Source: an uncultured Patescibacteria group bacterium (GTDB lineage: Bacteria > Patescibacteriota > Minisyncoccia > Phycocordibacterales > UBA918). From it: a stretch of DNA of 64,000 bases. Below, one piece after another: positions 1 to 64,000 of the stretch. The stretch spans positions 10,130-74,129 of the forward strand of contig CAKUWT010000003.1 of assembly GCA_934699595.1 (NCBI GenBank). The letters run 5' to 3'. Below the pieces are notes generated by a model that searched no databases, had not been told where the DNA came from, and saw nothing but the letters and a program-made list of their open reading frames with translations. The position numbers and the translations under genes were made by a program. How positions within the stretch are numbered: the first letter of the stretch is position 1; each line of letters starts with the position of its first letter.

Positions 1-296
1 GAGGCCTTGCTGCTCGCCAAGCTGAAGCTACCGTCATCGACGGCGAAGCTCGAGCTGAAGCAGCTCGTAAGGTAGCAGCCGTGGCAAACGAGAGCCCAAT
101 AGGGGCAAACGTTATTACCCTGGAGGCCTACATGAAGGCAGTCCAGGCGGCGGCAGACGGGAAGAGTGCTAACATCATTCTCCCCGCAATCGGTCAAGGA
201 ATCGGGGCGGATCCTCTACAGTTGCTGCAACTGCAACAACTGCAAGAGCTCAACAAGAACGAGGAGGGAAAAAAGGATGTCGAAGATAACAACTAG
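1..296 (+). CDS. 3' end of a hypothetical protein; the ORF is open from the window edge, so the gene continues upstream
   Basis: Reading frame 3 is open from nt 3 to the TAG at 294-296. The track ORF 81..296 is only its tail. No recognisable motif. Confidence 0.35.
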   Translation, partial: GLAARQAEATVIDGEARAEAARKVAAVANESPIGANVITLEAYMKAVQAAADGKSANIILPAIGQGIGADPLQLLQLQQLQELNKNEEGKKDVEDNN

Positions 297-1302
297 ACTC
301 GGGAGGTACTGGAAGGTCCTCCTAGGACTGGTCGTGATGGTTGGCATTCTTTACTGGATGCTGACCTTCACACCAGAGCCATTCACAGCAGATACTACCG
401 CCAGTAATGGCGGTAGTATCGGTAAAGTCTTTATGGCTATTATCATCATTGTGACAATTATCATCGTCGCGAGACTGGTGATAAGAAAAACCAACCGCAG
501 CCTACTCCCTCACCTCCAACACCCACTTCGGGGTGTAGGCACCAAGAAGTTGGGCGCAGGAGTCAAAGTGACTCTCAAGCTGGCAGCCATGGTTGCCCTC
601 GCTATCGGCGTAATTCTTTATGCCGATAGGATCATCGGGTACCTTTGGTACCTCGGTGAAACAAGCAGTCTGCAGAATACCGGCATCGCTCGGTCCTTCA
701 ACTATCTGATGCCCGGCTCAGCCAGCTGGCTCTTGCCGACACTTATCTTTATAGGTGCTCTGGCACTTATCGTTTATCTCCTGCAGATAAACGGTCCCAC
801 CAAAGGAGCCTATGGACCAAAACGAGCTGGCTATCTGGCTATCCTCTTTTGGGTAGTCCTGTTGGGCGGCGGGGTTTTTCTGATCTACCAAGTGGGTAGC
901 GGGATTTCCCAGACTGCTTCTGGCGCTGTTGAACGACTGGATCGAGTCATCGGCTTCCAACAGACCCCGACCGTGAGGGACGCACAAAGAGCGACTCTTG
1001 TGGAGCGACCGACTCCCAACAATCAAGTGTTGGGAGAAATGACTGAGGTCCTTTTTCCCGGCGCTTACAGCGCTAAGTACGTCACCGGAGCGGGGAACGG
1101 CTACGTCTATAAAGCCATCGATCCCGCCACTGGTGAACGGGTCGCTGCGCTCGACGTCTTCATCCTCGACAGCCGTGGCAACTGGGTTGACGAGGACGTC
1201 TTCTATGCGTCGGGTCAAACCGATGCGGGAAAGGTGATGTTCAAGAATGTGACCGACCGCAACGTCAAACTGGTCTATGAAAGAACCAGACTCGGTCACT
1301 GA
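277..1302 (+). CDS. hypothetical multi-pass membrane protein
   Basis: ATG at 277 preceded by GGAGG (261-266). Several hydrophobic helices, no family motif recognised. Overlaps the upstream ORF by 20 nt. Confidence 0.55.
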   Translation: MSKITTRLGRYWKVLLGLVVMVGILYWMLTFTPEPFTADTTASNGGSIGKVFMAIIIIVTIIIVARLVIRKTNRSLLPHLQHPLRGVGTKKLGAGVKVTLKLAAMVALAIGVILYADRIIGYLWYLGETSSLQNTGIARSFNYLMPGSASWLLPTLIFIGALALIVYLLQINGPTKGAYGPKRAGYLAILFWVVLLGGGVFLIYQVGSGISQTASGAVERLDRVIGFQQTPTVRDAQRATLVERPTPNNQVLGEMTEVLFPGAYSAKYVTGAGNGYVYKAIDPATGERVAALDVFILDSRGNWVDEDVFYASGQTDAGKVMFKNVTDRNVKLVYERTRLGH

Positions 1303-1393
1303 CAAATTCCTTTCGATGACACAACTCAAGCCCCTTTCCAAAATCTGGAAGGGGCTTTTCTTTTATACTTTTACCGTAGTTTAGTAAATAAGC

Positions 1394-1777
1394 TTATGGT
1401 TTTGGTGGCGTGAACTTGTCGAAGCGATCAGTGTTAAACACACTATCGCAGCCAGAGGCACCCGGGTTATCAGCGCAATCTAGGGTATCCCCTAGGTTGA
1501 AAGTGCCGGCAGCAATTTTCAAAATAGCGAAGGCTGAGAGCATGACCAACATGCCAATTATTCCCCACATAATATGTTTTTGTCCTTCTGCCCGAGCAGC
1601 TGGATTGTTCGCGTTTGTGACGTACATCACCGCTCCATATACAAACACCAGTAAAGCCAGTGCGATCATTAAAGTAATGATCGGAAAAAGGATAATGTCG
1701 TTGACTTTTTCCACAAAACCTCGGGCTACATCCACTCCTGGAGATTGAGCGTGAGCGATAGTGATTAAATAAGGCAT
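1394..1777 (-). CDS. T4SS pilin-like small membrane protein (TrbC/VirB2-like family common in CPR)
   Basis: 127 aa with two hydrophobic helices and the motif ALALLVFVYG that is shared with the neighbouring paralogs. Confidence 0.55.
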   Translation of the reverse strand: MPYLITIAHAQSPGVDVARGFVEKVNDIILFPIITLMIALALLVFVYGAVMYVTNANNPAARAEGQKHIMWGIIGMLVMLSAFAILKIAAGTFNLGDTLDCADNPGASGCDSVFNTDRFDKFTPPKP

Positions 1778-1804
1778 AATTATCTATGAAACCAAAGAAT
1801 GATT

Positions 1805-2203
1805 CTAACCACCCCAGGTCGGTGCAGTAGGTAGAGTGGGAGTGCCAGACACACCTAAGCCGGTTACAATCAAGTTAACCACTCCGAAGAAAATCAGAAC
1901 TATCACAAACCCAGCGATAGAGTAGGTGATCAAATATGTTCCCTTCTTTCGCTCCTCTTCATTGGCCGCTCCTTTAACATAAAAAATAAATACTCCCCAG
2001 ACAAATACCAAAAAGGCGAGGGCTAGGATAGCCGGAATCAGGATGGAGTTGATAAACTCTGCAACATTTTTTAGAATGACAGCGAATGAATTACTCTTTG
2101 CCCACCCAGCAGAACCAATACCAGTCCCTGCCCCTTGAGCGAAAGTCACGAATGGGAGTACAGACAAAAAGGTCGCTAATAGGGCTGAATAAATTTTCTC
2201 CAT
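1805..2203 (-). CDS. T4SS pilin-like protein with signal peptide (paralog 2)
   Basis: Motif NSILIPAILALAFLVFVWG is identical to paralog 3. ATG at 2203; the track start at 2221 is a TTG. Confidence 0.6.
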   Translation of the reverse strand: MEKIYSALLATFLSVLPFVTFAQGAGTGIGSAGWAKSNSFAVILKNVAEFINSILIPAILALAFLVFVWGVFIFYVKGAANEEERKKGTYLITYSIAGFVIVLIFFGVVNLIVTGLGVSGTPTLPTAPTWGG

Positions 2204-2318
2204 AAATATATATTTAGGCAAGTTACTTAAAATATTTGTAAACTATCTTACATTATTCCTAATTCTAACATGGTCCTTGTGTAGATATGGCTAAATAAAC
2301 CTTCCCGTGTAGATAAAA

Positions 2319-2349
2319 ACCGCTTACTTTATAGTAAGCGGTTTTTACC
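2319..2349. terminator. hairpin aaccgcttact..agtaagcggtt flanked by A/T runs (bidirectional terminator)
   Basis: Perfect 11-bp stem followed by ttttt, read directly from the sequence downstream of the pilin gene 2403..2786(-). Confidence 0.5.
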
Positions 2350-2402
2350 GACATGTTTGAGTTGAGACGAAAACTACTTTAAAAAGCTGCGCTTACTAAG
2401 GC

Positions 2403-2786
2403 TTAAACCTCAACACCTACTGGTCGGGTAATGGTATCACCCTCAAGGCCGCTGCCAAAACCTTCAATCAGTAAGTTAACTAGACCAAAGAAAATCAGAA
2501 TAACGACGAATCCAGCCAAGGCATAGATCATCAAACTTCGACCCTTGCCCTTAGCTTCATCATCAGCACCACCTTTAATAAAATAAAGGAAGATACCCCA
2601 AACAAATACCAAAAAGGCGAGGGCTAGAATAGCCGGAATCAGGATGGAGTTGATGAACATCACCAGATTCTGGATAATTTGAGCAAACCGATTGCCAGTA
2701 CCATCGCTAATCAATCCTTGAGCACTAGCTGCAAATGGCAGTACCGCGAGGACGCCTAGAGTCAATAATGAAGAGATTTTTTTCAT
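2403..2786 (-). CDS. T4SS pilin-like protein with signal peptide (paralog 3)
   Basis: Signal peptide plus NSILIPAILALAFLVFVWGIFLYFIKGG; a tandem paralog of 1805..2203. Confidence 0.65.
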   Translation of the reverse strand: MKKISSLLTLGVLAVLPFAASAQGLISDGTGNRFAQIIQNLVMFINSILIPAILALAFLVFVWGIFLYFIKGGADDEAKGKGRSLMIYALAGFVVILIFFGLVNLLIEGFGSGLEGDTITRPVGVEV

Positions 2787-2912
2787 GAACTTATGCGTAA
2801 TAAATAATAATGATTAATCTACACGGAGTACGATGATCTCTCGTAGACTCAATAAACAATACCTCAAAAATACCTAGATGTAAACTTACCGTATCACTAC
2901 CCTGTGGGAAAA

Positions 2913-3170
2913 CTAACCGAACAGTCCCGCTCTGAGAATTGCCAAAATCCCCCACAAGCTAGATATAATTGCCAACACAATAATACCGACAGTTAAAGTT
3001 ACCCTTCCCTCAGCATGTTTCTTTTCATCACCAGCATTTATTATCCAGGAATCCACCAATTTCCAAACAATTACCAAAAAAGCCACTGCTATTAAAACTG
3101 GAATCATTAAATTAATTAAACCAATAATATGATTAACTAAATCGGCTAAGGTATTTGGAGGACTACTCAT
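2913..3170 (-). CDS. small pilin-like membrane protein (paralog 4, no signal peptide)
   Basis: 85 aa, two TM helices, VLIAVAFLVIVWKL resembles the core of the neighbours. Confidence 0.45.
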   Translation of the reverse strand: MSSPPNTLADLVNHIIGLINLMIPVLIAVAFLVIVWKLVDSWIINAGDEKKHAEGRVTLTVGIIVLAIISSLWGILAILRAGLFG

Positions 3171-3180
3171 AATAATTGAA

Positions 3181-3633
3181 TTAACCAGCGAAGGAATCCA
3201 CTAAATTCTTAATAATTTCCGCGATCGTAACCGCTCCCAAGATGAGCACACCACCGATGACCGCGTAAGTGAGAGCCGCGGTAGCTTTTTGGGTTTCGGC
3301 AGCATTGCCACGGGCGGTGACATACTTAAAACCAGCTAGAATAATGAAGAAGACCACCACGGGAATGGCGAGAATTATCACCACATTGAGAATCCCGACC
3401 ATAAACTCATTAAAAGAACCAAATCTTGACATAGGGTTTTCTAGCTTTACTGAACCTGCGGCTGTTGGACTACCGCCTGAGCCACCACTCTTACCTCCAG
3501 TCGGAGAGAGTGCCCCGTCAGATCCAAAATGTTGAGCTAAAGAAAAACTAGGCAAGCTCAAGAGTACCAATGGAAAAAGTATTAACAAAGAACAAACGAT
3601 ACTATTAGCTACTATCCGAAGTTGATTTCTCAT
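3181..3633 (-). CDS. pilin-like secreted/membrane protein with Gly/Ser-rich linker (paralog 5)
   Basis: Signal peptide, GGKSGGSGGS linker, C-terminal hydrophobic hairpin IPVVVFFIILAGFKYV as in T4SS pilins. Confidence 0.5.
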   Translation of the reverse strand: MRNQLRIVANSIVCSLLILFPLVLLSLPSFSLAQHFGSDGALSPTGGKSGGSGGSPTAAGSVKLENPMSRFGSFNEFMVGILNVVIILAIPVVVFFIILAGFKYVTARGNAAETQKATAALTYAVIGGVLILGAVTIAEIIKNLVDSFAG

Positions 3634-3669
3634 AGGTTATTTATATTAAATATATTATCACAAACAAAA

Positions 3670-4983
3670 CTAATAGTTGTCACGTAGACGTAACAACGCA
3701 TCACGCACCGATTCATCAATCCGACGACGACCTGCCGTAGTGTCCTCGATCATCTGCTTGAAGATACCTTGGATAGTCTGGGGATTAGGTGACCACCAAC
3801 CGCGTGCAATCGGAGCCGACTTGAAAGCTAAGCGTCCGTACTGATCATTGCTCCCTGCTTCCAAGCTCACTCGCCGCACCGGTGCCATACCCGCAGTGAT
3901 CGCTATTTCAGCAGCGTTATCACTAGCCGATAAGGCCTGCATAACTTGATAGGCCCCATTGGGATTACGAGCACTTCTAACCACCGCAAGGCCATAGAAG
4001 GAGCCGTACGTACGACGAACGGTTGCGGTCGCGCCCTGCGGCACTTCGGCAATATCAAAATTGAGATTCGGATTTTGTCTAGCCAAACCCTTGGCTTCGC
4101 TCGCCATACCAAAATATAAGAACAATTTTTCCGCTAAGAACTGTTGCTTGTCATTGGGCAAGGAACGATTCCAGGTGTAAAACTCGTTGCTAGGATTAGA
4201 GAAATTTACATAAAAACTAAGCGCGTTTTGTAATGGTGACTCCCCACCACCGTTAACCATTTGGTTAAGTTCAATATTGTAAAAAAATCCATCTCCTGGT
4301 CTTTCAGTAATAAGTTGACTACCTCCCTGAATTAACAACATCGAAAGTACCGGAAAAACATTAGTCACATTATTATACTCACCAAAGGCTAAGGTACTAA
4401 GAGTAATATTGTGACTAAAATCTCTTTCTACCGTCTCCGTCAAAAAGCTGTTTACTAGCTCTTCCCAGGTCGCTGGTGGTGTCAAAATACCTCTAGTACT
4501 CAACATATCTCGATTCCAATACATCATCAGAGGGTCGACCGCTACCGGTAGAGCGTAGATACCGTCTTTTAGGACAAAAACTTCGGCGCCATCGATGAAG
4601 TTGTTCCGGAAATCCCGTATCGGGTAATTGGTGTACGATAATGGCAACAGACGACCGCGATTATGCACTAATTCTTCATGAGGAATTAGCACTAGGTCTG
4701 GAGCACGATTATCAGCCAAGGCTTCTAGGAATTCACTATTGAACTGACTCGGGGATTTATAGGAGTAGGACACTGCGCGCCAAGCTGGATCATTATCACC
4801 AAGTGGCCGCAGCACCGCCTCTACTGCCTCAGCCGGCATCGTACCCCAGATTTCCACAGCCCCTCCCAAACTCACGACCCCGGGTTTGGTTTTAGGTTTG
4901 TAGTTAGAAATAATAAATAACGACAACAATCCCAAAACAGCAAAGATAGTGAAGATAACTAACTCAAAAGGTCTTAATTTCAT
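3670..4983 (-). CDS. extracellular solute-binding protein (ABC transporter substrate-binding, family 1-like), N-terminal membrane anchor
   Basis: 437 aa, N-terminal TM, overall MalE-like periplasmic-binding pattern. ATG at 4981-4983 overlaps the stop of the next gene (ATGA). Confidence 0.45.
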   Translation of the reverse strand: MKLRPFELVIFTIFAVLGLLSLFIISNYKPKTKPGVVSLGGAVEIWGTMPAEAVEAVLRPLGDNDPAWRAVSYSYKSPSQFNSEFLEALADNRAPDLVLIPHEELVHNRGRLLPLSYTNYPIRDFRNNFIDGAEVFVLKDGIYALPVAVDPLMMYWNRDMLSTRGILTPPATWEELVNSFLTETVERDFSHNITLSTLAFGEYNNVTNVFPVLSMLLIQGGSQLITERPGDGFFYNIELNQMVNGGGESPLQNALSFYVNFSNPSNEFYTWNRSLPNDKQQFLAEKLFLYFGMASEAKGLARQNPNLNFDIAEVPQGATATVRRTYGSFYGLAVVRSARNPNGAYQVMQALSASDNAAEIAITAGMAPVRRVSLEAGSNDQYGRLAFKSAPIARGWWSPNPQTIQGIFKQMIEDTTAGRRRIDESVRDALLRLRDNY

Positions 4984-5519
4984 AGTGCTCGAAAAGTTAA
5001 GCCGTAGTGCTGACTTCCGACCGGGAAGTCACGCACATAAGTAAACTGATTACTTTCAGCGCAATCAGTGGCTGCAGCTTTAGAGACAACTGTCTCAGGA
5101 GACGGGCAGACACCCGCGCAGGCTGCCTGCCAATCAATGATATGCAAGCTGCCGCCACGCTTGAGTACTCGCCGTGCCTCCGCCATCAATATTTCCTTGC
5201 GCTCAGCTTGAAAAAGAATATTAACCATGATGACCGCGTCTAAAGATCCGTCAGGGAGTTTAGCCCCGCCCGCCGCTTCCAAATCAGCCCAAATAATATC
5301 GACATTCTCTAAGTTCTTACTACGCACAAAACTGCCCAATTTTTCAATCAACACTTTCTGTATTTCTAAAGCGTAAACACGCCCCGTTTCACCAACGGCC
5401 GCTGACAAACTTGGCAAGAAATAACCACTACCGGCGCCAAAATCAGCCACTAGATCACCTTCTTGTAGATTAAAGTGACTAACGGCTGCCTCTGGCGAAA
5501 TAAACGAGTTACCTAGCAT
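4980..5519 (-). CDS. class I SAM-dependent methyltransferase
   Basis: DFGAGSGYF glycine-rich SAM-binding motif; ATG at 5517-5519. Confidence 0.75.
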   Translation of the reverse strand: MLGNSFISPEAAVSHFNLQEGDLVADFGAGSGYFLPSLSAAVGETGRVYALEIQKVLIEKLGSFVRSKNLENVDIIWADLEAAGGAKLPDGSLDAVIMVNILFQAERKEILMAEARRVLKRGGSLHIIDWQAACAGVCPSPETVVSKAAATDCAESNQFTYVRDFPVGSQHYGLTFRAL

Positions 5520-5616
5520 GCCGTCATTATACAGTACTTCTAGAGCAGAAGAATAAAAACTTCCCCATAGGTGCGAGGGAAGTTTTTATCTTAATATCTA
5601 AGTGATTAGCTCCGGT

Positions 5617-8088
5617 TTAAACAAACACAATACTGGCGATAGAATCCCCCTCACGCATTTTCATCACACGCACACCCTGAGTCTGACGACCAAGAGACGG
5701 GACTGATTTCAACGGCAACTTAATCACTTGACCCTTTTGACTCATAATTACCAACTCACCTTCGTCATGCTCCTCTTCAGTGATCACCAAAGATCCAATG
5801 ATGTGTCCAGTTTTGGCAGTAAGCTTCACAGTTTTTACTCCCGAACCACCGCGTTTCTGCACCTTGTATTCTTTGGCGGCAGTCGTTTTACCATAACCAT
5901 GTTCGGTGACCACGAGAATCTCTAACCCTTTCTGTCCTTTCGGAATTACATCCGCCGTAACAATAAAGTCGTCTTTGCCAAGCTTCATACCCGACACACC
6001 TGCGGCGGTGCGACCCATTTCCCGGACGTCACTTTCCTTAAAGCGAATCGCCTGTCCCTGACTAGTGACCAATGAGACGTCGTCACCCTTACCCACAAAA
6101 GCAGCAGAGATGAGTGAATCCCCCTCCTTAAGAGTAATAGCGATTAAGCCACTGCGTCGCACATCTTTAAAAGCAGCCGCATCTGATTTCTTGGCAACAC
6201 CATTTTTGGTGACCATGAGAAGACTCCACTCGCCTTCCCACTCCTCCTTACGAACCGCTAACACTGAAGTCACTCGCTCATCAGCCGTCATCGACAAAAA
6301 GTTCATAATCGACTTCCCCTTAGTAGCCCGGCGACCCTCAGGAATTTCGTACATCTTACTCTGGTACACCTTCCCCTGATCGGTGAAGAACAAGAGATCA
6401 CTGTGGGCAGAGGTGGTAATGAGAGTGGTCACCACATCTTCTTCCTTGGTATTCAAATCTACCACTCCTACCCCACCACGTTTTTGTACTCGATATTCAT
6501 CTGGGTTGGTACGCTTGACGTAGCCGCCTCGGGTTAGCACCAGTACACTTTCCTCATCGGGCACCAAGTCTTCTGGATTGATTTGTTTTACTCCACCCTT
6601 AACAATTTTAGTTCGGCGATCGTCACCATACTTTTCCGCCACGGCTTCTAGTTCACTCTTGACTAGGCCAAGCATTTTGGCTTTGCTCTTCAAAATAGCC
6701 TGCAACTCTTTGATTAGTTTTTGAATTTCTTTCAGTTCGTCTTCAATTTTCTTCCGTTCCAAACCAGCTAGTTTTTGGAGGCGCATATCGAGAATGGCCT
6801 GGGCCTGGATTTCGGAGAACTTAAACTCTTTCATCAAGGCAGCATGTGCGGTGGGCACGTCTTTTGCAGCACGGATCAGTTTGATAATTTTATCAATATG
6901 ATCAAGAGCTTTCTTGAGACCAAGCAAAATATGTTCGCGGTCTTGTGCTTTGTTTAAATCGTATTGAGTACGACGACGAACTACCTCAGCCCGATGCTTA
7001 ATATACTCCTCGAGAATTGTTTTTAAAGACACTAACTGCGGCACGCCGTCTACCAAGGCCACCATATTGTAGTGGAAAGTGTCCTCAAGTTGGGTATGTT
7101 TGTATAGCTTATTTAAAACGGTTTGTGGTTGAGCGCCACTCTTGAGGTCGATCACCACCCGAATATCGCTGGTTGATTCATCACGCATTTCTTTAATACC
7201 TTCAATTTTTTTATCCCGTACTAAGTCGGCAATTTTGACCTGAAGATCCTGCTTATTCACTCGATAAGGAATAGAGGTAATAATGATAGAGAAGGCACCG
7301 CGTTTGTCTTCAACTATTTCAGCCTCTCCTCGTACTGTTACCCCACCTTTACCGTAGGTGTAAGCATGAATGATATCCTTCTGATTAAAAGCAATCGCTC
7401 CCAAAGGAAAATCTGGACCCTTAATGAACTGCAGAAGGTCTTCAATCGTAGCATCGGGGTTATCAATTAGATGACCAACGGCCGCAGTAACCTCACGGAG
7501 GTTGTGAGGAGGAATATTAGTCGCCATACCAACTGCAATTCCTAAAGAGCCGAGGAGTAACAAGTTTGGTACTGCTGATGGTAACACGACCGGCTCTTGC
7601 TTTTTGCCGTCATAGTTCGGTCGCCAATCAACGGTGTCTTTCTCCAAGTCACGAAGCATCTCTTCAGCGATCCGTGACATTTTTGCCTCAGTATAACGAT
7701 ACGCCGCTGCCGAGTCTCCATCAATCGAACCGAAGTTACCCTGGCCAAGCACTAAGGGATATCGAGTGGAAAAAGGCTGTGCTAACTTCACCATCGCTTC
7801 ATAAACAGCCGCGTCGCCATGCGGGTGAAAACTACCGAGCACATCCCCTACGACAGTAGCTGATTTTTTAAAACGGGCGCTAGCTGTTAATCCATTTAGT
7901 CGCATGGAGTACAAAATACGCCGATGCACTGGCTTTAAACCGTCACGAATGTCTGGTAAAGCTCGCGCGGTAATCACCGACATGGCATAGTCCAAATAAG
8001 CCGTCTCCATTTCCTCAGAAATGTTCTGGGTAATTATCCCCCGCTCAGGGGTAGGAATAATATCTTTACTAGAAGTTTTTTTCGGCAT
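5617..8088 (-). CDS. gyrA: DNA gyrase subunit A
   Basis: [26 protein letters not shown] active-site region, 823 aa, ATG at 8086-8088. Confidence 0.95.
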
Positions 8089-8189
8089 AATTTAGTTATC
8101 AATTATCGGTATTAGGTGGCAATAGTGTTGGCTGATTTTAACAAATTAGTTACCAGTAGTCTCAAATCGTCAGCCATTGTAGCACAGAA

Positions 8190-8678
8190 TTACTGACTCG
8201 TGGTGGTGGCAATACGCACCTCCCGTTTTTCGACAGGTGCCGTAGTGACTGGTTTTGGGTTGGTAGAATCGTTGTTATTTACAGAAGATTTATCGCTCTG
8301 TGTACCTGAAGCCGCAGCATCTTCAGATACATGGTCACCAAGATAGTCTTCGTAACCAGTAAAATCAACGTATTCATTGCTGAGGGTGGTTTCTGTCTCC
8401 ATCGTTTTTTGCGTTTCCAGAGAAGTGGACAGATCATTTAGCGACTGAAGAAAATCCTTACTAGTATCTGAAATATTGGTAATGGGCTCTCCCACTCCTT
8501 GCAGAGCGTTGGCTGCCTGACCATTTTGATCAAAATTAGCAAAAACTCCAGCAAAGCGAACCGGTAATGATAACGACCAGACACCCGCTATTACTGCCAC
8601 CACGGCACAGGTGGCAAAAAAAGCGTAGTTATCGAGAACATGTTTCGGTTTTTGTCTTAAGCGATTGAGCCAATTCAT
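8190..8678 (-). CDS. hypothetical membrane-anchored protein with acidic/Ser-Thr-rich C-terminus
   Basis: ATG at 8676-8678, one N-terminal TM helix, no motif recognised. Confidence 0.4.
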   Translation of the reverse strand: MNWLNRLRQKPKHVLDNYAFFATCAVVAVIAGVWSLSLPVRFAGVFANFDQNGQAANALQGVGEPITNISDTSKDFLQSLNDLSTSLETQKTMETETTLSNEYVDFTGYEDYLGDHVSEDAAASGTQSDKSSVNNNDSTNPKPVTTAPVEKREVRIATTTSQ

Positions 8679-8705
8679 AGATTTTTCTAAAAGATATGGT
8701 GGTAA

Positions 8706-9329
8706 CTACTCAGTTTTAAAAGCCACGACCTCGCCGGTCATTTGTGAGACCTCACGTTTTTTAATGGTCAATTTTGTTACTGGTTTGACAGCTTCACTAC
8801 CAGTTTCTTTCTGGAAAGCTTTCAGGGCAGCGTCGTCACAGTGCATAGGGATAACCAACTTAGCCTCCAGCTTCAGAGCCAACTTGGCTGCCTGCGGCGC
8901 TTCTAGGACCTCACCTCCGCCAATCGGAATAAACAAAATATCAATATCCTCTAATTCTGAAAGAATTTTGGGGTCAATTTCAGGATTATTTAGTGCTCCC
9001 AAAAAAACAATATTCATATCCTCCAAACGGACCTGGAAGATATTGTTAAAATAACTTTGCTTATGATAAATCACCGGAGTGCTCCAGCCACGAGCAGTCA
9101 CATCACCCACTTCAAATTCACCAGGTGTGGAAATAACAAAAGGTTTTTTGGAACCATGGGTCACTTCAGACACACCGTTAAAATCTGGATGCCACAAAGA
9201 AACCAGCACTAAGTCTGCCCCAAACTTACTGGTGTCCATTTTTGAGGCTTTAGAAATAGGGTTAAAGGCCAAAGTGACGCTACCGAAAGAAACTTTAAAA
9301 AACTGACAGCCGTGATGCGTAATAATCAT
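8706..9329 (-). CDS. MBL-fold metal-dependent hydrolase
   Basis: MIITHHGCQFFKV start typical of the family; ATG at 9327-9329. The track start at 9359 is a TTG 10 codons upstream. Confidence 0.65.
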   Translation of the reverse strand: MIITHHGCQFFKVSFGSVTLAFNPISKASKMDTSKFGADLVLVSLWHPDFNGVSEVTHGSKKPFVISTPGEFEVGDVTARGWSTPVIYHKQSYFNNIFQVRLEDMNIVFLGALNNPEIDPKILSELEDIDILFIPIGGGEVLEAPQAAKLALKLEAKLVIPMHCDDAALKAFQKETGSEAVKPVTKLTIKKREVSQMTGEVVAFKTE

Positions 9330-9648
9330 AGTGAGAGAATTATACCGCATCAGGAGCAAAAGCGCAGCTTTTGCTCTCAGTGCGGTTAAAACTGATCATC
9401 TTGACCCCACCCTGCTGCATGACTCATAAAAATCACCCTCAAACTATCACGATTCAGGCTTTACTTTTTCCTTACTAACTTGTATATTAGGCGCACTTCG
9501 CAAGAAGATTATTAGTTTCTAGCGACATGCGTTTAATCCTGTGTTTAGGAACAACGGCCCCGGACAAGTGATAGAGGTTGTTTTTACCACTTGTCTTACG
9601 AGAACTGGCTACACAGACGCGTATCGTCGGAATAAAATTTAAAAGTAA

Positions 9649-10752
9649 ATGACAGAAGAAAAAAGTAACTCCATCGGAGTAATGGATCAGCTTGTAGACG
9701 AGCTACCAGAGATCCCACGTGAGGGTCAGGTAATTGAGGGGGTTGTTTCTGCAATTGGTCGCGCCCGCGTTTATGTTGACCTGCCACCTTTCGGCACCGG
9801 TCTAATTTTTGGCCGCGAGTACTTAAATGCCCGCGACATTCTCCGAAAAGTTTCCGTTGGCGACTCTATTGGCGCAAAAATTGTCGAGTCATATAATGAA
9901 GATGGTTATATTGAACTATCTCTTAAGGAAGCTCGCCAAGCTCTAATTTGGTCTGACGCTGAGGAAGCTGCCAAGCGTGGCACCGTAATGTCTCTGGAAG
10001 TAAAAGAGGCTAATAAGGGTGGCTTAATTATTGAGTGGCAAGGTATTCAGGGATTCCTACCAGCCTCACAACTTTCTACTGACAACTACCCTCGTGTCAC
10101 CGACGGTGACAAAGATAAGATTCTTAGTGCCCTTAACGAGTTGGTCGGCAAGCATTTGTCAGTAGCAGTAATCACCGCAGATCAGAAAGAGCACAAACTG
10201 ATCTTCTCCGAAAAGAGCCTTCAGGAGAAAGAAGAAAAGGAAGAAAAAGTCGGCAAGTACGAAGTTGGTGACGTCTTGAGTGGTGAAGTTACTGGTGCTG
10301 TTGATTTTGGTATCTTTGTCAAAATCGAACAAGGGTTGGAAGGTCTGGTACATATTTCTGAGCTGGACTGGGGATTGGTGGATGATACCCGATCTTTGTA
10401 CAAGGTCGGAGATAAGGTAAAGGTAAAAGTTATTGAGGTAAAGGACGATAAGATTTCTCTTTCGATCAAACAATTGCGTGAAAATCCTTGGTCTGAAGCC
10501 GCAGCTAAGTACAAAAAGGATGAGTTAGTAGATGCAGTCGTCATCAAGTACAACAAACATGGCGCTCTAGCCTCTGTACAGGAGGGTGTGGCTGGCTTGG
10601 TACACATTTCTGAGTTCGCTAGTGAAGAAGTAATGAAGACTACTTTACAACTTGGTGGTGTCTATAAGTTTAAAATCACCCTCTTTGATCCTCAGGACCA
10701 AAAAATGACCCTGTCTTACAAAGACGCTCAAGAAGAAACTGTTGCTGGATAG
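9649..10752 (+). CDS. rpsA: 30S ribosomal protein S1 (four S1 domains, short CPR-type)
   Basis: Repeated S1 motifs: GQVIEGVV..VYVDL, VGDVLSGEVTGAVDFGIFVKI..GLVHISE, VGDKVKVKVIEV. Confidence 0.8.
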   Translation: MTEEKSNSIGVMDQLVDELPEIPREGQVIEGVVSAIGRARVYVDLPPFGTGLIFGREYLNARDILRKVSVGDSIGAKIVESYNEDGYIELSLKEARQALIWSDAEEAAKRGTVMSLEVKEANKGGLIIEWQGIQGFLPASQLSTDNYPRVTDGDKDKILSALNELVGKHLSVAVITADQKEHKLIFSEKSLQEKEEKEEKVGKYEVGDVLSGEVTGAVDFGIFVKIEQGLEGLVHISELDWGLVDDTRSLYKVGDKVKVKVIEVKDDKISLSIKQLRENPWSEAAAKYKKDELVDAVVIKYNKHGALASVQEGVAGLVHISEFASEEVMKTTLQLGGVYKFKITLFDPQDQKMTLSYKDAQEETVAG

Positions 10753-10769
10753 GATAGAAGGTGCTCGCT

Positions 10770-10831
10770 AGAGTTCCTGAAAATAAAGTCGCTGGCCCGT
10801 GCGGGTCAGCGACTTTATTTTCAGGAACTCT
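10770..10831. terminator. 25-bp perfect inverted repeat (agagttcctgaaaataaagtcgctg / cagcgactttattttcaggaactct) with 12-nt loop between convergent rpsA and pth
   Basis: Arms 10770-10794 and 10807-10831 are exact reverse complements (seen in sequence). Bidirectional terminator or recognition site. Confidence 0.55.
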
Positions 10832-10840
10832 TCAACCTCA

Positions 10841-11434
10841 CTACCCCTTCACATTAAACTTATTCATCGCCGCTGACGCTCCTTCCGTACAGATAGTTAT
10901 AATCACGGCTGCCACTCTTTCTGTCAACGACTCTACAACCTTCATCTCCTTAGCCGTGAAAGTCCCCAGCACAAACTTAGCCAGCCGTGCGCCGTCCGGT
11001 CGCACCGCCGCCCCCGTCTCAGGATGACTGCCAGCGATTCCTAACCGAATCCTCACAAACTCATTACTCCCCAGACTTCTAATAATAGAGGCAATCCCAT
11101 TATGCCCACCGTCGCCACGAGCCACCGAGACCTTCAGTTGCCCTAAAGGTAAATCTACCTCGTCCGCAATCACAATCAATTTACTAAAGTCACGCTTTGG
11201 GACAAACTTCGCCACCGCCCCACCACTCTCATTCATGAACGTGTCCGGAAAAAATAACTGCACCTCTTCCCAGCCACAGACACCTGTCGCGATTTGGCCA
11301 TGGTAGGTCCGTGAGGAGAAAAAATTTGTCATACCTAACTCAGCCCGCACTTTGTCCATCACCAACTGACCAATATTATGCCTGGTCTCACGATACTCCT
11401 TTCCTGGATTTCCCAAGGCTACTAAATAATACAT
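10841..11434 (-). CDS. pth: peptidyl-tRNA hydrolase
   Basis: MYYLVALGNPGKEYRETRHNIGQ at ATG 11432-11434. The track ORF is over-extended upstream to 11695. Confidence 0.9.
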   Translation of the reverse strand: MYYLVALGNPGKEYRETRHNIGQLVMDKVRAELGMTNFFSSRTYHGQIATGVCGWEEVQLFFPDTFMNESGGAVAKFVPKRDFSKLIVIADEVDLPLGQLKVSVARGDGGHNGIASIIRSLGSNEFVRIRLGIAGSHPETGAAVRPDGARLAKFVLGTFTAKEMKVVESLTERVAAVIITICTEGASAAMNKFNVKG

Positions 11435-11543
11435 ATTTTGTTTAACATTATTGTACAAGAATTTACTTAAAGAAAAAGTCAGCTGATAGAAAAACGGCGA
11501 CTGTTTGTTTTCTCTACCACTTTCATCTATAATAGGAGCACTT

Positions 11544-12188
11544 ATGTCTCTACCACCCATTATAGACAACTCTTCTGAACTCAGCGATGACAAAACCCTA
11601 ATCATCGCCAATCCTCCCAAGTCTTCCACAAACGGCTTCAAAGACCTGGTGCGCTTTGTCCTCTTGGCACTGGTAATCGTGCTCCCAATCCGCATATTTA
11701 TTGCTCAACCATTTATTGTTTCTGGAGCTTCTATGGAGGAGACTTTTCATGGTGGCGACTACTTAATTGTCGACCAGCTTAGTTACCGCCTCCGTGAGCC
11801 GACTCGTGGAGACGTCATTGTTTTTCACTACCCCAATGACCCCTCTAAGTTCTTTATCAAGCGTATTATCGGTCTTCCGGGTGAGAGGATTGATATTAAT
11901 AACCAGACTGTTACCGTTTACAACTCCACCCATACCGAAGGGCAAATCCTGACCGAAGACTATATCAATACCATGAACAAGCCAAACAATATTGACGTAA
12001 CCCTAACTAGTGACGAGTACTTCGTCATGGGTGATAACCGAGACCACAGCTCTGACTCTCGAGCCTGGGGACCACTGGAGAAGAAGTTTATTACCGGTCG
12101 CGCTCTTGTTAGGTTATTCCCACCGAAAAATTTTGACTACCTACCTGGCGCGGTCTCCGCTGTCGATATGCTTACTCAGAAACTCTAA
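11544..12188 (+). CDS. lepB: signal peptidase I
   Basis: GASMEETF (Ser box), FIKRIIGLPGERI, YFVMGDNRDHSSDSRAWG. ATG at 11544 after AGGAG. Confidence 0.85.
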   Translation: MSLPPIIDNSSELSDDKTLIIANPPKSSTNGFKDLVRFVLLALVIVLPIRIFIAQPFIVSGASMEETFHGGDYLIVDQLSYRLREPTRGDVIVFHYPNDPSKFFIKRIIGLPGERIDINNQTVTVYNSTHTEGQILTEDYINTMNKPNNIDVTLTSDEYFVMGDNRDHSSDSRAWGPLEKKFITGRALVRLFPPKNFDYLPGAVSAVDMLTQKL

Positions 12189-12202
12189 AAATAAAGACCA
12201 CT

Positions 12203-13366
12203 ATGCGTAAAGATTTCAGTCCTACCGTTTTTTTAAAATCAGCCGGCACTATTGCAGAATACTTCGGCTTTTCCCCTCGCGAAGCTTTAAGAAATGATCC
12301 CCTTTGTCGTGACTGTGTCGATACTTTCTCTATTAATATTGACGACGACATCGAACCTCAGCCCCAGTTTAGCACTCGTGCTTTAAATAATTACTATCAA
12401 GACAAGCTTTATGCCTTGGAAAGGCCTGTGTTAGTTTACGACATCGAGACCGATAAAAAGACTGGGGTTGTAGCTTTATCCCTACAAATTTTCAACGTGG
12501 AGAAAAGTATTGCTGAAGCGATACTCATCCAAACCAATCTGGCCCTCCTAAATGAACTGGGCTTCTCTGACCCTACAGTCCGCGTCAACGCTTTTGGCGA
12601 CAGCGATTCCATTACTCGTTACAATCGTGAGTTAACTAACTTTCTCCGTAAACGGTTAGATCTCCTACCAGCCCTGGCTCGAGAAAAACTCAAAATTCAC
12701 CCACTTAAATCTCTTGACGAATTAATTACCACCGAGGATGAGCTCGTTGATAAAAGTCCCAGTCCTCTGGAGTACCTCAACGACAACAGTCGTAAACATT
12801 TTAGGGAGATCATTGAGTATCTCGATATCAGCAATATTCCCTATGAAATTGATCCACGAATGATTGATAACTACAACCTCTACTCAGGTGCCATTTTCTC
12901 AATTGAACATTTTAATGACGAGGATGGTGAACCGGCTATCACCATTTCTGGTGGCCGCTTAGACGAACTGATCGAGCGCTTTGCAGAACAGCCAACCAAA
13001 GCTGTTGGCTCAGTCGCTCGCTTTAAGACCAAGAATATCCCCCAAAGCATCCCCCGGATTAAACTAGCAAACACTGATGTCGCCATTATTCAATTAGGCT
13101 TTGGGCCCAAGATTGGTAGCCTGCAACTCATTGAGAAGTTGCGTCAGCAAGGTATTAATATTCATCAAGACCTGACCAACCACTCTCTGTCTGAGCAGCT
13201 ACGTGCCGTAGAAAATCAGAACATCAGATACGTCATTATTATTGGTCAAAAAGAATTTATGGAGGGAACAGTACTTCTCCGTGATCTCACCACCCGCAAA
13301 CAAGAGACTTTGACTGAAGATCAGCTCCTCAGCAAACTAAAACGAGTAGCTAAAAGTAATAAGTAA
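12203..13366 (+). CDS. class II aaRS, HisRS/HisZ-family paralog with degenerate catalytic motifs but intact anticodon-binding domain
   Basis: C-terminal class-II anticodon-binding domain (IQLGFGPKIG..IRYVIIIGQKEF..TVLLRDLTT), ISGGRLDELIERF resembles HisRS motif 3, motif 2 only ALERPVL; 387 aa. Confidence 0.5.
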   Translation: MRKDFSPTVFLKSAGTIAEYFGFSPREALRNDPLCRDCVDTFSINIDDDIEPQPQFSTRALNNYYQDKLYALERPVLVYDIETDKKTGVVALSLQIFNVEKSIAEAILIQTNLALLNELGFSDPTVRVNAFGDSDSITRYNRELTNFLRKRLDLLPALAREKLKIHPLKSLDELITTEDELVDKSPSPLEYLNDNSRKHFREIIEYLDISNIPYEIDPRMIDNYNLYSGAIFSIEHFNDEDGEPAITISGGRLDELIERFAEQPTKAVGSVARFKTKNIPQSIPRIKLANTDVAIIQLGFGPKIGSLQLIEKLRQQGINIHQDLTNHSLSEQLRAVENQNIRYVIIIGQKEFMEGTVLLRDLTTRKQETLTEDQLLSKLKRVAKSNK

Positions 13367-13431
13367 GACCAGTTAAATATAAAGCTTGTAATTTATTCTA
13401 AAACTGCTATACTCTCCATCACATAAACATT

Positions 13432-13677
13432 ATGGCTATCAACGTTCAAGTCGAAAAAAATCAAAACGAGAGCACTTCTAATGTCATTCGTCGTTTTACC
13501 AAGCGAGTGCAAGGCTCGGGTATTATTCCCAAAAGTCGCAGTCTACGTTATTACAAACGAGTTAAAGGTGTCAATGTTCGTCACGCTGCTCGATTAAAAA
13601 AGTTGGCTCGTAAGGAAACTTATGAAAACCTAGTCAAATTAGGTAAAATCCAAGAATTCGTTCGCGGTCGTCGGTAA
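13432..13677 (+). CDS. rpsU: 30S ribosomal protein S21
   Basis: MAINVQVEKNQNESTSNVIRRFTKRV..RSLRYYK..RHAARLKKLARKE pattern; 81 aa. Confidence 0.7.
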   Translation: MAINVQVEKNQNESTSNVIRRFTKRVQGSGIIPKSRSLRYYKRVKGVNVRHAARLKKLARKETYENLVKLGKIQEFVRGRR

Positions 13678-13678
13678 A

Positions 13679-13727
13679 GCAAAACCCTGAGAAATTTCTC
13701 AGGGTTTTGCTTTACCTTTTTTATCTT
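13679..13727 (+). terminator. rho-independent terminator after rpsU
   Basis: gcaaaaccctgagaaatttctcagggttttgc hairpin followed by tttaccttttttatc. Confidence 0.65.
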
Positions 13728-13825
13728 GTCGACCTGCTTTTACGCATTCTCTTCTCTCGTTAGCATATAGGACTCACAGCCTTGGACTTAAAAAAACCAA
13801 CAAACTATGACATACTGTAGACACC

Positions 13826-14209
13826 ATGGTGACTTTCTTTATTTCCCAGACAATCAAGAGACAGGCTCCAAGCTATCCTTACCAAGCCATTAAAGAGATT
13901 ATCTTAGGCGAAAAATACGAACTTTCTCTTACCTTTATTGGCAAGACCCGAGCCCGTAGTCTCAGCTTGACTTATAAAAATAAAGACTACTTTCCCAACG
14001 TCCTATCTTTCCCCCTCACCGATAACCATGGCGAGATTTTTATCTGTCCCGAGATAGCTGATCGTGAAGCAGCCGACTACCACCTATCCAAGAGTGGCTA
14101 TATTGCTTTTTTATTTATACATGGCTGCCTGCACTTAAAAGGTTACGACCATAGCGGTGCTATGGAGAAACTTGAGCAAAAATACCTGCGTAAATTTGCA
14201 ATCACTTAG
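13826..14209 (+). CDS. ybeY: rRNA maturation endoribonuclease YbeY
   Basis: HGCLHLKGYDH zinc-binding motif; 127 aa. Confidence 0.8.
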   Translation: MVTFFISQTIKRQAPSYPYQAIKEIILGEKYELSLTFIGKTRARSLSLTYKNKDYFPNVLSFPLTDNHGEIFICPEIADREAADYHLSKSGYIAFLFIHGCLHLKGYDHSGAMEKLEQKYLRKFAIT

Positions 14210-14223
14210 TTTAATTATTTATC

Positions 14224-15396
14224 ATGGCACAAGAACGAATCATTACCGGTATCGACGTGGGCACCTATCAAGTGAAGGTGGTAGTAGTGCGCATGGTCAA
14301 AAATAAGAATAACCACGCCGTGCCCCAAATTATCGGCACAGGAATTAGCGAGAGTCGTGGCTTACGCAACGGCTACATCATTAACGAAACTGATGTAATC
14401 CGCAGTGTCCGTAGTGCTGTCTCCCAGGCTGAAAAAACTGCCGGACTAACCATCAAGAGAGCTTTTTTGGCGACTGGCAGTATTGGCTTGGACGAAGTTG
14501 TCTCAACTGGTGAAGTGATTACTTCCCGAGCCGATTCTGAAATCACCGACATCGATGTTGATAAAGTTACCGAAGATAGTGAGGATCGTATCATTGACCA
14601 TATCCCTAATCGCCGCATCCTAAACACTATCCCACTTCGCTATCGTATCGATGGAGAAGATGTTATGGGCAGACCTCAAGGCATGATCGGCACCAAACTT
14701 GAGGTTGATACATTATTTATTACTACGTATGAGCAGCATCTCGATAGTCTTATCAGTACCATTGAGAAAACCGGCATCGCGGTAGAAGATGTTACCTCTT
14801 CCCCAGCAGCAGCCAGCCTTGTCGTGCTCAGCAAGCTACAAAAACGAGCTGGCTGTGTACTGGCCAATATTGGCTCCGAGACAACTTCCATCATCGTTTA
14901 TGAAGATATGATTCCGGTTTCAGTTAAAGTTTTTCCAATTGGCGCCAACGACATCACAAACGATATCGCTCTCGGTTTAAAAATATCTCTTGAAGAAGCA
15001 GAGAAGGTAAAGCGTAATGGCGTCGTTGGCACACCCTACTCACGGAAAAAGTTGGAGGAAATTATCAATGCTAGACTAACGGATATCTTTGAACTAATTC
15101 AAGATCACTTAAAAAAGATTAAACGAGATGGTTTATTACCTGCCGGAATTGTCCTCATCGGTGGCGGCTCTAACACATCCGGAGCCGTAGAATTAGCGAA
15201 GAATATTTTAGTACTTCCAGCCAAAGTTAGTAATCTTGATATTGGCAAAAACTCTCGAGTACGTGATTCTATCTGGGCCGTAGCTTTCGGTCTCTGTATG
15301 CTCGGCTTCTCTAGTCAAGAAGAGACTTCTTTTATAGGTACCATCAAGCCATCTAAGAGTAAGATTATTGCTTGGTTCTCACAATTTATTCCGTAG
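14224..15396 (+). CDS. ftsA: cell division protein FtsA
   Basis: ITGIDVGTYQVKVVV actin-fold start, LIGGGSNTSGAVELAK; sits upstream of ftsZ. Confidence 0.85.
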   Translation: MAQERIITGIDVGTYQVKVVVVRMVKNKNNHAVPQIIGTGISESRGLRNGYIINETDVIRSVRSAVSQAEKTAGLTIKRAFLATGSIGLDEVVSTGEVITSRADSEITDIDVDKVTEDSEDRIIDHIPNRRILNTIPLRYRIDGEDVMGRPQGMIGTKLEVDTLFITTYEQHLDSLISTIEKTGIAVEDVTSSPAAASLVVLSKLQKRAGCVLANIGSETTSIIVYEDMIPVSVKVFPIGANDITNDIALGLKISLEEAEKVKRNGVVGTPYSRKKLEEIINARLTDIFELIQDHLKKIKRDGLLPAGIVLIGGGSNTSGAVELAKNILVLPAKVSNLDIGKNSRVRDSIWAVAFGLCMLGFSSQEETSFIGTIKPSKSKIIAWFSQFIP

Positions 15397-15553
15397 AAAC
15401 AGCCCAATTTTCATCAGTGTCAATTACACGATTGTTAGATATGTCAAGATAGTGACAGCTTACTTCTAAAGCGTTATGATAGGAGGTAAGTGATTTAGGG
15501 CATGGTCTCCCTAATCAAAAATATTACGGAGTTAAAACATTTAAAAAATTATT

Positions 15554-16837
15554 ATGGAGCAGATTAAATCAGACGTAGAAACCTTCGCTCGTATCCGAGT
15601 AGTAGGAGCCGGTGGTTCTGGGAACAACGCCGTCAACTACATGGTCAACTCCAAGGTAAAAGGTGTGGAGTTTATCGCCATCAATAGTGACGCTCAGGAC
15701 CTACATCATTCCCTAGCCAAAAAGAAAATTCATATCGGCAAGAATCTAACTCGTGGCCTAGGAGCAGGAGGCAGTCCTGACATGGGGCGTCGTGCTGCCG
15801 AGGAAACTCGCGAAGAAATCAACAACGCCGTTAAGGGTTCAGACATGGTCTTTGTCACCTGCGGTATGGGCGGCGGCACTGGAACTGGCTCTGCTCCGGT
15901 AATTGCTAAAATTGCTCGCGACGCTGGCGCTCTGACCGTAGGCGTTGTCACCAAACCTTTCTTATTTGAAGGACAGGAACGTATGCGCCTCGCTCTCCAG
16001 GGGATTGAGGAGCTAAAGAAAGAGGTTGACGCTTTGATCATTATCCCTAATGATCGACTTCTCGCAATTGTCGACAAAGAGACCACGGTACGAAACGCTT
16101 TCGAGCAGTGTGACAATATTCTTAAACAAGCCGTTGAGGGAATTTCTGACCTTATTACCACCCCAGGTATCATCAATGTTGACTTTGCTGACATTCGTAG
16201 TGTTATGGAAAACGCCGGTTCGGCTTTAATGGGTGTGGGTATTTCTAGTGGCGAGAAGCGTGCCGAAGAGGCTGCTCAATCTGCCATCAATTCCCCACTG
16301 CTGGAAGTCTCGATTACTGGTGCCAAGGGTGTACTTTTTGCTATCGCTGGTGGCGATGACTTAGGAATGCTCGAAATCCAAGATGCAGCTCGTGCTGTCA
16401 CCGAATCTATCGATCCCCACGCGCGCGTAATCTTTGGCGCTATTAAAGATGACAAGCTCAAGAAGAACGAGGTTAAAGTAACTGTTATTGCTACTGGTTT
16501 CCCCGACGAGACTATCGATGGCCGTGATCACTCCTTTATTCCTAGAGCCATAACTACACCGACCCGTGAGAATCTGAAAAATTCCGAAGCAAAAGAATCT
16601 TTTAGTGATGAAACCGACAGCGGAGAACCACAAACCAAAAAATCTCGCGGCATCTTCAACACTCTATCCAGGCCGGACTACGAAGAAGATGACGAGATAA
16701 GAACTCCAATTACGGAAGAGGCTCGTCCACCGCTTCCTAAACGAGACCCCAAACCAATCGACCCGGTCGACGAAGAAGATGACGATGACGACTGGGGAGC
16801 TGTACCGGCCTTTTTGCGCCGCTCTAAGTTGAAATAA
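15554..16837 (+). CDS. ftsZ: cell division GTPase FtsZ with long acidic C-terminal linker
   Basis: [33 protein letters not shown] tubulin signature, C-terminal [18 protein letters not shown] peptide. Confidence 0.95.
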
Positions 16838-16971
16838 TTACCCTCTAACCATTTTAGATTCTCAGCCAGACTCTTATGAGTCTGGCTGAGTTATTCACAA
16901 AGACTAGCATCAGAAGTTATGGTATCTTAAAAAGACTCTACTAATCCCAATTTAAATATTTTTAATTTACT

Positions 16972-17892
16972 ATGTACGAATTAATTATTATCGGCGGCGG
17001 CCCAGCTGGGATCGCAGCTGGTGTGTACGCCGCCCGCAAACGCTTGAAGACTCTTTTTCTGACAGACGAAATCGGCGGTCAAAGTACCGACTCAGGAGAC
17101 ATCCAAAACTGGATCGGCACTCCCTCGATCAGCGGCCCAGATTTAGCAAAAAACTTTGAGGATCATTTACGTAACTGCGCCGCAGACTCACTGGAGATTA
17201 AAACTAAACAAAAAGTCACACGGGTCTCTGGCGAACAAGGAAACTTTACCGTCACCACTGAGGCTGGAGAGACTTTCCAAAGTGAAGCTGTCCTGGTAGC
17301 GACTGGCTCCACCCGGCGCCAACTACAAGCCCCAGGTGCAGCGGAGTTTGAAAACAAAGGTTTGACCTATTGCGCCAGCTGCGACGGACCTCTGTTCGCT
17401 GGGCAAGATGTGGCGGTGATCGGTGGTGGGAACGCCGCCTTTGAAACTGCTGCCCAACTCCTAGCCTACGCCAAGAGCGTCACGCTGCTGCAGTATCGTG
17501 ATTTTTATAAAGCTGATGAGATTACCATCAATAAGGTTCTCTCCCACCCTAATATGACCGGGCTCCTGAATGCCACCACCAAGAGCATCAATGGCGACAA
17601 GTTCGTCTCCGGCCTTACCTATACCGAAGCCGACGGCACGGAAAAGAACCTCGATGTAACCGGTATCTTTGTCGAGATCGGCCTCATTCCTAACACTGCT
17701 CCTGTGGCTGACTTCTTAGACCTAGACGAAACCAAACGCATCAAGATTGATCCCTGGACTGGACAAACCTCGGTCCCAGGTGTTTGGGCAGCTGGTGATT
17801 GTACCAATGTAAAGTACCACCAAAACAATATCTCTGCTGGCTTCGGTGTGCAGGCTCTAGAAGATATCTACGTACATTTGAAAGCCCGATAG
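16972..17892 (+). CDS. trxB: thioredoxin-disulfide reductase
   Basis: IIIGGGPAGIAAGVYAAR FAD motif, CASCDG redox centre, GGGNAAFETA NADPH motif. Confidence 0.9.
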   Translation: MYELIIIGGGPAGIAAGVYAARKRLKTLFLTDEIGGQSTDSGDIQNWIGTPSISGPDLAKNFEDHLRNCAADSLEIKTKQKVTRVSGEQGNFTVTTEAGETFQSEAVLVATGSTRRQLQAPGAAEFENKGLTYCASCDGPLFAGQDVAVIGGGNAAFETAAQLLAYAKSVTLLQYRDFYKADEITINKVLSHPNMTGLLNATTKSINGDKFVSGLTYTEADGTEKNLDVTGIFVEIGLIPNTAPVADFLDLDETKRIKIDPWTGQTSVPGVWAAGDCTNVKYHQNNISAGFGVQALEDIYVHLKAR

Positions 17893-17951
17893 TAATTCCA
17901 TTTTTCAAGTTTTTCAAAAATCCAAGCAGGGATCTGTTGTGTGACCAGTAG

Positions 17952-17993
17952 AACCCATGGGCGATGTCTTTGACATCGCCCATGGGTTTTCTC
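17952..17993 (+). terminator. 17-bp stem hairpin (aacccatgggcgatgtc/gacatcgcccatgggtt) after trxB
   Basis: Perfect inverted repeat seen in sequence; only a weak T tract follows. Confidence 0.45.
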
Positions 17994-18188
17994 TCCTTCC
18001 TCCACAGTCAATAATTTCCTCTTTCCTAAACTGTTGACAAACTTGTGCACAACTCTGGAATTAGCTCGGTATAAGTGGTGAATAAGTTTGTTTACAGACA
18101 CTGCATAAGCTCAGGATGACTTGGGGAAACACCAGCCTTCCCCACGAAGATATCCTGATAAATCGGGCTTGGTTTTTCCCCCTTTCTT

Positions 18189-18197
18189 TGCTAAGAT
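18189..18197 (+). promoter_or_regulatory. extended -10 promoter (TGcTAAGAT) for tRNA-Glu
   Basis: TGnTAAGAT lies 12 nt before the tRNA 5' end; the same TGCTAAGAT occurs before tRNA-Ser. Confidence 0.4.
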
Positions 18198-18209
18198 AGC
18201 AGAGCAAAT

Positions 18210-18282
18210 GGCCCTATCGTCTAGTGGTTAGGACGCAAGGTTTTCATCCTTGAAGCCGGAGTTCGATTCTCCGTAGGGTCAC
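18210..18282 (+). tRNA. tRNA-Glu (anticodon UUC)
   Basis: Cloverleaf read by eye: acceptor ggcccta/tagggtc, anticodon stem caagg/ccttg with loop ttTTCat, T-arm cggagTTCGATTctccg. Confidence 0.85.
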
Positions 18283-18408
18283 AGAATCGAGTGCTAGTTC
18301 GAGCACTCGACAAGGGTAACGAAAGGAGTAGAACCTTGTTTCTGCTCCTTTCGTGTATATAGATATAAAAATGTACAACGAAGTATAAAGTTGTAAAATT
18401 GATAAAGT

Positions 18409-21111
18409 ATGGCTAGTCTCTTAGAAAAAATTGATGTAATCAATGAAAAAATAAACAAGAACATCGCTATCCTCTCAAATAATGAGCGTGGTCTTGCGTC
18501 TCAGGCAATCCTGGACGATCTCCGTGATCTAGTTGAACACACTGCTGTTTTAATTCACGCTGGTCAAGAAGCAGAAATTGGTTTTGATCTAATCAAAGAA
18601 AGTCTTGAACATATACGTGGATTCTCCAAATACAGTTTTCTATACAAGCTACATAGTAGATTGAATTTAGCTATTTCACATTATGAGCCTAATGAAAGTG
18701 ATGCTGAAATGCTAATGCTAGGCTACATGCATAATTTATTTCTTATAAAGAAATTTTATCTTAAAAATTATAATCATCTCATTTTACAAGATTTACGAAA
18801 TTATCCGTTAAATCTAGATCCTGGCTTATCAGATTATTACAAAGCTATAATTGATAAAATAAAAACTTCTAATTATGAAGAAGTAGACAAAGCTGATTTT
18901 TATATTGACCGAGTAAAACCACTGATTATCGACAACGAACTGTATTATGAGGTAACTTTTCGACCCGCAACAAATAATTTTGCAAAGTTTAATAAAACGG
19001 TGGCATATACAAAGCGTAAAATTACAACAAACTACGCACTTAAGCTGACTTTAGCAAAAACTCAAATAGACGTATTTGATACAAAATCACGTGTTCTCAT
19101 TATATTAGACTTTGAGATCTCAATTCGTCCGTGTGAAATACAACACCTGGGAATGATTTTTGATAGAGGTTTTACGTTCAATAGTAGGACGAAAGAATAT
19201 CAAAATCTGATGAGTGCTTTAAAGGTTAGTCAGTTAACATTGCTTGAGGTAGTGACTCTAAATGAGACCAGATTTGAAAAATTTAAAAAATATTTAAGCG
19301 ATGACGCGCGCTCAGTAAAAATATTAGAGGTTCTTGAAAAATGTAGACAAATAATCATAGAAGATTTAAATGGCTCTAATATTTTGAGGTATCTTCTGGC
19401 TAATCTAAATAATGCTGTTCTGAAGAAACAGCTAAACACCGAGAAGTGCAATATACTTTCGGGTATGTTTTTAAAGAATGGCTGTCGAGTATTCGACGAC
19501 ATGCCTTTCTGTTCATCTCTAAATGGACATAATCCAACGAAGCTTTCTTTAATTGATTGTATCTCCCCAGAAAATAGAAAACATGAATTCTTGGCAAGAC
19601 ATATTAATCAAAACGCAAGAACAAAAAAGATTCTCTATACTCCTATTGAAGAGGTGCAGAAAGTTTATAATGTTGATCAAGAGATCGAGGCTTTTAATTC
19701 AAAAATTTGGGAAGGTCACAAGCCCGCTCGTGAATTGAGAACTTACTCCAAGTATATATACAATTATGGAGCCGAGAAAGATTGTCATGACATATTTACT
19801 AAAATCTTAAGTCTTACCGATTCGGGCATTGAAGATTACCAAACACTCATTGATCTGTGGCTTGACCAACAAAGTGACGATGTCATTGATTCGGATCAGA
19901 AGAGACAAGTTCTAAGAGAATTATTTGCAGAAACACACGTTGCGCTCATTTATGGATCGGCGGGTACTGGGAAAACCAAGATGATTGAATATATTGATAA
20001 TGTATTTCAAGCTGAAAATAAAATATTTCTCTCTAACACAAATGCCTCAGTAAACAATCTCAGGGCCCGAATTGGAGAAAGTGATAAGCATACTTTCTCT
20101 ACGGTTTCTTCATATCTACATAATATTGATGAATATGGTGACTCAGAAATACTTTTTATTGATGAATGCAGTACTGTAAGTAATGCAGATTTGTTACAAA
20201 TTCTCAAGCATAAAAAGTTTGAGAAAATTGTCTTAGTGGGAGATGTTTACCAAATAGAATCAATAGATTTTGGAAACTGGTTTTATCTTTGCAAAAACCT
20301 GCTCCCGAAACATTGCATTTTCGAATTAGATGATACACACAGGACTAAAAAAGAAGACTTGAAACTATATTGGTCTGCTGTTCGAAATTCGGATGATAAT
20401 GTACGCGAAATTGCTTCTAGGGGTCATTTCACCAAACCAGTTGATCAATTCATAAAAAACTATGAGGATAAAGAGGATCAGATTGTACTATGTTTAAACT
20501 ATGATGGTTTATATGGAATCAACAATCTAAATAGACTTTTGCAGGAAAAAAATCAAAATACTGCAGTGGACTGGGGTGTTCATAGTTACAAGGTTGGAGA
20601 CCCCATTATTTTTACCGAATCGTCGAGATTTTTTCCCGTTTTATATAACAACTTAAAGGGGCGCATAGCCAAAATTGACGCTAACGGCGATGAAATAACA
20701 TTTGAAATAGTAATTTCTTATTCACCAAATCCGTTTGATGCCCATCGTTGCGGAGTTGAGTTGTTGGAGAACCTGCCAGACGGTAAATCAAAAATTAAAT
20801 TCTCAGTAAATAAACTAGAAAATGTTGATGAGGATTTAGATGATTCTGATAGATTAGTCCCATTTCAGGTTTCGTATGCTACATCTATTCACAAAGCTCA
20901 AGGTCTTGAGTATAAATCTGTAAAACTTGTTTTTGTTGATGAAGTACAAGATATGGTTACTCATAGTATATTTTATACGGCTATAACCAGAGCCAAAGAG
21001 GAACTAGAAATTTATTGGTCTCCTGAAACTGCAGATAAAGTCTATGAGAAAATTAAAACTAATCTAAATAAGCAGGACTCTTATATTTTTAAGAACAAGT
21101 TTAGCTTATAA
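18409..21111 (+). CDS. 900-aa protein: ~500-aa N-terminal domain of unknown function fused to a C-terminal SF1 (RecD/Dda/Pif1-like) helicase
   Basis: Walker A LIYGSAGTGKTKM, Walker B FIDECSTV, LVGDVYQIESID, UvrD_C-like SYATSIHKAQGLEYKSVKLVFVDE..TAITRAKEELEIYW. The gene is markedly AT-rich. Confidence 0.7.
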   Translation: MASLLEKIDVINEKINKNIAILSNNERGLASQAILDDLRDLVEHTAVLIHAGQEAEIGFDLIKESLEHIRGFSKYSFLYKLHSRLNLAISHYEPNESDAEMLMLGYMHNLFLIKKFYLKNYNHLILQDLRNYPLNLDPGLSDYYKAIIDKIKTSNYEEVDKADFYIDRVKPLIIDNELYYEVTFRPATNNFAKFNKTVAYTKRKITTNYALKLTLAKTQIDVFDTKSRVLIILDFEISIRPCEIQHLGMIFDRGFTFNSRTKEYQNLMSALKVSQLTLLEVVTLNETRFEKFKKYLSDDARSVKILEVLEKCRQIIIEDLNGSNILRYLLANLNNAVLKKQLNTEKCNILSGMFLKNGCRVFDDMPFCSSLNGHNPTKLSLIDCISPENRKHEFLARHINQNARTKKILYTPIEEVQKVYNVDQEIEAFNSKIWEGHKPARELRTYSKYIYNYGAEKDCHDIFTKILSLTDSGIEDYQTLIDLWLDQQSDDVIDSDQKRQVLRELFAETHVALIYGSAGTGKTKMIEYIDNVFQAENKIFLSNTNASVNNLRARIGESDKHTFSTVSSYLHNIDEYGDSEILFIDECSTVSNADLLQILKHKKFEKIVLVGDVYQIESIDFGNWFYLCKNLLPKHCIFELDDTHRTKKEDLKLYWSAVRNSDDNVREIASRGHFTKPVDQFIKNYEDKEDQIVLCLNYDGLYGINNLNRLLQEKNQNTAVDWGVHSYKVGDPIIFTESSRFFPVLYNNLKGRIAKIDANGDEITFEIVISYSPNPFDAHRCGVELLENLPDGKSKIKFSVNKLENVDEDLDDSDRLVPFQVSYATSIHKAQGLEYKSVKLVFVDEVQDMVTHSIFYTAITRAKEELEIYWSPETADKVYEKIKTNLNKQDSYIFKNKFSL

Positions 21112-21133
21112 CTAAATTCAATTAGCTATTTTC

Positions 21134-22417
21134 TTATTTCTGAGCTGAAATAATCTTGTTTTTTAGAATTAAATTATTCTTAACACAATTCAGAACTGAT
21201 CTTTTCTCCAAAACTGTCCCGTCTCTCAAAACAAATTTGAGATAATTTCTCAGATCTACCTTCTGTATTTCTGCAGTGTTTTCTTTGCCCAGAAACATTG
21301 CTTGAAGTCTCTTGAATTTCTTGATCTCAAGATTTAACTTTTCGGTAAGTTGCATTTCATTAAGATCAAGTGTGCTTGCCATTTTCTGAAACTCTTTGAG
21401 GAGATCGTTTTCATTTATTGCTGGGTTTTTGCACTTTCTATCCTTTGATTTGGCGCAGCGATAATATACATGTCTGTTCACTCCTCCATTTAGCAACTTC
21501 TTAAACTTCTCATCAGCGGTAATTCCCGATCCGCAAACACCGCACTTCATCATTCGAGTAAAAGCAAATTCCTTGCCTTGTGACTTTATAACCTGTGACT
21601 TGATTGAGTTTCTCGTCTCATCGAATAATTCCTTAGTAATCAGTGGCGTATGTTTGCCCTCATACCAAATACCAGCACCTTGCGGAAACTCAAATTTTCC
21701 ATAATAAAACGTATTGTTAATGATCTTGAATACATTCCCGATACTTAAGTGATAACCACGCAAGGTACGGAAGTTTAAATCGTATTTTAGCCATGCGTGT
21801 ACCTTTGAAGCACTCCATTTATCATAGGCAATTTTCTCAAAGATTTGCCGTATAACATCTGCCCGTTCTGGATCAATTTCTACCTCGCATTTGGCTAGTC
21901 GCCCATCAACTTTTCTATAGCCTGTCGGTGGTTGGGCTGGCCACAATCCCATCTCGCACCTTGTTCTCATGCCACGCTTCACATTGATACTTTTGTTATC
22001 GTTCTCTAGCTTTGCTTGAGAACAGAGAATCATAAGGAGAAACTTATCGCTTGGTGAATTAGTGAAGTTCTGCCCGAACGTTTTAATGGTAATGAGCTTC
22101 TTTTGATCCATGCGGTCAACGAGCTTACCCAAATCTCCAGCATTTCGTGATAATCGATCAGGTGCCCACGTGATAATGGCGTTAAAAATACCATTATCAA
22201 TGTCTCGTACAATCTCTTCAAATACTGGTCTTTGACCTGATTCTTTAGCGGAGTGTGACTCTCTCCTAATTTCAACGATAGTAAGCTTTTCTCGCTCGGC
22301 TATTTGTGTCATTTCTTTGATCTGTGAATCAATCGAAAGAGCTTGTTTTTCGTCACCTTCGGTCGACTTACGAGCGTATAAACAATAACGATATTCGCTT
22401 GGTAATACTTCTGTCAT
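21134..22417 (-). CDS. large serine recombinase (resolvase domain + recombinase domain + zinc ribbon)
   Basis: N-terminal YARKSTEGDEKQALSIDSQ (catalytic Ser region), DRLSRN motif, C-terminal CGVCG..YYRC zinc ribbon; 427 aa. Confidence 0.85.
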   Translation of the reverse strand: MTEVLPSEYRYCLYARKSTEGDEKQALSIDSQIKEMTQIAEREKLTIVEIRRESHSAKESGQRPVFEEIVRDIDNGIFNAIITWAPDRLSRNAGDLGKLVDRMDQKKLITIKTFGQNFTNSPSDKFLLMILCSQAKLENDNKSINVKRGMRTRCEMGLWPAQPPTGYRKVDGRLAKCEVEIDPERADVIRQIFEKIAYDKWSASKVHAWLKYDLNFRTLRGYHLSIGNVFKIINNTFYYGKFEFPQGAGIWYEGKHTPLITKELFDETRNSIKSQVIKSQGKEFAFTRMMKCGVCGSGITADEKFKKLLNGGVNRHVYYRCAKSKDRKCKNPAINENDLLKEFQKMASTLDLNEMQLTEKLNLEIKKFKRLQAMFLGKENTAEIQKVDLRNYLKFVLRDGTVLEKRSVLNCVKNNLILKNKIISAQK

Positions 22418-22439
22418 GTATTAATTGATGACAGAACCA

Positions 22440-22467
22440 CAAACCCTGCATAGCTATGCAGGGTTTG
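22440..22467. other. 11-bp-stem hairpin caaaccctgca tagcta tgcagggtttg between the recombinase start and the HAD gene end
   Basis: Perfect inverted repeat seen in sequence. Could be a terminator or a recombination site. Confidence 0.3.
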
Positions 22468-22485
22468 AAAAACGTCACATACTCG

Positions 22486-23127
22486 CTATAAATCTAGCAG
22501 AGTCATGAGTTCCGAGATGTTTTTTATTCTGTAATCAGCGTCCGCGGTAACTTCTGGAAAATGCCTATTTTGAAAATGAACGGTTTTTAAACCTGCAGCT
22601 TGAGCCGCAGCCACCCCTCTTGGAGAGTCCTCTACAGCTATTATTTGTTCTGATGGAATGTTTGATTCTTGTATAGCTTTCAGGTAACAATCAGGAGATG
22701 GTTTGGGGTCGGTGTACTTTTCTCTAGTGATAATCCAATCAAGTGACTCAAGTAAACCGCTTTTTTCGTACACAGCTGTAAAAACATCCTGGCTTGCATT
22801 TGTAACAATTCCTATCTTGAATTTCTTACTCAACTCAACAAGTTCACTAACGGTACTTGGCGCAACAGATAGTCCAGTCTTTACTTTTTGAATAAATCTT
22901 CGGTTGCGCTCATTTTTAAAGCCCGCGATGTCTTCAATATGGTTTTGTTTCAAAAAACCAGCTGACCCAAGATTGCTAAGAAACGAGTATCTAATGTAAT
23001 CATCACGTGTGTGTTCAATGCCGTACTGCCGGATAAGCTCGGAGTTGATTTCAAAATAGATATTGTCAGTGTCTGCAACCACTCCATCGCTATCAAACAA
23101 AATACACTTAATATCCATTCTTTTCAT
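22486..23127 (-). CDS. HAD-family hydrolase (beta-phosphoglucomutase-like)
   Basis: ILFDSDGVVADT motif I, GIVTNAS motif, ATG at 23125-23127 (MKRMDIKC...). The track start is a GTG further upstream. Confidence 0.7.
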   Translation of the reverse strand: MKRMDIKCILFDSDGVVADTDNIYFEINSELIRQYGIEHTRDDYIRYSFLSNLGSAGFLKQNHIEDIAGFKNERNRRFIQKVKTGLSVAPSTVSELVELSKKFKIGIVTNASQDVFTAVYEKSGLLESLDWIITREKYTDPKPSPDCYLKAIQESNIPSEQIIAVEDSPRGVAAAQAAGLKTVHFQNRHFPEVTADADYRIKNISELMTLLDL

Positions 23128-23186
23128 GATACACAAAAGTCCTAGATTGACCAGAACATAATATAAGTTATTATTCAACACATATT

Positions 23187-23801
23187 ATGAAAAAAACTGT
23201 CGTACTAATAGAAGGTGGAACAACATTTGAGACTTACGATGGCTACATATCATTTTTGCACTCAATGCCCATTAGTGTTGAATATCTTGAAAAACAAACA
23301 TGGAGAGATTCTCTCCAGTCTGATCTTGGCGAGACTTTTAAAGTAGTGAGATTGCAGATGCCAAACAAGATCAATGCCAAATATGAAGAATGGAAAATTT
23401 ACTTTCACAGATATATAGAAATATTGGGAGACGATCTTATTTTGCTTGGACATTCTCTTGGCGCTACTTTTCTAGTGAAGTTTTTGGCTGAGGAAACCAT
23501 TAAAAACACCATCTCCCGAGTGATACTGGTGGCAGTTCCTTTCGGTGAGAAAAGGACGGGACCGAGTTTAGGTGATTTTACTTTTGAATGCTCAACAAAT
23601 TTTGAAGCAGTTAACTCTGATCTCAAGATCACACTGTTTGCAAGTGACAACGATAAAATGATCACTAAGGATGATGTAGAAAAGTACCAGAAAGTAATAA
23701 AAAATCTAGAAGTCAAAACACTACCTGACCGCGGTCATTTCAGTCAAGGCGAATTTCCTGAACTGATCTCATGTATCAAAAGAGAAGACGTTGAAATATA
23801 G
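23187..23801 (+). CDS. alpha/beta-hydrolase, serine hydrolase (RBBP9/YdeN-like)
   Basis: LLGHSLGA nucleophile elbow, C-terminal PDRGHFS; 204 aa. Confidence 0.6.
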   Translation: MKKTVVLIEGGTTFETYDGYISFLHSMPISVEYLEKQTWRDSLQSDLGETFKVVRLQMPNKINAKYEEWKIYFHRYIEILGDDLILLGHSLGATFLVKFLAEETIKNTISRVILVAVPFGEKRTGPSLGDFTFECSTNFEAVNSDLKITLFASDNDKMITKDDVEKYQKVIKNLEVKTLPDRGHFSQGEFPELISCIKREDVEI

Positions 23802-23889
23802 ACAAATCAGATAATAAGTTGTATTGTACTGAATGAAAAATCGTACCTCATGTGGGTACGATTTGGTCTTTGACATCAGGAAATCCTAA

Positions 23890-24924
<1,035 letters not shown>

Positions 24925-24935
24925 GGAGACGTAGA

Positions 24936-26027
24936 ATGTCCGAGTTTGTTCGCATCGCCACCATGGCGATGAAAGCAATGCTCGGAGATCATGCTGAACT
25001 CGAACTCGTTTTGCTTTCTTCGCCAGGCAGCTCTGGTGCGAGAGTGTCTATCTTTAGGCACTCTCGCACTGAAAAACTGTTTGCAGTGAAGTGCGCAAAT
25101 GAGTCGCGTGTTTCACTGAAGAATGAAATAGCAAGAAGAGATTACCTGAAGCCTTACTTTGAGGGACATTTACCTCAAGTGCTGATGTTTCAGGTGATAG
25201 ATGGGTACGAAGTGATGGTCTCTGAGTGTAGAGGTTTGAACACCCTGCATCAACTCATAGTTCAATCAGAATTGCCACATGAGTATATGTTGAATATCTG
25301 GGAAGATATCTCAGCAAAGCTATTAGGTATGTGGCAGAAGACACGTTCTGACTATCAACCCGAACTGAACCCTCGAAACTTTTCTGCTCGAATGCAGAGG
25401 ATCAAAGACGGTGTTCAGGAAATCGAGTTGTTAGGGACGTCACTTGAGCAGCTCTGGGAACTGCCTATAAAGGTAAATGGTAGAAAGTACTCCAGTCTGG
25501 CAGACACTTTCCATGAGGTCCAAAACATTGAGACTCCTGACTTTGGAGTTTTGTGTCACGGCGACCCTCAGCCAAGCAATTTTATTGTAGACCGGAATGG
25601 TCACTGGAATTGTATTGATTGGGAGTGGGCTGGAGGACCTCACGATTGGCGCATGATGATGGCGCATTTGCACGGCTGGTGGACAACAAGATGTCTTGCG
25701 CTTACCAAAGAACCTTCAGTTAAGGTGAGCGAAGAAGTGCTGGAATTAGAGTATGACGCTTTTGTTCCAGCACACCTGTTTAGGTATCAAAATACCTCGA
25801 TCGGCTTGCTCAAAAGTATGGCTCCAACGGTCAAAGAAAGGGTTCGTGCGATTAATGGTATCAATCGTTATCTCGCGGCCCTTTACTTGGGTGAAGTTCG
25901 ATTTTTGCCTCTCTGGGGCAGAAATGCATTTACTGTGCCCATGTTGGCTCAGGCAGTCATGGCTGTGTCAAACGAGAACGACGCCTATGGCGGTCCCTTC
26001 AAAATCTCTCTGAACGAGGAGGAATAA
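24936..26027 (+). CDS. APH/choline-kinase-fold phosphotransferase
   Basis: LCHGDPQPSNFIV (HGD..N catalytic loop), IDWEWAG (DxE), lysine in FAVKC. ATG 12 nt after the trpS stop, with GGAG RBS. Confidence 0.6.
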   Translation: MSEFVRIATMAMKAMLGDHAELELVLLSSPGSSGARVSIFRHSRTEKLFAVKCANESRVSLKNEIARRDYLKPYFEGHLPQVLMFQVIDGYEVMVSECRGLNTLHQLIVQSELPHEYMLNIWEDISAKLLGMWQKTRSDYQPELNPRNFSARMQRIKDGVQEIELLGTSLEQLWELPIKVNGRKYSSLADTFHEVQNIETPDFGVLCHGDPQPSNFIVDRNGHWNCIDWEWAGGPHDWRMMMAHLHGWWTTRCLALTKEPSVKVSEEVLELEYDAFVPAHLFRYQNTSIGLLKSMAPTVKERVRAINGINRYLAALYLGEVRFLPLWGRNAFTVPMLAQAVMAVSNENDAYGGPFKISLNEEE

Positions 26028-26029
26028 AC

Positions 26030-26836
26030 ATGTATCGAGAACTCATGAGTGATGAGTCGTACAGGTTTGTCTTGAGAGCGACACGCTCGCTCTCAAGACA
26101 CACTGTCGACCAAGGTAAAGACGGGGGCTATTGGGTGAATTATGGAAGCTTCGTAATCAATACCCAACAGCCCAGTAGTGACATTGACTTGCTCTATGTA
26201 CACCAAAACTCTGAGCCAGTCAGCAGAATGTCTGCTTCTTTCGAGGGACATCCTGTCACTATCTATCAACTCAGTGAAAACGATCTTCTAAATGACGGAG
26301 AAATAGCAAAGTTTGGTGGATATTTCAGCGGCAAGCTGTTAAATCCATTTGTGATCCTCTCAGAAGATCATCGACATAACGAAGTCGCACTAAGATCTGC
26401 AGGGTCATTCATTGGCCCTCACACTGTTCACCAAACAGCAGAAGTACATACACCTGCGAGGGTCGTTAAAGACACTGTCTTGGCGCGGTTAAAACTGTGT
26501 CCGTGGTACGACAGCTACTTTTTGCGCTATTACACACACCCAGGTTTTGCAATAATCTGGGAAGTAATGGTGAATGCTGTCTGTCTTTCACTTGAAACAT
26601 CAGGTCACATCCGGATTGATAAGAGTGGGTACAGGTATGTTCGTGTTTATTCTGAACAAGAATTGCACGAAAGAAGTGTGGCTGCCATTGCTCGATTTTG
26701 GAGTCTGGGAAGCTGCTTACACAGTAGTATGCCAGACTTTCCAGACTTCTACATGAAGAAGGCAAGGCAACATGTTGAAACCAATCAATTGAAGGGTCGT
26801 CTGGAGGAAATGATGAAATTCCTTCATTCCCCATAA
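26030..26836 (+). CDS. Pol-beta-superfamily nucleotidyltransferase-like protein
   Basis: YGSFVINTQQPSSDIDLLYV (GS..DxD NTase motif). Start is 3 nt after the previous stop, RBS GGAGG. Confidence 0.5.
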   Translation: MYRELMSDESYRFVLRATRSLSRHTVDQGKDGGYWVNYGSFVINTQQPSSDIDLLYVHQNSEPVSRMSASFEGHPVTIYQLSENDLLNDGEIAKFGGYFSGKLLNPFVILSEDHRHNEVALRSAGSFIGPHTVHQTAEVHTPARVVKDTVLARLKLCPWYDSYFLRYYTHPGFAIIWEVMVNAVCLSLETSGHIRIDKSGYRYVRVYSEQELHERSVAAIARFWSLGSCLHSSMPDFPDFYMKKARQHVETNQLKGRLEEMMKFLHSP

Positions 26837-26846
26837 GGAGGCTACA

Positions 26847-27890
26847 ATGCAACCAGACTATGCCCGTCAGTGGGCACTTGAGGCTGAGAGAATCTACGCA
26901 AGCAAAGTTGCGCAGTTCGCTCTTGAAACAGAGACGGCATTGAGGGAGACTGAGTTCACAAATACTTGGGACTCCCTCCTCGGTGTTGGTGTGTGGGCTG
27001 TACAGAATCACTTCCAGCTTTGCACAGCAATCAAAAACAAAAAAACCTTTGCTGTGTTAGTTGGTATGAGGCCTGGTGCCACGTTTCATCTTGGACATCT
27101 GACCATGATGAACGAGCTGCAATGGTATGTGCAAAAAGGCGGAGTGCCTTTGATTGTTTATGCTGGTTTCGAAGCTAGCAAAAAGCAAGAAGACTTGGAT
27201 CTTACGCACGAGTTCGAGGGCTTCAAGAAGCTGTATCGACGCTTTACAGGTGACGATCTGACTTCTGACACTATCGCTATCTCAGATCTGGAAGATCCTG
27301 CTCTCTTGAGACTGGAACGACAGATAGAGGAAGTTGTAACAGCCAGAAAGATACTCCAACTTTACGGCTGGGATGAGTCGACATCGGTTGCAAAGTTGCG
27401 TGTCCCTTGCAAGACAGCTGCAGCTTTTCTTCTGTCCTCCGTGCTGATGCCCGGAGTACCCAGTGTCATTTTATCGGACATCAATCAAGTGACTCACTTC
27501 GAAGTCGCAAAAATTGCAAGCCGATCTCTTGGGTTAAGACTTCCTACGGTTTCGTATCGCCACCTGCTGCAAAGTCTGGAAGGACCAGAAGGTAGAATGA
27601 GCGTTAAAAACCCAAAGTCTCTATTGTTGCTAGACGATACACCCGAGGTGGTCGGCAACAAGCTCAAAAGATGCTTCTCTGGTGGAAAGCTTACCGCCGA
27701 AGAACAGAGAGAAAGCGGTGGCAATCCTGATGTGTGTTCTTTCTTCAAAGTCGCAAACGTTACGCTTCCTAGAGAAGAATCGTTTGCAATACATAAATCT
27801 TGTAGAGACGGCTCTGTATTGTGTGGTGAGTGTAAGAAGCTGCACATTCCAGAAATTGCCGCAAGATTCCAAAACTTGGAGCCCGACTGA
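26847..27890 (+). CDS. divergent TrpRS-like class I aaRS paralog
   Basis: MRPGATFHLGHL (HIGH-like), EGRMSVKNPKSLLLLDDTPEVVGNKLKR aligns to the TrpRS KMSKS..LLD.PE..KKI region, but KMSKS is altered to RMSVK. RBS AAGGAGG. Confidence 0.6.
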   Translation: MQPDYARQWALEAERIYASKVAQFALETETALRETEFTNTWDSLLGVGVWAVQNHFQLCTAIKNKKTFAVLVGMRPGATFHLGHLTMMNELQWYVQKGGVPLIVYAGFEASKKQEDLDLTHEFEGFKKLYRRFTGDDLTSDTIAISDLEDPALLRLERQIEEVVTARKILQLYGWDESTSVAKLRVPCKTAAAFLLSSVLMPGVPSVILSDINQVTHFEVAKIASRSLGLRLPTVSYRHLLQSLEGPEGRMSVKNPKSLLLLDDTPEVVGNKLKRCFSGGKLTAEEQRESGGNPDVCSFFKVANVTLPREESFAIHKSCRDGSVLCGECKKLHIPEIAARFQNLEPD

Positions 27891-27910
27891 AATAGGTCGG
27901 GCTTTTTTTC
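27880..27910 (+). terminator. rho-independent terminator closing the trpS operon
   Basis: agcccgac tgaaatag gtcgggct followed by ttttttt. Confidence 0.6.
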
Positions 27911-27944
27911 TATGCATTTGTTATTTAAAATCTAGTGACCAGCA

Positions 27945-28010
27945 CACAAAGTCACGTGACCATGTCACAAATATTTTTGACAAAAAGTGTCACTTTTGTC
28001 ACTTTTTGGA
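27945..28010. promoter_or_regulatory. cluster of GTCAC/GTGAC palindromes (GTCACGTGAC; AAAAGTGTCACTTTT; GTCACTTTTT)
   Basis: Perfect palindromes seen in sequence; a further TCACTAAAAAGTGA at ~28394-28407 lies just upstream of the 28430 ORF. Confidence 0.3.
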
Positions 28011-28429
28011 TCTCTCGAGAAGGGTCGAAACAGAAATCAGTCGAGTAGTCAAAAAAGCCTTACAGGTCAATGAAATCATTTGGTTCCATCACGATTCGGC
28101 TCACCAAAATGAGGTCGCGAATTTTGGTGAGCCTAAGTGAGCAAAAACTGATGCTGACGACAGACAAACAGAATATACTGCCAAGCGGTGTGGAAGGTGA
28201 CATCTGGGCCGACATCCTCGGTGTGGCGGTCGTTAACAGCTTTACTCGGTCTATTCTGCTGATCAGAAACTACTAGAGAAGAATTTTTCACAGTCGGCAT
28301 TTTAACATCAAAAACAGTCTTTGTAAATATTTATCACAAGCTAAGTGACTCGCCACTGAAAAATCTCGGACAATACCGGTATGCAAATCACTAGAGTTTG
28401 TCACTAAAAAGTGATATTCTGAAATTAAG

Positions 28430-28738
28430 ATGTTAAAGAAATATATTAAATACTTTACCAATAACCCAGAGGGTTACTGGTTCAAGAAGAAACTTTTTGG
28501 CTGGGGCTGGGTGCCCGTCCGCTGGCAAGGCTGGTTAGTAATCTTAATTGCTATCGCCCTGGCAGTAGCAGGTATTTACATCGGAGAGACCGACGACGCG
28601 CCGGGTGCTGGTGGCTTAGGCCTACTGCTTGCGCTAGGAATTCTCTTTGCTTTTGGCTACTGGAAGGGAGAAAAGCCGAGATGGACCTGGGGTTTACCTA
28701 AAGACGATGGCGATAGCGACAAGGAGGGTATAAATTAG
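28430..28738 (+). CDS. small two-TM membrane protein, Trp/Gly-rich
   Basis: 102 aa with two hydrophobic helices and an acidic C-terminus; no family recognised. Confidence 0.45.
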   Translation: MLKKYIKYFTNNPEGYWFKKKLFGWGWVPVRWQGWLVILIAIALAVAGIYIGETDDAPGAGGLGLLLALGILFAFGYWKGEKPRWTWGLPKDDGDSDKEGIN

Positions 28739-28819
28739 GTAACCCCATACGATTATATTACTCTAAAAAATTACGTCACTACCCTTGGGTAAGTAAGAAA
28801 TAATTTATCTCCTAAGTTA

Positions 28820-28850
28820 CAAAAAACTGTCTAAGTAGACAGTTTTTTGT
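28820..28850. terminator. bidirectional terminator (aaaaaactgtct aagt agacagtttttt)
   Basis: Hairpin with A-run and T-run on either side, between convergent genes. Confidence 0.55.
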
Positions 28851-28873
28851 TTCCTATTTATTAGTCATTCTAA

Positions 28874-31800
28874 TCACCTTCCCCTCAACAATCCCAAGAA
28901 GGCCTGGAGCACAGTAATCAACTCTTGCACCAAGGTCTTATTCTCTTCAGTGACGGTAATCTGAGTGGTGGGAGTAGCTGGTGCCGTTACCGTCTTCTTA
29001 AAGAGATCGGGGAACTTGGCTTCAAGACGAGCTACTTCAGCGGCGTTGCCATTGCTGCGGAGGATATTAACCCGGGAGAGGACAGACATCGTACTAATCT
29101 TTTTCTTGGGGGCGGGTTCGGAGTTATCGGGGACAGCAGAGACTTCTGTCTCAGTATCTGGGTTATCTGGAGTCAGCGGGTTCACAGTGACGGTAACTGT
29201 TTGACTGGCGCCGCCTCCAAGACCAGCACATGTAAGGGTGTAGTTGGTGGTAGTAGCCGGAGTGACCGATTGGGTGCCACTGAGACTCTTGGCACCAGAC
29301 CAGCCGCCAGAAGCGGTACAACTGGTGGCGTCAGCAGTGCTCCAGGATAAGAGAGTACTTTCACCAAAAGACACCTGAGCAGAAGTGGCTGAAAGAGTTA
29401 TTACCGGAGTGTTAGCTGGATTTACCGTCACTGACACCGATTGAATAGTAGTACCACCTGGTCCAGTACAGGTAAGACTGTACATCTCGTTTGTACTAGG
29501 GCTAACAGACTGCGATCCATGCAAACTCTTGGCACCAGACCAGCCGCCAGAAGCGGTACAACTGGTGGCGTCAGCAGTGCTCCAGGATAAGGTGGCGACA
29601 CTACCGTTCGTGATAGTACCTGGGGTGGCGGTAAAGATAATGGCTGGCTCAGGATCGACCGGCACCTCATTCACCGTAACAGTCGCATTAGCGGTCGCAG
29701 TCTTAACCCCATCAGTACAAGTGATGGTGTAATTAGTAGTGGCAGTAGGTGAGACTACTTGGGTGCCACTCTTAGTGGTGTGGCTAGTCCAAGGGGCAGA
29801 ACAACTAGTGACGACGTTGTTAGTACTCCAGGTGAGGGTGGTAGTGTCGCCGTTAGTGATAGTGCTAGGAGTGGCGATAAGGGAGACGGTGGGGTCTGGG
29901 TCTGGAGTGCCGGGGTCTGGGTCTGAGACAGTGAGGGTAACACTTTTGGTATCGGTACCGTCAGTGCCGGTACAAGCCAGGGTGTATGTATAAGTGCCAG
30001 CGGTACTGGGGGTGATGATCTCGGTGCCTGTCGTGGCTTTGGTACCAGACCAGTTACCAGAAGCGGTACAACTGGTGGTGTTGGTGGAGTTCCAGGAGAG
30101 TGTGGTGCTGTCTCCGGTTTCGATGGTGGAGGGGGTGAGGGAGAAAGATACTAGTGGAGCAGCGGGTGCTGGATCAGTAACGGTAATAGTAATCTCTTTA
30201 AAGGTATCGCCTCCAGGACCATAACATTCTAAAGTATAAGCAGTAGTCTCAGTCGGAGTAACAGTCTCTGGACCACCAGACAAGTTACGTGCACCAGACC
30301 AACCGCCAGTAGCCAAACAACTGGTGGTATTGACACTACTCCAAGACAAAGTGGTACTTTGACCCTTTAGAATCGTGCCACTAGCAGCAGTAAAGGTAAT
30401 AGACGGGAAATCAAGTGGATCCAGAGGAGGATTCTCTTCATCCTCAGTTTCAGAGACATCATAGACCTGGAAACCGCCAATGTACCCATCAAATCCAACC
30501 TCACTACCAATCGGATCACCAAAAGCAGGGTCCCAGGACTCCGTTGGTTTTGTCCTTCCGGAAGCAGGCGCAGTAGCTAACAAAACGCCGTCTAAGCTAA
30601 GAGTTAGCTCCCCAGCCACCGAACTATAGGTCACCTTTATTGTGTGCCAGTTATTATCAAGGATATTATTACCTGGAGCCGACACGGAATAAGTGACACC
30701 TTCTTGATTAGTGAAAGAGTGAGAAAGGTTTGAGCCAATTCTAAAATAGGTACTGCTATGCATCCGGAAAGGATTACCTGCTGAGGCGCTGCCGTTGGCA
30801 GCCTTAACATCCATAACCATGGTGTAATTATCTAAATCATAGATTTGGGACACCGCCCCCCGATTAAGCTCCACAGTTGTTGAAGTTGCAGTTATTCTAA
30901 AAGCCCACTTACCATCAATAAACTCTGTTGGCGTTACTGGCAAATTACTAGCGTACGGAGACAGATCGGTAATACCACTCTCAGAAACCCTAATATCTAG
31001 ACGAGAAGATTCTGGCACATAAGCACGACCATACGCAGTGCTGGTAGCCCCTAAACTATCGGTTACTGTTAGGGTTACTTCATAAGTACCAGCCACAGGA
31101 TATTGTCGAGTTACATCTCTACCCAAGGCAGTAGTGCCATCCCCAAAATCCCATTCGTAGTTAGTGCCAGTATCAGGCACCAAACCAGCACTATTAGCTG
31201 TATACTGCCCTGTAAAATGATAAGTATCAGCAGCGCTACTATTTCGATCCACTCGCACAATAGCGGTTAGTTCATCAGGATGGTCGTTAAAGTGTGTTAA
31301 ATTAGCGCCGTACCCCCCGAGAGCAGCCTCTCCTCCCGGCAAGGCCTGTAGAGCCGGGATATCAGAGACAGGCGCGCCAGTCATAGCATTAATAAATAAA
31401 TCATGATAATAACCAGCTGAGAGATATTTTGAATTCTGTACTAGAAGATTGTGGTCTACTACCCAATTATCAGCATCGCCAGGTATGCTAGTAATTGACC
31501 GAGCAATATTATTCTCCACTAAAACATTCATAGACCTGGTAGCCACATAAATAGCTGGTCGGGAAATTTCTCCAGAGAGTGGCTTGTCAACTCCGACATT
31601 ACTTAGTAGAGTGTTGTCCCTAATTACTAATCCGTCTACCTCACCCATGGTAATACCGTGAGAATGACCATTAAAAATGAGGTTATTAATAACAGTAAAG
31701 TCTTTATAAAACATCTCATGCCCACCACCATAACTATCCACCACCTCGTTGCGCATAAAAATAGACTGAGTATGACCACCTGTACCTGAGTACAGAATAT

Positions 31801-32650
31801 TATCTTTAATCGTGACATGTTCGGAAGGGGCGGTAGTACCATTAGTCCAGAACTGAATCATATCTGGATGAGAACCATCAGTCTCATGTCGATGCTGCCA
31901 ACTATGAAAATAATTCCCTTCAATTAAGGTGTCTGTAACCCTAACAAAATTAAAACCGTCTGAACGAATATCGTGAACTTCGTTATTGCGAACAGTCAAG
32001 TCAGTAACGTTACTGTAAACACCAGCACGGTACCAAGTTCGAAATTCATTATTTTCCAAGATTACATGGTCAGTATTACTTATCGATAAACCAATTGCTG
32101 CTCCACGTCCAAATCCCGCAGGAGAAACATCACCGCTGGCATTATCACCTTCAAAAAGAGAATTACGAAAAGTAATATTTTCAGACCTAATTGGGGCCCC
32201 ACCTAAATGTCCCGAATCAACTGAGAATGGCCTATCCTTAGTAAAATTTGGATCACCAGAAAAGGTATATTTAAAAATTAATCCATCAAAGGTCATGTTA
32301 GTTACTCCAGCCAACCCCACCTTGGTAAAACGGGCAGGATTATTCATATCGGCTGAAGTAACTGTTACTTCTCCAGGAAAACGTGAGTAACTCTCGCGAG
32401 CATTGTAAAGCCCTAAAGTGTAATCTCCCGGCTCTAAGGCAATGACATCACCCGGATTAGCAACCGCCAGAGCAGCCATTAATCCTGCATTACTATTAAC
32501 GGTCGTTGTCGCTCCTAAAACTTCACTGCCTAAAAAAGTCTTATAAAATAAACCACCTGCAGACAGGATAAAACCTAACATTAGTATTATCCCAACAATT
32601 TGGTAAATTGATTTTTGTGGGTTTTGTCGCAAAACAGTGACAGTGGACAT
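28874..32650 (-). CDS. large secreted/surface protein: N-terminal anchor, right-handed beta-helix (pectin-lyase fold), PKD domain, lectin/LamG-like region, >=6 tandem Ig-like repeats
   Basis: PbH1-like repeats (NNEVHDIRSDGFNF, NNLIFNGHSHGITM), PKD signature NYEWDFGDGTT..YEVTLTVTD, ~80-aa repeats ..TLSWS..TSC.ASGGWSG..TYTL.C.G.GG. ATG at 32648-32650; the track start at 32677 is a TTG. Confidence 0.8.
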   Translation of the reverse strand: MSTVTVLRQNPQKSIYQIVGIILMLGFILSAGGLFYKTFLGSEVLGATTTVNSNAGLMAALAVANPGDVIALEPGDYTLGLYNARESYSRFPGEVTVTSADMNNPARFTKVGLAGVTNMTFDGLIFKYTFSGDPNFTKDRPFSVDSGHLGGAPIRSENITFRNSLFEGDNASGDVSPAGFGRGAAIGLSISNTDHVILENNEFRTWYRAGVYSNVTDLTVRNNEVHDIRSDGFNFVRVTDTLIEGNYFHSWQHRHETDGSHPDMIQFWTNGTTAPSEHVTIKDNILYSGTGGHTQSIFMRNEVVDSYGGGHEMFYKDFTVINNLIFNGHSHGITMGEVDGLVIRDNTLLSNVGVDKPLSGEISRPAIYVATRSMNVLVENNIARSITSIPGDADNWVVDHNLLVQNSKYLSAGYYHDLFINAMTGAPVSDIPALQALPGGEAALGGYGANLTHFNDHPDELTAIVRVDRNSSAADTYHFTGQYTANSAGLVPDTGTNYEWDFGDGTTALGRDVTRQYPVAGTYEVTLTVTDSLGATSTAYGRAYVPESSRLDIRVSESGITDLSPYASNLPVTPTEFIDGKWAFRITATSTTVELNRGAVSQIYDLDNYTMVMDVKAANGSASAGNPFRMHSSTYFRIGSNLSHSFTNQEGVTYSVSAPGNNILDNNWHTIKVTYSSVAGELTLSLDGVLLATAPASGRTKPTESWDPAFGDPIGSEVGFDGYIGGFQVYDVSETEDEENPPLDPLDFPSITFTAASGTILKGQSTTLSWSSVNTTSCLATGGWSGARNLSGGPETVTPTETTAYTLECYGPGGDTFKEITITVTDPAPAAPLVSFSLTPSTIETGDSTTLSWNSTNTTSCTASGNWSGTKATTGTEIITPSTAGTYTYTLACTGTDGTDTKSVTLTVSDPDPGTPDPDPTVSLIATPSTITNGDTTTLTWSTNNVVTSCSAPWTSHTTKSGTQVVSPTATTNYTITCTDGVKTATANATVTVNEVPVDPEPAIIFTATPGTITNGSVATLSWSTADATSCTASGGWSGAKSLHGSQSVSPSTNEMYSLTCTGPGGTTIQSVSVTVNPANTPVITLSATSAQVSFGESTLLSWSTADATSCTASGGWSGAKSLSGTQSVTPATTTNYTLTCAGLGGGASQTVTVTVNPLTPDNPDTETEVSAVPDNSEPAPKKKISTMSVLSRVNILRSNGNAAEVARLEAKFPDLFKKTVTAPATPTTQITVTEENKTLVQELITVLQAFLGLLRGR
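29284..29350. repeat. 67-bp perfect direct repeat inside the surface-protein gene (second copy 29525..29591), encoding Ig-like repeat units
   Basis: actcttggcaccagaccagccgccagaagcggtacaactggtggcgtcagcagtgctccaggataag occurs twice exactly, 241 bp apart; more diverged copies lie near 30045 and 30290. Confidence 0.85.
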
Positions 32651-32824
32651 GAAAATGAGGGAAATAGATTTTAGCAATAAGTCCTAGACCCAGTAACATT
32701 TTGGTGTCTATTACCTACAATGTTAACAATCCTGTTGATAAAAACTGGAGACACGGTGGATAACTCTACTTGACGAGATAGTTCAACAACACTTGGCTAC
32801 CTTAGCGAGCTTCATTAAAAAATA

Positions 32825-32833
32825 TGCTAAGAT
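32825..32833 (+). promoter_or_regulatory. extended -10 promoter (TGcTAAGAT) for tRNA-Ser
   Basis: Same TGCTAAGAT element as upstream of tRNA-Glu, 18 nt before the tRNA start. Confidence 0.4.
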
Positions 32834-32851
32834 GATAGCGATCGATAATCC

Positions 32852-32938
32852 GGAAGCGTGGCCGAGCGGCTGAAGGCGCTACCTTGGAAAGGTAGTATGT
32901 GGGTAACTGCATCGTGGGTTCGAATCCCACCGCTTCCG
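32852..32938 (+). tRNA. tRNA-Ser (anticodon GGA), long variable arm
   Basis: Acceptor ggaagcg/cgcttcc, anticodon stem ctacc/ggtag with loop ttGGAaa, long variable arm, T-arm gtgggTTCGAATcccac. Confidence 0.85.
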
Positions 32939-32940
32939 CA

Positions 32941-33133
32941 GTTGGTAACTAACTGCAATTAAGTTATAAAGTATTATCGAGGAAGCTAAACCTTGTTTGA
33001 GCAGAGACTGTTTGGGGAACACTTTCTGAGGATTCGAAAAGCTTTTGCGACGGATTAGGAGTGGCGACAGCCCGAACTAATCCGTCCAAAAGGTGTACTG
33101 AACCTGTAAGGTTCGAATCCCACCGCTTCCGCA
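32941..33133 (+). repeat. tRNA-3'-end-terminated structured element, copy Ser-A (~193 nt), ends with a 24-nt copy of the tRNA-Ser 3' end
   Basis: 3' end ggttcgaatcccaccgcttccgca matches the tRNA-Ser 3' end. Core has degraded hairpin 1 (33003-33029), GAGGATTCGAAAAG (33029-33042) and hairpin 2 ggattag/ctaatcc (33052-33083). Confidence 0.7.
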
Positions 33134-33324
33134 TACTACTTAATAAATATTATTAAGTAACTTAATACTAAAGAGCAAACCAAGCTCTGTTTGGGCAGAA
33201 ACAGTGTGAAGACACTGTTTCTGAGGATTCGAAAAGGTTGCCAGCTATTTTGCGAAGTGGTAGCGAGTAAAAATAGCGACAACCTGTACCAAACTCGTAG
33301 AGTTCGAATCCCACCGCTTCCGCA
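33134..33324 (+). repeat. same element, copy Ser-B (~191 nt), tandem to Ser-A, ends with a 23-nt copy of the tRNA-Ser 3' end
   Basis: Hairpin 1 cagaaacagtg tgaaga cactgtttctg (33196-33223), AGGATTCGAAAAG, hairpin 2 ctatttt/aaaatag (33245-33276), 3' gttcgaatcccaccgcttccgca. Confidence 0.7.
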
Positions 33325-33350
33325 TACTCAACATTTATTTAATAAGAAAA

Positions 33351-33378
33351 GGGAGCACAGTAGATGTGCCCCCTTTTA
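33351..33378 (+). terminator. GC hairpin + T-run (gggagcacag tagat gtgccccc tttt) closing the tRNA-Ser/element array
   Basis: Imperfect 9-bp stem followed by tttt, seen in sequence. Confidence 0.45.
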
Positions 33379-33409
33379 TGGATTATTTCTGTTACTGCCA
33401 CTACCTTCC

Positions 33410-33808
33410 TCACATAACCAAAGTCGGTGAAAAAAGAGCTTCCAGCAGGTTATCCTCTCCCAGGACATAAGCCCCTTCAATTCCTCGTACTCCCCACAGA
33501 TCATAGATAGAGGTCTTAAATGCAACCAGACTCTCTCTTGACTCTAAGTACACCTCCAGTGGGACAACTCCCCGCTGAGTCCTTCTTACAAACGTCATTG
33601 ACCAGTATTCACGGACATAGTTATACCAAACCATAGCGTCGAGTCGCATCTCCCCCACGTTAAAATACACAAGCGCACTACTCAGACCTGCTGTCAGAGG
33701 ATGATCATTGTCTCGAAAGATCTCCACCAATCTCTCAAGTGATACTGATGATCTTTCCACCCCTACCTCCCATTTTTCTAAGAGACCTCCTCCTCTAGAA
33801 TAAGTCAA
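33410..33808 (-). CDS. hypothetical protein
   Basis: 132-aa ORF, no motif recognised. Confidence 0.35.
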   Translation of the reverse strand: MTYSRGGGLLEKWEVGVERSSVSLERLVEIFRDNDHPLTAGLSSALVYFNVGEMRLDAMVWYNYVREYWSMTFVRRTQRGVVPLEVYLESRESLVAFKTSIYDLWGVRGIEGAYVLGEDNLLEALFSPTLVM

Positions 33809-33927
33809 CTGTCCCTATTTAGCAACCCAGATCCTAACACATATCAACTTCTATATTGACAAAATGATAGATAAAACGTATAACTGCAGGCAGACTTCTT
33901 TGTACCAGACTTATCTTGGAGGAATAA

Positions 33928-34194
33928 ATGAACGCTCGGTTCACCCCCGAATGGGCGGGTCACGTGCTTCAACTAGCCAATAGTGACGCCTGGCACGAAC
34001 CCGCCATCAAAACCCGCGCCAGCCTGAAACTGGCCGTCGATGCTTTGCGCCAGCAACGGGCAAACTTCTGGGAACTGCCCCCAGAGAAACTGAGCGAGCT
34101 GCTCAGACAAGGCTATAATGCCCGTCTGCGGCGACTCCTTAACCGCCATGACGACCTGGCAATCGCCTTCGCGATCCGCCGAGCAAGAATGTGA
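33928..34194 (+). CDS. small GC-rich (~60% GC) orphan ORF, Arg-rich helical protein
   Basis: 88-aa ORF whose GC content is far above the surrounding DNA; followed by a strong terminator. Confidence 0.45.
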   Translation: MNARFTPEWAGHVLQLANSDAWHEPAIKTRASLKLAVDALRQQRANFWELPPEKLSELLRQGYNARLRRLLNRHDDLAIAFAIRRARM

Positions 34195-34218
34195 ACCACT
34201 ACTGCACTCACAATCCGC

Positions 34219-34262
34219 AAGCCACCGTTAAGCCGCCTCAGGCTTCTCGGTGGCTTTTTTAT
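34219..34262 (+). terminator. rho-independent terminator (aagccaccg..cggtggctt + tttttt)
   Basis: Perfect 9-bp outer stem with a nested inner hairpin, followed by a T-run. Confidence 0.6.
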
Positions 34263-34358
34263 TCTTCGCCCATACGTATTGCCTAAGAAGTTAGAATTTA
34301 AATAATAAGGTTGGGTATTAGACTTATTAGGCCAGATATTAGGCTATAATAGTAAGCA

Positions 34359-35315
34359 ATGAGTATGGAAAAATTCAATCATAGTTATCAGCCAGAAACC
34401 CCTCTAAATCTTGAGGTGACAGATTATGAAGACGAGCCTTTTTACCCACTATTACAAAAACTACCCAGGTCTCTGGCCCTAAAACATATTGCTCATATTG
34501 AGAATAATAGTCTCAGTGAAGATGAAACTATTATCTATTTAGAGAAGATACTGGCTAGTCGTCACGAAGCGACGACCAGCTCAGAAATTAGCGACGTTAA
34601 TTTACAGGAGATATTCAAAAATAACCCTGAACTATTAGCTGAGGTAATTAACTCCCTAGAAACTAGTGTTTTTAACAATCCCGATAATTACCTTGGTACT
34701 GGCATGACAGCCAAAGTTAAACATTACAATTTAACTGACCCTGAGAATACCACTACCATTCCTATGGCAATTAAATATGTAATCACCCCTACAGCAAAGA
34801 CTCTGACCGCCGAACAAGAACATGACGTTATCAAAGAGGTTGAGAGAATGAAAACTATTGAAGATGCTCAACTAAAAAACCCACGTCGTTCTAGGTATTT
34901 ACGCGTACCACATCCATATCTACACCACTCCAATGAGAAGTTGCAACTTTACAGTATGGAGCATATTGATGGAGCAAATCTTTACCAACTTACCAACGGC
35001 GGTTTGACTCAAGAATTCAAACAGACCCTCCGCGAATCTCGCTTGGCCGAGGTTAGCATGGAAGAAATGGATGGCTATGTAGAACGTTTTTTTACCACCA
35101 TGCACGAGTATTGTCTTCACGGCGATATAAAACCAGCCAACCTCATGGTAAATAGTGATGGTGTCCTATACGTAATTGACTTTGGGCAGTCAATTTCACC
35201 CCAGAATATTCCCAAGGGAGCTGAAGAGCAGTTTGAAAATCTTAAAGAAGATGAAATTAAGGAAGCTAAATTATGTATCCGACGCTTACTGCGGCTGGTT
35301 TTTAGCGATGACTAA
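34359..35315 (+). CDS. eukaryotic-like Ser/Thr protein-kinase-fold protein
   Basis: G-loop LGTGMTAKV, lysine region MAIKYV, catalytic loop HGDIKPANLMV, DFGQS. Confidence 0.6.
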   Translation: MSMEKFNHSYQPETPLNLEVTDYEDEPFYPLLQKLPRSLALKHIAHIENNSLSEDETIIYLEKILASRHEATTSSEISDVNLQEIFKNNPELLAEVINSLETSVFNNPDNYLGTGMTAKVKHYNLTDPENTTTIPMAIKYVITPTAKTLTAEQEHDVIKEVERMKTIEDAQLKNPRRSRYLRVPHPYLHHSNEKLQLYSMEHIDGANLYQLTNGGLTQEFKQTLRESRLAEVSMEEMDGYVERFFTTMHEYCLHGDIKPANLMVNSDGVLYVIDFGQSISPQNIPKGAEEQFENLKEDEIKEAKLCIRRLLRLVFSDD

Positions 35316-35361
35316 CATTGGCTTTTAGAGTAAAGTTTTGTATACTACCCATATAAAATCC

Positions 35362-35437
35362 GACCGATTAGCTCAGCTGGTAGAGCGCTACATTGACATT
35401 GTAGAGGTCACAAGTTCAAGTCTTGTATCGGTCACCA
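35362..35437 (+). tRNA. tRNA-Val (anticodon GAC), CCA encoded
   Basis: Acceptor gaccgat/atcggtc, anticodon stem ctaca/tgtag with loop ttGACat, T-arm acaagTTCAAGTcttgt, 3' acca. Confidence 0.9.
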
Positions 35438-35481
35438 CCATTCCACTTTTTTCATTTTTGATAAAGTGCGAAGTATAAAGT

Positions 35482-36087
35482 ATGGAGCAACAGAGAAAAA
35501 TTGGCGTGGGTCCACACCCAAAACCTTGGCCTGAGGATGAGCATTTTGACACTGAATTACTTGAGCACGGAGACACACGTAACGTGTTAGACAAATACCG
35601 CTACTGGAGTAATGCCGCCATCAAAGCTGACCTGGCTCACACCACTACGATGCTCCATATTGCCATTGAAAACTGGCAACACGATTTTAATATCGGCACC
35701 ATTGTCCGAAGCGCCAACGCTTTCAATGTGGAAACTATTCATATCATTGGCCGGAGAAAGTGGAATCGCCGTGGCGCCATGGTGACCGACAAATATGTCA
35801 GCATCGTCTATCATGATTCAGTTGCTGATTTTGTTGACAGTGTACCTGATCGACAATTAATTGCTCTTGATATTGTTTCTGGTGCAACCCCATTGTCTGA
35901 AACCCCTTTACCAAAACGAGCAGTACTGATTTTTGGAGGCGAAGGTCCAGGACTCTCTGCAGAAATGCTCGCAGCCATTGATGATCTGATTTACATTGAG
36001 CAATTTGGCAGTACTCGCTCCATCAATATTGGAGTGGCGGCTGGCATCGCCATGTACGTCTGGGTGCAACAACATGTCCTTAGGTAA
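35482..36087 (+). CDS. SpoU/TrmH-family RNA 2'-O-methyltransferase
   Basis: NIGTIVRSANAF motif and C-terminal IGVAAGIAMY (SPOUT knot region). Confidence 0.75.
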   Translation: MEQQRKIGVGPHPKPWPEDEHFDTELLEHGDTRNVLDKYRYWSNAAIKADLAHTTTMLHIAIENWQHDFNIGTIVRSANAFNVETIHIIGRRKWNRRGAMVTDKYVSIVYHDSVADFVDSVPDRQLIALDIVSGATPLSETPLPKRAVLIFGGEGPGLSAEMLAAIDDLIYIEQFGSTRSINIGVAAGIAMYVWVQQHVLR

Positions 36088-36209
36088 TTAGGCCTCACCA
36101 CGATCGCCACTCTAACGTCTTTACTTTTCTAATATTTGTGACATTATAGGCAAGGAAGCGTTTTTATAGCGCTAATTACAAATTACATTGAATTTTGAAG
36201 GAGAAAACC

Positions 36210-36782
36210 ATGCCTGCTTTAAAAATCGGTATCGATTTTGACGGCGTCCTGGCGGATGTTAATCGTCTACAAAGCCAAATCGCCCATGATTTATATGGAG
36301 CAACAATTCCCCCCAGTGCCTTTCGGCGGGAAAACCGAAGGAGTATCCGAGTCCTGTCTCCAGAACGACTGACTAAGGTACTGAACCAGTCTTATCGCAA
36401 TCCTTTCTATACCCGTCAACTAAGACCCGTACCTGGAGCAATTGAGGGTTTGGAAAATTTGCAAGCAAGCGGTCACCAAGTGAAGATTATTTCTTCTCGC
36501 TACGCTTCAGCGGCACTGGCGGAGGAGTGGCTGAATCATTACTACCGCGCAGGTGTGCGCTTTGTGCCCACCGGCTATCGCCAGGATAAGTCCCAAGCTT
36601 CTCGAGGGCTTGATGTCTTTCTAGACGATGATTTATACAAACTGAAACCGCTGCAGGATGTCGTCCCGCATCGTTTTCTGTTTTCATCAAATAATTCTAC
36701 TGCCAATTTGTCACCCACAGTTACTCGGATCGGTTCTTGGTCAGAGTTCCTGGCGGCCGTAAGCAGAATTCACCAAAAGTAG
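36210..36782 (+). CDS. HAD-like hydrolase (5'(3')-nucleotidase-like)
   Basis: IGIDFDGVLAD motif I; ATG at 36210 after GAAGGAG. The track start is an upstream TTG. Confidence 0.45.
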   Translation: MPALKIGIDFDGVLADVNRLQSQIAHDLYGATIPPSAFRRENRRSIRVLSPERLTKVLNQSYRNPFYTRQLRPVPGAIEGLENLQASGHQVKIISSRYASAALAEEWLNHYYRAGVRFVPTGYRQDKSQASRGLDVFLDDDLYKLKPLQDVVPHRFLFSSNNSTANLSPTVTRIGSWSEFLAAVSRIHQK

Positions 36783-36861
36783 TATGGTGCTCGGGCGGGC
36801 GGAAAATTTATTTTCCGCCCGCTTTTTCTTTTTTCTTTGCTAATCTACTTAGCCTAAGTTA

Positions 36862-37461
36862 CTAATCGTTCAGATGTTTTTTCACCTCTCGACGTAAAGC
36901 TGGCACCACTTGCTTCTCAAACCACGGATTCCTCCCTAGCCAACGAAAGTTCAGCGGCGACGGATGCACTATTGGAAAAAAATCAGGTAAGAAGTCACGA
37001 TAATGATAGACGTTCTCGGTCAGATTTTTTCGCCGCACTTCTTTACTCAAGTAGTGATCTTGTGCGTACTTTCCAACCAGAACAATCAGTTTGGTATCTG
37101 GCATCTCTGCCAGAATTGGTGTGTGCCACTGCTCGGCAAATCCTTTCCGCGGTGGCAAATCTCCCCCCTTCTCGTTTTTGCCCGGATAGTAGAAATCCAT
37201 CGGTAATAGAGAGACGATTCTATCATCACGCAGTTCCTCATAAGTAATTCCCAGCCAATCAATTAGTCTTTCCCCACTCTTATCTTCCCAGACCTTATTA
37301 ATTTCCTGCGCTCGAATACCAGGCGCCTGCCCAATCACGACAATCTTGGCCGTCTTGGAGCAACTGAACAGCGGTTCCCAACCCTTTCTAGTAAAGGCTT
37401 GGTTATCAGCATGAGTCATAATTTTAGTACGCCACTTTTGGTACAGAGAACTCTTTTTCAT
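36862..37461 (-). CDS. uracil-DNA glycosylase superfamily protein (family 4/5-like)
   Basis: VVIGQAPG (motif A) and HPSPLN (motif B); ATG at 37459-37461 (MKKSSLYQ...). Confidence 0.65.
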   Translation of the reverse strand: MKKSSLYQKWRTKIMTHADNQAFTRKGWEPLFSCSKTAKIVVIGQAPGIRAQEINKVWEDKSGERLIDWLGITYEELRDDRIVSLLPMDFYYPGKNEKGGDLPPRKGFAEQWHTPILAEMPDTKLIVLVGKYAQDHYLSKEVRRKNLTENVYHYRDFLPDFFPIVHPSPLNFRWLGRNPWFEKQVVPALRREVKKHLND

Positions 37462-37542
37462 ACTTAGCAGTATACACCCAGAAGCAGTTCTCGGCACAAT
37501 CTTAAAAGTAAGGTACACTAAACGGTAAACAATATATTGCTT

Positions 37543-38424
37543 ATGACTGAAATAAACCCTACTCAACTCAAAGACATCATCGTCATTTATCACGGCAACT
37601 GCTATGACGGCTTTGGTGCTGCCTATGCAGCTTGGAAAAAGTTTGGTGATGAGGCGAGTTACTTCCCTTCAGGTAAACGAGACGAAGCTCCAGAAGGGCT
37701 TACAAATAAAGAAGTTTACATTCTCGACTATAGCTATCCGTTTGAAGTATTAAAACAGCTAACCGAGGACAACAAATCCGTAGTCGTGATTGACCATCAT
37801 ATCTCCGCCAAGGAAACTGTCGAGTCATTCCCGCAAAATATTTTTAATAACGACCATTCCGGTGCGGTACTCGCCTGGCAGTATTTTCATCCAGACGAAC
37901 CAGTTCCAGAGATACTACTTTACATCGAGGATCACGATTTATGGAGAATGTCACTTCCTGATCATCTAGAATTTAATGCCGCCTTACACCTTAGCCCACT
38001 TCGCTTTACGGATTGGGATAATGTGAGCCAGGAGTTAACTGATCCTGAACGTCGTGAAGCATTCATTAGGACTGGAAAAATCATTACTTATTTTGAAGAT
38101 ACATTAATTAATCAGATGTTGGCCTTTAGGGAGAAAGTACTTTTTGCCGGTAAAGAGCTATATGCAATCAATACAGACCGTCTCTACCGCTCTATAATCG
38201 GCAATAAACTAGCTGAGCTAAATCAGCATGAAGGCCTTGAGGCCATTGGTATCGTTTACTACCGATTAAATGGTGCGATCCATGTCTCATTACGAAGTAT
38301 TGGCGACACTGATGTGGCCGCCATCGCTCAAAAATACGGTGGCGGTGGACATAAAAACGCAGCCGCTTTCCGCGTCGCTAGCTTCGCTGACTTACCATTT
38401 GAGTTTTTAAACTCCACAATTTAA
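37543..38424 (+). CDS. DHH-family phosphoesterase (NrnA-like oligoribonuclease/pAp phosphatase)
   Basis: VIDHHIS (DHH motif) and GGGGHKNAAAF (DHHA1). Confidence 0.7.
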   Translation: MTEINPTQLKDIIVIYHGNCYDGFGAAYAAWKKFGDEASYFPSGKRDEAPEGLTNKEVYILDYSYPFEVLKQLTEDNKSVVVIDHHISAKETVESFPQNIFNNDHSGAVLAWQYFHPDEPVPEILLYIEDHDLWRMSLPDHLEFNAALHLSPLRFTDWDNVSQELTDPERREAFIRTGKIITYFEDTLINQMLAFREKVLFAGKELYAINTDRLYRSIIGNKLAELNQHEGLEAIGIVYYRLNGAIHVSLRSIGDTDVAAIAQKYGGGGHKNAAAFRVASFADLPFEFLNSTI

Positions 38425-38476
38425 CTCTAGAGCCCGTTTCCATCTTTTTTTATCTCCTTAAATCTGCTATAACCAA

Positions 38477-39655
38477 GTGATGCTGATTCTCGCCATTGAA
38501 ACAAGTTGTGATGAAACTGGCATTAGTCTAGTACAAGCGACTGGAGATTTTCCGGAGGCCACTTACGAGATTCTCGGCCATGGACTTGCTTCACAAATCG
38601 CTCTGCATCAAGAATACGGCGGCGTCTATCCGAACTTAGCCAAACGTGAACACGCCAAAGCCTTGGTGCCCATGCTGCAAGCTGCTCTCCAAGAAGCGGA
38701 CTTACTCATTCCTGGACAAACTACTCTGGACGAAGCGACCAAGAGTGCACTTAGTGACAATCTCGCCCGTGAAGTTGGCCTGGCTGATGCCTTATTCACT
38801 TTTTTAGACAAATACGAATTACCGGAAATCGATCTGATCGCTGTCACCAACGGACCAGGATTGGAACCAGCCTTATGGGTAGGGGTAAGTTTTGCCAAAG
38901 CCTTAGCCACTCTTGTCAAAGCACCAGTAGTGCCGACCAATCACATGGCTGGACATATTCTTGCCAGTATTTATGATCACGAACGTGATGACCAGCTGAC
39001 AAACATCAGTTTCCCTACTCTCGCCCTCTTAATTTCTGGCGGACATACCGAGCTAGTCCTCATGCCAAACTGGGGACAGTACCAAAAAATTGGCCAGACC
39101 CGAGACGACGCCGTTGGTGAAGCTTTTGATAAAGTGGCCCGGCTTTTAGGATTACCTTATCCAGGTGGACCAGAGATTAGCCGCTTAGCCGCCACTGCTC
39201 GTAAGCAAAACTTACCCGCTTTTAGCGGCAAACCGCTTCCTCGACCAATGCTCCGCTCAGGAGACCTGGACTTCTCTTTTTCTGGTTTAAAAACGGCAGT
39301 GCTTTATGCCACCAAAGATCGAGTTTTGTCTGACAATGATAGAGCTGCTTTGGCTCGAGATTTTGAGGATGCGGTCGTTGAAGTATTGCTTAGCAAGGTG
39401 CGCCAGGCTTTGCAACAAACTGGTGCCAAGACCCTCATTGTGGGCGGTGGTGTTAGTGCCAATACTCACCTTAAACGCACTCTCACTGCCGAGTTACTTA
39501 CAGACTTTCCTGAAGTGGAGGTTTATTTCCCTTCCAAAAACCTGGCGACTGATAATGCCGTCATGATTGCGCTCGCTGGCCACGCAGGTGCAGCCAACGC
39601 CCGCACCGCCGGTAGTATCGACCTCATCCGTGCGGAAGGTAATCGTTCGCTGTAA
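38477..39655 (+). CDS. tsaD: tRNA N6-adenosine threonylcarbamoyltransferase
   Basis: LAIETSCDETGISLV start; the HMAGH and GGGVSAN motifs are typical of Kae1/TsaD. Confidence 0.9.
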   Translation: MMLILAIETSCDETGISLVQATGDFPEATYEILGHGLASQIALHQEYGGVYPNLAKREHAKALVPMLQAALQEADLLIPGQTTLDEATKSALSDNLAREVGLADALFTFLDKYELPEIDLIAVTNGPGLEPALWVGVSFAKALATLVKAPVVPTNHMAGHILASIYDHERDDQLTNISFPTLALLISGGHTELVLMPNWGQYQKIGQTRDDAVGEAFDKVARLLGLPYPGGPEISRLAATARKQNLPAFSGKPLPRPMLRSGDLDFSFSGLKTAVLYATKDRVLSDNDRAALARDFEDAVVEVLLSKVRQALQQTGAKTLIVGGGVSANTHLKRTLTAELLTDFPEVEVYFPSKNLATDNAVMIALAGHAGAANARTAGSIDLIRAEGNRSL

Positions 39656-39817
39656 TTTTTGACTCAAGCTGCTGACTCAAGTTTGGCGAACCCAAGGCCC
39701 TGTGATACACTGAACTTATGAAAAAATTTGTCACTAATTTCTTTTGGTATTGGTTTACGCGAGTGGGAGCGCCAGCTTTTTCTACGGTAACCATTACGGA
39801 ATAATTGTGGTTTGAGG

Positions 39818-39868
39818 AAAAAGTGCGGAGCTTCCCAAGTATGGGAAGCTCCGCACTTTTTATTTTCC
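39818..39868. terminator. 20-bp perfect stem hairpin (aaaaagtgcggagcttccca agta tgggaagctccgcacttttt) + T-run; bidirectional
   Basis: Exact inverted repeat with flanking A and T runs, seen in sequence. Confidence 0.6.
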
Positions 39869-39987
39869 TTTCAGGACTCACTCTAATTTACTTTTTAAGA
39901 TTATTGTTGGCTGCTCCTAAGTAAAAACTTCTTCTTAACTTAGGAGCAGCTCGCAATCAGGCGAGTTGTAAAATTAGGAGAGTAGCG

Positions 39988-40179
39988 ATGTCTAGAGCAG
40001 CTGGTTTTGGAGCAAGTCACCAACCACAACAAAAGCCGAACGGCTGGGGAAGTGCCACAAAGGAGATGGGGACCGATCCTGCTTCCGACTTGGATGCAGA
40101 ATGGAACCTGCGCCAAGGCGACCGCCAGCCAGTAACCCCAATAGATCGACATAATCCAGCCTTCCGTGTAGATCTTTGA
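39988..40179 (+). CDS. small hydrophilic GC-rich orphan ORF (63 aa)
   Basis: ATG preceded by TTAGGAGAG RBS, elevated GC. A 13-bp inverted repeat (39912-39924 / 39938-39950) lies upstream. Confidence 0.35.
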   Translation: MSRAAGFGASHQPQQKPNGWGSATKEMGTDPASDLDAEWNLRQGDRQPVTPIDRHNPAFRVDL

Positions 40180-40300
40180 ACATCAAATCCTGAACTGTTC
40201 TTTACCACAAGGTACGTCCCTCTCAGGGCGTGCCTTTTCTATTATCGACTACCTCAACAATAGTTTATTTCATCCGTTTTTATGTTAAGATGAACCTAAT

Positions 40301-42493
40301 ATGGCTATACTTAAGGACGATTCTAAAAATAATCTCGGAAACAATTTATCAGATATTTTCCTCACCCCTTATGACGCGGCAGCTCATGAGCAGAGCATTT
40401 ACCAGCTCTGGGAACAGAGTGGCTATTTTAACCCTGACCGAATGGTTGCTGACGGCTTAACTGACGTCACTGCCGAACCGTACAGCATTGTTATGCCGCC
40501 ACCAAACGCCAACGGTCGCCTACATGCTGGTCACGGTACCGATATGACCCTAAAGGACATCATGGTGCGGTATCATCGCCTGCAAGGTCGCCGCACCCTT
40601 CTCTTACCCGGTAGTGATCACGCCGGCTTTGAAACCCAGGGTGTGTTTGAGAAGAAACTGCAAAAAGAGGGCCGCTCTCGCTTCGGCATGGAGCGCGAGG
40701 CGCTTTATCAAGAGATCTACGATTTTGTCGTGGAAAATAAGGGCACGATGGAGGATGATATCCGTGCCCTGGGCGTCTCTTGTGACTGGTCTCGCAACAC
40801 TTTCACTCTTGATCCGAAAGTGGTAAAAACCGCGCAGGCTACTTTCATTAAAATGTACAATGACGGACTAATCTACCGTGGCACTCGCAGCATTCATTGG
40901 AACCCCAAGTTTAAGACCTCCCTATCCGATATAGAGACCTGTTTTGAAGAGCGGACTGAACCTTTCTATTATTTCCAATATGGACCGTTCGTTATCGGGA
41001 CCTCTCGTCCCGAGACCAAGTTTTCTGATAAATATATTGTCGTGCATCCAGACGATCCCCGATATTCTCAATACAAACATGGGCAAGAATTTGAGGTAGA
41101 GTGGATTAATGGTCCAATTACCGCCACCCTTCTTAAGGATGAAGTGGCTGATATGGAGCTCGGGACTGGAGCGATGACCATTACTCCTTGGCACAGCCAG
41201 GTAGATTTTGAGTTAGCTGAGAAGTATAACCTACCATTGGAACAAATCATCGACTGGGACGGCAAGCTGTTACCAGTAGCGGGAGAATTTGCCGGCATGA
41301 GTATTGTTAATGCTCGACCGCTCATTGTTGAAAAACTAAAAGAGAAAGGCCTGTTGGTAAAAATTGATGAAAACTATCACCACGCCGTACGACTTTGCGA
41401 GCGTACCGGAGTTGTGGTAGAGCCGCAAGTAAAAGCCCAGTGGTTTGTACAGATGGACGACTTGGCCAAAATGACCTTAGATGCGCTGGACCAAAAACGT
41501 TTCCGCTTCCTCACTGAAAGCCACGAAAAAATCTTTCGTCACTGGATGGCTAATCCACAAGATTGGAACATTTCTCGTCAGATTGTCTGGGGTATTCGTA
41601 TTCCCGCCTGGTTTAAGTATGACGAGCATGGTGAAGTAACTGAGACCATTGCTAGTCTAGAACGCCCTGAAGGCGACGGCTGGGAACAAGATCCGGACAC
41701 CTTTGATACCTGGTTCTCCAGCGGACAGTGGCCTCTTCTCACCCTTAACTATCCTGAGGGTGAAGATTTTAAGACTTACTACCCCACCAACGTCATGGAA
41801 ACTGGTGCCGACTTAGTCTTTAAGTGGGTGCCACGGATGCTGATGTTTGGCCTCTATCTAACCAACCAGGTACCATTTAAAGATATCTACTTCCACGGTA
41901 TGGTGCTTGATAAACACGGCAAAAAAATGAGTAAGAGCAAAGGTAATGTTCTTTCCCCTATCGACCTAGGTGAAGAATTTGGGACTGACGCTACCCGCAT
42001 GGCTTTTGTGGTAGCCAACCCGCCTGGTGCTGACATGCCACTCTCTGAAGACAAAGTACGTGCCTATAAGAAGTTCGCTAACAAGCTCTGGAACATCACT
42101 CGTTTCATTCTTGAAAATACAGCCGACTTCGATCCCCACAAAGAAACGATTTATAGTGAGACTGATAACGCCATCCTCCAAGAGCTGCAGTCACAAATAG
42201 ACACTATCGGTAAAGATATTGAAGAATACCGTCTCCATTTAGCAGCCGAAAAAATTTATCACTATATTTGGCATGAGTTGGCTGATAAGGTACTCGAGGG
42301 AGCTAAGGCCGTGCTACAAGGCGAAGACCGAGACGTCAAACACGCCCGTCAGGCCGTCCTCCGCACCTGTTTACGAGACAGCCTTATTGCCCTTCATCCC
42401 TTCATGCCGTTTATTACCGAAACTATCTGGCAAGAATTACCAGCTAATCTAAGGACTTCCAAGCTGTTAATGGTCGCTCAGTGGCCTAAATAG
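40301..42493 (+). CDS. valS: valine--tRNA ligase, short form lacking the C-terminal coiled-coil
   Basis: PPPNANGRLHAGHG (HIGH), DWNISRQIVWGIRIP, KMSKSKGNV; 730 aa. Confidence 0.85.
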   Translation: MAILKDDSKNNLGNNLSDIFLTPYDAAAHEQSIYQLWEQSGYFNPDRMVADGLTDVTAEPYSIVMPPPNANGRLHAGHGTDMTLKDIMVRYHRLQGRRTLLLPGSDHAGFETQGVFEKKLQKEGRSRFGMEREALYQEIYDFVVENKGTMEDDIRALGVSCDWSRNTFTLDPKVVKTAQATFIKMYNDGLIYRGTRSIHWNPKFKTSLSDIETCFEERTEPFYYFQYGPFVIGTSRPETKFSDKYIVVHPDDPRYSQYKHGQEFEVEWINGPITATLLKDEVADMELGTGAMTITPWHSQVDFELAEKYNLPLEQIIDWDGKLLPVAGEFAGMSIVNARPLIVEKLKEKGLLVKIDENYHHAVRLCERTGVVVEPQVKAQWFVQMDDLAKMTLDALDQKRFRFLTESHEKIFRHWMANPQDWNISRQIVWGIRIPAWFKYDEHGEVTETIASLERPEGDGWEQDPDTFDTWFSSGQWPLLTLNYPEGEDFKTYYPTNVMETGADLVFKWVPRMLMFGLYLTNQVPFKDIYFHGMVLDKHGKKMSKSKGNVLSPIDLGEEFGTDATRMAFVVANPPGADMPLSEDKVRAYKKFANKLWNITRFILENTADFDPHKETIYSETDNAILQELQSQIDTIGKDIEEYRLHLAAEKIYHYIWHELADKVLEGAKAVLQGEDRDVKHARQAVLRTCLRDSLIALHPFMPFITETIWQELPANLRTSKLLMVAQWPK

Positions 42494-42552
42494 TGTCTTT
42501 ATCCCTCTAAGTTTAATCAGGTTGAGACTAGTATTATGCTACACTACCAGCA

Positions 42553-43260
42553 GTGTCGGTATTTTTCAGCCTTGAATTCATCATAACCTTGGGGATTAGT
42601 CTGGTGCCAGCTTTTTTCTGGCTATGGTTTTGGCTACGTGAAGATAAGCAAAACCCTGAACCGCTACCGATTATTCTCTTAGCTTTCGTGGCCGGTATGG
42701 CTGTAGTCCCTCTCGCTCTTCCTCTACAAAAACTAGTCCTGGACACCTACAGCCACACCAATTTGCTTTTCTTGTGGGTAATAATTGAAGAAACTCTCAA
42801 GTACATCTTAGCATTGGGTTTGATTTTTTGGCGTCATGAGGTTGATGAACCCGTCGATATGGTGATTTACATGATCGCAGTAGCTCTCGGTTTTGCTTGT
42901 CTCGAGAATGCTCTCTATATGTTTAACCCCTTTCTGCTTGGTGATTACTTCGATGTCGCCTTGAATGGCGCGCTCCGCTTTGTGGGTGCCACCCTACTTC
43001 ACGTCCTATCTTCAGCTACAGTCGGTATCTTCCTGGCTTTCACTTTTTATAAGCGAGCTGGCACCAAACTACTCGCCAGTATGTTAGGGTTATGCCTAGC
43101 CATCACCTTGCACACCATCTTTAACTTTTTTATAATGAATAGTAACGGCGGGTCGGTACTGTCTGTTTTCCTTTTTGTTTGGGTAGGAGTAGTCATTCTC
43201 TTTTTCCTGTTTGAAAAAATAAAACAATTAGATCTCTATAGTAGTCATTATTTAAATTAA
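42553..43260 (+). CDS. PrsW-like intramembrane metalloprotease family membrane protein
   Basis: EETLK (EExxK), GFACLEN and a His within TM helices; GTG start as in the track. Confidence 0.4.
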   Translation: MSVFFSLEFIITLGISLVPAFFWLWFWLREDKQNPEPLPIILLAFVAGMAVVPLALPLQKLVLDTYSHTNLLFLWVIIEETLKYILALGLIFWRHEVDEPVDMVIYMIAVALGFACLENALYMFNPFLLGDYFDVALNGALRFVGATLLHVLSSATVGIFLAFTFYKRAGTKLLASMLGLCLAITLHTIFNFFIMNSNGGSVLSVFLFVWVGVVILFFLFEKIKQLDLYSSHYLN

Positions 43261-43263
43261 TTT

Positions 43264-43776
43264 ATGAAGAAACCCTCATTTTTTGAAAGATTAACTGGCG
43301 CCATCCCTGTCGACGATTTCGATAAGTCTTTTGATGATGACAGCGAGTTTGATAACTACGATCACCACGACGATCTGGATCTCAGTGACAACTGGCAAGG
43401 GGTCGAAGAAGAAGTTGTAGACGATGCTCCGGAAGAGGGCGAGCTTCCTGTCGATATGTACCAAACCAACGACGCAATTATTATCCGGGCTCTGGTGGCT
43501 GGAGTTAATCCCAATGACATTGAAATCAATATCACTCGTGACATGGTCACGATCAGTGGCCAACGTGAAGAATTTCAAGAAGCGAGTGATGACAACTACT
43601 ACCACCGCGAGCTCTTCTGGGGTGGCTTTACCCGCACCCTCCTCCTGCCTGAAGAAGTGATTATTGATGAGGCCTCCGCTGAAGAGAAGCACGGCTTTTT
43701 GGAAATCCGCCTGCCTAAGCTAGATAAGAACCGCAGTACCCAATTGGAGGTTAAGCCTCATACTGCTAAAAAGTAG
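43264..43776 (+). CDS. Hsp20/alpha-crystallin small heat-shock protein
   Basis: Alpha-crystallin domain: PVDMYQTNDAIIIRA..ITRDMVTISGQREE..GGFTRTLLLPE..HGFLEIRLPK. Confidence 0.8.
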   Translation: MKKPSFFERLTGAIPVDDFDKSFDDDSEFDNYDHHDDLDLSDNWQGVEEEVVDDAPEEGELPVDMYQTNDAIIIRALVAGVNPNDIEINITRDMVTISGQREEFQEASDDNYYHRELFWGGFTRTLLLPEEVIIDEASAEEKHGFLEIRLPKLDKNRSTQLEVKPHTAKK

Positions 43777-43797
43777 TGGATTAAAACTCATAAAAAA

Positions 43798-43836
43798 TAA
43801 CAGCTTGGCAGGTGTGCCGAGCTGTTTTATTTTGCT
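43798..43836. terminator. bidirectional terminator (acagcttggca..tgccgagctgt + ttttatttt)
   Basis: Hairpin followed by a T-run between convergent hsp20 and the small ORF. Confidence 0.5.
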
Positions 43837-43859
43837 TGTTGTTTTTCAACAACTCTCCT

Positions 43860-44069
43860 CTACTTCTTTTTCTTTTGGCCACGAGTCACGCCCGCGGCTC
43901 CCTTGAACATGTCCCCAACGAGGTCCAGTGCCCAGCCGACAAACTGACGGATAGTTTTTATCCACCAGCCATTCACTCGAGAAAGATTCCTAAACCCTCC
44001 CGTGACGATGGCGAAGCCCACAGTCATAGTGTAGGCTGCTACCAGCAGCGTCAGAATGTCAGACATCAT
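43860..44069 (-). CDS. small two-TM membrane protein, GC-rich orphan, Lys-rich C-terminus
   Basis: 69-aa ORF with local GC above background; no family recognised. Confidence 0.35.
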   Translation of the reverse strand: MMSDILTLLVAAYTMTVGFAIVTGGFRNLSRVNGWWIKTIRQFVGWALDLVGDMFKGAAGVTRGQKKKK

Positions 44070-44156
44070 CGTCTCCTAAAAATGATTGCCCTTCCTACCT
44101 TCTACAATATCACGAATTTTTGATAAAGTCAAGATGACTAGATCTAAAATTTCTAG

Positions 44157-44229
44157 TGCTTGGGGCCGGACTTGAACCGGCGACCCCTTCCTCTTCAGGG
44201 AAATGCTCTACCAACTGAGCTACCCAAGC
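44157..44229 (-). tRNA. tRNA-Phe (anticodon GAA)
   Basis: Reverse complement folds as acceptor gcttggg/cccaagc, D-arm gctcagttggtagagc, anticodon loop ctGAAga, T-arm gccggTTCAAGTccggc. Confidence 0.85.
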
Positions 44230-44246
44230 AGTTTGTCTATTTTACT

Positions 44247-44255
44247 AGATTATCA
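44247..44255 (-). promoter_or_regulatory. extended -10 promoter (TGaTAATCT) for tRNA-Phe
   Basis: TGnTAATCT lies 17 nt upstream of the tRNA 5' end on the minus strand. Confidence 0.35.
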
Positions 44256-44285
44256 TTTATTTTCAACCTTGCTTTGCGGAGAATC

Positions 44286-44588
44286 CTACTGCCCTAACAG
44301 TTGCCGGATGTCATTGAAATTCTCACGAAAGTTTTCCACCGCCTCTCGACTGTCTGCTCCGCCAGTAATAGCCGTTTGAAAATTAGACAACGACTGTACC
44401 TGCGGCTTAATATAGTAGGTATAAAGGAGAATTGGCAACCCCAGTAGTATCAAGATGTAGAGAATCTTAAACCAAAATGCCCACCTAGCGTCGCGTCGCA
44501 TCTTCCGGAGAAATTGATTATTCTCCTTGGTGAGGCGGTAGGTTTCTAGCAAGACTTCCTCTAACTCATTCTCTGGTTCCAAATCCAT
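44286..44588 (-). CDS. hypothetical single-TM protein
   Basis: 100-aa ORF with ATG at 44586-44588; no motif recognised. Confidence 0.4.
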   Translation of the reverse strand: MDLEPENELEEVLLETYRLTKENNQFLRKMRRDARWAFWFKILYILILLGLPILLYTYYIKPQVQSLSNFQTAITGGADSREAVENFRENFNDIRQLLGQ

Positions 44589-44739
44589 AAGTGCTTTTAT
44601 AATACCAAACTAAGACTAATTATGCTATTGTGAGGTCGGTCACTGACTAAGCAATTGACCAAAAACAGCTCTGCCCTGGTAATTCAGTGGAGAGACCTGC
44701 CCCGTCTATCAGGAAAAACTGTGGGCTGGAACGTGGTTT

Positions 44740-44748
44740 TGGTATAGT
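44740..44748 (+). promoter_or_regulatory. extended -10 promoter (TGgTATAGT) for tRNA-Arg
   Basis: TGnTATAGT lies 23 nt upstream of the tRNA. Confidence 0.4.
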
Positions 44749-44771
44749 ACTAAAGTAGAGAGAATAAAATT

Positions 44772-44843
44772 GCCCCGGTAGTTCAATGGATAGAACAATT
44801 CCGTCCTAAGGAAAAAATGTGGGTTCGATTCCTGCCCGGGGCA
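44772..44843 (+). tRNA. tRNA-Arg (anticodon CCU)
   Basis: Acceptor gccccgg/ccggggc, anticodon loop gtCCTaa, T-arm gtgggTTCGATTcctgc (two G-U pairs). Confidence 0.8.
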
Positions 44844-45032
44844 CAGTTTGGCAGTAAATATTATTATGCTGTAAGGCTTTATTTTAAAATACTGAATGTT
44901 GTTCGGGTGAAAACAGTCTGGGGGACTGTTTTCGTGAATCGAAGCCTGATTGAGATATTTCTCAGGCGATAGCCGAAAGAAATATCCAATTGGGGTACTG
45001 AAATTGTAAGTTTCGATTCCTGCCCGGGGCAC
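44844..45032 (+). repeat. tRNA-3'-end-terminated structured element, copy Arg (~189 nt), ends with a 21-nt copy of the tRNA-Arg 3' end
   Basis: Hairpin 1 aaaacagtc tgggg gactgtttt (44910-44932), CGTGAATCGAAG, hairpin 2 gatatttc/gaaatatc (44954-44986) with loop ..GGCGATAGCCGAA.., 3' ttcgattcctgcccggggcac (45012-45032). Confidence 0.65.
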
Positions 45033-45149
45033 TAGTAGTTATGGAATACCGATACTATTCTACACAAGTTAACCCTTCGCAGTGTTGCGGAGGATTAACT
45101 TGTGGTATAAATAACGCTCTTTCTTGAACAGGAGTCGGTTCATCACTAA

Positions 45150-45192
45150 AAAACAAAACTCTCCCACATATGTATGGGAGAATTTTATTTTG
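45150..45192. terminator. bidirectional terminator (tctccca catatgta tgggaga with A/T runs)
   Basis: Hairpin with aaaaaacaaaac upstream and attttatttt downstream. Confidence 0.55.
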
Positions 45193-45223
45193 ACAATCTC
45201 TGTCTAGGTTCGATACTTTTTTC

Positions 45224-45472
45224 CTATTCCGCTGGAGCTACTTCGAGCAACTCACGCAACTTAGCCTCATCAAAGCCCACCAAAATGCTGTCGTCGATAC
45301 GGATAACTGGCACACCCATTTGGCCTGTCATCTCGATCATTTCTTGGCGCTTGTCAGTATCAGCCGCCACATCATGCTCAGTAAATTCTACACCATTCTC
45401 TTTAAAGAAATCTTTAGCCATGTGACAGTATTGACAAACGGGGGTACTATAAATGGTAACAGTTTTTTTCAT
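45224..45472 (-). CDS. glutaredoxin/NrdH-like thiol-disulfide oxidoreductase
   Basis: TIYSTPVCQYCHMAKDFF (CxxC in a thioredoxin fold); 82 aa. Confidence 0.8.
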   Translation of the reverse strand: MKKTVTIYSTPVCQYCHMAKDFFKENGVEFTEHDVAADTDKRQEMIEMTGQMGVPVIRIDDSILVGFDEAKLRELLEVAPAE

Positions 45473-45529
45473 AAAATTTATTCTTACTTAAGTCTTACTA
45501 AAAGGACTCCTGTATTGTACCAGAAAAAA

Positions 45530-45904
45530 CTACTCCCAGAAACGCCACCAGGGTTTCGCCGGCTCTACTTCTGGCAGCGGCTCTATCTTTCGCCCCTCTT
45601 CTTCATCAAGAATAATCACTACCTCTTCTCCAGGTTTGGTAACATCAAAATTACGTCGCATCTCCGCTTCAATACCTCGATCGCTAGATAAATACTCCAC
45701 TCGTTCCTGCAATCGGTCTTTACGCTCCCGCAGCTGCTCGGCCTTAGCCCCAATCTCTACCTGACGGTGATACATTTCTCTTTCCACAACATATCGTGCA
45801 TAGACGGCTCTTGCCACCAAAATACAAATAATTATGAGTATCAAGATACCCAGGTTGGAACGAAGAAAATGAAAAAAGGTTTTTCTTTGGTAAAACTGAG
45901 TCAT
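45530..45904 (-). CDS. FtsB/DivIC-like septum-formation initiator protein
   Basis: N-terminal TM, coiled coil, then ..EAEMRRNFDVTKPGEEVVI, which is typical of the DivIC/FtsB C-terminus. Confidence 0.5.
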   Translation of the reverse strand: MTQFYQRKTFFHFLRSNLGILILIIICILVARAVYARYVVEREMYHRQVEIGAKAEQLRERKDRLQERVEYLSSDRGIEAEMRRNFDVTKPGEEVVIILDEEEGRKIEPLPEVEPAKPWWRFWE

Positions 45905-46141
45905 ATGCTATGATACATTCTACTATGAGTTTCTTATATAACAAAAAGACAAGGAAGGTATTTAAGTGGGCATGGATTGTTTTAGCTGTTCTGATCTCCT
46001 TGAGTATGGTGGGTACCCTCTTTCTGTTCTAAGGTTGAGGTCTTATTAGAAAGTTAACAAAACCCAATAGGGCTACATCCCTCGGATGTAGCCCTATTGG
46101 GTTTATTTATTCAATCCCACCCCCTGAGGTTATCAACCAAT

Positions 46142-47926
46142 TTAATCGTTCTTCATCATCTGCAAGAAAACTTCTTGCGGAATATGCACCTTACCTTGCT
46201 CCAAAGCTCGCTTCTTGCCTTTCTTTTGTTTATCCAAAAGCTTTCTCTTTCTGGTAATGTCACCTCCGTAAAGATGAGCGGTGACATCTTTACGGAGAGC
46301 AGAGATCTTCCTAGTAGCAATAATCTTACCCATAATCTTGGCTTGGATCTTGGTGACGAACTGTTGCTTCGGGAGTGTGTGATAAAGCTTTTCCACCACT
46401 GCTTTCGCTTCTATTTCTGCTCGCATTATCCCTACTACTCGAGAAAAAGCCGGCATAATTTCCTCAGCAATCAGGACATCAAGACGAGCTACGTTGGCTG
46501 GACGCATTTCAGCAATTTCATAAGAAAGCGAACCGTAGCCACTGGAAGCATTCTTTAACTTATCAAAAAAACCTCGCATTAGTTCACGCAACGGCATCTC
46601 CAAAACCAACATAGTCCGCCCATCGATAAAAACCTCAGTATCAATTACACTCGCCTCGTGTTCGTACATTAGAGTCATAATATTACCAAGGTAGTCTGGT
46701 GGTGAAATCACCTGCCCCAAAATCCATGGCTCTCGCACCGAAACATTCGCACCATGGTCTGGAAAACGTGAGGCCGCATAAATCAATTCCGTCTTCCCAT
46801 CCTTATCCGTCACTTCGTAAGCGATAGACGGTGAAGTAATAATAATCTCCATAGAAAACTCTCGTCGTAGACGCTCAGAGATAATCTCCATATGCAACAT
46901 TCCTAAAAAGCCACACCGGAAACCACGACCTAGCACCCCTGAAGACTCTTCTTCAAAAGATAGTGACGAATCTGATAGATGTAAGCGATCAAGCGCTTGG
47001 CGCAAGATAGTAAAATCATCCTGACTCTCGGGGAAAATACTCGCCCAGACCACTGGCGGCACCGTGCTATAGCCTGGTAGGGCAGGTGCTTGACTATGCT
47101 CAAACCGGAGCGTATCCCCCACATTTGCCACTCCCGGCTCTTTGATACCAGTGACGATATAACCAATCTCCCCAGAGTGCAGACTACCAGTAGATAATTC
47201 TGCTGGTGACAAAACCCCCACCTCTAAAGCGGTAAATACCTTCCCAGTGGCGGCAAACTCAAGCTTGTCCCCTTTCTTTACCGAGCCTGAAAATACTCGT
47301 TGATAGACGATGATGCCACGATGGTTAGAGTACTGAAAATCAAAAATCAAACCACGGTAATCTTTGTCATCAACTTCGATTTGAGCAGCAGGAATACGCT
47401 CACAAATTACTTCTAACAATCTAGCGACTCCTTCCCCGGTTTTCCCCGAGACCGCTAGGACGTCTTCAGGCAAACAGTTCAAGAGACGGACCATCTCTTG
47501 TCGCACTTCTTCCACTCGTGCATGTGCCACATCCACTTTGGTCAAGACAGGAATAATTATTAGGCCGAGCTTCTTCGCCATATCTAGAGTAGTCAGAGTC
47601 TGCGCCTGGATGCCCTGAGTACTGTCTACCAAAAGCAGCACACCTTCAACCGCATTAAGCGCTCGCGAGACTTCATAAGAGAAGTCGATATGGCCAGGGG
47701 TATCTATCAGATTCAAAATGTACTCCTCACCCTGGTATTGATAATGCATCCGCACCGGTTGCATTTTGATGGTAATACCACGCTCCCGTTCTAGATCCAT
47801 AGAATCTAAAACTTGCGCCTTCATTGAGCGAGCCTCAACCGTTTTGGTCGATTCTAACAAGCGGTCAGACAGGGTACTCTTACCGTGATCAATGTGGGCG
47901 ATAATACTAAAGTTACGAATATTCAT
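46142..47926 (-). CDS. lepA: elongation factor 4
   Basis: NFSIIAHIDHGKSTLSDRLL G1 motif; 594 aa with EF-G-like domains. Confidence 0.95.
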   Translation of the reverse strand: MNIRNFSIIAHIDHGKSTLSDRLLESTKTVEARSMKAQVLDSMDLERERGITIKMQPVRMHYQYQGEEYILNLIDTPGHIDFSYEVSRALNAVEGVLLLVDSTQGIQAQTLTTLDMAKKLGLIIIPVLTKVDVAHARVEEVRQEMVRLLNCLPEDVLAVSGKTGEGVARLLEVICERIPAAQIEVDDKDYRGLIFDFQYSNHRGIIVYQRVFSGSVKKGDKLEFAATGKVFTALEVGVLSPAELSTGSLHSGEIGYIVTGIKEPGVANVGDTLRFEHSQAPALPGYSTVPPVVWASIFPESQDDFTILRQALDRLHLSDSSLSFEEESSGVLGRGFRCGFLGMLHMEIISERLRREFSMEIIITSPSIAYEVTDKDGKTELIYAASRFPDHGANVSVREPWILGQVISPPDYLGNIMTLMYEHEASVIDTEVFIDGRTMLVLEMPLRELMRGFFDKLKNASSGYGSLSYEIAEMRPANVARLDVLIAEEIMPAFSRVVGIMRAEIEAKAVVEKLYHTLPKQQFVTKIQAKIMGKIIATRKISALRKDVTAHLYGGDITRKRKLLDKQKKGKKRALEQGKVHIPQEVFLQMMKND

Positions 47927-47971
47927 AAAACTATCGGTTCGGCTAACTCTACCCCGTAACTGGTAAAAAAT

Positions 47972-49645
47972 CTAGAGGATCTCATCCTGGGAGACGACCA
48001 CTTTAGTTTTAAAGACTCGAGCATGGAAAGAGTAGTAAATTTCAGTCATTTCTTCGGATCCAAGTTTTAAATAAGTGAGAATAACAACCAGGAGGCCAAT
48101 ACTGCCAGCAATCGCTCCCTGCAAAAAGATACCGATGAAAGTATTCTGATTAATACCGTCTACCACCAAAAACAAAACGATATAAGCAGCGAAACTGCCC
48201 GCTAAAGTAGCCAAAATGGCCTGAAGCAGCTTTTTCTGCAGGGGCCGATAGGAGATAGCAAACTTAGTTTTTAAAAAGACCAGCAACAAAACTACCTGAA
48301 TAACAGTAGCCACCGAAAAGCCGATCGGCAAAATCAGAACCTCACCACCCTCCACATTAGCAATACGGAACAAGGCCAACAGCTCAGCCAGCCAATGCTC
48401 ATTTTGTTGAAACAACAGCATCAAACACCAGGCAGTAGCCCCCCCTACCAGGGTGGAAATACTGGTAACAATGAGTGGCACCTTGGAATAACCGCCCGCA
48501 TAGAAAGCTCTAATCAGCAACAAAGAGATTGCTTGCCCCACTAGAGTAATAATAAAAATGCTCAGTGCTGCAGCCGTGAGGCGAGTATCATCCCAATCAA
48601 AAGCGCCAGTGCCTAGCAAGACACGGGCGATCTGTGCACGGAGCACGATCACTAAGCCAGTAATCGGTAACGACCAGAAAATAATGTGGCGGAAGGCAGT
48701 CAATAAATGGGTATTAAAAACATCAATTTTTTGTTGCGAAAGTAAGCTAGTTAAAGTAGGAAACGCAGCAATGGAATAACTCATGCCCACGATTGCTAAG
48801 GGTACCGATTGTAGATTATAAGCAAATTGCAACACCGACGCAGAGCCGACCGTCATCACACTAGCCAAGCTGAAGAGAAAAATAAACAGCACTTGATTAA
48901 GGGATAGAGTAACCGACCGTGGAATAGCCACTGCGGCAATTTCCCTCAAGAGACGCCAGTCAAACTTAAAAATTAATCGTGGAGAAAAATGATTCTTATA
49001 GACCATCGGCAACTGTACTGCTAGGTGGCCAATTGCTCCTAGCACGACTCCCCAGGCTAAACCACTGATACCTATCACTGGATACAGGACCATGACACCA
49101 AAAATGATACCGACATTGTATAACAGAGGCGAAATAGCATAAATAATAAACCGCTGTGAAAGCTGGGTGATAATTCCGGCTAGGCTAGATAATCCGAGGA
49201 AAAACGGCTGGAGTAACATCACTCGTGTTAGCAGCGTCAGCTTCAACTGATCTTCGACAGCAAAACCATGGAAGATTTTCGGCAAGATTATTGGAGCCAG
49301 GACAAATAGGATTATCGCTACCACTAGATACACAAGTAAGAACAGGGTCATCATCTGGTTGACAACCCTGTTCCCAGTATGGTCTCTTTCCTCCAGCCGC
49401 GTAACAAACGGCAACAGTACATAGACCGACAATACCGAGGCAAATAAAGTAAATAATAAATCAGGGATTCTAAAAGCTGCGTAGTAAATATCTAACTCCG
49501 CACCCGCACCAAACTGGTGTGCCAACACTCGATCTCGAACGAGCGCAAGTAACTGTGAAGCCAGTGTGAAGAACGCAATAATATAAGCGGCTTGGTGCAA
49601 ACCTTTAATTTCTTTATATAAGACCCCCAGTATCTGCCGCACCAT
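47972..49645 (-). CDS. murJ: lipid II flippase MurJ/MviN family
   Basis: 14-TM protein; YYAAFRIPDLLFTLF resembles the conserved MurJ N-terminal region. Confidence 0.7.
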   Translation of the reverse strand: MVRQILGVLYKEIKGLHQAAYIIAFFTLASQLLALVRDRVLAHQFGAGAELDIYYAAFRIPDLLFTLFASVLSVYVLLPFVTRLEERDHTGNRVVNQMMTLFLLVYLVVAIILFVLAPIILPKIFHGFAVEDQLKLTLLTRVMLLQPFFLGLSSLAGIITQLSQRFIIYAISPLLYNVGIIFGVMVLYPVIGISGLAWGVVLGAIGHLAVQLPMVYKNHFSPRLIFKFDWRLLREIAAVAIPRSVTLSLNQVLFIFLFSLASVMTVGSASVLQFAYNLQSVPLAIVGMSYSIAAFPTLTSLLSQQKIDVFNTHLLTAFRHIIFWSLPITGLVIVLRAQIARVLLGTGAFDWDDTRLTAAALSIFIITLVGQAISLLLIRAFYAGGYSKVPLIVTSISTLVGGATAWCLMLLFQQNEHWLAELLALFRIANVEGGEVLILPIGFSVATVIQVVLLLVFLKTKFAISYRPLQKKLLQAILATLAGSFAAYIVLFLVVDGINQNTFIGIFLQGAIAGSIGLLVVILTYLKLGSEEMTEIYYSFHARVFKTKVVVSQDEIL

Positions 49646-49650
49646 AAGGT

Positions 49651-52137
49651 CTACTCTACCATTTCCGACTCGGTAACGTTAGTGTCTACCTGATCGGGAT
49701 CCTCAATCACCCTGGAGGTGACCTCTTCAGGCTTCGGTGGAGCACCTACTGAAGGCGGCACATTCTCGGAGACTACTGGTGTCTCCCCGCCAGTAACGTT
49801 TATTTCTGTGATCTCACCACTTTTAATCTTACTAATTATCTCAATCAAGAAGTCATTATCTGGAGAAAGTTGCTTAACGCTCTCCAACTCAGTAATTGCC
49901 AAATCTTTCTCACCCTGGTTTAGGTACTGAATGGCACGCATATAACGAGCATTGGCGTAATCAGAATCAAGTTCAAGAGCGCGGGTAAACGCCTTGATAG
50001 CCTCTTCTGGGTTTTCCTTAGCTATTTCCAATACTCCCAACTGGTAATAGCGACCAGGTACATTTGGCTCCAGTTTTAACAAAGTTTTAGTACTAGCAAT
50101 AGCCTTATCAAGATTTCCAGCTGTCGCCTCTAGCTGCGCAGAGAAGTTTAACGCCTCGGTAAAATTAGGCTTCTGTTTTAAAGCTTTGTCCAAATATTCG
50201 CGAGACTCATCATATTTTTGCATCCGAGCGCTGACTTGTGCCAGATAAAGATTGTAGAGCGGATTATTCGGTTCCAAACTTAAGGCGTGCTTGAAAGTGT
50301 CGTTAGCCTTATCATCAGCTCCCTCCACTTCGGTAGAGACTAGTAGCGAGTAGGTACTAGCCAAGGCCAACCAGTTATTGACGTCCCGCGGGTTAAGACT
50401 GACTGCGGTCTCAGCGGTCGAAATCGTCGAAAGAAATAGACCCTCAAACTCCTCTCGGTCACCATCATCCGGCTCGGCAATCGCTAGAAGTTGCCCCAAT
50501 CGACTCTGATAAACCCCCACCAGCTCTCTCAGATACAAGTCGTAAGTATAAAGCTGGTAAGATTTTACCAATCCTGCTTCCCACTCTCCCAACTCTGCTT
50601 CAGCAGAGATTTTGCTTGGCAAAGTGACGTAGTTGTAGGCAGCTAGTAATTGCTTAGTGGCTAAGTAATTAAAAGAGATCAGGAAAACAATCAGCACCAG
50701 GACACCGGCCACTAAGGCGAAGCCTTTTTGTCGATCACCGTTAACCACCAGCTGCAGCTTTTCCGTACCAGATAATTGCTTAGCACTAACTACCAGTAAT
50801 CCTGTCGTGGCTACCGCTATTAAAATCGGCACAAAGCCAGCCGTCATCAGTAAAAGGACTGCCCATAAATAAATTGCTCCCGAAAAAGCCGCACTACCAA
50901 ATAAAAACCACAAAGTATTTGGACGATCTTGTTTACGTAACAGCATTCGCAGCCCTTCATAAACCAAACTACCCAAGAAGAACAACCAAGCTAACACACC
51001 AATGACGCCGGTCGTCACAAACCAAGTAAAGAGATAGCTACCGCCGCTAAAAAAACTAGTATTCCAAAAAACAGTTTGATTGATATCCTCAGTTTTATAA
51101 AGTCGCCAGTTTTCAACAAAGGTATTTGGGCCACTACCAGTGAAGAAGTTCTGACGGTAGATATCCTTACCAATACTGATTGTGGCGGCAATATTTGGTC
51201 GCACATCCATATAGGAAAGATTGTAATAATTGGTGACTTTCTGGTTGAAACTAGTACCCAAAAAAAGCATCGCTGTGGTTACTAAAAAGACCGTCAACAA
51301 AATTACTACTGATAAATTCTTAATGGTTAACTTTGGTGAACTAACTCTTTCGCTTGGTAGGATAAACAAGTCTTTGACCAGTGAGTATACCAATAACAGC
51401 AAGGAGAACCCTGACAACATGAGCCACAAAAAACCAGCATTGAGGAGTAAAAGGTTAAATAATGCGACGAGAATATTGAGACCAAGAATAGCAGTAATTG
51501 TGCCTGAGAGTCGCTTCTGGGAAACAATTACCAGTGTCACCACTACGAGAAATCCCGCCAAGATACCAACGTCTGCCAGACTACCAACGAGGGCCTGACT
51601 CCAGGCCGGAAGATTCATTCCAAAGACCTGCCCTTTAGTCAATACAACAAACAACTGGTACCAACTCACCACACTAAGAGCCGCAAATAGTCCCACACTG
51701 ATGAACAGCGCAGTTCTTTTAGTGCTGACCAGAACCATTGTGGTAACCAGCACCATCCCTAACAGTGCTAAATTGCCAACAGTAAAGACGTCGAGCACCA
51801 CTCCGAAGAATGACTGTTTAATACTGGCGGCTAAAATTCCAGACAAGGCAGCAGCAGCTACGACCGCACCAAATGAGACTACTACTGGCGAAAACCAATA
51901 ACTGACGCGACCGCTCCGCAAGGTGGCCAAGGCCAATAAGATTAAAGACAGGGAGATTCCAAATAAAAGTATGTAAATTTTAGCTACTCCTAAGCTAGCC
52001 GCAACTCTAGGAAGAAAAAGTAGTGGCCAAGCAAGAAAAGTGACAAAAAAACTCAAAGCCGCAGACTTCAAAAAGAAACGATGCAGAGAGTCGAAGTGCG
52101 GTGTCGCTGATAATGGTGAAAAAGATGGAATATTCAT
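49651..52137 (-). CDS. O-antigen-ligase-like polytopic membrane protein with C-terminal TPR repeats
   Basis: Many TM helices in the first ~480 aa, then TPR-like repeats (..YLAQV..KYDESREYLDKALK..). Confidence 0.5.
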   Translation of the reverse strand: MNIPSFSPLSATPHFDSLHRFFLKSAALSFFVTFLAWPLLFLPRVAASLGVAKIYILLFGISLSLILLALATLRSGRVSYWFSPVVVSFGAVVAAAALSGILAASIKQSFFGVVLDVFTVGNLALLGMVLVTTMVLVSTKRTALFISVGLFAALSVVSWYQLFVVLTKGQVFGMNLPAWSQALVGSLADVGILAGFLVVVTLVIVSQKRLSGTITAILGLNILVALFNLLLLNAGFLWLMLSGFSLLLLVYSLVKDLFILPSERVSSPKLTIKNLSVVILLTVFLVTTAMLFLGTSFNQKVTNYYNLSYMDVRPNIAATISIGKDIYRQNFFTGSGPNTFVENWRLYKTEDINQTVFWNTSFFSGGSYLFTWFVTTGVIGVLAWLFFLGSLVYEGLRMLLRKQDRPNTLWFLFGSAAFSGAIYLWAVLLLMTAGFVPILIAVATTGLLVVSAKQLSGTEKLQLVVNGDRQKGFALVAGVLVLIVFLISFNYLATKQLLAAYNYVTLPSKISAEAELGEWEAGLVKSYQLYTYDLYLRELVGVYQSRLGQLLAIAEPDDGDREEFEGLFLSTISTAETAVSLNPRDVNNWLALASTYSLLVSTEVEGADDKANDTFKHALSLEPNNPLYNLYLAQVSARMQKYDESREYLDKALKQKPNFTEALNFSAQLEATAGNLDKAIASTKTLLKLEPNVPGRYYQLGVLEIAKENPEEAIKAFTRALELDSDYANARYMRAIQYLNQGEKDLAITELESVKQLSPDNDFLIEIISKIKSGEITEINVTGGETPVVSENVPPSVGAPPKPEEVTSRVIEDPDQVDTNVTESEMVE

Positions 52138-52474
52138 AAAAACTGGCGAACAAAAACCGTTAACTTAATATAGTTCTATATTAACATAGCAAAAAACCGC
52201 CAACCTGAGGGTTGACGGTTTTTCTGCATATAAGCCGAATTCTGTATGCCACACCTATTTTATCATCGAGTCAACTACTTGGCTGGCACAAAAGTAAAAT
52301 CCTTTCGGACAATGACTCAATAGCAAAATAGGTGTGGCATGGTGGTCATATATCTGGGATAGCTGTTACCAACTACCTCAAGCGGCTCTCCCAGCCCCAG
52401 TTTCGATAATCATTTATTACCTAAAGTGCTTTACTCACTCAGAATCAGCCTGTTACGGATGGAAAATAAATAAT

Positions 52475-52975
52475 TACTAAAACTGGGGCTGGGCACGGCC
52501 TTGCACGCGAGTAAGGATTTAGCCGTTTCACCCGAGCACGTTCTAGAGCGACTATCAAACAGTCAGAATAATTACGAAACTTCGTGAGAGCATTATTCAA
52601 AACGATAATCGCACCAGAACGTGCTCGGCTACACCCCAAAAAGGAATGCCTGATACTGTTTCCAGCACCAGCGTCTCTGTTCGCACCTCTCCAAGCACGT
52701 CCTGGTGGGGATATTAACGACAGTAATTTCCTTACCCTTCAATAGGAAACTACTCGAGACAATACCCGCACAAGGACGTGCTCGGGACGGGGGTTACCCG
52801 CTACCTGGCTCCGCGGTCCCAGATTTTACCAACAGCAGTGTACTGCAGGCAAAATCTGGGACCGGGGCGTGTTCGGACTTTCCTCCCAGTTTCACTTTTT
52901 TCCTAACCTTCCGTAACTAATAATCAAGGCAAAGAAAAAAGTGAAACTGGGCGACCAACCCTGCTCCCATACTAT
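52475..52975 (-). ncRNA. rnpB: probable RNase P RNA with unusually long P3 and extra long-range helices (boundaries approximate)
   Basis: Minus strand reads GGAGGAAAGTCCGAAC (P4 5' strand consensus) directly after a 16-bp-stem P3 hairpin, and a CR-III-like GTTAATATCCCCACCAGGA downstream. The region is 890 bp of noncoding DNA. Confidence 0.5.
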
Positions 52976-53028
52976 AGCATAAAATCACCTCCTGTAAAGT
53001 GAGCCTCTTTTCTTACTTAAATTATTTT

Positions 53029-53538
53029 TTACTCTACAAACAATCTCTTCTCCGCTATCTCGGGAACAACCGCTCCCGCCGTCAATCCCCATTCCGCCGT
53101 CTTGCCGGCATTAACCTCAACTACATACCTTACAGGAGCGGCAGGAAAAAATACTTCAGGGTAACTCTCTGGGGTAGCCCCTTCTTTAATTGTCACGACC
53201 TCCCCCAGACTATCAATCCAGATAATATCAATTGGAAAACTCATTTCCTTCATCCAAATCCCCCATTCACCATCTTGGGGGAAAATAAACAACCTTCCTG
53301 TCGTAGCTGGTAATGATTCTACACCAGACAGTCCTTGCGCCCGCAGAGCTTCTGTATCTAGGATCTGCACTTCTACCGTTGCGGTTCCCAGAACTAAATA
53401 ACTAGTCTTAACTTTACGCTGCTGACTCTGAGTAAACCAGATACCACTCACAAGAGCCACTATGATTACTAACAATAGTATTTTTCCTGCCATTACCGCG
53501 GGTCTGTTTTCTCTACCCATCTTTACATTATAAGTCAT
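53029..53538 (-). CDS. DUF192-family protein (COG1430)
   Basis: ..GLSGVESLP..GRLFIFP..WMKEMSFPIDIIWIDSLGEVV..YVVEVNAG pattern; ATG at 53536-53538. Confidence 0.6.
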   Translation of the reverse strand: MTYNVKMGRENRPAVMAGKILLLVIIVALVSGIWFTQSQQRKVKTSYLVLGTATVEVQILDTEALRAQGLSGVESLPATTGRLFIFPQDGEWGIWMKEMSFPIDIIWIDSLGEVVTIKEGATPESYPEVFFPAAPVRYVVEVNAGKTAEWGLTAGAVVPEIAEKRLFVE

Positions 53539-53609
53539 TAGCACTCTCGAGAAAGCCAGTTTTACTAAAGTAAAACTGGCTTTCTTACCCCCACACACTT
53601 CTCTCCAAT

Positions 53610-54434
53610 TTAGATCTTAGAAATCACCTCGGCCTTAGCACGCAACCCTTCTACGTAATCACGAACCAGTTCCTGTTCACGTGCCTGCTGTAATTGTAAC
53701 AAAATTATCTCTCTAGCCTCATCAAACTCTGGTAAGTTATCCGGCATAGTAACTTTAGCCTCATCGTAAACCGCCTCAATCTCCTCCTCGGTAATTTCAA
53801 TAGTACTTTGGTCAATAGAACTCTCTAACAACGCTTGTACTACATACTCGTCCTTAATGTCTTGCAGCAAAGCTTCCCGACTAACTTTCATCAAGTCTAA
53901 CTGTTCAAGTAAAACTTCTTCCCCACCCAACTGTTCAGCAATTTCGTTGTAGCGCTTAGCAATCTCTTCATCTGTCGCCACAATTCCTTGAGTGGCAGCC
54001 TCCTGCTTTAATAATTCTGTATTAATAAGCATGTCCAGAGCTTGTTGAGAAACCTCCGCAGAAATCTCACTATTGTTCATGTCATATCCTTGCATTCTTA
54101 AATTCTGCGACACTTGCTTAAGATTCTTTTCGTAATCAGCTTGGGTAATTTTCACCCCATTAACCAGCGCGGCTGTCTGTCGTTCTTTAACCAATGTATT
54201 CAAAGCCGTAAACCAACCCGTTTCTAGGCGCCCCTGCCTCTCCAACCCATATAACAAGAGACCGGTCAGTACAGCAACCACAATAATAGCCAGTAGAGCG
54301 TTACGCCAAGGGTGGCTTTTTTTAGTAACAGTTTTTATTTCAGTAGAAGTCCCCCCTTCCCCCGCGGCCATTTCTGGCGCGTCCATTACTTCCTCCTCAA
54401 CAACCTCCTGTTTTTTCTCCAGATTTTCACTCAT
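53610..54434 (-). CDS. SurA-N-terminal-domain-like chaperone/membrane protein (no PPIase domain recognised)
   Basis: Acidic N-terminus, TM anchor, then a helical SurA_N-like region. Confidence 0.4.
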   Translation of the reverse strand: MSENLEKKQEVVEEEVMDAPEMAAGEGGTSTEIKTVTKKSHPWRNALLAIIVVAVLTGLLLYGLERQGRLETGWFTALNTLVKERQTAALVNGVKITQADYEKNLKQVSQNLRMQGYDMNNSEISAEVSQQALDMLINTELLKQEAATQGIVATDEEIAKRYNEIAEQLGGEEVLLEQLDLMKVSREALLQDIKDEYVVQALLESSIDQSTIEITEEEIEAVYDEAKVTMPDNLPEFDEAREIILLQLQQAREQELVRDYVEGLRAKAEVISKI

Positions 54435-54540
54435 ACTTTAAACTTAACTAAATATTATCAAAACTTATCTACATTCAAACCCCTCTAGGATAACACGGAT
54501 TCTCTCTCAAAACATCTCAAAAGAACCTCCTCCATTAGGA

Positions 54541-55308
54541 TTATTTTAAAGCCCCTGGGTGTTGTGCGCTCCAAGCAAATAAAGTAACCGCAGTAGCTGC
54601 TGCTGCGTTTAACGACTCACATCGTGGGTGCATAGGTATTGAGAGAAGAGTATCACATGCCTCCCTAGTCTTTTCTCGCAACCCCGATGCCTCATTACCC
54701 AGCACAAAAGCGCTCGGCTTGGTGAACTGCTCAGTCGTTAATGGTACTGAGTTATCTTCTCCAGCTAAGCCGTAAACCCAGAAACCGCGCTTCTGCAAAT
54801 CAGCAATGGTGGCATTCACATTACGAATAGTTACCAAAGGCACCCGAAAGGCCATACCAGCCGAAACTTTAATAACTGTCCCAGTGATAGGTGCCTGATT
54901 GTGTGGTGGAATCATCACTGCCCTAAGGCCGAAAGCCGCTGCACTACGGATGGCGGCCCCAACATTGTGCGGATCCTGTACCTCACCGAGAATTAGTACT
55001 GCCGAATCATTAGTGAGAGTTTCTACCTCCATAAACTCTTTGTATTCTCTTACTAATTTATTAACCTTTATACCAGCTACCACCCCCTGATGTACCGCGT
55101 CTCGAGATAAACCTCCTGGCAACTTACGTTCGTCAAGTGGTTTTGGTCCTAGAGTTAGCTTCTTCAGTTTGTACAAAAACTCCTGATCGCGAAATTCGGG
55201 ATCCAAATATAAATCCTTAAAAATATCTGGTCGCAAGCGCGCTGCTTCTGATACGGCATGCTTACCGTAGATGTAAGTTATTTCTGGCTGCGAATTTCTG
55301 TTCACCAT
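54541..55308 (-). CDS. rlmB: 23S rRNA (Gm2251) 2'-O-methyltransferase RlmB / SpoU family
   Basis: IYGKHAVSEA start, EVQDPHNVGAAIRSAAAFG SPOUT motif. ATG at 55306-55308 with GGAG RBS; the track start at 55362 also possible. Confidence 0.75.
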   Translation of the reverse strand: MVNRNSQPEITYIYGKHAVSEAARLRPDIFKDLYLDPEFRDQEFLYKLKKLTLGPKPLDERKLPGGLSRDAVHQGVVAGIKVNKLVREYKEFMEVETLTNDSAVLILGEVQDPHNVGAAIRSAAAFGLRAVMIPPHNQAPITGTVIKVSAGMAFRVPLVTIRNVNATIADLQKRGFWVYGLAGEDNSVPLTTEQFTKPSAFVLGNEASGLREKTREACDTLLSIPMHPRCESLNAAAATAVTLFAWSAQHPGALK

Positions 55309-55377
55309 AACTCCAGCATCATAACATGAACAGCCCGTTGAAAAAACATAGAAAAATGTCATAATTGCTTGGACTTT

Positions 55378-56415
55378 ATGGCTGACAAAAAAAATAATTT
55401 CACTTTAAAAAAATCAGTTTTCAGTCGTTCTTCTCTGCTGGTGTTATTGCTAGCTATTCTGATTATTAGTTTTTATTTATACAAAAACCCTTCCTATCAA
55501 TTTGATCTGTCAAAAATGATTTTTCCAGATCGAGTTGTCGATACTAGCGTAGCGGTCGTACCTTTTCCTGTCGGAATTGATCCCGTCAACAAAATCATCT
55601 CTGAACAAGCTAATCTCACTGAATTCTTAAAAAACGAGGTCGCCTCTAATCATTTCCCTAAACACACCAGTGAAAACTGGTGGCAAAAAATTCAATCCCA
55701 ACTAGTGCAGTGGGAGTGGTACCAAAATCTAGCCTCCTCTACTGGAAGAATTATAGTGGTGCAATCTGGAGAAAAAGCCAGTCAAGTCACAAATAATATC
55801 AGCAAAGTAATGGGGTGGGATCAGTCAGAAAGAGATATTTTTCAGACTGTGATGGCGGATAACCCCCTTCATTTTGCTGAAGGTGTTTACTATCCTGGAA
55901 AATACACCGTAGCAAAAGGAGCGTCGCCGATCGAAGTAGCAGCCGTCATCAAAACGGCCTTTCAAGAGAATATTGTAAACCGCTTCCCCGCAGAGCTCGT
56001 CGAAGCTCTACCTCTAACCGAAGTACTCACCTTCGCTTCTCTACTTGAAAGAGAAGCTTACGATTTTGACGACATGCGTACTATTTCGGGAATTATCTGG
56101 AATCGGCAATTTATTGACATGAAACTCCAACTCGATGCCACCATGCAGTATGCTAAGGCGGAACGTGACGGATTGACTAATTGGCCCCAACCACTACCGG
56201 CTGACAAAAACATCGACTCACCATACAATACTTACAAATATGCCGGCCTGCCGCCGGGGCCGATTGCCAACCCCTCCATCGACGCAGTCATTGCCGCCCT
56301 TAACCCACGCGAAACTAAGTGTTTTTTCTACTTTCACGACAATCGAGGCAACCTGTACTGTAACGAGACCTATGCCGGGCATCAGGCTGATCTAAAACGC
56401 GTCTTTCCTAAATAA
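55378..56415 (+). CDS. mltG: endolytic murein transglycosylase MltG/YceG
   Basis: Hallmark SPYNTYKYAGLPPGPIANPS; ATG at 55378 (the track start at 55369 is a TTG). Confidence 0.8.
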   Translation: MADKKNNFTLKKSVFSRSSLLVLLLAILIISFYLYKNPSYQFDLSKMIFPDRVVDTSVAVVPFPVGIDPVNKIISEQANLTEFLKNEVASNHFPKHTSENWWQKIQSQLVQWEWYQNLASSTGRIIVVQSGEKASQVTNNISKVMGWDQSERDIFQTVMADNPLHFAEGVYYPGKYTVAKGASPIEVAAVIKTAFQENIVNRFPAELVEALPLTEVLTFASLLEREAYDFDDMRTISGIIWNRQFIDMKLQLDATMQYAKAERDGLTNWPQPLPADKNIDSPYNTYKYAGLPPGPIANPSIDAVIAALNPRETKCFFYFHDNRGNLYCNETYAGHQADLKRVFPK

Positions 56416-56440
56416 AATCTGCAGACCAAAGGAGAATGAG

Positions 56441-57046
56441 CTATTTCCTCTGCCCTCGCCAAAAACGAACCACCTGAGCCAAATAAGCGAGGGCGAAGAA
56501 AACAATAATCAAATTAGAAATAGGGTTAACGTATTTCTCCACTAAATAAATATCATCGAGAAGAAGGTAGCCTGCCATAATCAAGCCGGTGTTAAAGATC
56601 AATGTTCCTGCTCCAGAGATTACCAAAAACCGCCAGGGCGACATTCGTACCGAACCAGCAGGGATAGAAATCACTGACCTCACGGTCGGGATCATCCTAG
56701 CCCAAAAGACGGTAGCGTTTTCATGGCGTTCGAAAAACTTCGAAGCCTTAGTAAAATCCTTATCGGTGATGGCAATATAGCCACCAAAACGTTGGAAAAA
56801 ATTATGCAGCCTATCCACCGACAGTACCCAGCCAAACAGAAACCAGAATGAAGTTCCGACAAGTGAGCCGACGCTAGAGATAATAATCCCCAGCCAGACA
56901 TTAATCTCACCCATAGCCGCCGAGTGCCCAACGTACGGCAAAATCACCTCTGAGGGAATGGGCGGGAAAATATGCTCCAGGATCATCAACAGAAAAATAG
57001 CCACGTAACCGTGACTACTCATAAAAGTCAGCATTAGTTCAGTCAT
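56441..57046 (-). CDS. DedA-family membrane protein
   Basis: HGYVAIFLLMILEHIFPPIPSEVILPYVG matches the DedA signature. Confidence 0.75.
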   Translation of the reverse strand: MTELMLTFMSSHGYVAIFLLMILEHIFPPIPSEVILPYVGHSAAMGEINVWLGIIISSVGSLVGTSFWFLFGWVLSVDRLHNFFQRFGGYIAITDKDFTKASKFFERHENATVFWARMIPTVRSVISIPAGSVRMSPWRFLVISGAGTLIFNTGLIMAGYLLLDDIYLVEKYVNPISNLIIVFFALAYLAQVVRFWRGQRK

Positions 57047-57180
57047 ATTCCTACCAGTATACCCCGATTATCAGCGGGAGTTTCTGCCCACTTGTGGGCA
57101 GAAACTCCCGCTGACTAACTTTCCGTCCAATCCACCAAATCTGGTGTCTGAAATTACTAGAACAGTCCTCTCTTAATAAA

Positions 57181-57924
57181 TTATTCAAGACCGAAAGTGA
57201 CTCTAGCAGTCACCATAATATCCTTATTCAAGCTCGCCGTGTCATAAGTGCCGTAGTCACTGATATCCACACCGCCAGCTGGCAAAACCTGCACCACTCC
57301 TCCGGAAGCATTGCGCAACTTTCCTACCTTACGCCCAGAATTAATAGCGATGGCGTTAGCTCGATCGGTAGCGTCCTTGATGGCTTGCGTTAGTAAACTC
57401 ACTCGTTTCTCATCCAACTGACTATAAGTTAGCTCCAGTCCAAAAATAGAGACGTTGTAACCACTGCCTGCAAAGACCGCGGCGTTATTAGCAAAATCAC
57501 CCAGCTTCGCTACCTCGGAACTGCGGACCACCACACTGCGGTTTAGCTGGAATCCAGTCTGCACTGGCTCCGAGTTCTGTGGATAATAAAAATTTGGATT
57601 GGTGTTCCCTGCCGGAGTTTCTATTTCTGTCAGACCCTGCTCTTTGAGAAAGGTCACAATTTTATCCACGCCAGCTTGCAGTCTTTTAGCTGCTGCCTCC
57701 TGGTCATTAAGTCCAGATTTTGTATCGAGACTAATAGTCAATCGACCTAAATCAGACACAACAGACTCTTTAGCCGAACCGGTCACCTCAATAGTATCAT
57801 TAGCCAACTTCACCTGATAAAAAACATGGGCACCATACCAAACCATTCCCGCCAAGCCGATAACTAAGATCGTCGCCGCTGCCACTAGCGGCTGGGCATA
57901 ATCAAATAGTTTACTAATATTCAT
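57181..57924 (-). CDS. SIMPL/DUF541 periplasmic protein
   Basis: TM anchor followed by a SIMPL-domain-like fold (..VTGSAKESV..LTISLDT..RVTFGLE). Confidence 0.5.
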   Translation of the reverse strand: MNISKLFDYAQPLVAAATILVIGLAGMVWYGAHVFYQVKLANDTIEVTGSAKESVVSDLGRLTISLDTKSGLNDQEAAAKRLQAGVDKIVTFLKEQGLTEIETPAGNTNPNFYYPQNSEPVQTGFQLNRSVVVRSSEVAKLGDFANNAAVFAGSGYNVSIFGLELTYSQLDEKRVSLLTQAIKDATDRANAIAINSGRKVGKLRNASGGVVQVLPAGGVDISDYGTYDTASLNKDIMVTARVTFGLE

Positions 57925-58152
57925 AATACTCAATATTATACTCCAGAAAGGTTTCCTTAGCGATAGGATCAAAGAAAACCTCAAACTTAAGATCTAAACT
58001 ACAGCTATAGTTACAAATTACCCCGACACCTCGTAAGAGGTTACGGGGATAACCTTATTTAGGCGCGAAACTAATAAAGTTTATCTGCTTTAGTTTGTTT
58101 TGTTTTTTCTTAATCATTACCGCTGCCGATTATTAAGCACCAGAAAGAAGAA

Positions 58153-58180
58153 AGACCTCACCAGTAAGCTGGTGAGGTCT
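58153..58180 (-). terminator. 12-bp stem hairpin agacctcaccag taa ctggtgaggtct downstream of the 58236..58571 gene
   Basis: Perfect inverted repeat followed on the minus strand by ttcttctttct. Confidence 0.45.
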
Positions 58181-58235
58181 TATGTTCGCGAGCGAAGCAT
58201 ATTCCTCTCTCCGTTTTTTGTTATTCTTGAGAACT

Positions 58236-58571
58236 TCACGCCACAATCTGATGACGCACCCCGCTCAGGATTTCTCGTACACGGTCACTGACCGTGACGC
58301 CGTTGGGCAGAGCCAGTCCGCACCGGAACTGCCCAGGCCCATGCTCCGCCCGGAAAACTGGAGTGGTGGCAACGACAGCCTGTTCCAACATTTCTTCCAG
58401 AAGCCTTTCCGCTTCCAAAAGAGTTGCAGCCAGGCGTCGATTGGTAGCTGCTCCGCCCCAACGACCGCGATATTTCACGATCACCGAGTAAGAGACATTA
58501 CCCCCCTCCAGTCCGGGCACCACTTCCGATATTGAATATTCGATACCGGACGCGAAGTTGTGATTCATCTC
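58236..58571 (-). CDS. GC-rich (~58%) orphan ORF, hypothetical 112-aa protein
   Basis: ATG (MEMNHNF..) preceded by AGGAGGAAAAAA; GC far above background; no family recognised. Confidence 0.45.
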   Translation of the reverse strand, partial: EMNHNFASGIEYSISEVVPGLEGGNVSYSVIVKYRGRWGGAATNRRLAATLLEAERLLEEMLEQAVVATTPVFRAEHGPGQFRCGLALPNGVTVSDRVREILSGVRHQIVA

Positions 58572-58854
58572 CATTTTTTCCTCCTCTACTTCCAACCTAA
58601 ATAATATCACACTTATTTGATTAGTCCAGGTCAAAAGTTGGTATTTTCTAAATAATCCTTTTTCTCAAAAATACTTCGTTCAAATAGAGTATTCCACGTA
58701 GGGCAGACTTATTATAAATAGAGGAACCTACGTAAACGTAAAAGAAAAAGACAACCTCGTAAACCTCACCAGGCATTTACCTCATTGACAAAACACGTGT
58801 TCCCTGTTCTGTACAGAGTTACCCCATGCAGAAATAGCTACTTCTTGTAGAGAT

Positions 58855-59193
58855 TTAGCGATTATCTCTAGTGAGATGTACTTCAGCAAAATTCACAATC
58901 ATTCCCCTCCTGTCAATATCAATCTTTTCTTTTTTATAAATTGCTAGTCGTTCGTCTGGGTTATTACCTAGCCACACCCGACCTCCAGCATAGACAATCC
59001 GATGGAACGGGATCCCTTTCACTCCATTTCTATCGGCCTTCACCAAAATACCATTCACGCTCCGCGCGGCTTGCCCACCACCGCCAGCGACTTTGGCCAA
59101 ATCACCGTAAGTCACTACTCTCCCCGCTGGAATACGTTTAGCTAAATCCACCACTTTCTCACCGAAGGTTTTCCCGAGCTGCACTTTTTTCAT
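58855..59193 (-). CDS. alkyltransferase-like protein (MGMT/Ogt DNA-binding domain without the catalytic Cys)
   Basis: VTYGDLAKVAGGGGQAARSVNGIL..IPFHRIVYAGG: the PCHRV motif is replaced by PFHRI. Confidence 0.55.
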   Translation of the reverse strand: MKKVQLGKTFGEKVVDLAKRIPAGRVVTYGDLAKVAGGGGQAARSVNGILVKADRNGVKGIPFHRIVYAGGRVWLGNNPDERLAIYKKEKIDIDRRGMIVNFAEVHLTRDNR

Positions 59194-59226
59194 AAGGTTA
59201 CTTATTCAGTATACCGCTTCACTTGG

Positions 59227-59523
59227 TTATACAACAACCTTTGATAACTTTACTGATCGGTTTTTATCCCGATGCGAGCAACCAGCCCAACAGCACGGCC
59301 GCTTCTTGCCAGCACTAATTTCTTCTTGCAGTCGGATTAAGTGCTGGTGACGAGTACTTACTTTCTTGACGCTAACTAGCCAACAAATCCATTCGTTCCT
59401 GGCCAACGGGGTTAAATTATTCCAATTACTCAAGAGTTTTTCATCAGCACTCAAAACCACCCGCAAATCTTTCGGAACTTGATGCGCCACACCTTGCTTG
59501 ATAATTTTTGTACCCTTAGCCAT
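59227..59523 (-). CDS. YdeI/OmpD-associated family protein
   Basis: LTPLARNEWICWLVSVKKVSTRHQHLIRLQEEISAGKKRPCCW matches the family signature. Confidence 0.55.
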   Translation of the reverse strand: MAKGTKIIKQGVAHQVPKDLRVVLSADEKLLSNWNNLTPLARNEWICWLVSVKKVSTRHQHLIRLQEEISAGKKRPCCWAGCSHRDKNRSVKLSKVVV

Positions 59524-59776
59524 TAATAATATTTACCTACTTATTTTAAATGATATTTATTAATAGTAAAAGAGTACCCACACTTAAGTTGCAAATTCTC
59601 TTAATAGTTGTCTCTTATTATAAAAAATCTCAATCAAACTATAGTTAGTTTTGCGGGACGTTGATCCAAACACAAGTAAAATAGAACTGATCTAGCAATA
59701 TCAGCACACAGAAATAGAATTCGACTTGCTGTGAAAAATTATATGGCTTACTGGTATTATTTAGTAAGTATGTTTA

Positions 59777-59905
59777 CTGCCGGACAGGGATTCGAACTCT
59801 ACGAGTTCAGTACACCTTTTGGACAGATTAGTTCGGCTATCGCCTCCTAATCTGCCTCAAAAGCTTTTCGAATCCTCAAAAACAGTCCCCCAGACTGTTT
59901 TTGCC
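59777..59905 (-). repeat. tRNA-3'-end-terminated structured element, copy Gln (core ~130 nt), ends with a 21-nt near-copy of the tRNA-Gln 3' end
   Basis: Minus strand: hairpin 1 aaaacagtc tgggggg gactgtttt (59868-59891), GAGGATTCGAAAAG, hairpin 2 gattag/ctaatc (59826-59852), 3' gttcgaatccctgtccggcag (59797-59777). About 85% identical to Ser-A over ~100 nt. Confidence 0.65.
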
Positions 59906-60063
59906 CCAATGGAGTCTTGTTTCCTTTAGACGTCTTAGTAACGTAATAAGATTACGTTACATACTCGCTGGCCGTCTCGAGCTAGAACCGTACACGGTCA
60001 AGCTCAGCTTGACCTTTTAACTATTCTTTTGAATCTAAATCAGAAGGGTCTCGTGCGCTTAAT

Positions 60064-60462
60064 TTATTTTGGTACATCAAGTGAATCAATAACGTTAATC
60101 AACCAGTTACCCGTGAGCTTATCTTGCATCTGCTTAATCTGTTCTTTTGTAAACCATTGGAGGTCAAGAATTTCATCCTTTGCATATGCTAATTCGCCAC
60201 TAATTATTTTTCCTAAATAAACGTGTGTTTCTTTTGTTCCAAGAAATGGATTTTCTATTACGGTTAGCTTCTTTACTAGTTCAACATCAAGCCCAGTCTC
60301 TTCTTTTACTTCTCTAACTGCAGCGACCTCTAAATCCTCTACTCCTTCGACTTTACCTTGCTGCCAGTTCCATAAACCATAGATAATTTTTGTAGCCTCC
60401 TGTCCTAAAAGAAACCTTCCGTCTTTTTCAATCAAAACTGCAACTCTGATATCAGTATTCAT
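60064..60462 (-). CDS. NUDIX hydrolase
   Basis: GKVEGVEDLEVAAVREVKEETGLDVE Nudix box; ATG at 60460-60462. Confidence 0.7.
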   Translation of the reverse strand: MNTDIRVAVLIEKDGRFLLGQEATKIIYGLWNWQQGKVEGVEDLEVAAVREVKEETGLDVELVKKLTVIENPFLGTKETHVYLGKIISGELAYAKDEILDLQWFTKEQIKQMQDKLTGNWLINVIDSLDVPK

Positions 60463-60509
60463 ATCCAAAGTATATCAAAAGTAATTAAACTCTTCGTACT
60501 AGCACGAGT

Positions 60510-60583
60510 TGGCTGCCGGACAGGGACTCGAACCCCGATACCCAGGACCAAAACCTGGTGTCCTACCTTTAGACGATCCGGCA
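60510..60583 (-). tRNA. tRNA-Gln (anticodon UUG), CCA encoded
   Basis: Reverse complement: acceptor tgccgga/tccggca, anticodon stem ccagg/cctgg with loop ttTTGgt, T-arm cggggTTCGAGTccctg, 3' gcca. Confidence 0.85.
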
Positions 60584-60595
60584 ATATTCTTAATT

Positions 60596-60644
60596 AGGTA
60601 TTCCCAACGCTGGGAATACCTAAGATGGTGGGATTATAACACAA
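60596..60644 (-). promoter_or_regulatory. extended -10 promoter TGtTATAAT (60634-60644) followed by a 10-bp-stem leader hairpin (60596-60620) upstream of tRNA-Gln
   Basis: Perfect TATAAT with an upstream TG on the minus strand; hairpin ggtattccca gcg ttgggaatacc seen in sequence. Confidence 0.4.
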
Positions 60645-60681
60645 CGAATTGGTTTTCTGAAGTCATTCTCCTCCAGTCCTC

Positions 60682-62361
60682 TTACTCACGCTTTTTCGCT
60701 AGGGCAGCAGCCAAAAAAGCAGTGACGAGTGGATTAGGAACTAACGGCCGTGCCTGCAGCTCTGGCTGAAATTGGGTACCAACAAAGAACGGATGCTGAT
60801 GCTTGGGCAGCTCAACCGCTTCCACAATCATGCTCTCGCCAGCTGTGCTTGTGGCAGAAACAACCAAACCTTTCTCTTGCAAAGCTTCCAGATAATCATG
60901 ATTGACAGCGAAGGAGTGTCGGTGCCTTTCCTGAATTGTTGCCTTATTATAAGCTTCACCGACCACACTCTCTTTGATCAAATCAATCTCGTGACTCCCT
61001 AAGCGAATCCACCTACCCTCCATATGATGTTCAGGAATATCAGCGATTGGCTCTATGACCAACTCTATTGCCTTTGGATCAATCTCTGCACTAGTAGCCT
61101 TTTTCAACCCTAATAATCTACGAGCAAATTCTATCACTGCTAACTGCATACCAAAGCCAATGCCCAGAAACGGGATCTGTTGTTCACGCAAGTAAGTAAT
61201 CACAGCCAGCTCTCCCTCCACTCCTTCTTTACCGAATGAAGACGGAATCAAGACGCCCTGGTAATTATCTAATCGCTCAAGACCCTTCTTACTGGTAAAA
61301 TCACTAGCCGGCAAATATTCCACCTCGCACGTCACTCCCAACTTGGCAGCGGAAAATTTCAAAGCCTCGAGGACGGATAAATAAACATCAGACAAAACAA
61401 AATCTCCCGAGCTAAAATGCTTACCAATCACCGCTACTCTCACTGTGCCGGTAGCTTGCTCGCGACTGAGTAAGAAGTTTTTCCAGGCTCGTAAATTAAC
61501 GGCCTTAGTAACTGGTAGTTTCAGCAACTCCATTAAATTTGCCGAAAGTTTATCCTTCTCAAAATTAACTGGGATATCGTAAATACTGGCCACATCCGGA
61601 GCAGCAATGACATGCTCCAGACTAACATTACAGAAATTAGAGATTTTCTCTTTACGCTTTTTATCAATGGCGACGTTGCTCCTCGCAATGATAATGTCTG
61701 CCTGCACCCCAGCGCTACCGAGAGTGCGAGCCGCGTGTTGCGTAGGTTTCGTTTTCATCTCGCCGATACTGCCTGGAACTGGCAGATAACTCACCATCAC
61801 TACTGCCACATTGTCTGGCTCACGGTGCTTCAAGAGACGAATGGTCTCCAAGAAAAGTACATTTTCGTACTCACCAATCGTACCGCCGATTTCCACCACC
61901 GCCACATCTGCCTCGGCTTGCTGAGCAGCCATCTTGATGCGCCGAATTGCCTCTTCAGGAATATCGGGCACCACCTGTACATTACGACCCTTGTAGCCGC
62001 CACGACGCTCTTTCTCAATCACTGCTTGATAGACACGGCCAGTCGTCATGTAGTTGATGTTGGGCAAATCTAAATTAAGGAAACGTTCATAGTTACCCAT
62101 ATCCTGGTCGGTTTCCAGACCTTCTGAAAGCACAAAGGCTTCGCCGTGTTCGGTCGGATCCATAGTACCGGCATCCACATTTATATAGGGATCAATTTTT
62201 AGAGCCGTTACTTTCAATCCTCGCGCCTGTAACAAGAGAGCAATCGAAGAAGCGGCTACTCCCTTACCTACACCACTCATCACTCCACCGACCACAAAAA
62301 TTACCTTTGGAGCAGACGTCTTCACTGACGGGTTTTTTTTAGCTTTAGCACTATCTGCCAT
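60682..62361 (-). CDS. pyrG: CTP synthase
   Basis: IFVVGGVMSGVGKGVAASS synthetase N-terminus, with a C-terminal glutamine amidotransferase domain. Confidence 0.95.
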   Translation of the reverse strand: MADSAKAKKNPSVKTSAPKVIFVVGGVMSGVGKGVAASSIALLLQARGLKVTALKIDPYINVDAGTMDPTEHGEAFVLSEGLETDQDMGNYERFLNLDLPNINYMTTGRVYQAVIEKERRGGYKGRNVQVVPDIPEEAIRRIKMAAQQAEADVAVVEIGGTIGEYENVLFLETIRLLKHREPDNVAVVMVSYLPVPGSIGEMKTKPTQHAARTLGSAGVQADIIIARSNVAIDKKRKEKISNFCNVSLEHVIAAPDVASIYDIPVNFEKDKLSANLMELLKLPVTKAVNLRAWKNFLLSREQATGTVRVAVIGKHFSSGDFVLSDVYLSVLEALKFSAAKLGVTCEVEYLPASDFTSKKGLERLDNYQGVLIPSSFGKEGVEGELAVITYLREQQIPFLGIGFGMQLAVIEFARRLLGLKKATSAEIDPKAIELVIEPIADIPEHHMEGRWIRLGSHEIDLIKESVVGEAYNKATIQERHRHSFAVNHDYLEALQEKGLVVSATSTAGESMIVEAVELPKHQHPFFVGTQFQPELQARPLVPNPLVTAFLAAALAKKRE

Positions 62362-62399
62362 GGTAGTAAAATTAACCTTAACTTAAATTGAGAAACAAA

Positions 62400-63326
62400 T
62401 TAAATCTTCAAATACCGAGCGATGGCTAGGACACTAGAGATAAATCCTAGGAAGATACCGACGCCAATGAGTGTGAGAAAGATATGGCCAAAATCTGCTA
62501 CAAAATAAGTGAAGAGATTGAACTCAAAGAACTTCTCGGTGCGAGGACCAAGCCAGTACACAATTGGGTATAAAATTGTCAGTGCCAGGACTCCAGAAAT
62601 CAATCCGTAGATAACTCCCTGAATAATGAACGGCCCGCGAATAAAGGCATTGCTAGCACCAACTAAACGCATAACAGAAATCTCTTCTCGCGCTGTGTAA
62701 ATTGCCAGACGGATAGTGTTGAAAGTGATCATAGCAGCAGCTACCAGTAATACGATCATGGTGATCAGGCCCGCTCGCTCGACGGCGTCCACGATATCAG
62801 TCAGCTTATCAATAGATTCCTTATTCTTGCTATAGTTAACATCGTCAATCAATGGCTCTTTAAGAGATTCGCTATCCTGTTTATCGGTCAAAAATTTAGC
62901 AATACTGTCGTAACGAGAAGTTTCTTTAGCTTGAATCGCTAAAGTGGCTCCCAAGGGATTTTCACCCAACTCATCCAAAGCCTGCAAAGCGATAGTATCG
63001 TTCTTATTACGCTCTCGGTACTGCTTAAGAGCATCCTCTCTTGAGGTGTAAGTCACCTTAGCCACTTCGGGGAGCGATTCTAGCTCAGTCTGCAAGCTGT
63101 TTATTTGCTCTACTGAGGCTGAGGGAACAAAGTAAACATTAATATCTACCTTAGCTTGCAGCTGATTTAGTGATGTAGTAAGCAATTGTTCTAACATCAT
63201 GGTTGAACCAATCACGAACAAAGCGACTGTAATCACAAACACTGACGCCAAGGAGACATAGGCGTTTCGCCAAAACCCCACCAAGCCCGCTCTAATTACT
63301 CTCCGAAAACCTGTTAACATAACCAA
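62400..63326 (-). CDS. ftsX: cell-division ABC transporter permease FtsX
   Basis: Four-TM FtsX topology with a large extracellular loop. An ATG at 63318-63320 is two codons inside the TTG-initiated track ORF. Confidence 0.8.
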   Translation of the reverse strand: MVMLTGFRRVIRAGLVGFWRNAYVSLASVFVITVALFVIGSTMMLEQLLTTSLNQLQAKVDINVYFVPSASVEQINSLQTELESLPEVAKVTYTSREDALKQYRERNKNDTIALQALDELGENPLGATLAIQAKETSRYDSIAKFLTDKQDSESLKEPLIDDVNYSKNKESIDKLTDIVDAVERAGLITMIVLLVAAAMITFNTIRLAIYTAREEISVMRLVGASNAFIRGPFIIQGVIYGLISGVLALTILYPIVYWLGPRTEKFFEFNLFTYFVADFGHIFLTLIGVGIFLGFISSVLAIARYLKI

Positions 63327-63340
63327 ACTAAATAATTGTC

Positions 63341-64000
63341 CTAAATAACGTACTTACCACTATTATCATCACGTACTATCTTACCTTCATCCATAGTAAT
63401 CACGCGCCGCCCCAACTCATCGATTACTCCCTTATTATGAGTAGTCATCACCACAGTCGTACCAAGATCGTTAATTTTTTTCAAAATTTGCACGACTTCG
63501 TAAGTAGCAATCGGGTCGAGATTTCCGGTAGGTTCGTCAGCAATAATAATATCTGGCTGGTTCACGATCGCGCGCGCGATCGCCACCCGCTGCTTCTCAC
63601 CGCCAGACAGTTCGTGTGGAAAATTCCAGGCTTTCTCTTCAAGATTTACCAAAGCGAGAGCTTCCGGGACGTTCTCAGCAATTTCCTCATCAGTCCGACC
63701 ATTAGCCTCCATAGCAAAGGCGATATTTTCGTAAGCAGTCTTATTAGAGAGTAATTTAAAATCCTGAAAAACAGTACCTATTTTACGACGGAAGTACGGC
63801 AGTCGTGAACGAGGGATTTTATGAATATCGGTCGACTCAAAGAAGACTTGTCCAGAGGTAGGCTTATCCTCAGCAATAATCATTTTTAGAAGGGTGCTCT
63901 TACCCGCTCCAGAATGTCCCACGATGGAAACAAATTCTTTAGGTTCAATTTGAAAAGAGATGTTTTTAATAGCGGCGCTATTACCTCCATCATATAACCG
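63341..64000 (-). CDS. ftsE: cell-division ATP-binding protein FtsE, partial: N-terminus lies beyond the window edge
   Basis: Walker [10 protein letters not shown], signature [14 protein letters not shown], Walker [13 protein letters not shown]. The frame stays open upstream of the track start through nt 64000. Confidence 0.85.

Follow-up and report, generated by a model that had tools for sequence, protein, structure and literature searches.

Downstream of the intact tRNA-Arg gene (anticodon CCU) in the 64-kb window (the whole stretch of DNA that was analysed), the 3' end of the gene occurs a second time, at the end of a non-coding unit of 188 nt. This raises the question what this unit is and how it came to end in a piece of the tRNA gene beside which it lies. 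The original prediction regarded it as a further copy of an element also found at tRNA-Ser and tRNA-Gln, proposed a covariance-model search as a check, and dismissed the ORF on the opposite strand as spurious.

The features of the locus are listed in Table 1. The 21-mer ttcgattcctgcccggggcac is present twice, at 44824-44844 (S1) and at 45012-45032 (S2). The predicted repeat is thus real and its second interval was right, but the first, given as 44823-44843, was off by one. The identity begins exactly at T54, without any leftward extension, and runs to C74; S1 holds the T loop, the 3' strands of the T stem and the acceptor stem, A73 and C74 of tRNA-Arg. The weak hairpin in the trailer of the Arg copy is the counterpart of the terminator-like hairpin (L1) of its relatives. 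In the MFE fold, the remnant CGGGTG pairs with gCCCG of S2; this acceptor/T-stem antisense is far longer in relatives (11/12 in L044 and 12/12 in L108). Hairpin 2 has the stem gatatttc/gaaatatc and the loop GGCGATAGCCGAA, and the 3' strand of hairpin 3 is the TTCG that belongs to the T-loop copy.

Table 1. Position of the tRNA-Arg unit, its parts and the other copies of the element in the 64-kb window
Feature	Position	Strand	Evidence
Copy Ser1, directly 3' of tRNA-Ser(GGA) (32852-32940)	32941..33133	+	R1 33028-33122, 82.3 bits
Copy Ser2, in tandem with Ser1	33134..33324	+	R1 33223-33313, 76.2 bits
Spurious ORF (107 aa), antisense to tRNA-Arg and element	44709..45032	-	Open frame only
Extended -10-like box TGgTATAGT upstream of tRNA-Arg	44740..44748	+	Read in sequence
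tRNA-Arg (anticodon CCU), intact	44772..44844	+	ARAGORN; Rfam RF00005, 59.2 bits at 44772-44843
S1, repeated segment of tRNA-Arg	44824..44844	+	Exact 21-nt repeat of 45012-45032
AT-rich trailer with weak hairpin	44845..44903	+	RNAfold; aligned with Ser and Gln copies
Remnant antisense CGGGTG to T-stem/acceptor 3' strand of S	44904..44909	+	MFE fold
Hairpin 1 (hp1), loop CUGGGGG	44909..44933	+	23/23 nt identity to Gln copy
Arg element core	44933..45022	+	Covariance model R1, 77.4 bits, E 3.5e-17
T-loop antisense GTGAATCGAA, 5' strand of stem B	44934..44943	+	Family consensus GGAWTCGAA
P2 stem cctgattg/caattggg carrying hairpin 2	44945..44994	+	RNAalifold and covariance-model structure
GTAC junction and hairpin 3 (TGAAATT GTA AGTTTCG)	44995..45015	+	Pair tables, 89 sequences
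S2, duplicate of tRNA-Arg 3' end	45012..45032	+	Exact 21-nt repeat
Intrinsic terminator downstream of Arg unit	45160..45190	+	Hairpin 45160-45181 plus T run
Copy Gln	59777..59989	-	R1 59786-59877, 85.3 bits
NUDIX gene between tRNA-Gln (60510-60583, -) and copy Gln	60064..60468	-	Pfam NUDIX, 5.8e-17

The covariance model (R1) matched the window at exactly four places (Arg, Ser1, Ser2 and Gln), with 76-85 bits and E values of about 1e-17 to 1e-19, the next match reaching 12.6 bits; the core pattern was likewise found 4 times, against 0.02 expected. Together with the alignment, this shows that the Arg unit belongs with the Ser and Gln copies to one and the same element, which lies beside three of the six tRNAs in the window. 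The terminal S of Ser1 is at 33112-33133 and that of Ser2 at 33303-33324, where a terminator follows. The Gln copy consists of a degenerate S1-like segment (59968-59989), a hairpin, hp1, the core and S2 (59777-59796), and the NUDIX gene that separates it from tRNA-Gln is also a PADLOC candidate (PDC-S07, 1.1e-12). The predicted identity of hairpin 1 between the Arg and Gln copies holds over 23/23 nt (44910-44932 and 59879-59901 on the minus strand) and was matched by 0/100 shuffles. Hairpin 2 was also read correctly as a conserved loop on a compensated stem: the loop is exact at 44965-44977 and 59832-59844 (minus strand), on stems that are different and each fully paired, and family-wide covariation (see below) extends this claim.

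A downstream terminator had been predicted and was found as a hairpin plus T run. The promoter fared less well: the letters of the -10-like box are there, but the consensus promoter scan does not list it because it has no -35 match. With the tRNA-sense strand being the structured one and the terminator standing after the unit, the reading of the locus makes it plausible that tRNA-Arg and the element are co-transcribed; in many relatives a terminator-like hairpin also lies between tRNA and core.

The open frame on the minus strand could in principle encode a protein of 107 aa, in which case the similarity between the copies would be that of a gene family. This frame has no Pfam match, overlaps the tRNA gene in antisense, crosses covarying helices of RNA type and is not called by gene callers in the near-identical contigs L118 and L119. 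Moreover, the changes between copies are paired changes in stems and indels in loops and do not follow codons. The protein-coding reading has a negligible probability and is refuted for practical purposes, in agreement with the original prediction.

The scale of the family, its antisense segment and the T54 boundary went beyond what could be seen at first reading. In a scan of genome stretches the core pattern matched more than 117 of them; among the 80 matches listed with titles, 70 are assigned by title to Patescibacteria lineages and 7 lack a classification. Model R1 detected 142 copies in 99 Patescibacteria loci and the window, with up to 6 copies in one 8-kb stretch as compared to 4 in the 64-kb window. 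In these loci 85/142 tRNAs have a copy at 260 nt or less, representing 17 types as assigned by ARAGORN; one copy follows a genuine tmRNA gene (L078) as its target. Among the sampled loci, the element is present at 9/11 tRNA-Tyr, 7/9 tRNA-Gly and 21/32 tRNA-Ser genes. These loci were found with a pattern that fixes GTAC, GTA and TTCGAWTCC, which is a caveat of their ascertainment. The element measures approximately 125-190 nt and has no protein genes, and most copies are gene-less, with 65-146 nt between the tRNA end and the core pattern. Rfam 15, searched at gathering thresholds and at E<=10 with the Arg locus, 12 orphan loci and L044, contains no family that matches the element; its matches were limited to tRNAs, a tmRNA and an unrelated LOOT RNA. 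Full-text literature searches did not find a description of it either. The element is a conserved, structured non-coding module for which neither Rfam 15 nor the full-text searches yielded a name.

The core consists of four helices. In the R1 alignment, which is biased towards the model's own structure, the share of paired cells is 93.9%, versus 67.0% after shuffling and 36-56% in slid controls. The covariation score was 0.558 versus 0.145 for shuffled alignments (reached by 0/500 shuffles), and double changes were seen in 25/26 pairs, including every pair of P2 and hairpin 2. Stem B pairs were GC 74, AU 74 and UA 50/AU 24. Hairpin 3 had 0-2 non-standard pairs in 89 sequences, with 3-4 pair types at three positions. 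The stem of hp1 covaries too, and its loop CUGGGAG recurs in other genomes. The plus-strand fold was more stable in 70/89 sequences and G:U cells outnumbered A:C cells about 3:1 (135 versus 43), indicating that the tRNA-sense strand is the structured strand.

The order of the parts is constant: an intact tRNA, a terminator-like hairpin, an optional acceptor/T-stem antisense, an optional hp1, GGAWTCGAA, P2 with hairpin 2, GTAC, hairpin 3, S2 (T54 to about C74) and the original trailer. Because of this order, a working tRNA is kept and the duplicate 3' end is displaced downstream. Throughout the family the repeat starts at T54 with a leftward extension of 0-1 nt; it is mostly 20-25 nt long and sometimes 32-54 nt, within a whole range of 14-54 nt. 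As predicted for the Arg unit, most related copies end in the 3' end of their own tRNA: S2 agrees with positions 61-73 in 13/13 nt in 51/81 tRNA-adjacent copies. In about one third of the tRNA-adjacent copies S2 has diverged or is truncated, and in more than half of the copies the acceptor antisense is weak or missing. At several tRNA-Ser loci the sequence after S2 is of the CCAAGTCGTGC type, a trailer that in L024 follows an S1 free of the element, and element sequence comes after S1. Where the T loop of the tRNA is not TTCGAWT (the Gln copy of the window, L034, L056 and L108), S1 has the loop of the tRNA and S2 that of the element. The TTCGAWT loop is present in 83% of tRNAs with a copy versus 47% of those without. 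In addition, GGAWTCGAA covaries with the W of TTCGAWTCC (T/A 33, A/T about 60, few exceptions).

Tandem arrays were seen in the window (Ser x2), in L021 (x3), in L069 and in L042, and L081, L042, L043, L057 and others have distal S copies that are shortened or have diverged. L044 contains two near-identical copies in one genome, amounting to a within-genome chimera: its copy B has a trailer and antisense of tRNA-Ser type, yet a different 3' end. L002 and L026 have a common trailer hairpin, and by eye the similarity of their cores is about 75-80%; between the two, S has 5 differences, S2 equals S1 over 22 nt in each, and the antisense covaries. This tracking of S1 by S2 fits turnover of the element, and equally selection or gene conversion. 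As to the origin of the acceptor antisense, informative sites were mixed, leaning to the complement of S, so that a copy of the tRNA's 5' strand was rejected. Antisense segments matching other tRNAs as "fossils" were mostly at chance level; only copy B of L044 is convincing, and the apparent fossil of L097 reflects a decayed S2. A hairpin of S1 with the antisense did not discriminate from shuffles (7.5 against 7.3 paired nucleotides).

A mobility enzyme was sought in the window, among the genes between tRNA and core and among the neighbours of orphan copies. ORF clustering, Pfam and PADLOC showed no recombinase, transposase or recurrent reverse transcriptase (RT) in cis; the only exceptions were an unrelated large serine recombinase after a tRNA-Glu and one RT of DGR type. 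Clustering of the ORFs of 117 loci gave housekeeping neighbours only, and the 64-kb window contains no tyrosine integrase, RT or transposase. Where genes are present between tRNA and core, they are defence or accessory genes (CBASS, Shedu, NUDIX, HIT, GIY-YIG, HNH, LAGLIDADG and the one DGR-type RT). In IMG/VR (2.9 million viral contigs) the core pattern had 0 matches, giving no phage-borne form, and no free or circular form was found. The Arg copy is present in all near-identical contigs, without presence/absence polymorphism. A metagenome scan for the exact junction of S2 and native trailer, which would match an empty site too, returned nothing, and the filled/empty tRNA pairs in the data are too distant for alignment.

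We give an even chance to the explanation that the element is a non-autonomous insertion element with a fold of RNA type, moved by a factor in trans; the family would have its insertion sites in tRNA and tmRNA genes of Patescibacteria, at the T loop/3' end. Speaking against it, all near-identical contigs carry the Arg copy, and neither an empty site nor a phage-borne or circular form came to light. The element would move as a single strand of RNA or of top-strand DNA, in which its own antisense segment would pair with its own T-loop copy; because of this pairing, a T-loop sequence common to nearly all tRNA genes would be presented or read. Joining would take place within the T loop or immediately 3' to it with a catalyst supplied in trans, comparable to CTXphi, whose folded attP relies on a recombinase of the host. 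Recombination between copies of one genome may later have shuffled the modules hp1, P2/hp2 and hp3. A bolder form of this idea, which we consider doubtful, is a self-guided mobile replicon free of protein genes: a rod-like single-stranded molecule, arranged as S, hairpin, antisense and core, would base-pair with the universal T loop of tRNA genes. Insertion would copy the 3' end of the target in antisense as well as in sense orientation, perhaps through fold-back synthesis that starts at the terminator hairpin, and any tRNA or tmRNA gene could be used without retargeting. Such a module would border integrase-less defence islets in Patescibacteria, and would represent a new class of nucleic-acid-guided mobile elements or an agent that resembles a viroid but passes through a DNA stage.

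The main rival, which we judge somewhat unlikely, is a host-functional RNA module linked to the tRNA, in which core and S2 are transcribed with or just after the tRNA and act in cis or in trans, while selection or gene conversion maintains the match to the tRNA. It might be a tRNA-like minihelix, built from a stem of antisense and S2 and ending in N73-C74-A75, to which RNase P, RNase Z or the CCA enzyme is drawn for processing of the precursor. Alternatively, it might protect the 3' end as a cap, act as an insulator, or divert, as a decoy, factors binding the 3' half of tRNAs. The strand-specific fold of RNA type argues for such a function, as do compensatory changes that keep all helices across very distant lineages, the position between tRNA and terminator, the presence of copies at most tRNA-Tyr, Gly and Ser genes in the loci, the mirroring of lineage-specific tRNA changes in S2 and antisense (L002 versus L026), and a TATAAT-like box immediately upstream of some orphan copies. 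Truncation of S2 leaves cores intact, the core of L081 being still well folded (92 bits); this could point to RNA function in situ rather than mobility. On the other hand, the many copies with a decayed S2 or without a good acceptor antisense, and the patchy presence among the tRNAs of one genome, do not suit a host function, and a selfish nature is suggested by tandem arrays of mixed subtypes, by chimeras and by copies that lie isolated behind unrelated genes. Furthermore, the terminator-like hairpin usually comes before the core, so that much transcription may end earlier. Mobility in the past would be compatible with a function today.

Insertion at T loops has two further possible explanations. 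In the one, a SINE-like retroposition that we regard as very unlikely, a read-through transcript (trailer, antisense, core and T-loop copy) is freed by pre-tRNA 3' processing and enters tRNA genes by target-primed reverse transcription: the T-loop mimic at its 3' end base-pairs with T-loop DNA that has been nicked, and cutting of the second strand at varying positions produces a duplication with a fixed left end at T54 and a variable right end. The boundaries observed are of this kind, the sense strand has the RNA-type structure, the left end of the element is the tRNA 3' end, the antisense of L044 copy B is a fossil carried over from the previous tRNA, and every tRNA type could be hit without retargeting. 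S1-like segments before orphan copies are also far more mutated than the adjoining trailer and core, as expected if an RT had read through a modified and folded part of the tRNA. Against this, there was a single RT (the DGR type) in 117 loci and none in the window, and Patescibacteria have been reported to lack group II introns (PMC13011429). Post-transcriptional CCA gave no signal for an RNA origin of S2 (8 cases after S2 versus 7 after S1), and where T loops differ S2 has the loop of the element rather than that of the target. The other explanation, to which we give a similarly slight probability, takes the repeats as attL and attR of phage- or island-type tyrosine integrases with their crossover in the T loop, and the conserved flank as an attP arm that remained after deletion of an island. 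In its favour, such integration sites classically show an identity block of variable length that reaches from the T loop to the 3' end of a tRNA or tmRNA gene and has the native trailer beside the distal copy, and some copies bound kb-sized sets of accessory or defence genes. However, no integrase lies beside any of the 142 copies or in the window, viral contigs gave no match and genes are absent from most copies. A single conserved core also serves about 17 tRNA types, and four compensating, strand-asymmetric helices are unexpected for double-stranded arms that bind protein.

Patescibacteria have tiny genomes and are considered poor in mobile DNA. More than half of the tRNA genes bear at least one copy in the sampled loci, for whose detection the element itself was used. 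If the element is mobile, every tRNA gene would be a safe landing site without the element encoding an enzyme, which would explain how small defence sets (CBASS, Shedu, NUDIX) reach tRNA genes in the absence of integrases. As a host RNA, it would take part in tRNA expression or processing as a new partner across the whole lineage; to our knowledge, RNA processing in Patescibacteria is barely known. In practical terms, the family yields spurious ORF calls such as the one opposite tRNA-Arg, and the repeated tRNA 3' ends can pass for prophage att sites or break assemblies. Model R1 can be used directly to annotate the element and as a starting point for experiments with Saccharibacteria that can be cultured.

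Several known identities were considered and rejected. For a tRNA or tRNA pseudogene (RF00005), nothing was found in 44845-45032 even at E<=10, cmscan and ARAGORN calling only 44772-44844, and neither ARAGORN nor Rfam (RF00023) called a tmRNA in the window. A resemblance to the tRNA-like domain of tmRNA (GGAUUCGA...GUAC..GUAG) was unsupported by both. Hairpin 2 could be read as hammerhead-like (UGAG...CGAAA), but has a helix in place of the CUGA part. Group I introns have been reported at position 35/36 of Patescibacteria tRNAs (PMC13011429); here, tRNA-Arg is uninterrupted and there was no Intron_gpI match. Derivatives of IS200/IS605 (PATE, omegaRNA) were discarded as well: they make no target duplication, which is present here, and there are no TnpA/TnpB-type neighbours and no Rfam match.

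Among the systems that the element does resemble, casposons also insert at tRNA 3' ends and duplicate the last 14-15 bp of the gene, but the element, at approximately 150 nt, has no Cas1, polymerase or long terminal inverted repeats. Guide-bearing RNAs (the bridge/seek RNA of IS110/IS1111, the omegaRNA of TnpB and the crRNA of type V-K CAST) are structured non-coding RNAs at element ends that match or complement the target, and V-K CAST homes to tRNA genes through a tRNA-matching guide. Unlike these, the element has no recombinase, TnpB, Cas12k or Tns genes, its scaffold is unrelated (no Rfam match), its target segment is duplicated in DNA and the complement pairs with the element's own copy. 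A V-K homing guide was rejected with no Cas12k, TnsB, TnsC or TniQ genes in the window or among the neighbours. With IS110/IS1111 a target-complementary segment is the sole common idea; those systems have a 2-nt core without a long repeat, whereas a long repeat is present here, and no DEDD/serine recombinase gene was seen. MITEs and tRNA-related SINEs are likewise small, non-coding, multi-copy and non-autonomous with flanking target duplications, and the element shares with them an RNA-like fold and tRNA-related sequence. It has a 9-nt inverted pair (GGAWTCGAA...TTCGAWTCC) that may correspond to their termini. It is small, has many copies per genome and no ORF apart from the spurious one, as a MITE would. 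It differs in a duplication of variable length (14-54 nt), as against a short one of fixed length in MITEs, that always comprises the same part of a tRNA gene, and in a left "terminus" that becomes internal once hp1, antisense and trailer are counted; we know of no partner transposon or LINE.

Elements of T-loop tyrosine integrases and their integrase-less derivatives (cis-mobilisable elements, CIMEs) are a further comparison. They too leave the tRNA intact, with a direct repeat from T loop to 3' end and the native trailer on the distal copy, form tandem arrays by accretion, use tmRNA as a target and occasionally carry accessory or defence cargo. The direct repeat is present here, but no integrase was found in the 117 loci, by ORF clustering and Pfam of the intervening genes, or in the window. 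The element is also only 125-190 nt long, one core serves about 17 tRNA types, it has a covarying four-helix fold with antisense to the target, and its core pattern was not found on the viral contigs of IMG/VR. IMEX of the CTXphi type, integrative elements that exploit a host recombinase through a folded single-stranded attP, are the remaining comparison. They integrate at dif by XerCD from a circular ssDNA genome, whereas the element targets the tRNA T loop/3' end and has no recognisable Xer-type site; it is 100-fold smaller, has no phage genes, and its single-stranded DNA stage is purely inferred. Like CTXphi, however, it is without a recombinase of its own, occurs in tandem arrays and shows selection on a single-strand fold. 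In both, two inverted target copies, separated by approximately 85-110 nt, form a forked hairpin resembling the duplex target; in the element, antisense and S pair with each other both in the MFE fold and in the consensus fold.

The tRNA-Arg(CCU) gene, called by both ARAGORN and Rfam, is intact, and no recognisable RNA family was found by Rfam (even at E ≤ 10) in the 188 nt 3' of it. The unit that follows the gene ends in a 21-mer (ttcgattcctgcccggggcac) that is also present, without mismatch, within the tRNA. The original prediction had described this duplication correctly, except that its first interval (44823-44843) was off by one. The repeat has its left edge exactly at T54, where the T loop begins; it takes in that loop, the 3' strand of the T stem and of the acceptor stem, the discriminator base and C74. 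Hairpin 1 (hp1) of the unit is indeed identical to that of the copy near tRNA-Gln (23/23 positions), the GGCGATAGCCGAA loop was found again on a different stem, and the terminator proposed after the unit is present. A putative promoter box (TGgTATAGT) can be read in the sequence. ORF 44709-45032(-), which had been dismissed as a gene, is spurious: it has no Pfam match and was left uncalled in near-identical contigs of other assemblies. Between the repeat and the terminator lies a strong 16-bp hairpin (caagttaacccttcgca gtgt tgcggaggattaacttg) without a T run, possibly the native tRNA-Arg trailer.

A covariance model of the element core (R1; 89 positions, 26 pairs), built from 76 sequences including the four window copies, matched exactly these four in the window (76–85 bits; E-values from a shortened calibration), confirming the predicted relationship between the Arg, two Ser (Ser1 and Ser2) and Gln copies. 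The best score elsewhere in the window was 12.6 bits. Every copy terminates with its own tRNA's 3' end. No copy accompanies the tRNA-Glu, tRNA-Val and tRNA-Phe genes of the window; the T loops of the latter two are TTCAAGT, not TTCGAWT. The copies have modules in common in different combinations, hp1 in Arg and Gln, stem P2 with hairpin 2 (hp2) in Gln and Ser1, and hairpin 3 (hp3) in Gln and Ser2. This shuffling points to recombination between copies.

Coordinates of the features discussed (positions in the window unless a gathered locus, L, is named)
Feature	Position	Strand	Remarks
T4SS_pilin-domain genes	1394-3633	-	four small tandem genes
tRNA-Glu	18210-18282
SF1 helicase and large serine recombinase	18409-22417		directly after tRNA-Glu; helicase AAA_30/UvrD_C_2, 900 aa; recombinase Resolvase+Recombinase+Zn_ribbon_recom, 427 aa, minus strand, the only such gene in the window
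Aminoacyl-tRNA synthetase paralogues	23902-24924, 26847-27890		class I Trp/Tyr-type, near each other; second matches the family weakly
Ser1 copy	32941-33133		R1; in tandem with Ser2 after tRNA-Ser(GGA)
Ser2 copy	33134-33324		R1
tRNA-Arg(CCU)	44772-44844
21-mer within tRNA-Arg	44824-44844
21-mer ending the Arg unit	45012-45032
16-bp hairpin	45071-45108
Terminator	45160-45181
Gln copy	59777-59989	-	R1; ~520 nt downstream of tRNA-Gln, behind the NUDIX gene
hp1 of the Gln copy	59879-59901	-
NUDIX gene	60064-60468	-	between tRNA-Gln and the Gln copy; PADLOC candidate defence family PDC-S07, 1.1e-12
DGR-type reverse transcriptase (RT)	L071, 5132-6139	-	LGNLTSQ and YADD motifs; RVT_1, 1e-21; ~220 nt upstream of an orphan copy
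LOOT RNA (RF03000)	L117, 3808-3929		81.8 bits; same locus as two orphan copies around an HD-domain gene

The element family is large and confined to Patescibacteria. The pattern GTACYRAANNNGTARNNTTCGAWTCC, which fixes parts of the core and by which the family was ascertained, was scanned over a species-representative genome collection and gave more than 117 matching stretches. Among the matches listed, 70 of 80 titles were Saccharibacteria, Paceibacteria/Parcubacteria, Kaiser-, Nomura-, Taylor-, Lloyd- or Zambryskiibacteria, or 'Patescibacteria group'; seven were unclassified, and three, from contigs with a mis-binned look, bore other names. Two contigs titled Nostocoides (L075) and Patiriisocius (L067) carry typical copies, six of them in L067, and in L075 a CBASS cyclase adjoins a copy; both look like mis-binned Patescibacteria, e.g. 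epibionts. The gene content of the window is itself patescibacterial (LepA 60–62% and FtsA 54% identity to Paceibacteria loci), and T4SS-pilin-like proteins are encoded. None of 2.9 million viral contigs matched the core pattern.

In the gathered loci (8-kb pieces of MAGs), R1 detected 142 copies in 99 loci plus the window. A tRNA lies directly upstream of 81 of these, another copy upstream of 14 and a tmRNA gene upstream of one, and 85 of the 142 tRNAs in these loci bear a copy. The tRNAs concerned are Ala, Arg, Asn, Cys, Gln, Glu, Gly, His, Ile, Leu, Lys, Pro, Ser, Trp, Tyr, Val and a tRNA with a CTA anticodon. The last (L095; ARAGORN 'Pyl') is possibly of the amber-suppressor type. Among tRNA genes of loci L001–L117 and the window, C74 is encoded after the discriminator in 64/69, A75 usually and the full CCA rarely.

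We designate the tRNA segment from T54 to about C74 S1, and its duplicate at the end of each copy S2. Read 5' to 3' after the tRNA, the element starts with a terminator-like hairpin, often with A and T tracts, and a segment antisense to S positions 61-74. The latter is variable (11–12 of 12 positions in L044, L105 and L108) and absent from other copies. Then come the optional hp1, in which CUGGGAG is a frequent loop; the T-loop antisense GGAWTCGAA; P2, which has an internal loop and bears hp2, capped by a GA...GAA motif; GTAC; and hp3, YGAANNY-GTA-RNNTTCG, with the beginning of the T-loop copy as its 3' strand. Last comes the remainder of S2. In copies without hp1 (L052, L067) the antisense is contiguous and ends exactly opposite T54, showing that the core is flanked by an inverted repeat of tRNA segment 54-74.

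The fold is real and strand-specific. In the 142-copy alignment, standard pairs occupied 93.9% of cells versus 67.0% after shuffling, the covariation score was 0.558 versus 0.145 (matched by 0 of 500 shuffles), and double changes occurred at 25 of the 26 pairs; with partners slid by 1–3 columns, pairing was only 36–56%. The same helices emerged independently when 76 sequences were run through MAFFT/RNAalifold. In hp3, non-standard pairs numbered no more than two at any position among 89 sequences, and three positions showed 3–4 pair types. The W of GGAWTCGAA covaries with that of TTCGAWTCC (T/A 33, A/T ~60); pairing of the TTCG of the T-loop copy with hp3 YGAA or with antisense CGAA is compatible with the data in either case. 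In 70 of 89 sequences the tRNA-sense strand gave a better fold than the complementary strand, and G:U cells outnumbered A:C cells (135 vs 43), G:U being somewhat favoured by the model alignment.

Several features point to insertion and turnover. The left boundary of the repeat is always T54, extended leftward by 0–1 nt; its right boundary varies (20–25 nt, or 32–54 nt in nine loci with a duplicated trailer hairpin). At several tRNA-Ser loci S2 is followed by CCAAGTCGTGC-like sequence. In L024, where S1 has no element, this sequence is its trailer; in the filled loci, element sequence comes after S1. Where the tRNA loop is other than TTCGAWT, that loop is retained in S1 but the loop of the element is present in S2, which places the junction 3' of position 59. 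S2 is imperfect in about a third of tRNA-adjacent copies, and in arrays the distal S copies are truncated or diverged. Orphan and gene-separated copies, including the Gln copy of the window, have a degenerate S1-like start ('GGTTCTAAC...'). L044 contains two nearly identical copies, one after tRNA-Ser(GCU) and one behind a CBASS cyclase and 2TM effector; in the second, trailer and antisense are of the Ser type and S1 is Ser-like and degenerate, yet the copy ends in another 3' end (TTCGACTCCTGTCCCATCCACCA). L002 and L026 have a trailer hairpin in common and cores ~75–80% alike (by eye); S differs between them at five positions, S2 equals S1 within each, and the antisense covaries. This pattern may reflect turnover, gene conversion, selection or target copying at insertion. 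In five loci (L037, L030, L066, L099 and L055) a second conserved sequence, '...CGAGCCGGGGTCGCGAGCACTTA...GTGACC', lies downstream of tRNAs or of S2 of the first element and may represent another tRNA-linked family.

When the 1,309 ORFs of the loci were clustered all against all, the copies had only housekeeping genes as neighbours. Genes between tRNA and core encode NUDIX (PADLOC PDC-S07), HIT, GIY-YIG, HNH, LAGLIDADG, Shedu SduA, CBASS, DUF6671 and one DGR-type RT; the position of the window NUDIX gene is taken elsewhere by CBASS (L044, L075), Shedu (L049), HIT, GIY-YIG, HNH or LAGLIDADG. These sets are accessory or defence islets that lack an integrase and have the element at their border. 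The serine recombinase/SF1 helicase region after tRNA-Glu is unrelated to the repeats and probably a separate integrated element, and the 3' end of tRNA-Glu is not repeated within the window.

The family range, the anatomy, the fold, the signs of insertion and the lack of an enzyme in cis are most simply explained by a non-autonomous element with its insertion site at the T loop/3' end of tRNA and tmRNA genes. Insertion would leave the tRNA intact and would need the single-stranded fold, with RNA or ssDNA as the candidate intermediate. The main rival, a host-functional tRNA-linked RNA, could also have had a mobile origin. A retroposon model explains part of the data but fails on other parts; the RT in L071 is the sole one among the 117 loci. 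The same is true of an ordinary integrase-scar model, and the 64-kb window lacks tyrosine integrases, RTs and transposases.

The element matches none of the families of Rfam 15, and full-text literature searches found no description of it; the single related paper they returned (PMC13011429) deals with group I introns at 35/36 of Patescibacteria tRNAs. We rate the family as outside the known kinds, with the caveat that it would be an unusual form of a known kind if an integrase or transposase partner turned up. In the attP of CTXphi, two inverted target copies with a spacing of ~90 nt fold into a hairpin, and a host recombinase makes use of it. As an analogy, this folded attP would be the closest mechanistic parallel to the element.

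Follow-up and report, generated by a model that had tools for sequence, protein, structure and literature searches.

The gene-free block described here, on the minus strand of the 64-kb stretch of DNA that was analysed (the window), is very probably a single rnpB gene encoding a bacterial class A RNase P RNA that has been swollen by hairpins. Positions 52190-52998 of that strand comprise a promoter-like site, an RNA of ~740 nt and a terminator hairpin, and the host is a member of the Paceibacteria/Parcubacteria (CPR). [quoted passage not shown] The class A order of elements is kept throughout (P2, the P4 strands, P5, P8, CR-II, P12, P13, CR-III, P15, and P18 with its GNRA loop), and six long hairpins sit on helix tips, which is why the gene is missed by standard annotation. 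An earlier note on this DNA had proposed an rnpB with lineage-specific insertions, a proposal borne out by a match to the Rfam model RF00010, by synteny and by covariation of the core helices.

Detection, synteny and the conserved core

When the whole window was scanned at the Rfam gathering thresholds, six tRNAs were returned and RNase P was left unmatched; a scan of the 5' half of the RNA alone (52640-52975) gave miRNA-like hairpin noise and likewise no RNase P match. Matches to miRNA, Phe-leader, RNAI and ncr1175 families, far under their cut-offs, were dismissed as generic long-hairpin matches. A local search with RF00010 did match the RNA, though at 38.9 bits (E 1.8e-10) it stayed far under the gathering cut-off of 100, its confident alignment covering P15, P18, P2', CR-V and P1'. 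The low score is due to the insertions: not one of 14 expanded relatives reaches the gathering threshold, which is reached by the compact locus L009 and the ORF-bearing locus L209.

The identity of the block was settled by synteny with the compact rnpB of relatives, together with the covariation of its core helices. In these relatives a compact rnpB of 347-379 nt adjoins a homologous TPR-protein gene. The two closest (TPR protein 47-50% identical) carry it at the corresponding site on the same strand (379 nt with 84.7 bits and 360 nt with 56.4 bits), and in a distant relative the gene, 347 nt long, exceeds the gathering score with 116.8 bits. One rnpB was detected per fetched relative locus, and the window locus is syntenic with these. 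Within the 64-kb window no second rnpB was found, nor was an rnpA motif, the latter result being uninformative either way. The gene is 100% identical across three assemblies (L001-L003), in which zero genes are called in the gap; two ORFs listed there, 52445-52639 (-) and 52705-52920 (+), fall wholly within the RNA, have no Pfam match and can be regarded as spurious, as had been supposed. Alignment with the relatives showed all core blocks to be invariant and the surplus of the window RNA to consist of six discrete blocks at helix tips. The elements of the locus are collected in Table 1.

Table 1. Elements of the rnpB locus, listed in the 5' to 3' direction of the minus strand with positions in the window.
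Element	Position	Strand	Details and basis
Promoter-like site: TTTACA, 16-nt spacer, TATAGT, extended -10 TG	52971..52998	-	Consensus match only, 10/12
rnpB, estimated mature span ~741 nt	52224..52964	-	Ends inferred from promoter, P1 position and terminator
P2 5' strand, GGU(U)GGUC	52953..52960	-	Pairs with 52341-52347 (GACCACC)
P3 hairpin, 67 nt (~22 nt in L005)	52885..52951	-	Continuous 20-bp stem; z = -8.4
CR-I, GAGGAAAGUCCGAAC	52871..52885	-	Invariant in alignment with relatives
P5 5' strand, CACGC	52867..52871	-	Pairs with GCGUG at 52504-52508
P5.1-like hairpin in the P5-P7 interval, 56 nt (~21 nt in L005)	52811..52866	-	z = -9.5
P7 5' strand and P8 (GGUA GCGGG-UAACC-CCCGU)	52787..52805	-	Nearly invariant block
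P9 hairpin 'A', 96 nt, closed by cccgagcacgtcc/ggacgtgcttgg	52691..52786	-	z = -8.9
P10/P11 5' strand and CR-II (AGAGGUGCGAACAGAGA)	52674..52690	-	Invariant block, by sequence alignment
P12, 9 bp, GAAA loop	52648..52673	-	Folding; position from alignment with relatives
P13, short hairpin (AUUCC-UUUUU-GGGGU)	52633..52647	-	Stem weak (-2.6 kcal/mol); placed by position
P14 hairpin 'B', 98 nt, closed by gccgagcacgttctgg/ctagaacgtgctcgg	52532..52629	-	z = -9.2
CR-III with P11, P10 and P7 3' strands (GUGAAACGGCUAAAUCCUUACUC)	52509..52531	-	Rfam alignment and alignment of relatives
P15, L15 internal loop and P16	52384..52500	-	Rfam alignment, folding
P16-tip hairpin, 104 nt, closed by cccagccccagttt/aaactggggctgg	52390..52493	-	z = -7.6
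P18, 8 bp, GUAA tetraloop	52357..52377	-	GGUAGUUG-GUAA-CAGCUAUC, 8/8 paired
P19 hairpin, 95 nt, 17-bp perfect base, gccacacctatttt inverted repeat	52246..52340	-	z = -9.1
CR-V, ACAGAAUUCGGCUUA (P4 3' strand)	52231..52245	-	Rfam alignment, alignment with relatives, covariation
Intrinsic-terminator-like hairpin followed by U run	52192..52223	-	14 bp, -18.9 kcal/mol, z = -5.1

The catalytic core is readily recognised. The 5' strand of P4, AAG(U)CCGAA (52872-52880), pairs with 52232-52239 through 8 bp and a bulged U, so that P4 is built from CR-I (GAGGAAAGUCC...) and CR-V (ACAGAAnnnGGCUUA) as is characteristic of class A, the two partners GAGGAAAGUCCGAA and ACAGAAUUCGGCUUA being separated by about 640 nt. 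The GGAGGAAAGUCCGAAC which the earlier note had placed immediately after a P3-type hairpin is present at 52871-52886, and the 16-nt arms quoted for that hairpin are perfectly complementary. Among 118 RNAs the distal pairs of P4 covary (GAA/UUC in 76, GGA/UCC in 30, GGG/CCC in 5 and GAG/CUC in 3), and the GAA/UUC of the window fits this pattern. More than 15 compensatory variants of P5 occur in the clade; for P2, a 7/7 partner is present in 68 of 96 RNAs as against 20% for permuted partners; and P18, which shows strong covariation, has 8 bp and a GNRA loop in all 96. The window RNA agrees with every covariation rule obtained for P4, P5, P2 and P18 from these 96-118 related RNAs.

In the specificity domain, CR-II (AGAGGUGCGAACAGAGA) and CR-III (ACGGCUAAAUCCUUAC) flank P12 and are, by sequence, invariant with relatives that were validated by the covariance model; in the relatives the first of these blocks falls in the CR-II region when aligned with RF00010, and the block corresponding to P7/P8 is placed as such by the Rfam model in L005 and L009. 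CR-III proper is ACGGCUAAAUCCUUACUC at ~52509-52526, and the part of this block that runs into the P5 3' strand, AAAUCCUUAC, was included in the core string of the genome scan. The CR-III-like AATATCCCCACCAGGA of the earlier note does exist as a string, but alignment of the relatives and folding put it in the 3' arm of the extended P9, and AAUAUCCCCACC was accordingly rejected as CR-III. P13 and P14, which mark class A as P10.1 and P15.1 mark class B, were assigned by position relative to the related RNAs, and the P14 tip has no GNRA loop at the canonical distance. A P5.1-like hairpin occupies the usual site of the P6 5' strand across the clade, compact members of which have a simple P16 hairpin. 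Two elements are reduced: P1 seemingly amounts to ~3 bp (GCA at 52962-52964 with UGC at 52226-52228), an uncertain assignment, and the L15 loop reads GUG/AGA, the GGU for pairing with the 3'-CCA of tRNA being absent. CCA is encoded in only two of the six tRNA genes of the window.

Transcription on the minus strand would proceed from ~52964 to the terminator at 52192-52223, and the primary transcript probably extends to ~52190. On inspection of the sequences, relatives have a TGnTATAAT-type box at an equal distance from P1, and L004 and L005 have a hairpin-forming sequence at the position equivalent to the terminator. Folded as a whole, a 779-nt stretch gave z = -14.5.

Six hairpin extensions on helix tips

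The surplus of the window RNA lies at the distal tips of P3, the P5.1-like helix, P9, P14, P16 and P19, each of which carries a long, nearly perfect hairpin with 19-30 bp of near-continuous duplex. Together the six hairpins make up 516 of ~741 nt, some 70% of the RNA, and the excess over a compact rnpB is ~390 nt. Compared with 200 dinucleotide shuffles per hairpin, each reached a z of -7.6 to -9.5, and none of the 200 shuffles equalled it. Since every insertion sits at a helix tip, the core should still be able to assemble. Two long-range helices indicated in the earlier note, cccgagcacgtcc/ggacgtgcttgg (52691-52786) and gccgagcacgttctgg/ctagaacgtgctcgg (52532-52629), were found as described; the view that these two CCGAGCACGU helices depart from a type A layout proved wrong, as they fall exactly at the P9 and P14 positions. 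The inverted repeat gccacacctatttt is likewise real and lies within the 52246-52340 hairpin, while for the hairpin given as 52378..52493 the helix cccagccccagttt/aaactggggctgg was correct but the start was 12 nt too low, the true one being 52390. The 56-nt hairpin at 52811-52866 had been overlooked.

The P9 and P14 hairpins are paralogous (64 of 100 columns identical, z = 8.8) and, as far as this similarity can tell, are duplicates of one another; similarity among other pairs of inserts (P3, P5.1, P16, P19) was not significant (z at most 2.8). The inserted hairpins draw no support from covariation, because the three assemblies are identical, save for a single compensatory change (C-G to A-U) that L024 shows at the foot of P16, where the basal stem is common to L024, L014, L159, L193, L161 and L189. 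The palindromic P16 DNA has the uninterrupted form CCAGCCCCAGUUU...AAACUGGGGCUGG. In close relatives the extensions are sporadic: L004 and L005 have none, and L024 has a different set. The P19 hairpin measures ~28 nt in L005 and is absent in L009. The P4-P4 span of the window, 655 nt, is the second largest among 109 related species surveyed, 18 of which (17%) have a span of at least 450 nt. Other sources of the hairpins were considered and rejected. A blastn search of the six against the window and all loci gave self-matches only, leaving no indication of a dispersed repeat or MITE, and no group I intron or other Rfam family was found in the insertions of the 14 expanded loci. A scan of a single metagenome, meant to supply relatives for a covariation analysis of the hairpins, gave 79 matches, of which five were rnpB and the others chance matches in coding DNA.

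The extension of P9 and P14 prevents canonical L9 and L14 tetraloops from docking in the manner of known structures, and the activity of the RNA is therefore assumed. Contacts that these tetraloops make in canonical class A RNAs would be lost; the L9-P1 and L14-P8 tertiary contacts, as well as the CCA-binding GGU, are apparently missing from this RNA.

Origin of the hairpins and alternative readings of the block

In three related loci (L161, L189 and L209) the equivalent P16 tip, closed by the same stem, encloses an intact gene for an 87-aa GIY-YIG protein, with the stop codon in the 3' arm. Homologues of this protein with ~60% identity are encoded inside the same kind of stem in 23S rRNA genes. 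No homologue was detected in the window by phmmer, and no ORF within the window RNA has a match to the family.

The six insertions share the traits of intervening sequences, in that each replaces a helix tip, has long terminal inverted repeats and occurs sporadically among close relatives. The duplication of P9 and P14, together with the P16 tip being a hotspot that harbours the GIY-YIG gene in relatives, suggests that at least some of the extensions may have begun as mobile insertions or copies of these, and there are hints that the hairpins derive from mobile, possibly excised, insertion elements. We consider it reasonably probable that the long hairpins are retained in the mature RNA, and rather doubtful that they are cut out of it. 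A tentative form of the second possibility, which we regard as unlikely on balance, is that the hairpins are intervening sequences, left over or copied from hairpin-bracketed GIY-YIG elements and devoid of an ORF: RNase III would cut the stems of 20 bp or more, the tips would be lost without religation, and pairing in the core helices would keep the fragments assembled, as happens in fragmented 23S rRNA. The near-continuous duplex of all six extensions lies in the size range that the substrate-size rule of RNase III prescribes, and their patchy distribution, the intact gene in the same P16 tip of three relatives and its homologues in like stems of 23S rRNA genes all speak for such an origin. 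For the rRNA insertions of CPR bacteria, a review reports removal from the transcripts (PMC9698310). However, a naturally fragmented bacterial RNase P RNA was not found in the literature searched, the window hairpins hold no ORF remnant, and past the shared basal stem the P16 insert of the window is dissimilar to the ORF-bearing elements; Lui et al. modelled such extensions as retained helices (PMC8172020). No RNase III motif was found in the 64-kb window, which is uninformative either way. The fullest version of this scenario, in which GIY-YIG homing elements settle at helix tips in the essential structured-RNA genes of CPR bacteria, the six hairpins are their ORF-less relics or copies excised by RNase III, and the host depends on an RNase P ribozyme that is naturally split into several pieces, appears improbable to us.

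That the locus is instead a decaying pseudogene disrupted by insertions, with tRNA 5' processing left to a protein-only RNase P or a further rnpB encoded elsewhere in the genome, is very improbable. Such decay could account for the very low Rfam score, the vestigial P1 and the missing GGU motif, and the search for another copy covered the 64-kb window. Against this, the conserved core blocks are all intact and the tested helices all pair, the six insertions are confined to helix tips instead of being random, and the promoter-like site and terminator are preserved; moreover, the locus is syntenic with the sole rnpB detected in each fetched relative locus, and similar expansions occur in 17% of related species. 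In closed CPR genomes, diverged genes of this kind were the only rnpB found by Lui et al. (PMC8172020).

Scarcely credible, finally, is a division of the block into an upstream RNase P RNA and an independent sRNA or 5' leader (52246-52493) regulating the downstream 828-aa TPR/membrane-protein gene: two long hairpins do lie near that gene and the Rfam match spans only part of the block, but the P15 3' strand, P18, J18/2, the P2 3' strand and CR-V lie partly between these hairpins and partly downstream of them, P4 and P2 both covary and require those 3' strands, short P16 and P19 hairpins occupy identical positions in relatives, and the terminator hairpin stands between the RNA and the gene. The conserved 3' strands between and after 52390-52493 and 52246-52340 thus make both hairpins part of the same RNA, as the P16 tip and P19, and the second structured RNA or leader that the earlier note had envisaged falls away.

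Significance and relation to known systems

An essential gene that is invisible to standard annotation affects genome-completeness checks as well as claims of a "missing RNase P" in CPR genomes, and its detection would be repaired by a clade-specific model in which insertions are allowed at P3, P5.1, P9, P14, P16 and P19. The RNA also constitutes a natural experiment on the peripheral load that a class A ribozyme core can tolerate, add-on hairpin being the greater part of it. The nuclease genes in the P16 tip of relatives tie the rnpB expansions to the known mobile insertions of CPR rRNA genes, and they make the question of retention or excision directly testable with metatranscriptomes.

The core elements follow one another as in class A RNase P RNA (RF00010; E. 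coli M1 RNA, 377 nt), with which the window RNA shares the CR-I/CR-V pairing of P4 with its bulged U, P2, P5, P7/P8, CR-II, P12, P13/P14, CR-III, P15/P16 and a GNRA-capped P18. It differs in being about double the size (~741 nt, the RF00010 model having 367 positions), in the six tips extended by hairpins of 56-104 nt, in bearing a P5-P7 hairpin at the site usually taken by the unpaired P6 strand of class A, in having no evident P6/P17, in a P1 of ~3 bp, in an L15 without GGU, and in its 38.9 bits against 100.

RNase P RNAs with large helix extensions that need sub-threshold searches have been described in CPR bacteria, the UGG/CCA-binding motif (the GGU of L15) being lost in 23 of 35 CPR genomes (Lui, Nielsen and Arkin, 2021; PMC8172020). 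These RNAs resemble the window RNA in coming from the same group, being missed at the Rfam cut-offs, having large extensions and mostly lacking the UGG/CCA-binding motif, and the window RNA is an extreme new member of these already-described diverged RNAs. The examples shown in that paper have single extended helices (e.g., the extended P15 in S5 Fig) or missing helices, whereas six are extended at once here and two of the extensions are paralogous; neither paralogy of inserts nor a nuclease gene within rnpB is mentioned in the passages of its text that were consulted.

The closest parallel to the insertions themselves lies in the intervening sequences of 23S rRNA, which are excised by RNase III, and in the ORF-bearing insertions of CPR rRNA genes. 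In both, as in the window rnpB, long inverted-repeat hairpins sporadically take the place of a helix tip in an essential structured RNA, and in relatives of the window the nuclease ORF of the rnpB insertions is homologous to that of the 23S insertions. The differences are that RNase P RNA, not rRNA, is the host in this case, that the window hairpins are ORF-less and that their excision is putative. Enlarged RNase P RNAs also occur in eukaryotes, for instance RPR1 of Candida glabrata at over 1 kb, and like the window RNA they illustrate that the catalytic core tolerates big insertions in peripheral helices; unlike it, the eukaryotic nuclear enzyme has many protein subunits, and the sites and origin of its insertions are unrelated.

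Identity and fold of the RNA

The block between the DUF192 gene and the TPR/membrane-protein gene is a single rnpB. An earlier note had proposed rnpB with lineage-specific insertions, and the RF00010 match, synteny and covarying core helices bear this out. A second rnpB was looked for within the 64-kb window and not found. The covariance-model check came out divided: at the gathering threshold an Rfam scan of the whole 64-kb window returned six tRNAs and nothing else, yet a permissive scan of the region matched 52215-52567 to RF00010, the bacterial class A model, with a score of 38.9 bits and an E of 1.8e-10. That alignment is confident at P15, P18, J18/2, the 3' strand of P2, CR-V and P1', and its 5' part is forced and wrong, because the real CR-I (GAGGAAAGUCCGAAC) sits 300 nt farther upstream; the 5' half scanned alone against Rfam gave no RNase P match.

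Homologues of the TPR protein assign the organism to the Parcubacteria/Minisyncoccota, and rnpB adjoins the TPR gene in three relatives with compact RNAs: L005 (TPR identity 47%; rnpB 379 nt, 84.7 bits to RF00010), L004 (50%; 360 nt, 56.4 bits) and the distant L009 (27%; 347 nt on the opposite strand, 116.8 bits, exceeding the cut-off). When these were aligned with the window RNA every core block was invariant, and the surplus of the window RNA was confined to six separate blocks, one on the tip of each of P3, the P5-P7 hairpin, P9, P14, P16 and P19, so that the suggestion of a non-type-A layout was not upheld. Between the DUF192 gene and rnpB, the two closest of these relatives carry an extra ~650 nt containing a called ORF of 149-159 aa without a Pfam family (L004:4935-5414, L005:5032-5481); their loci also hold FUR and ZIP genes, both missing in the window arrangement.

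Core helices were evaluated by anchor-based extraction from 118 distinct related RNAs among the matches listed. The distal three pairs of P4 are GAA/UUC in 76, GGA/UCC in 30, GGG/CCC in 5 and GAG/CUC in 3, with one RNA mismatched, and over 15 compensatory variants of P5 were seen. P18 has 8 bp and a GNRA tetraloop in all 96 alignable RNAs, most positions showing three to five pair types, while the 3' strand of P2 finds a perfect 7-nt upstream partner in 68/96 RNAs, against 20% for permuted partners. Each of these four rules holds in the window: P4 pairs AAG(U)CCGAA with UUCGGCUU (~640 nt apart), P5 pairs CACGC with GCGUG (~360 nt apart), P18 is GGUAGUUG-GUAA-CAGCUAUC, and P2 pairs GGU(U)GGUC with GACCACC; P1 and P10/P11 were assigned by position only. 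Since such long-range helices are impossible from independent local hairpins, the block is one RNA. A second structured RNA or regulatory leader, as the earlier note had entertained, fails on the same ground, the hairpins concerned being the P16 tip and P19, interleaved with the 3' strand of P15, P18, the 3' strand of P2 and CR-V. The element AAUAUCCCCACC, previously taken as CR-III-like, belongs to the P9 extension as its 3' arm; CR-III proper is ACGGCUAAAUCCUUACUC.

The gene-free gap (52140-53028) is identical across all six hairpins in three assemblies, which may share the same or related samples, and none of them has a gene call in it; the two ORFs inside the block had no match in Pfam. 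Judging from the flanking signals in the sequence, the mature RNA is estimated to span 52964 to ~52224, ~741 nt.

Features of the rnpB region and tRNA genes of the window
Feature	Coordinates	Strand	Length	Detail
DUF192 gene	53029-53598	minus		
Promoter-like site, sigma-70 type	52971-52998	minus		TTTACA, 16 nt, TATAGT; TG upstream; by consensus match
P3 hairpin	52885-52951	minus	67 nt	
CR-I	52871-52885			
P5.1-like hairpin	52811-52866	minus	56 nt	
P9 hairpin "A"	52691-52786	minus	96 nt	
P14 hairpin "B"	52532-52629	minus	98 nt	
CR-III	about 52509-52526			
P16-tip hairpin	52390-52493	minus	104 nt	
P19 hairpin	52246-52340	minus	95 nt	
Terminator-type hairpin	52192-52223	minus		14 bp, then U run; by folding
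TPR/membrane-protein gene	49651-52137	minus	828 aa	
tRNA genes	18210, 32852, 35362, 44157, 44772, 60513			

Inserted hairpins and their copies

All hairpins noted earlier were recovered on the minus strand, together with the P5.1-like hairpin that had been overlooked. The six sum to 516 nt, ~70% of the RNA. Their individual stabilities (z = -7.6 to -9.5) were equalled by none of 200 dinucleotide shuffles, and the entire 779-nt stretch folds with z = -14.5. Support for the inserted hairpins comes from thermodynamics and complementarity, except at the base of P16, where one compensatory change in L024 (Parcubacteria bacterium Greene1014_15) stands against one C-A mismatch in the related L159 and L193.

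The P9 and P14 hairpins are similar from end to end (64/100 columns identical; z = 8.8 global, 12.8 local) and are paralogues; the remaining pairs of window inserts show no significant similarity. P14 may be the copy, since the short P9 of a relative, L040, is similar to the P9 base (CCGAGCAC/GUGCUUGG). Internal copies also occur in other expanded rnpB genes, for example shared by P3 and P19 in both L071 and L055, and three hairpins of L024 have a common lineage-specific stem variant (CCCAAG in place of CCCCAG), implying duplication or homogenisation inside the gene. The L024 gene (VMGT01000006.1, minus strand of the locus) also has a ~400-nt P19 insertion without an ORF of known family.

Across 56 kb of rnpB, the stem family CC[A/C]GC.CCA[C/G]UUU / AAA[G/C]UGG.GC[U/G]GG forms 18 motif pairings, which make up about 11 hairpins; 755 kb of flanking sequence has no example, so the family is not a genome-wide repeat. 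It occupies five helix positions (P3, post-P5, P13, P16 and P19) in L014, L023, L024, L030, L062, L071, L079 and L108, and is found once in the window, at P16. A structured module of ~120-130 nt, GCCAAUUUUGCCUGCCGCAGGCAGCUGCAAAAUUGAGCGUCC ... GGAUGCUCGAUUCUGCAACCACCUCCGGUGGGCAGAAUCGGC, lies inside rnpB of ten relatives (L103, L104, L064, L062, L116, L097, L040, L074, L079 and L123), after P5, P16, P19 or P3, with two in some RNAs; it matched no Rfam family.

The P16 tip and nested nuclease genes

Comparison across relatives marks the P16 tip as an insertion hotspot. It is a bare 13-bp hairpin in L159 and L193, carries ~75-80 nt in the window, L014 and L024, and holds ~320 nt with an intact 87-aa GIY-YIG nuclease ORF (PF01541, E about 1e-14 to 1e-15) in L161 (JACCDV010886757.1), L189 (Ga0164241_10247941) and L209 (L209:2410-3039; GCA_040384245.1, JAWVHA010000021.1). 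The L161 copy is 66% identical to that of L189 and 72% to that of L209, where RF00010 spans the ORF at 104.7 bits. A ~21-bp stem, CCAGCCCCAGUUUUAGGUAUC / GAUACCUAAAACUGGGGCUGG, closes the rnpB-nested ORF. Other CPR bacteria have homologues with about 60% identity inside their 23S rRNA genes, where a stem of 14-16 bp brackets each one (L212, 23S rRNA 78-3057, ORFs 373-630 and 2501-2767; likewise L211 and L213-L215), and in five of five cases the ORF is enclosed by a 14-21-bp stem with the stop codon within the 3' arm. Near those of L212 are a LAGLIDADG ORF (3134-3670) and a group I intron (4180-4457). The literature searched contained no report of a GIY-YIG ORF nested in P16 of rnpB. Of all the leads, the relatives with such a nested nuclease gene offer the most interesting.

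It is plausible that the window hairpins descend from such hairpin-bracketed GIY-YIG elements or copies of them. Intervening sequences of 23S rRNA are excised by RNase III. Insertions in CPR rRNA are reportedly removed from transcripts (PMC9698310). The P9/P14 paralogy, the copies in other rnpB genes, the stem family confined to rnpB and the P16 hotspot with its nuclease-bearing elements together lend plausibility to this descent and prompt an alternative in which RNase III would cut the window hairpins out of the transcript in the same way. However, these hairpins contain no ORF remnant, neither a GIY-YIG homologue nor an RNase III motif was found within the 64-kb window, and beyond the basal stem the window insert lacks similarity to the ORF-bearing inserts. 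The simplest reading, given that every insertion lies at a distal tip, makes them tolerated expansion segments pointing away from an intact core, and we infer that they would be kept in the mature RNA.

Size among relatives and expected working

One genome per species was scanned with the common core string AAATCCTTACYCGNNTGCAAGG, yielding at least 120 loci, and the matches listed are nearly all Patescibacteria/Paceibacteria MAGs. Among these, 109 distinct RNAs have a median P4-to-P4 span of 314 nt (interquartile range 284-375); it reaches at least 600 nt in 3/109 and at least 450 nt in 18/109, a share (17%) that is indicative only, given the bias towards RNAs with the exact string. The span of the window, 655 nt, is exceeded among the matches listed only by L024 (731 nt), which also has the nearest core (91/98 positions). 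None of 14 expanded relatives reached the gathering score, and their insertions matched no other Rfam family. The metagenome loci L130-L208 gave 79 matches to GGCCGTGYCCAGCCCNAGTT, of which 74 are something other than rnpB; the sequences upstream of these 74 resemble coding DNA and each other (e.g., ...GAAGCCGGCGATGTA), which points to a probable conserved coding motif unrelated to rnpB.

In class A RNase P the active site is P4 and its surroundings, the CR-II and CR-III module recognises the T/D-loop elbow of tRNA, and the tetraloops L9, L14 and L18 contact P1 and P8. The extensions would leave that core undamaged. The window RNA retains L18 (GUAA), but the lengthening of P9 and P14 by about 70-80 nt must abolish the usual contacts of their tetraloops; the receptor of L9, P1, appears reduced to ~3 bp, versus 5 bp in L005 and 10-13 bp in L209 and L024. 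The GGU of L15 pairs with the CCA end of tRNA, and the window L15 is GUG/AGA, without GGU. Of the six window tRNA genes, only two, for Val and Gln, have the 3' CCA encoded, a scarcity that would fit an L15 without the pairing GGU.

No relevant account of a bacterial RNase P RNA with intervening sequences or GIY-YIG genes came up in the literature searched. Extended RNAs are described in the account of CPR rnpB by Lui, Nielsen and Arkin (2021; PMC8172020), in which 10 of 35 closed CPR genomes had rnpB found only below threshold, many such RNAs had "large extensions of helices" or absent helices, and the UGG motif was missing in 23/35. On that account the kind is already known and the window RNA is an extreme member, its losses of tetraloop contacts and GGU agreeing with the CPR pattern described there.

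Follow-up and report, generated by a model that had tools for sequence, protein, structure and literature searches.

The tRNA-Gln locus

The locus lies in a 64-kb stretch of DNA that was analysed as a whole (in the following, the window) and is read on its minus strand. It opens with an intact tRNA-Gln(UUG) gene with encoded CCA (60583..60510), on which ARAGORN and the Rfam tRNA model (56.4 bits) agree, and a sigma70-like promoter is found at 60661..60633 on the same strand. Next to the tRNA gene lies a NUDIX hydrolase gene (60462..60064, minus), encoding 132 aa from the ATG at 60462, with an alternative TTG start at 60468. Pfam bears out its assignment (PF00293, E=5.8e-17), and PADLOC reports the same ORF as candidate PDC-S07 (E=2.6e-12). 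A 10-bp palindrome, a structured core, and a second copy of the tRNA 3' end complete the locus.

This attR-side copy, GTTCGAATCCCTGTCCGGCAG (59797..59777, minus), consists of the equivalent of G53 and of T54 to G73, and the repeat search found it to agree with the tRNA-Gln 3' end (60533..60513) at 20 of 21 positions, that is, with the one mismatch originally predicted. The attL-side copy is the segment T54 to G73 of the tRNA gene itself (60532..60513, minus), and the starts of both copies are spaced by 736 nt. A chance origin of the repeat had been named as a possible objection; it was assessed, and 100 dinucleotide shuffles yielded not a single match of this quality. According to the ORF list and a Pfam scan, there is no recombinase ORF between 60509 and 59777. 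Repeat and ORF content together support the predicted architecture of a tRNA-integrated element with attL/attR-type repeats and without its own recombinase. The locus thus has the two ends that the Islander definition of tRNA gene islands demands, an intact tRNA and, opposite to it, a direct repeat of the tRNA 3' segment, while the integrase that the same definition expects inside the island is missing at tRNA-Gln and was seen only in rare relatives (L134, L132, L133, and L045).

Two probable cassettes in tandem

The stretch behind tRNA-Gln had been regarded as one island of about 730 bp, but it more likely represents two elements in tandem, a NUDIX cassette (A) followed by a gene-free one (B), since a separate, reduced core and a decayed end resembling that of tRNA-Gln accompany the NUDIX gene.

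Cassette B (59967..59777, minus) is a mini-element composed of hp0, hp1, anti-T, P2, junction, P3, and the tRNA fragment. Its left end is formed by hp0, the palindrome GTAACGTAAT-CTT-ATTACGTTAC, which had been placed at 59909..59931 and whose true position is 59938..59960 (read 59960..59938 on the minus strand); in other copies, equivalent hairpins stand directly 3' of the tRNA. The hairpin hp1, AAAAACAGTC-TGGGG-GACTGTTTTT (59902..59878, minus), was obtained in MFE folds, and its equivalent covaries among copies. It is followed by the anti-T segment GAGGATTCGAA (59877..59867, minus), which is complementary to the fragment over T-loop and 3' T-stem (helix P1b) and in cassette B matches the attR-side copy and not tRNA-Gln itself. 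P2 (59863..59816, minus) is a long hairpin whose stem is variable and whose tip is a mini-hairpin flanked by GA/GAA (GGCGATAGCC), and the invariant junction GGTGTAC together with P3 (GAACTC-GTA-GAGTTC; 59815..59794, minus) displays the strongest sequence conservation, the columns GTAC..AA..GTA..TTC being invariant in 98 copies. Order and spacing of these parts are identical in the two copies at tRNA-Ser (Ser-1 and Ser-2), in the copy at tRNA-Arg, and in 61 mini-elements of other genomes. The conserved core that had been noticed in the sequence is real: covariance model R1 matches it with 82 bits at 59776..59888, and the Ser and Arg copies with 77-87 bits.

Cassette A (60509..59968, minus) was delimited by homology to NUDIX cassettes elsewhere, which begins right after the tRNA or fragment end and ends at ...CTCGAGACGG. 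Its start abuts tRNA-Gln (CAACTC-GTGCTAGTAC...), and it closes with a degenerate tRNA-Gln-like end. The reduced core, as read from the sequence (60036..59990, minus), comprises an anti-T-like segment AGATTCAAAAG, a hairpin GGTCAAGC-TGA-GCTTGACC (60014..59996), and the junction GTGTAC (59995..59990); P3 is absent and the R1 score stays below threshold. Hairpin and GTGTAC stand directly ahead of the pseudo-fragment GGTTCTAGCTCGAGACGGCCAG (59989..59968, minus), which, placed between the NUDIX gene and the palindrome, represents a 3' end of tRNA-Gln type in decayed or variant form and agrees with the tRNA-Gln 3' region at 16 of 26 positions; locus L127 reveals an identical layout ahead of its own pseudo-fragment. 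This second tRNA-Gln-like end had been overlooked in the original prediction, as had the anti-T-loop segment within the core. The pseudo-fragment is kept at the right end of the NUDIX cassettes of L121 and L120 and flanks the cassette of L127 on both sides.

At E<=1e-5, the NUDIX protein has 153 homologues, the closest of which (73-95% identity) belong to Kaiserbacteria/Parcubacteria-type CPR. Orthologues in this identity range are found in unrelated contexts, beside tRNA-Ser or, usually, beside cores, and the one with 95% identity lies in a different context with a pseudo-fragment on either side. On these sequence grounds, NUDIX is mobile cargo itself.

Distribution of the core

Three of the six tRNA genes in the window carry cassettes. 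Behind tRNA-Ser(GGA) (32852..32939), two tandem gene-free copies, each ending in GTTCGAATCCCACCGCTTCCGCA, occupy 32940..33323 (plus), with R1 matches at 33017..33132 and 33212..33323, and another gene-free copy (44845..45032, plus; R1 match at 44922..45032) follows tRNA-Arg(CCU) (44772..44844). The anti-T of the Arg copy, GAATCGAA, pairs with the Arg T-loop TTCGATTC. Each core copy of the window terminates in the 3' end of its own tRNA, and the cores of this genome are 69-83% identical despite their different tRNAs. The layout of two cassettes after tRNA-Gln mirrors the two tandem copies after tRNA-Ser.

Beyond the window, a scan with the junction motif matched at least 117 stretches, nearly all of them from Patescibacteria, so that the core adjoining an attR-type repeat is, as had been suspected, the recognisable unit of a family. 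Of 122 junction-motif matches, about 100 directly follow a complete tRNA, and nearly all matches are located about 85-150 nt 3' of a complete tRNA, with 17 or more amino-acid types represented. Across these 17+ tRNA types, the fragment at the core end is usually identical to the upstream tRNA over 20-22 nt. The duplicated segment begins at T54, runs to position 73 or 74, and usually has a length of 20-25 nt; some duplications reach 40-75 nt into the tRNA's own terminator. Most members of the family measure 130-190 bp and contain neither genes nor an integrase, and tandem arrays are present. Model R1 recovered 133 cores in 705 kb of CPR loci, and the two-part core pattern had no match in viral contigs. 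At the gathering score, Rfam recognised only tRNAs in the whole window, and Rfam 15 at E<=10 gave chance-level matches in the core regions (10-24 bits against cut-offs of 36-150). With its more than 130 copies and its strong covariation, the core is well supported as a structured element, and Rfam does not contain it. In the literature on Patescibacteria/CPR dealing with tRNA repeats, structured RNA, integrons, islands, and serine recombinases, we found no description of these cassettes, only general papers on islands and the group I introns known from Patescibacteria tRNA genes (PMC13011429). The latter are a different thing: they sit in the anticodon loop and interrupt the gene, whereas tRNA-Gln is uninterrupted, the element lies after it, and no group I family of Rfam matched.

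Two loci provide a filled and an empty site. L120 and L121 encode an identical NUDIX protein beside tRNA-Ser and differ by a mini-element of about 185 nt between tRNA and NUDIX, which in L120 is flanked by the tRNA-end repeat and is lacking in L121. The presence/absence comparison for the window's tRNA-Gln site, based on L118 and L119, returned the same allele in both. Duplications with variable ends inside a host-specific flank might be taken to mean that no mobile element is involved at all and that local tandem duplication or slippage 3' of tRNA genes, or a chance match of 21 nt, produced the arrangement. With zero chance matches expected, the same core and the same T54 boundary behind 17+ tRNA types in many CPR classes, cores of one genome that are 69-83% identical on different tRNAs, and the pair L120/L121, this explanation is already contradicted by the distribution data and is hardly credible.

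Fold and covariation

Covariation in 98 copies favours a fold of the tRNA-sense strand, with an internal antisense segment pairing with the copied T-loop. The pair involving N59 is UA in 37, CG in 31, and AU in 17 copies, and that involving R57 is CG in 65 and UA in 23. In P2, compensatory changes were observed in 16 of 16 pairs and 92% of the cells are paired. P1b, P2, and P3 covary, with 85% paired cells compared to 65% after shuffling and a covariation score of 0.507 (shuffled, 0.17; slid controls, 0.08-0.15). The result is a three-way junction with invariant junction nucleotides, whose loops are often GNA triloops and GCGAAGC mini-hairpins. The entire 21-nt fragment is base-paired in the MFE folds, and g1, which makes up the internal antisense together with anti-T, forms a perfect complement of 10-14 nt in about a quarter of the copies. 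This g1 was also considered as a native part of CPR tRNA terminators, which was rejected in favour of its belonging to the elements, because the tRNAs seemingly lacking a canonical core next to which a complement of this kind was found turned out, with few exceptions, to bear an element that is diverged or of a second type.

Two further candidates could be dismissed. The tip resembles the UGA...GAAA of hammerheads, but a self-cleaving ribozyme is not indicated, as no ribozyme family appeared in Rfam at E<=10 and the core motifs misfit. A tRNA-like or tmRNA-like molecule does not agree with a T-loop that is fully paired with anti-T, nor with a 5' T-stem strand that is unconserved.

Sense-strand covariation with G.U pairs, GNRA tips, the three-way junction with its invariant nucleotides, and MFE folds (without z-scores) that are consistent across copies would all suit a structured ncRNA, either the 3' UTR of the cargo, which is usually transcribed toward the core, or a separate sRNA. 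Such an RNA would have its own function, such as to shield the stray tRNA 3' fragment, to control the expression of recombinase or cargo, or to interact with tRNA-processing enzymes, and insertion would be ordinary and independent of the fold; conservation of the fold across CPR classes suggests selection beyond that on a protein-binding site. We nevertheless consider this reading unlikely, since no Rfam family matches, the stretch from hp0 to the core showed no promoter, tRNA and core are often separated by a bona fide terminator, and a host function predicts stable orthologous positions, whereas tandem, decayed, and present/absent copies are seen.

The strand on which the core acts may also be DNA. 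CTX phage possesses inverted attP1/attP2 sites and attC the arrangement R''/L''...L'/R', and in DNA, GNA triloops as well as GCGAAGC mini-hairpins are highly stable. Here, the order a - (hp0 or cargo) - a' - spacer of about 75 nt - a mirrors both arrangements, as would be expected of an attC-like or CTX-phage-like folded single-strand DNA site, with the tRNA gene acting like attI and the cassettes like ORF plus attC. In this case, g1 and anti-T would pair with the copied tRNA end and create a duplex mimic of the T-loop-to-acceptor segment, which a recombinase would exchange with the double-stranded tRNA gene. The completely paired fragment, the covarying P1b, the g1 complements, and the frequency of the two loop types are in line with such a site, and so is the strand bias of P2, where G.U (G.T) exceeds A.C by 73:23. 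The same applies to the cassettes being promoter-poor, tiny, integrase-less, and arrayed beside one fixed site, and to the terminator often preceding the core, which argues against its strong transcription. On the other hand, the G.T bias of P1b is weak (62:41), GNRA tetraloops (GAAA, GTAA) and tandem G.A motifs fit RNA as well, no IntI/Xer-type tyrosine recombinase was found beside any core, the only recombinases nearby are of the serine type, which act on double-stranded DNA, and we know of no source of single-stranded copies. Taken together, we regard a folded single-strand site of this kind as improbable. Only tentatively and with low confidence can it be put forward that the module is a new folded single-strand recombination or guide element, of RNA or DNA, which uses its antisense of the tRNA 3' end to present or recognise the T-loop-to-acceptor segment, and that CPR tRNA genes serve as integron-like landing pads stacking tiny integrase-less cassettes, many of them with defence genes.

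The antisense spans exactly the 3'-terminal 21 nt or so of the tRNA, like retroviral primer-binding sites, some duplications run through the tRNA terminator as if the 3' end of a primary transcript had been copied, and the elements are promiscuous across tRNA types. All this might point to spread via an RNA intermediate, with the antisense as primer-binding site and the tRNA end derived from reverse transcription of tRNA or pre-tRNA; we deem it very improbable, as no reverse transcriptase was seen in any locus, CCA lies outside the copy, and the long duplications can also be explained by truncated tandem copies. A published survey reporting no group II introns in Patescibacteria (PMC13011429) also counts against it. 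The sharp length of 21-22 nt recalls a target-site duplication of fixed stagger, which was rejected for leaving the tRNA-specific antisense and the variant ends of the NUDIX cassettes unexplained. Insertion of the HUH/IS200 or casposon type was discarded as well: its target would be left without a duplication or with one of about 15 bp, and genes of these kinds were not seen.

Cargo

Searching other genomes for the core beside different cargo was successful, and the predicted inclusion of cargo with the core could be confirmed: L049 carries Shedu SduA and an ankyrin protein (3.4 kb), L042 CBASS SMODS and SLATT, L017 a DUF6671 gene, and L134 a recombinase. The Shedu, CBASS, DUF6671, and nucleotidyltransferase genes are situated between tRNA and core or directly upstream of the core, and AbiTii adjoins a NUDIX cassette just downstream of a core. 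Cargo genes usually point toward the core, as in L134 (HTH, cargo, core) and in the window, where NUDIX is directed toward the reduced core. The cargo of the family often consists of anti-phage defence genes. LAGLIDADG-HTH genes, which occur near cores in about 8 of 117 loci, were rejected as the mobilising enzyme; because of their variable distance and orientation, they are treated as cargo or neighbours.

Serine recombinase and proposed mechanism

The 4.2-kb element L134, which is bounded by tRNA-Ser on one side and by a 77-bit core with fragment on the other, contains the gene of a large serine recombinase. Here as well as in L132 and L133, this gene lies on the strand opposite to tRNA-Ser(gct) and extends into the 3' end of the tRNA gene. 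Antisense of a tRNA end is encoded in the tails of all 50 recombinases inspected, three of which run into the core junction, and the C-terminal tail varies with the integration state, since the 3' end of the gene crosses the att site into tRNA antisense. Homologues of the family number more than 7,700, the top 120 of them showing 71% identity or more across CPR classes.

The window also contains a gene for a distant homologue of 427 aa (22417..21137, minus; Pfam Resolvase, Recombinase, and Zn_ribbon_recom), which is 31% identical (E=9e-41) to P0142, a recombinase associated with tRNA-Ser. It lies 38 kb from the tRNA-Gln cassettes, within whose coordinates there is none, and no repeat bounding a tRNA-Glu island around it was found. 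The earlier statement that no integrase is present hence holds for the island, but neither for the family, given L134 and its like, nor for the window with its homologue at 21137..22417. The latter is a candidate trans-acting enzyme for the cassettes. Tyrosine recombinases were found neither in the Pfam-scanned ORFs of cargo-bearing loci nor among the 25 of 93 window families listed, and no recombination-directionality factor was identified. With att repeats but without a recombinase, and with L134 as an autonomous relative possessing the same ends, the window cassettes correspond to CIME/MITE-like elements.

In our opinion, the tRNA-Gln region is probably an array of two non-autonomous tRNA-integrating cassettes that are mobilised in trans by a serine recombinase. 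Insertion would be site-specific, within the segment from T54 to position 73/74 in the 3' part of the gene; the tRNA stays intact each time, and the insert ends, on its far side, in 21-25 nt copied from the tRNA 3' end. Arrays would accumulate because new insertions would land beside the tRNA, and in the window the gene-free cassette B would have arrived earlier and the NUDIX cassette A later. The canonical right end is a module of about 110 nt, in which the invariant GTAC-YGAA-nnn-GTA-nnn-TTC abuts the putative crossover region, preceded upstream of the junction by the covarying fold of hp1, P1, and P2, whose internal antisense pairs with the copied tRNA end. Junction plus P3 (about 22 nt) may serve as the P half-site of the recombinase; of the core of about 130 nt, which had been proposed as the mobile or recognised unit, only these last 22 nt or so (GTAC junction and P3) would occupy the position expected for an attP half-site of a serine recombinase. 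Autonomous relatives carry the large serine recombinase gene running into the tRNA 3' end, and such an enzyme may have moved or laid down in trans the gene-free and cargo-only cassettes, including both of the window.

Several observations stand against this preferred reading. Most cassettes, those of the window included, are without a recombinase homologue, tblastn having detected one in 4 of 118 sequences (117 loci and the window), one of the four being the window's own. tRNA-Ser is the site of all recombinase elements examined, whereas cores are associated with 17+ tRNA types. L132 has a recombinase and repeats and no canonical core, so its enzyme does not need the core, and the fragment of L134, differing from its tRNA at 3 of 20 positions of the acceptor strand, is not simply a displaced native end. 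Double-stranded serine-recombinase sites leave unexplained a covarying hairpin of 16 bp at a distance of 40-55 nt from the crossover, as well as the internal antisense of the fragment. Furthermore, attL and attR only about 150 bp apart are a poor excision substrate, the terminator-reaching duplications fit a simple att model only as truncated tandem copies, and the end of cassette A is far more decayed than that of B, yet A is expected to be the younger one.

CPR/Patescibacteria have tiny genomes, and their routes of gene exchange are little known. If the proposed mechanism is true, much of their accessory and defence repertoire would be delivered by one very small cassette family behind tRNA genes, moved by an abundant and unusually conserved family of serine recombinases. 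The conserved fold offers a simple sequence marker for such islands in metagenomes, and, since large serine recombinases with defined tRNA-gene targets serve as genome-integration tools, the recombinase and its att pair may be of practical interest.

Comparison with known systems

With the tRNA gene islands described by Islander, the cassettes share insertion into the 3' part of a tRNA gene that is regenerated, a copy of the 3' end at the far end, tandem arrays with the newest member beside the tRNA, and a T-loop sublocation, which is a known target class (PMC4383910). In contrast to those islands, they mostly comprise 130-190 bp without genes or integrase, their autonomous relatives use a large serine recombinase instead of the usual tyrosine integrase, and a conserved, covarying fold that includes an antisense of the fragment is found at their attR-proximal end.

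CIMEs of Streptococcus ICEs and cargo-only tycheposon remnants of Prochlorococcus (10.1101/2020.12.28.424599) are likewise att-flanked, recombinase-less, located beside tRNA genes, and loaded with accessory or defence cargo. For them, too, a related autonomous element is presumed to provide mobilisation in trans or in cis; here, however, one core type serves 17+ tRNA targets within one phylum. To our knowledge, no structured core has been described for either of them.

Integron cassettes are similarly small, mostly promoterless, equipped with one gene or none, and terminated by an imperfect-palindrome fold, and they form arrays at one fixed site with the newest nearest; both partners have G|TT at the boundary (G53-T54-T55). 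The differences are that no IntI-type tyrosine recombinase lies beside the site and that the landing site is a tRNA gene and not attI. Compared to attC, the boundary reads G|TTCRANTCC, position 4 being occupied by C, GTTCRA misfits GTTRRRY, and the core fold is a three-way junction with invariant nucleotides, its folding strand being a predicted one. The folded attP of CTX phage, used by XerCD, resembles the cassettes in having an inverted target copy about 75-90 nt from a direct copy at one end of the element, which allows a single strand to imitate the chromosomal duplex by folding. Unlike CTX phage, the cassettes, with sizes of 0.13-4 kb, target a tRNA gene and not dif, and neither an Xer-type enzyme nor filamentous-phage genes accompany them.

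The integrases of phiC31, Bxb1, and TP901-1 have the domains Resolvase, Recombinase, and Zn_ribbon_recom in common with the CPR recombinases, as well as a gene position at the edge of the element beside the att site. The CPR family differs from them in that the 3' end of its gene crosses the att site into tRNA antisense, and in its unusual conservation, with at least 71% identity among the 120 best-scoring homologues from several CPR classes.

Composition of the tRNA-Gln Island

The island behind tRNA-Gln(UUG) (60583..60510, minus strand) is real, and the original prediction placed the tRNA gene, the gene of a 132-aa NUDIX protein (60462..60064, minus strand) and a 21-nt repeat, GTTCGAATCCCTGTCCGGCAG (59797..59777, minus strand), correctly. 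The repeat is a copy of the tRNA-Gln segment from T-loop to discriminator with one mismatch, its two copies lie 736 nt apart from start to start, and, as regards a chance origin, no match of equal quality was seen in 100 shuffles. No recombinase is encoded between the two copies, as had been stated. The palindrome described for this region also exists, but at 59938..59960 (minus strand) instead of the position first assigned to it.

A tRNA-end island without integrase thus stands, but more likely not as the single unit of ~730 bp that had been proposed. A pseudo-fragment, i.e., a decayed tRNA-Gln-like end matching the tRNA 3' region at 16 of 26 positions, is found at 59989..59968 (minus strand), and a complete gene-free element, reaching from its first hairpin (hp0) to the closing copy of the tRNA 3' end (the fragment), begins 7 nt after it. 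For this reason, we interpret the island as a tandem of two cassettes on the minus strand, the NUDIX cassette A (60509..59968) and the gene-free cassette B (59967..59777). This layout parallels tRNA-Ser(GGA), behind which the same core, the folded module of ~110 nt, occurs in two tandem copies; one further copy follows tRNA-Arg(CCU), so that the gene-free Ser and Arg copies claimed earlier were all recovered. Each of them is closed by a repeat of the 3' end of the tRNA it follows, and the element is therefore present at three of the six tRNA genes in the window.

Two side observations concern other features of the window. The P2-like hairpin of the NUDIX cassette (59996-60014) displays a plus-strand intrinsic terminator pattern, GGTCAAGC-TCA-GCTTGACC followed by the T-rich tail TTTTAACTAT, which would affect transcription running opposite to NUDIX. 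A 1,267-aa ORF (28877-32677, minus strand) with internal direct repeats of 240-250 nt (families D1/D2, at 29178-30364) probably encodes a repetitive surface protein and has no relation to the tRNA cassettes.

The Core Family across Patescibacteria

A scan for the junction motif GTACYRAANNNGTARRKTTCRANTC, with each species represented by a single genome, revealed at least 117 stretches, almost all from Patescibacteria (CPR), with hosts among the Saccharibacteria, Paceibacteria, Nomura-, Taylor-, Kaiser- and Zambryskibacteria; a search of viral contigs for the core pattern gave no match. In about 100 of the 122 junction matches listed, the junction is immediately preceded by a complete tRNA gene in the same orientation, usually at a distance of 85-150 nt, and the fragment after the junction is the 3' end of this very tRNA, mostly perfect over 20-22 nt. 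The duplicated segment begins at T54 and usually spans 20-25 nt, longer duplications being tandem or truncated tandem copies. The tRNAs followed by cores include those for Ile, Cys, Val, Leu, Gly, Gln, Ser, Arg, Glu, Asp, Pro, Tyr, Ala, His, Lys, Trp, and Met. A covariance model (R1) built on 98 copies detected 133 cores in 705 kb of the CPR loci. The Rfam search returned no family matching the core, and no description of it was found in the published literature searched. The insertions uncovered here form one family spread across CPR; they are site-specific, falling at T54..73/74 of tRNA genes, mostly gene-free, some with cargo, stacked in arrays and only rarely bearing a recombinase.

Conserved Fold of the Core

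Read in the sense of the tRNA, a typical element consists of hp0, in many cases a bona fide terminator-like hairpin right behind the tRNA, followed by g1, complementary to the acceptor 3' strand, the hairpin hp1, an anti-T segment complementary to the T-loop and 3' T-stem, the long hairpin P2, the invariant junction GTAC, the small hairpin P3 (GAAnnn-GUA-nnnUUC, including T54-C56 of the fragment) and the fragment itself. This fold is conserved and covarying. Among the 98 copies, compensatory changes occur at every one of the 16 pairs of P2, and the helix between anti-T and T-loop covaries with whichever tRNA follows (at N59, UA 37, CG 31, AU 17; at R57, CG 65, UA 23). Overall, 85% of cells are paired versus 65% in shuffles, and the covariation score of 0.51 compares with 0.17 after shuffling and 0.08-0.15 for slid controls. 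In minimum-energy folds, the whole fragment is paired. The g1 segment is a perfect complement of 10-14 nt in about one quarter of the copies, reaches at least 8 in 20% of cognate versus 4% of non-cognate control comparisons, and keeps a fixed distance to anti-T, the length of hp1. Two partners are open to it, the end of the tRNA upstream, on the far side of hp0, and the fragment downstream (a - hp0 - a' - spacer - a).

In P2, G.U (73) is more frequent than A.C (23), which means that the folded strand is the tRNA-sense strand. Judged by sequence, two rivals to the serine-recombinase model given below are equally serious. The core may be a structured RNA, as its G.U pairs, GNRA tips and cargo transcribed toward the core would suggest, or it may be a site that works as one folded strand of DNA, like attC or CTX, which would fit the order a - a' - spacer - a and GNA loops of a kind that DNA favors.

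Mobile Cargo

Orthologues of the NUDIX protein (73-95% identity) are common in related CPR in unrelated neighbourhoods, usually with a core match 100-1500 nt upstream on the same strand or a tRNA-Ser directly in front. Two contigs with an identical NUDIX protein (L120 and L121) form a natural filled/empty pair, as only one carries, between tRNA-Ser(gct) and NUDIX, a mini-element of ~185 nt bounded by a tRNA-end repeat. Homology of the NUDIX cassette extends from right after the tRNA or fragment end to ...GGTTCTARCTCGAGACGG, a decayed tRNA-Gln-like 3' end, with a hairpin and GTGTAC before this pseudo-fragment; a copy with a 95% identical protein (L127) has pseudo-fragments on both sides.

Different cargo beside the core, which the original prediction had suggested looking for, was found in larger inserts between tRNA and core, or directly upstream of the core where no cognate tRNA was found: Shedu SduA with an ankyrin protein (L049), CBASS SMODS/AGS_C with a SLATT effector (L042), DUF6671 (L017), a nucleotidyltransferase with a weak, sub-threshold SprT-like match (L035/L134), and LAGLIDADG-HTH proteins. 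The NUDIX protein itself matches a PADLOC defence candidate and, in L122, lies beside AbiTii, RelB and an AAA_15 ATPase of the AriA/PtuA/GajA kind. The contents of these inserts are defence-island-like, and the idea of an integrase-less tRNA-end island, its core marking a family able to include cargo, was largely right.

Genes with HTH and LAGLIDADG-type domains were also seen near cores or recombinase elements (L018, L027, L034, L070, L077, L092, L101, L031, and L133:8604-9614). They recur in about 8 of the 117 loci, with neither distance nor orientation constant, and may be cargo, homing endonucleases or regulators.

Serine Recombinases at tRNA Genes

Large serine recombinases (Resolvase, Recombinase, Zn_ribbon_recom) adjoin cores in L045, L029, and L035. 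The L029 type has more than 7,700 homologues at E<1e-20 among 8,000 candidates scored, the best 120 of which (P0121-P0240) are all at least 71% identical and come from several CPR classes. Long contigs share a conserved order of tRNA-Ser(gct), a recombinase gene of opposite orientation whose 3' end extends into the tRNA gene, ~450 nt, and a small HTH gene with cargo; a second subfamily (L045) is oriented toward the fragment. In L134, a 4.2-kb recombinase element closes with a 77-bit core and a tRNA-Ser-like fragment (17 of 20 positions), and in L132, a 4.4-kb element closes with a 16-nt repeat without canonical core. All 50 recombinase tails read (...RxxRD(S/L)N(P/S/L)R...) are antisense translations of the tRNA 3' end and T-loop, with varying acceptor codons, three continuing into the antisense of the core junction; the C-terminal tail varies in length because the ORF does not stop at the attachment site but continues across it, antisense to a tRNA gene.

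Many tRNA-linked members of this family are found on contigs of ~2 kb, which is what a multi-copy element that breaks assemblies would be expected to produce. In three of four long contigs examined (L131, L132, L134), the element is within ~4-6 kb of recG, suggesting that distant genomes have kept this chromosomal neighbourhood and that one and the same tRNA-Ser locus is involved. The window also encodes a large serine recombinase of 427 aa (21137..22417, minus strand), 31% identical to the tRNA-Ser-linked family and convergent with a 900-aa SF1 helicase (AAA_30/UvrD_C_2; 18409-21108, plus strand) directly downstream of tRNA-Glu (18210-18282). Both genes together look like an integrated element; no tRNA-Glu 3'-end repeat bounding the recombinase was found within the window.

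A Second Core Type

A core variant, "Type 2", was observed downstream of several tRNAs (L120:985-1165, L081, L071, L050, L044, L031). Its left half comprises hp0, g1, hp1 and anti-T as in the canonical core, its right half differs (GAAAGACGGAG...GAGTCGGGGTCGCG...CTTGTGAC|C56), and model R1 scores it weakly or not at all. In mini-elements of Type 2, of which the L120 insert is one, this right half shares homology with the 3' end of the recombinase gene of the L045 type. Since tRNAs with a g1-like complement and no canonical junction almost always carry a diverged or Type 2 element, whose left half is the same, the antisense belongs to the elements rather than to native terminators.

Upstream of tRNA-Ser(gct) in L121 (690-800) and L120, the 5' end of the tRNA is repeated as GGAGAGTTGGCTGAGTGG at a distance of ~105 nt from the tRNA. 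An hp1-like hairpin, AAAGTGCTGGGGGCACTTT, comes next, and CACTCAGCCAGCTC, which is antisense to the tRNA 5' end, immediately precedes the tRNA. Perhaps this arrangement is a mirror image of the element, placed at the 5' side of tRNA genes.

Proposed Mobilization and Relation to Known Elements

The small cassettes are probably mobilized, or put in place, by serine recombinases acting in trans, and the invariant GTAC-P3 block, ~22 nt beside the crossover, would then be their attP half-site. Such a model does not account for the covariation of the P2, hp1 and P1 helices, the segment inside the element that is antisense to the fragment, cores at 17 or more tRNA types when the observed recombinase elements lie at tRNA-Ser, the three positions in the acceptor strand at which the L134 fragment departs from its tRNA, or the end of cassette A being more decayed than that of cassette B. 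In kind, the insertions belong to the known tRNA-integrating elements and their non-autonomous derivatives; new are the undescribed, well-supported structured module and its unusually uniform, phylum-wide distribution.
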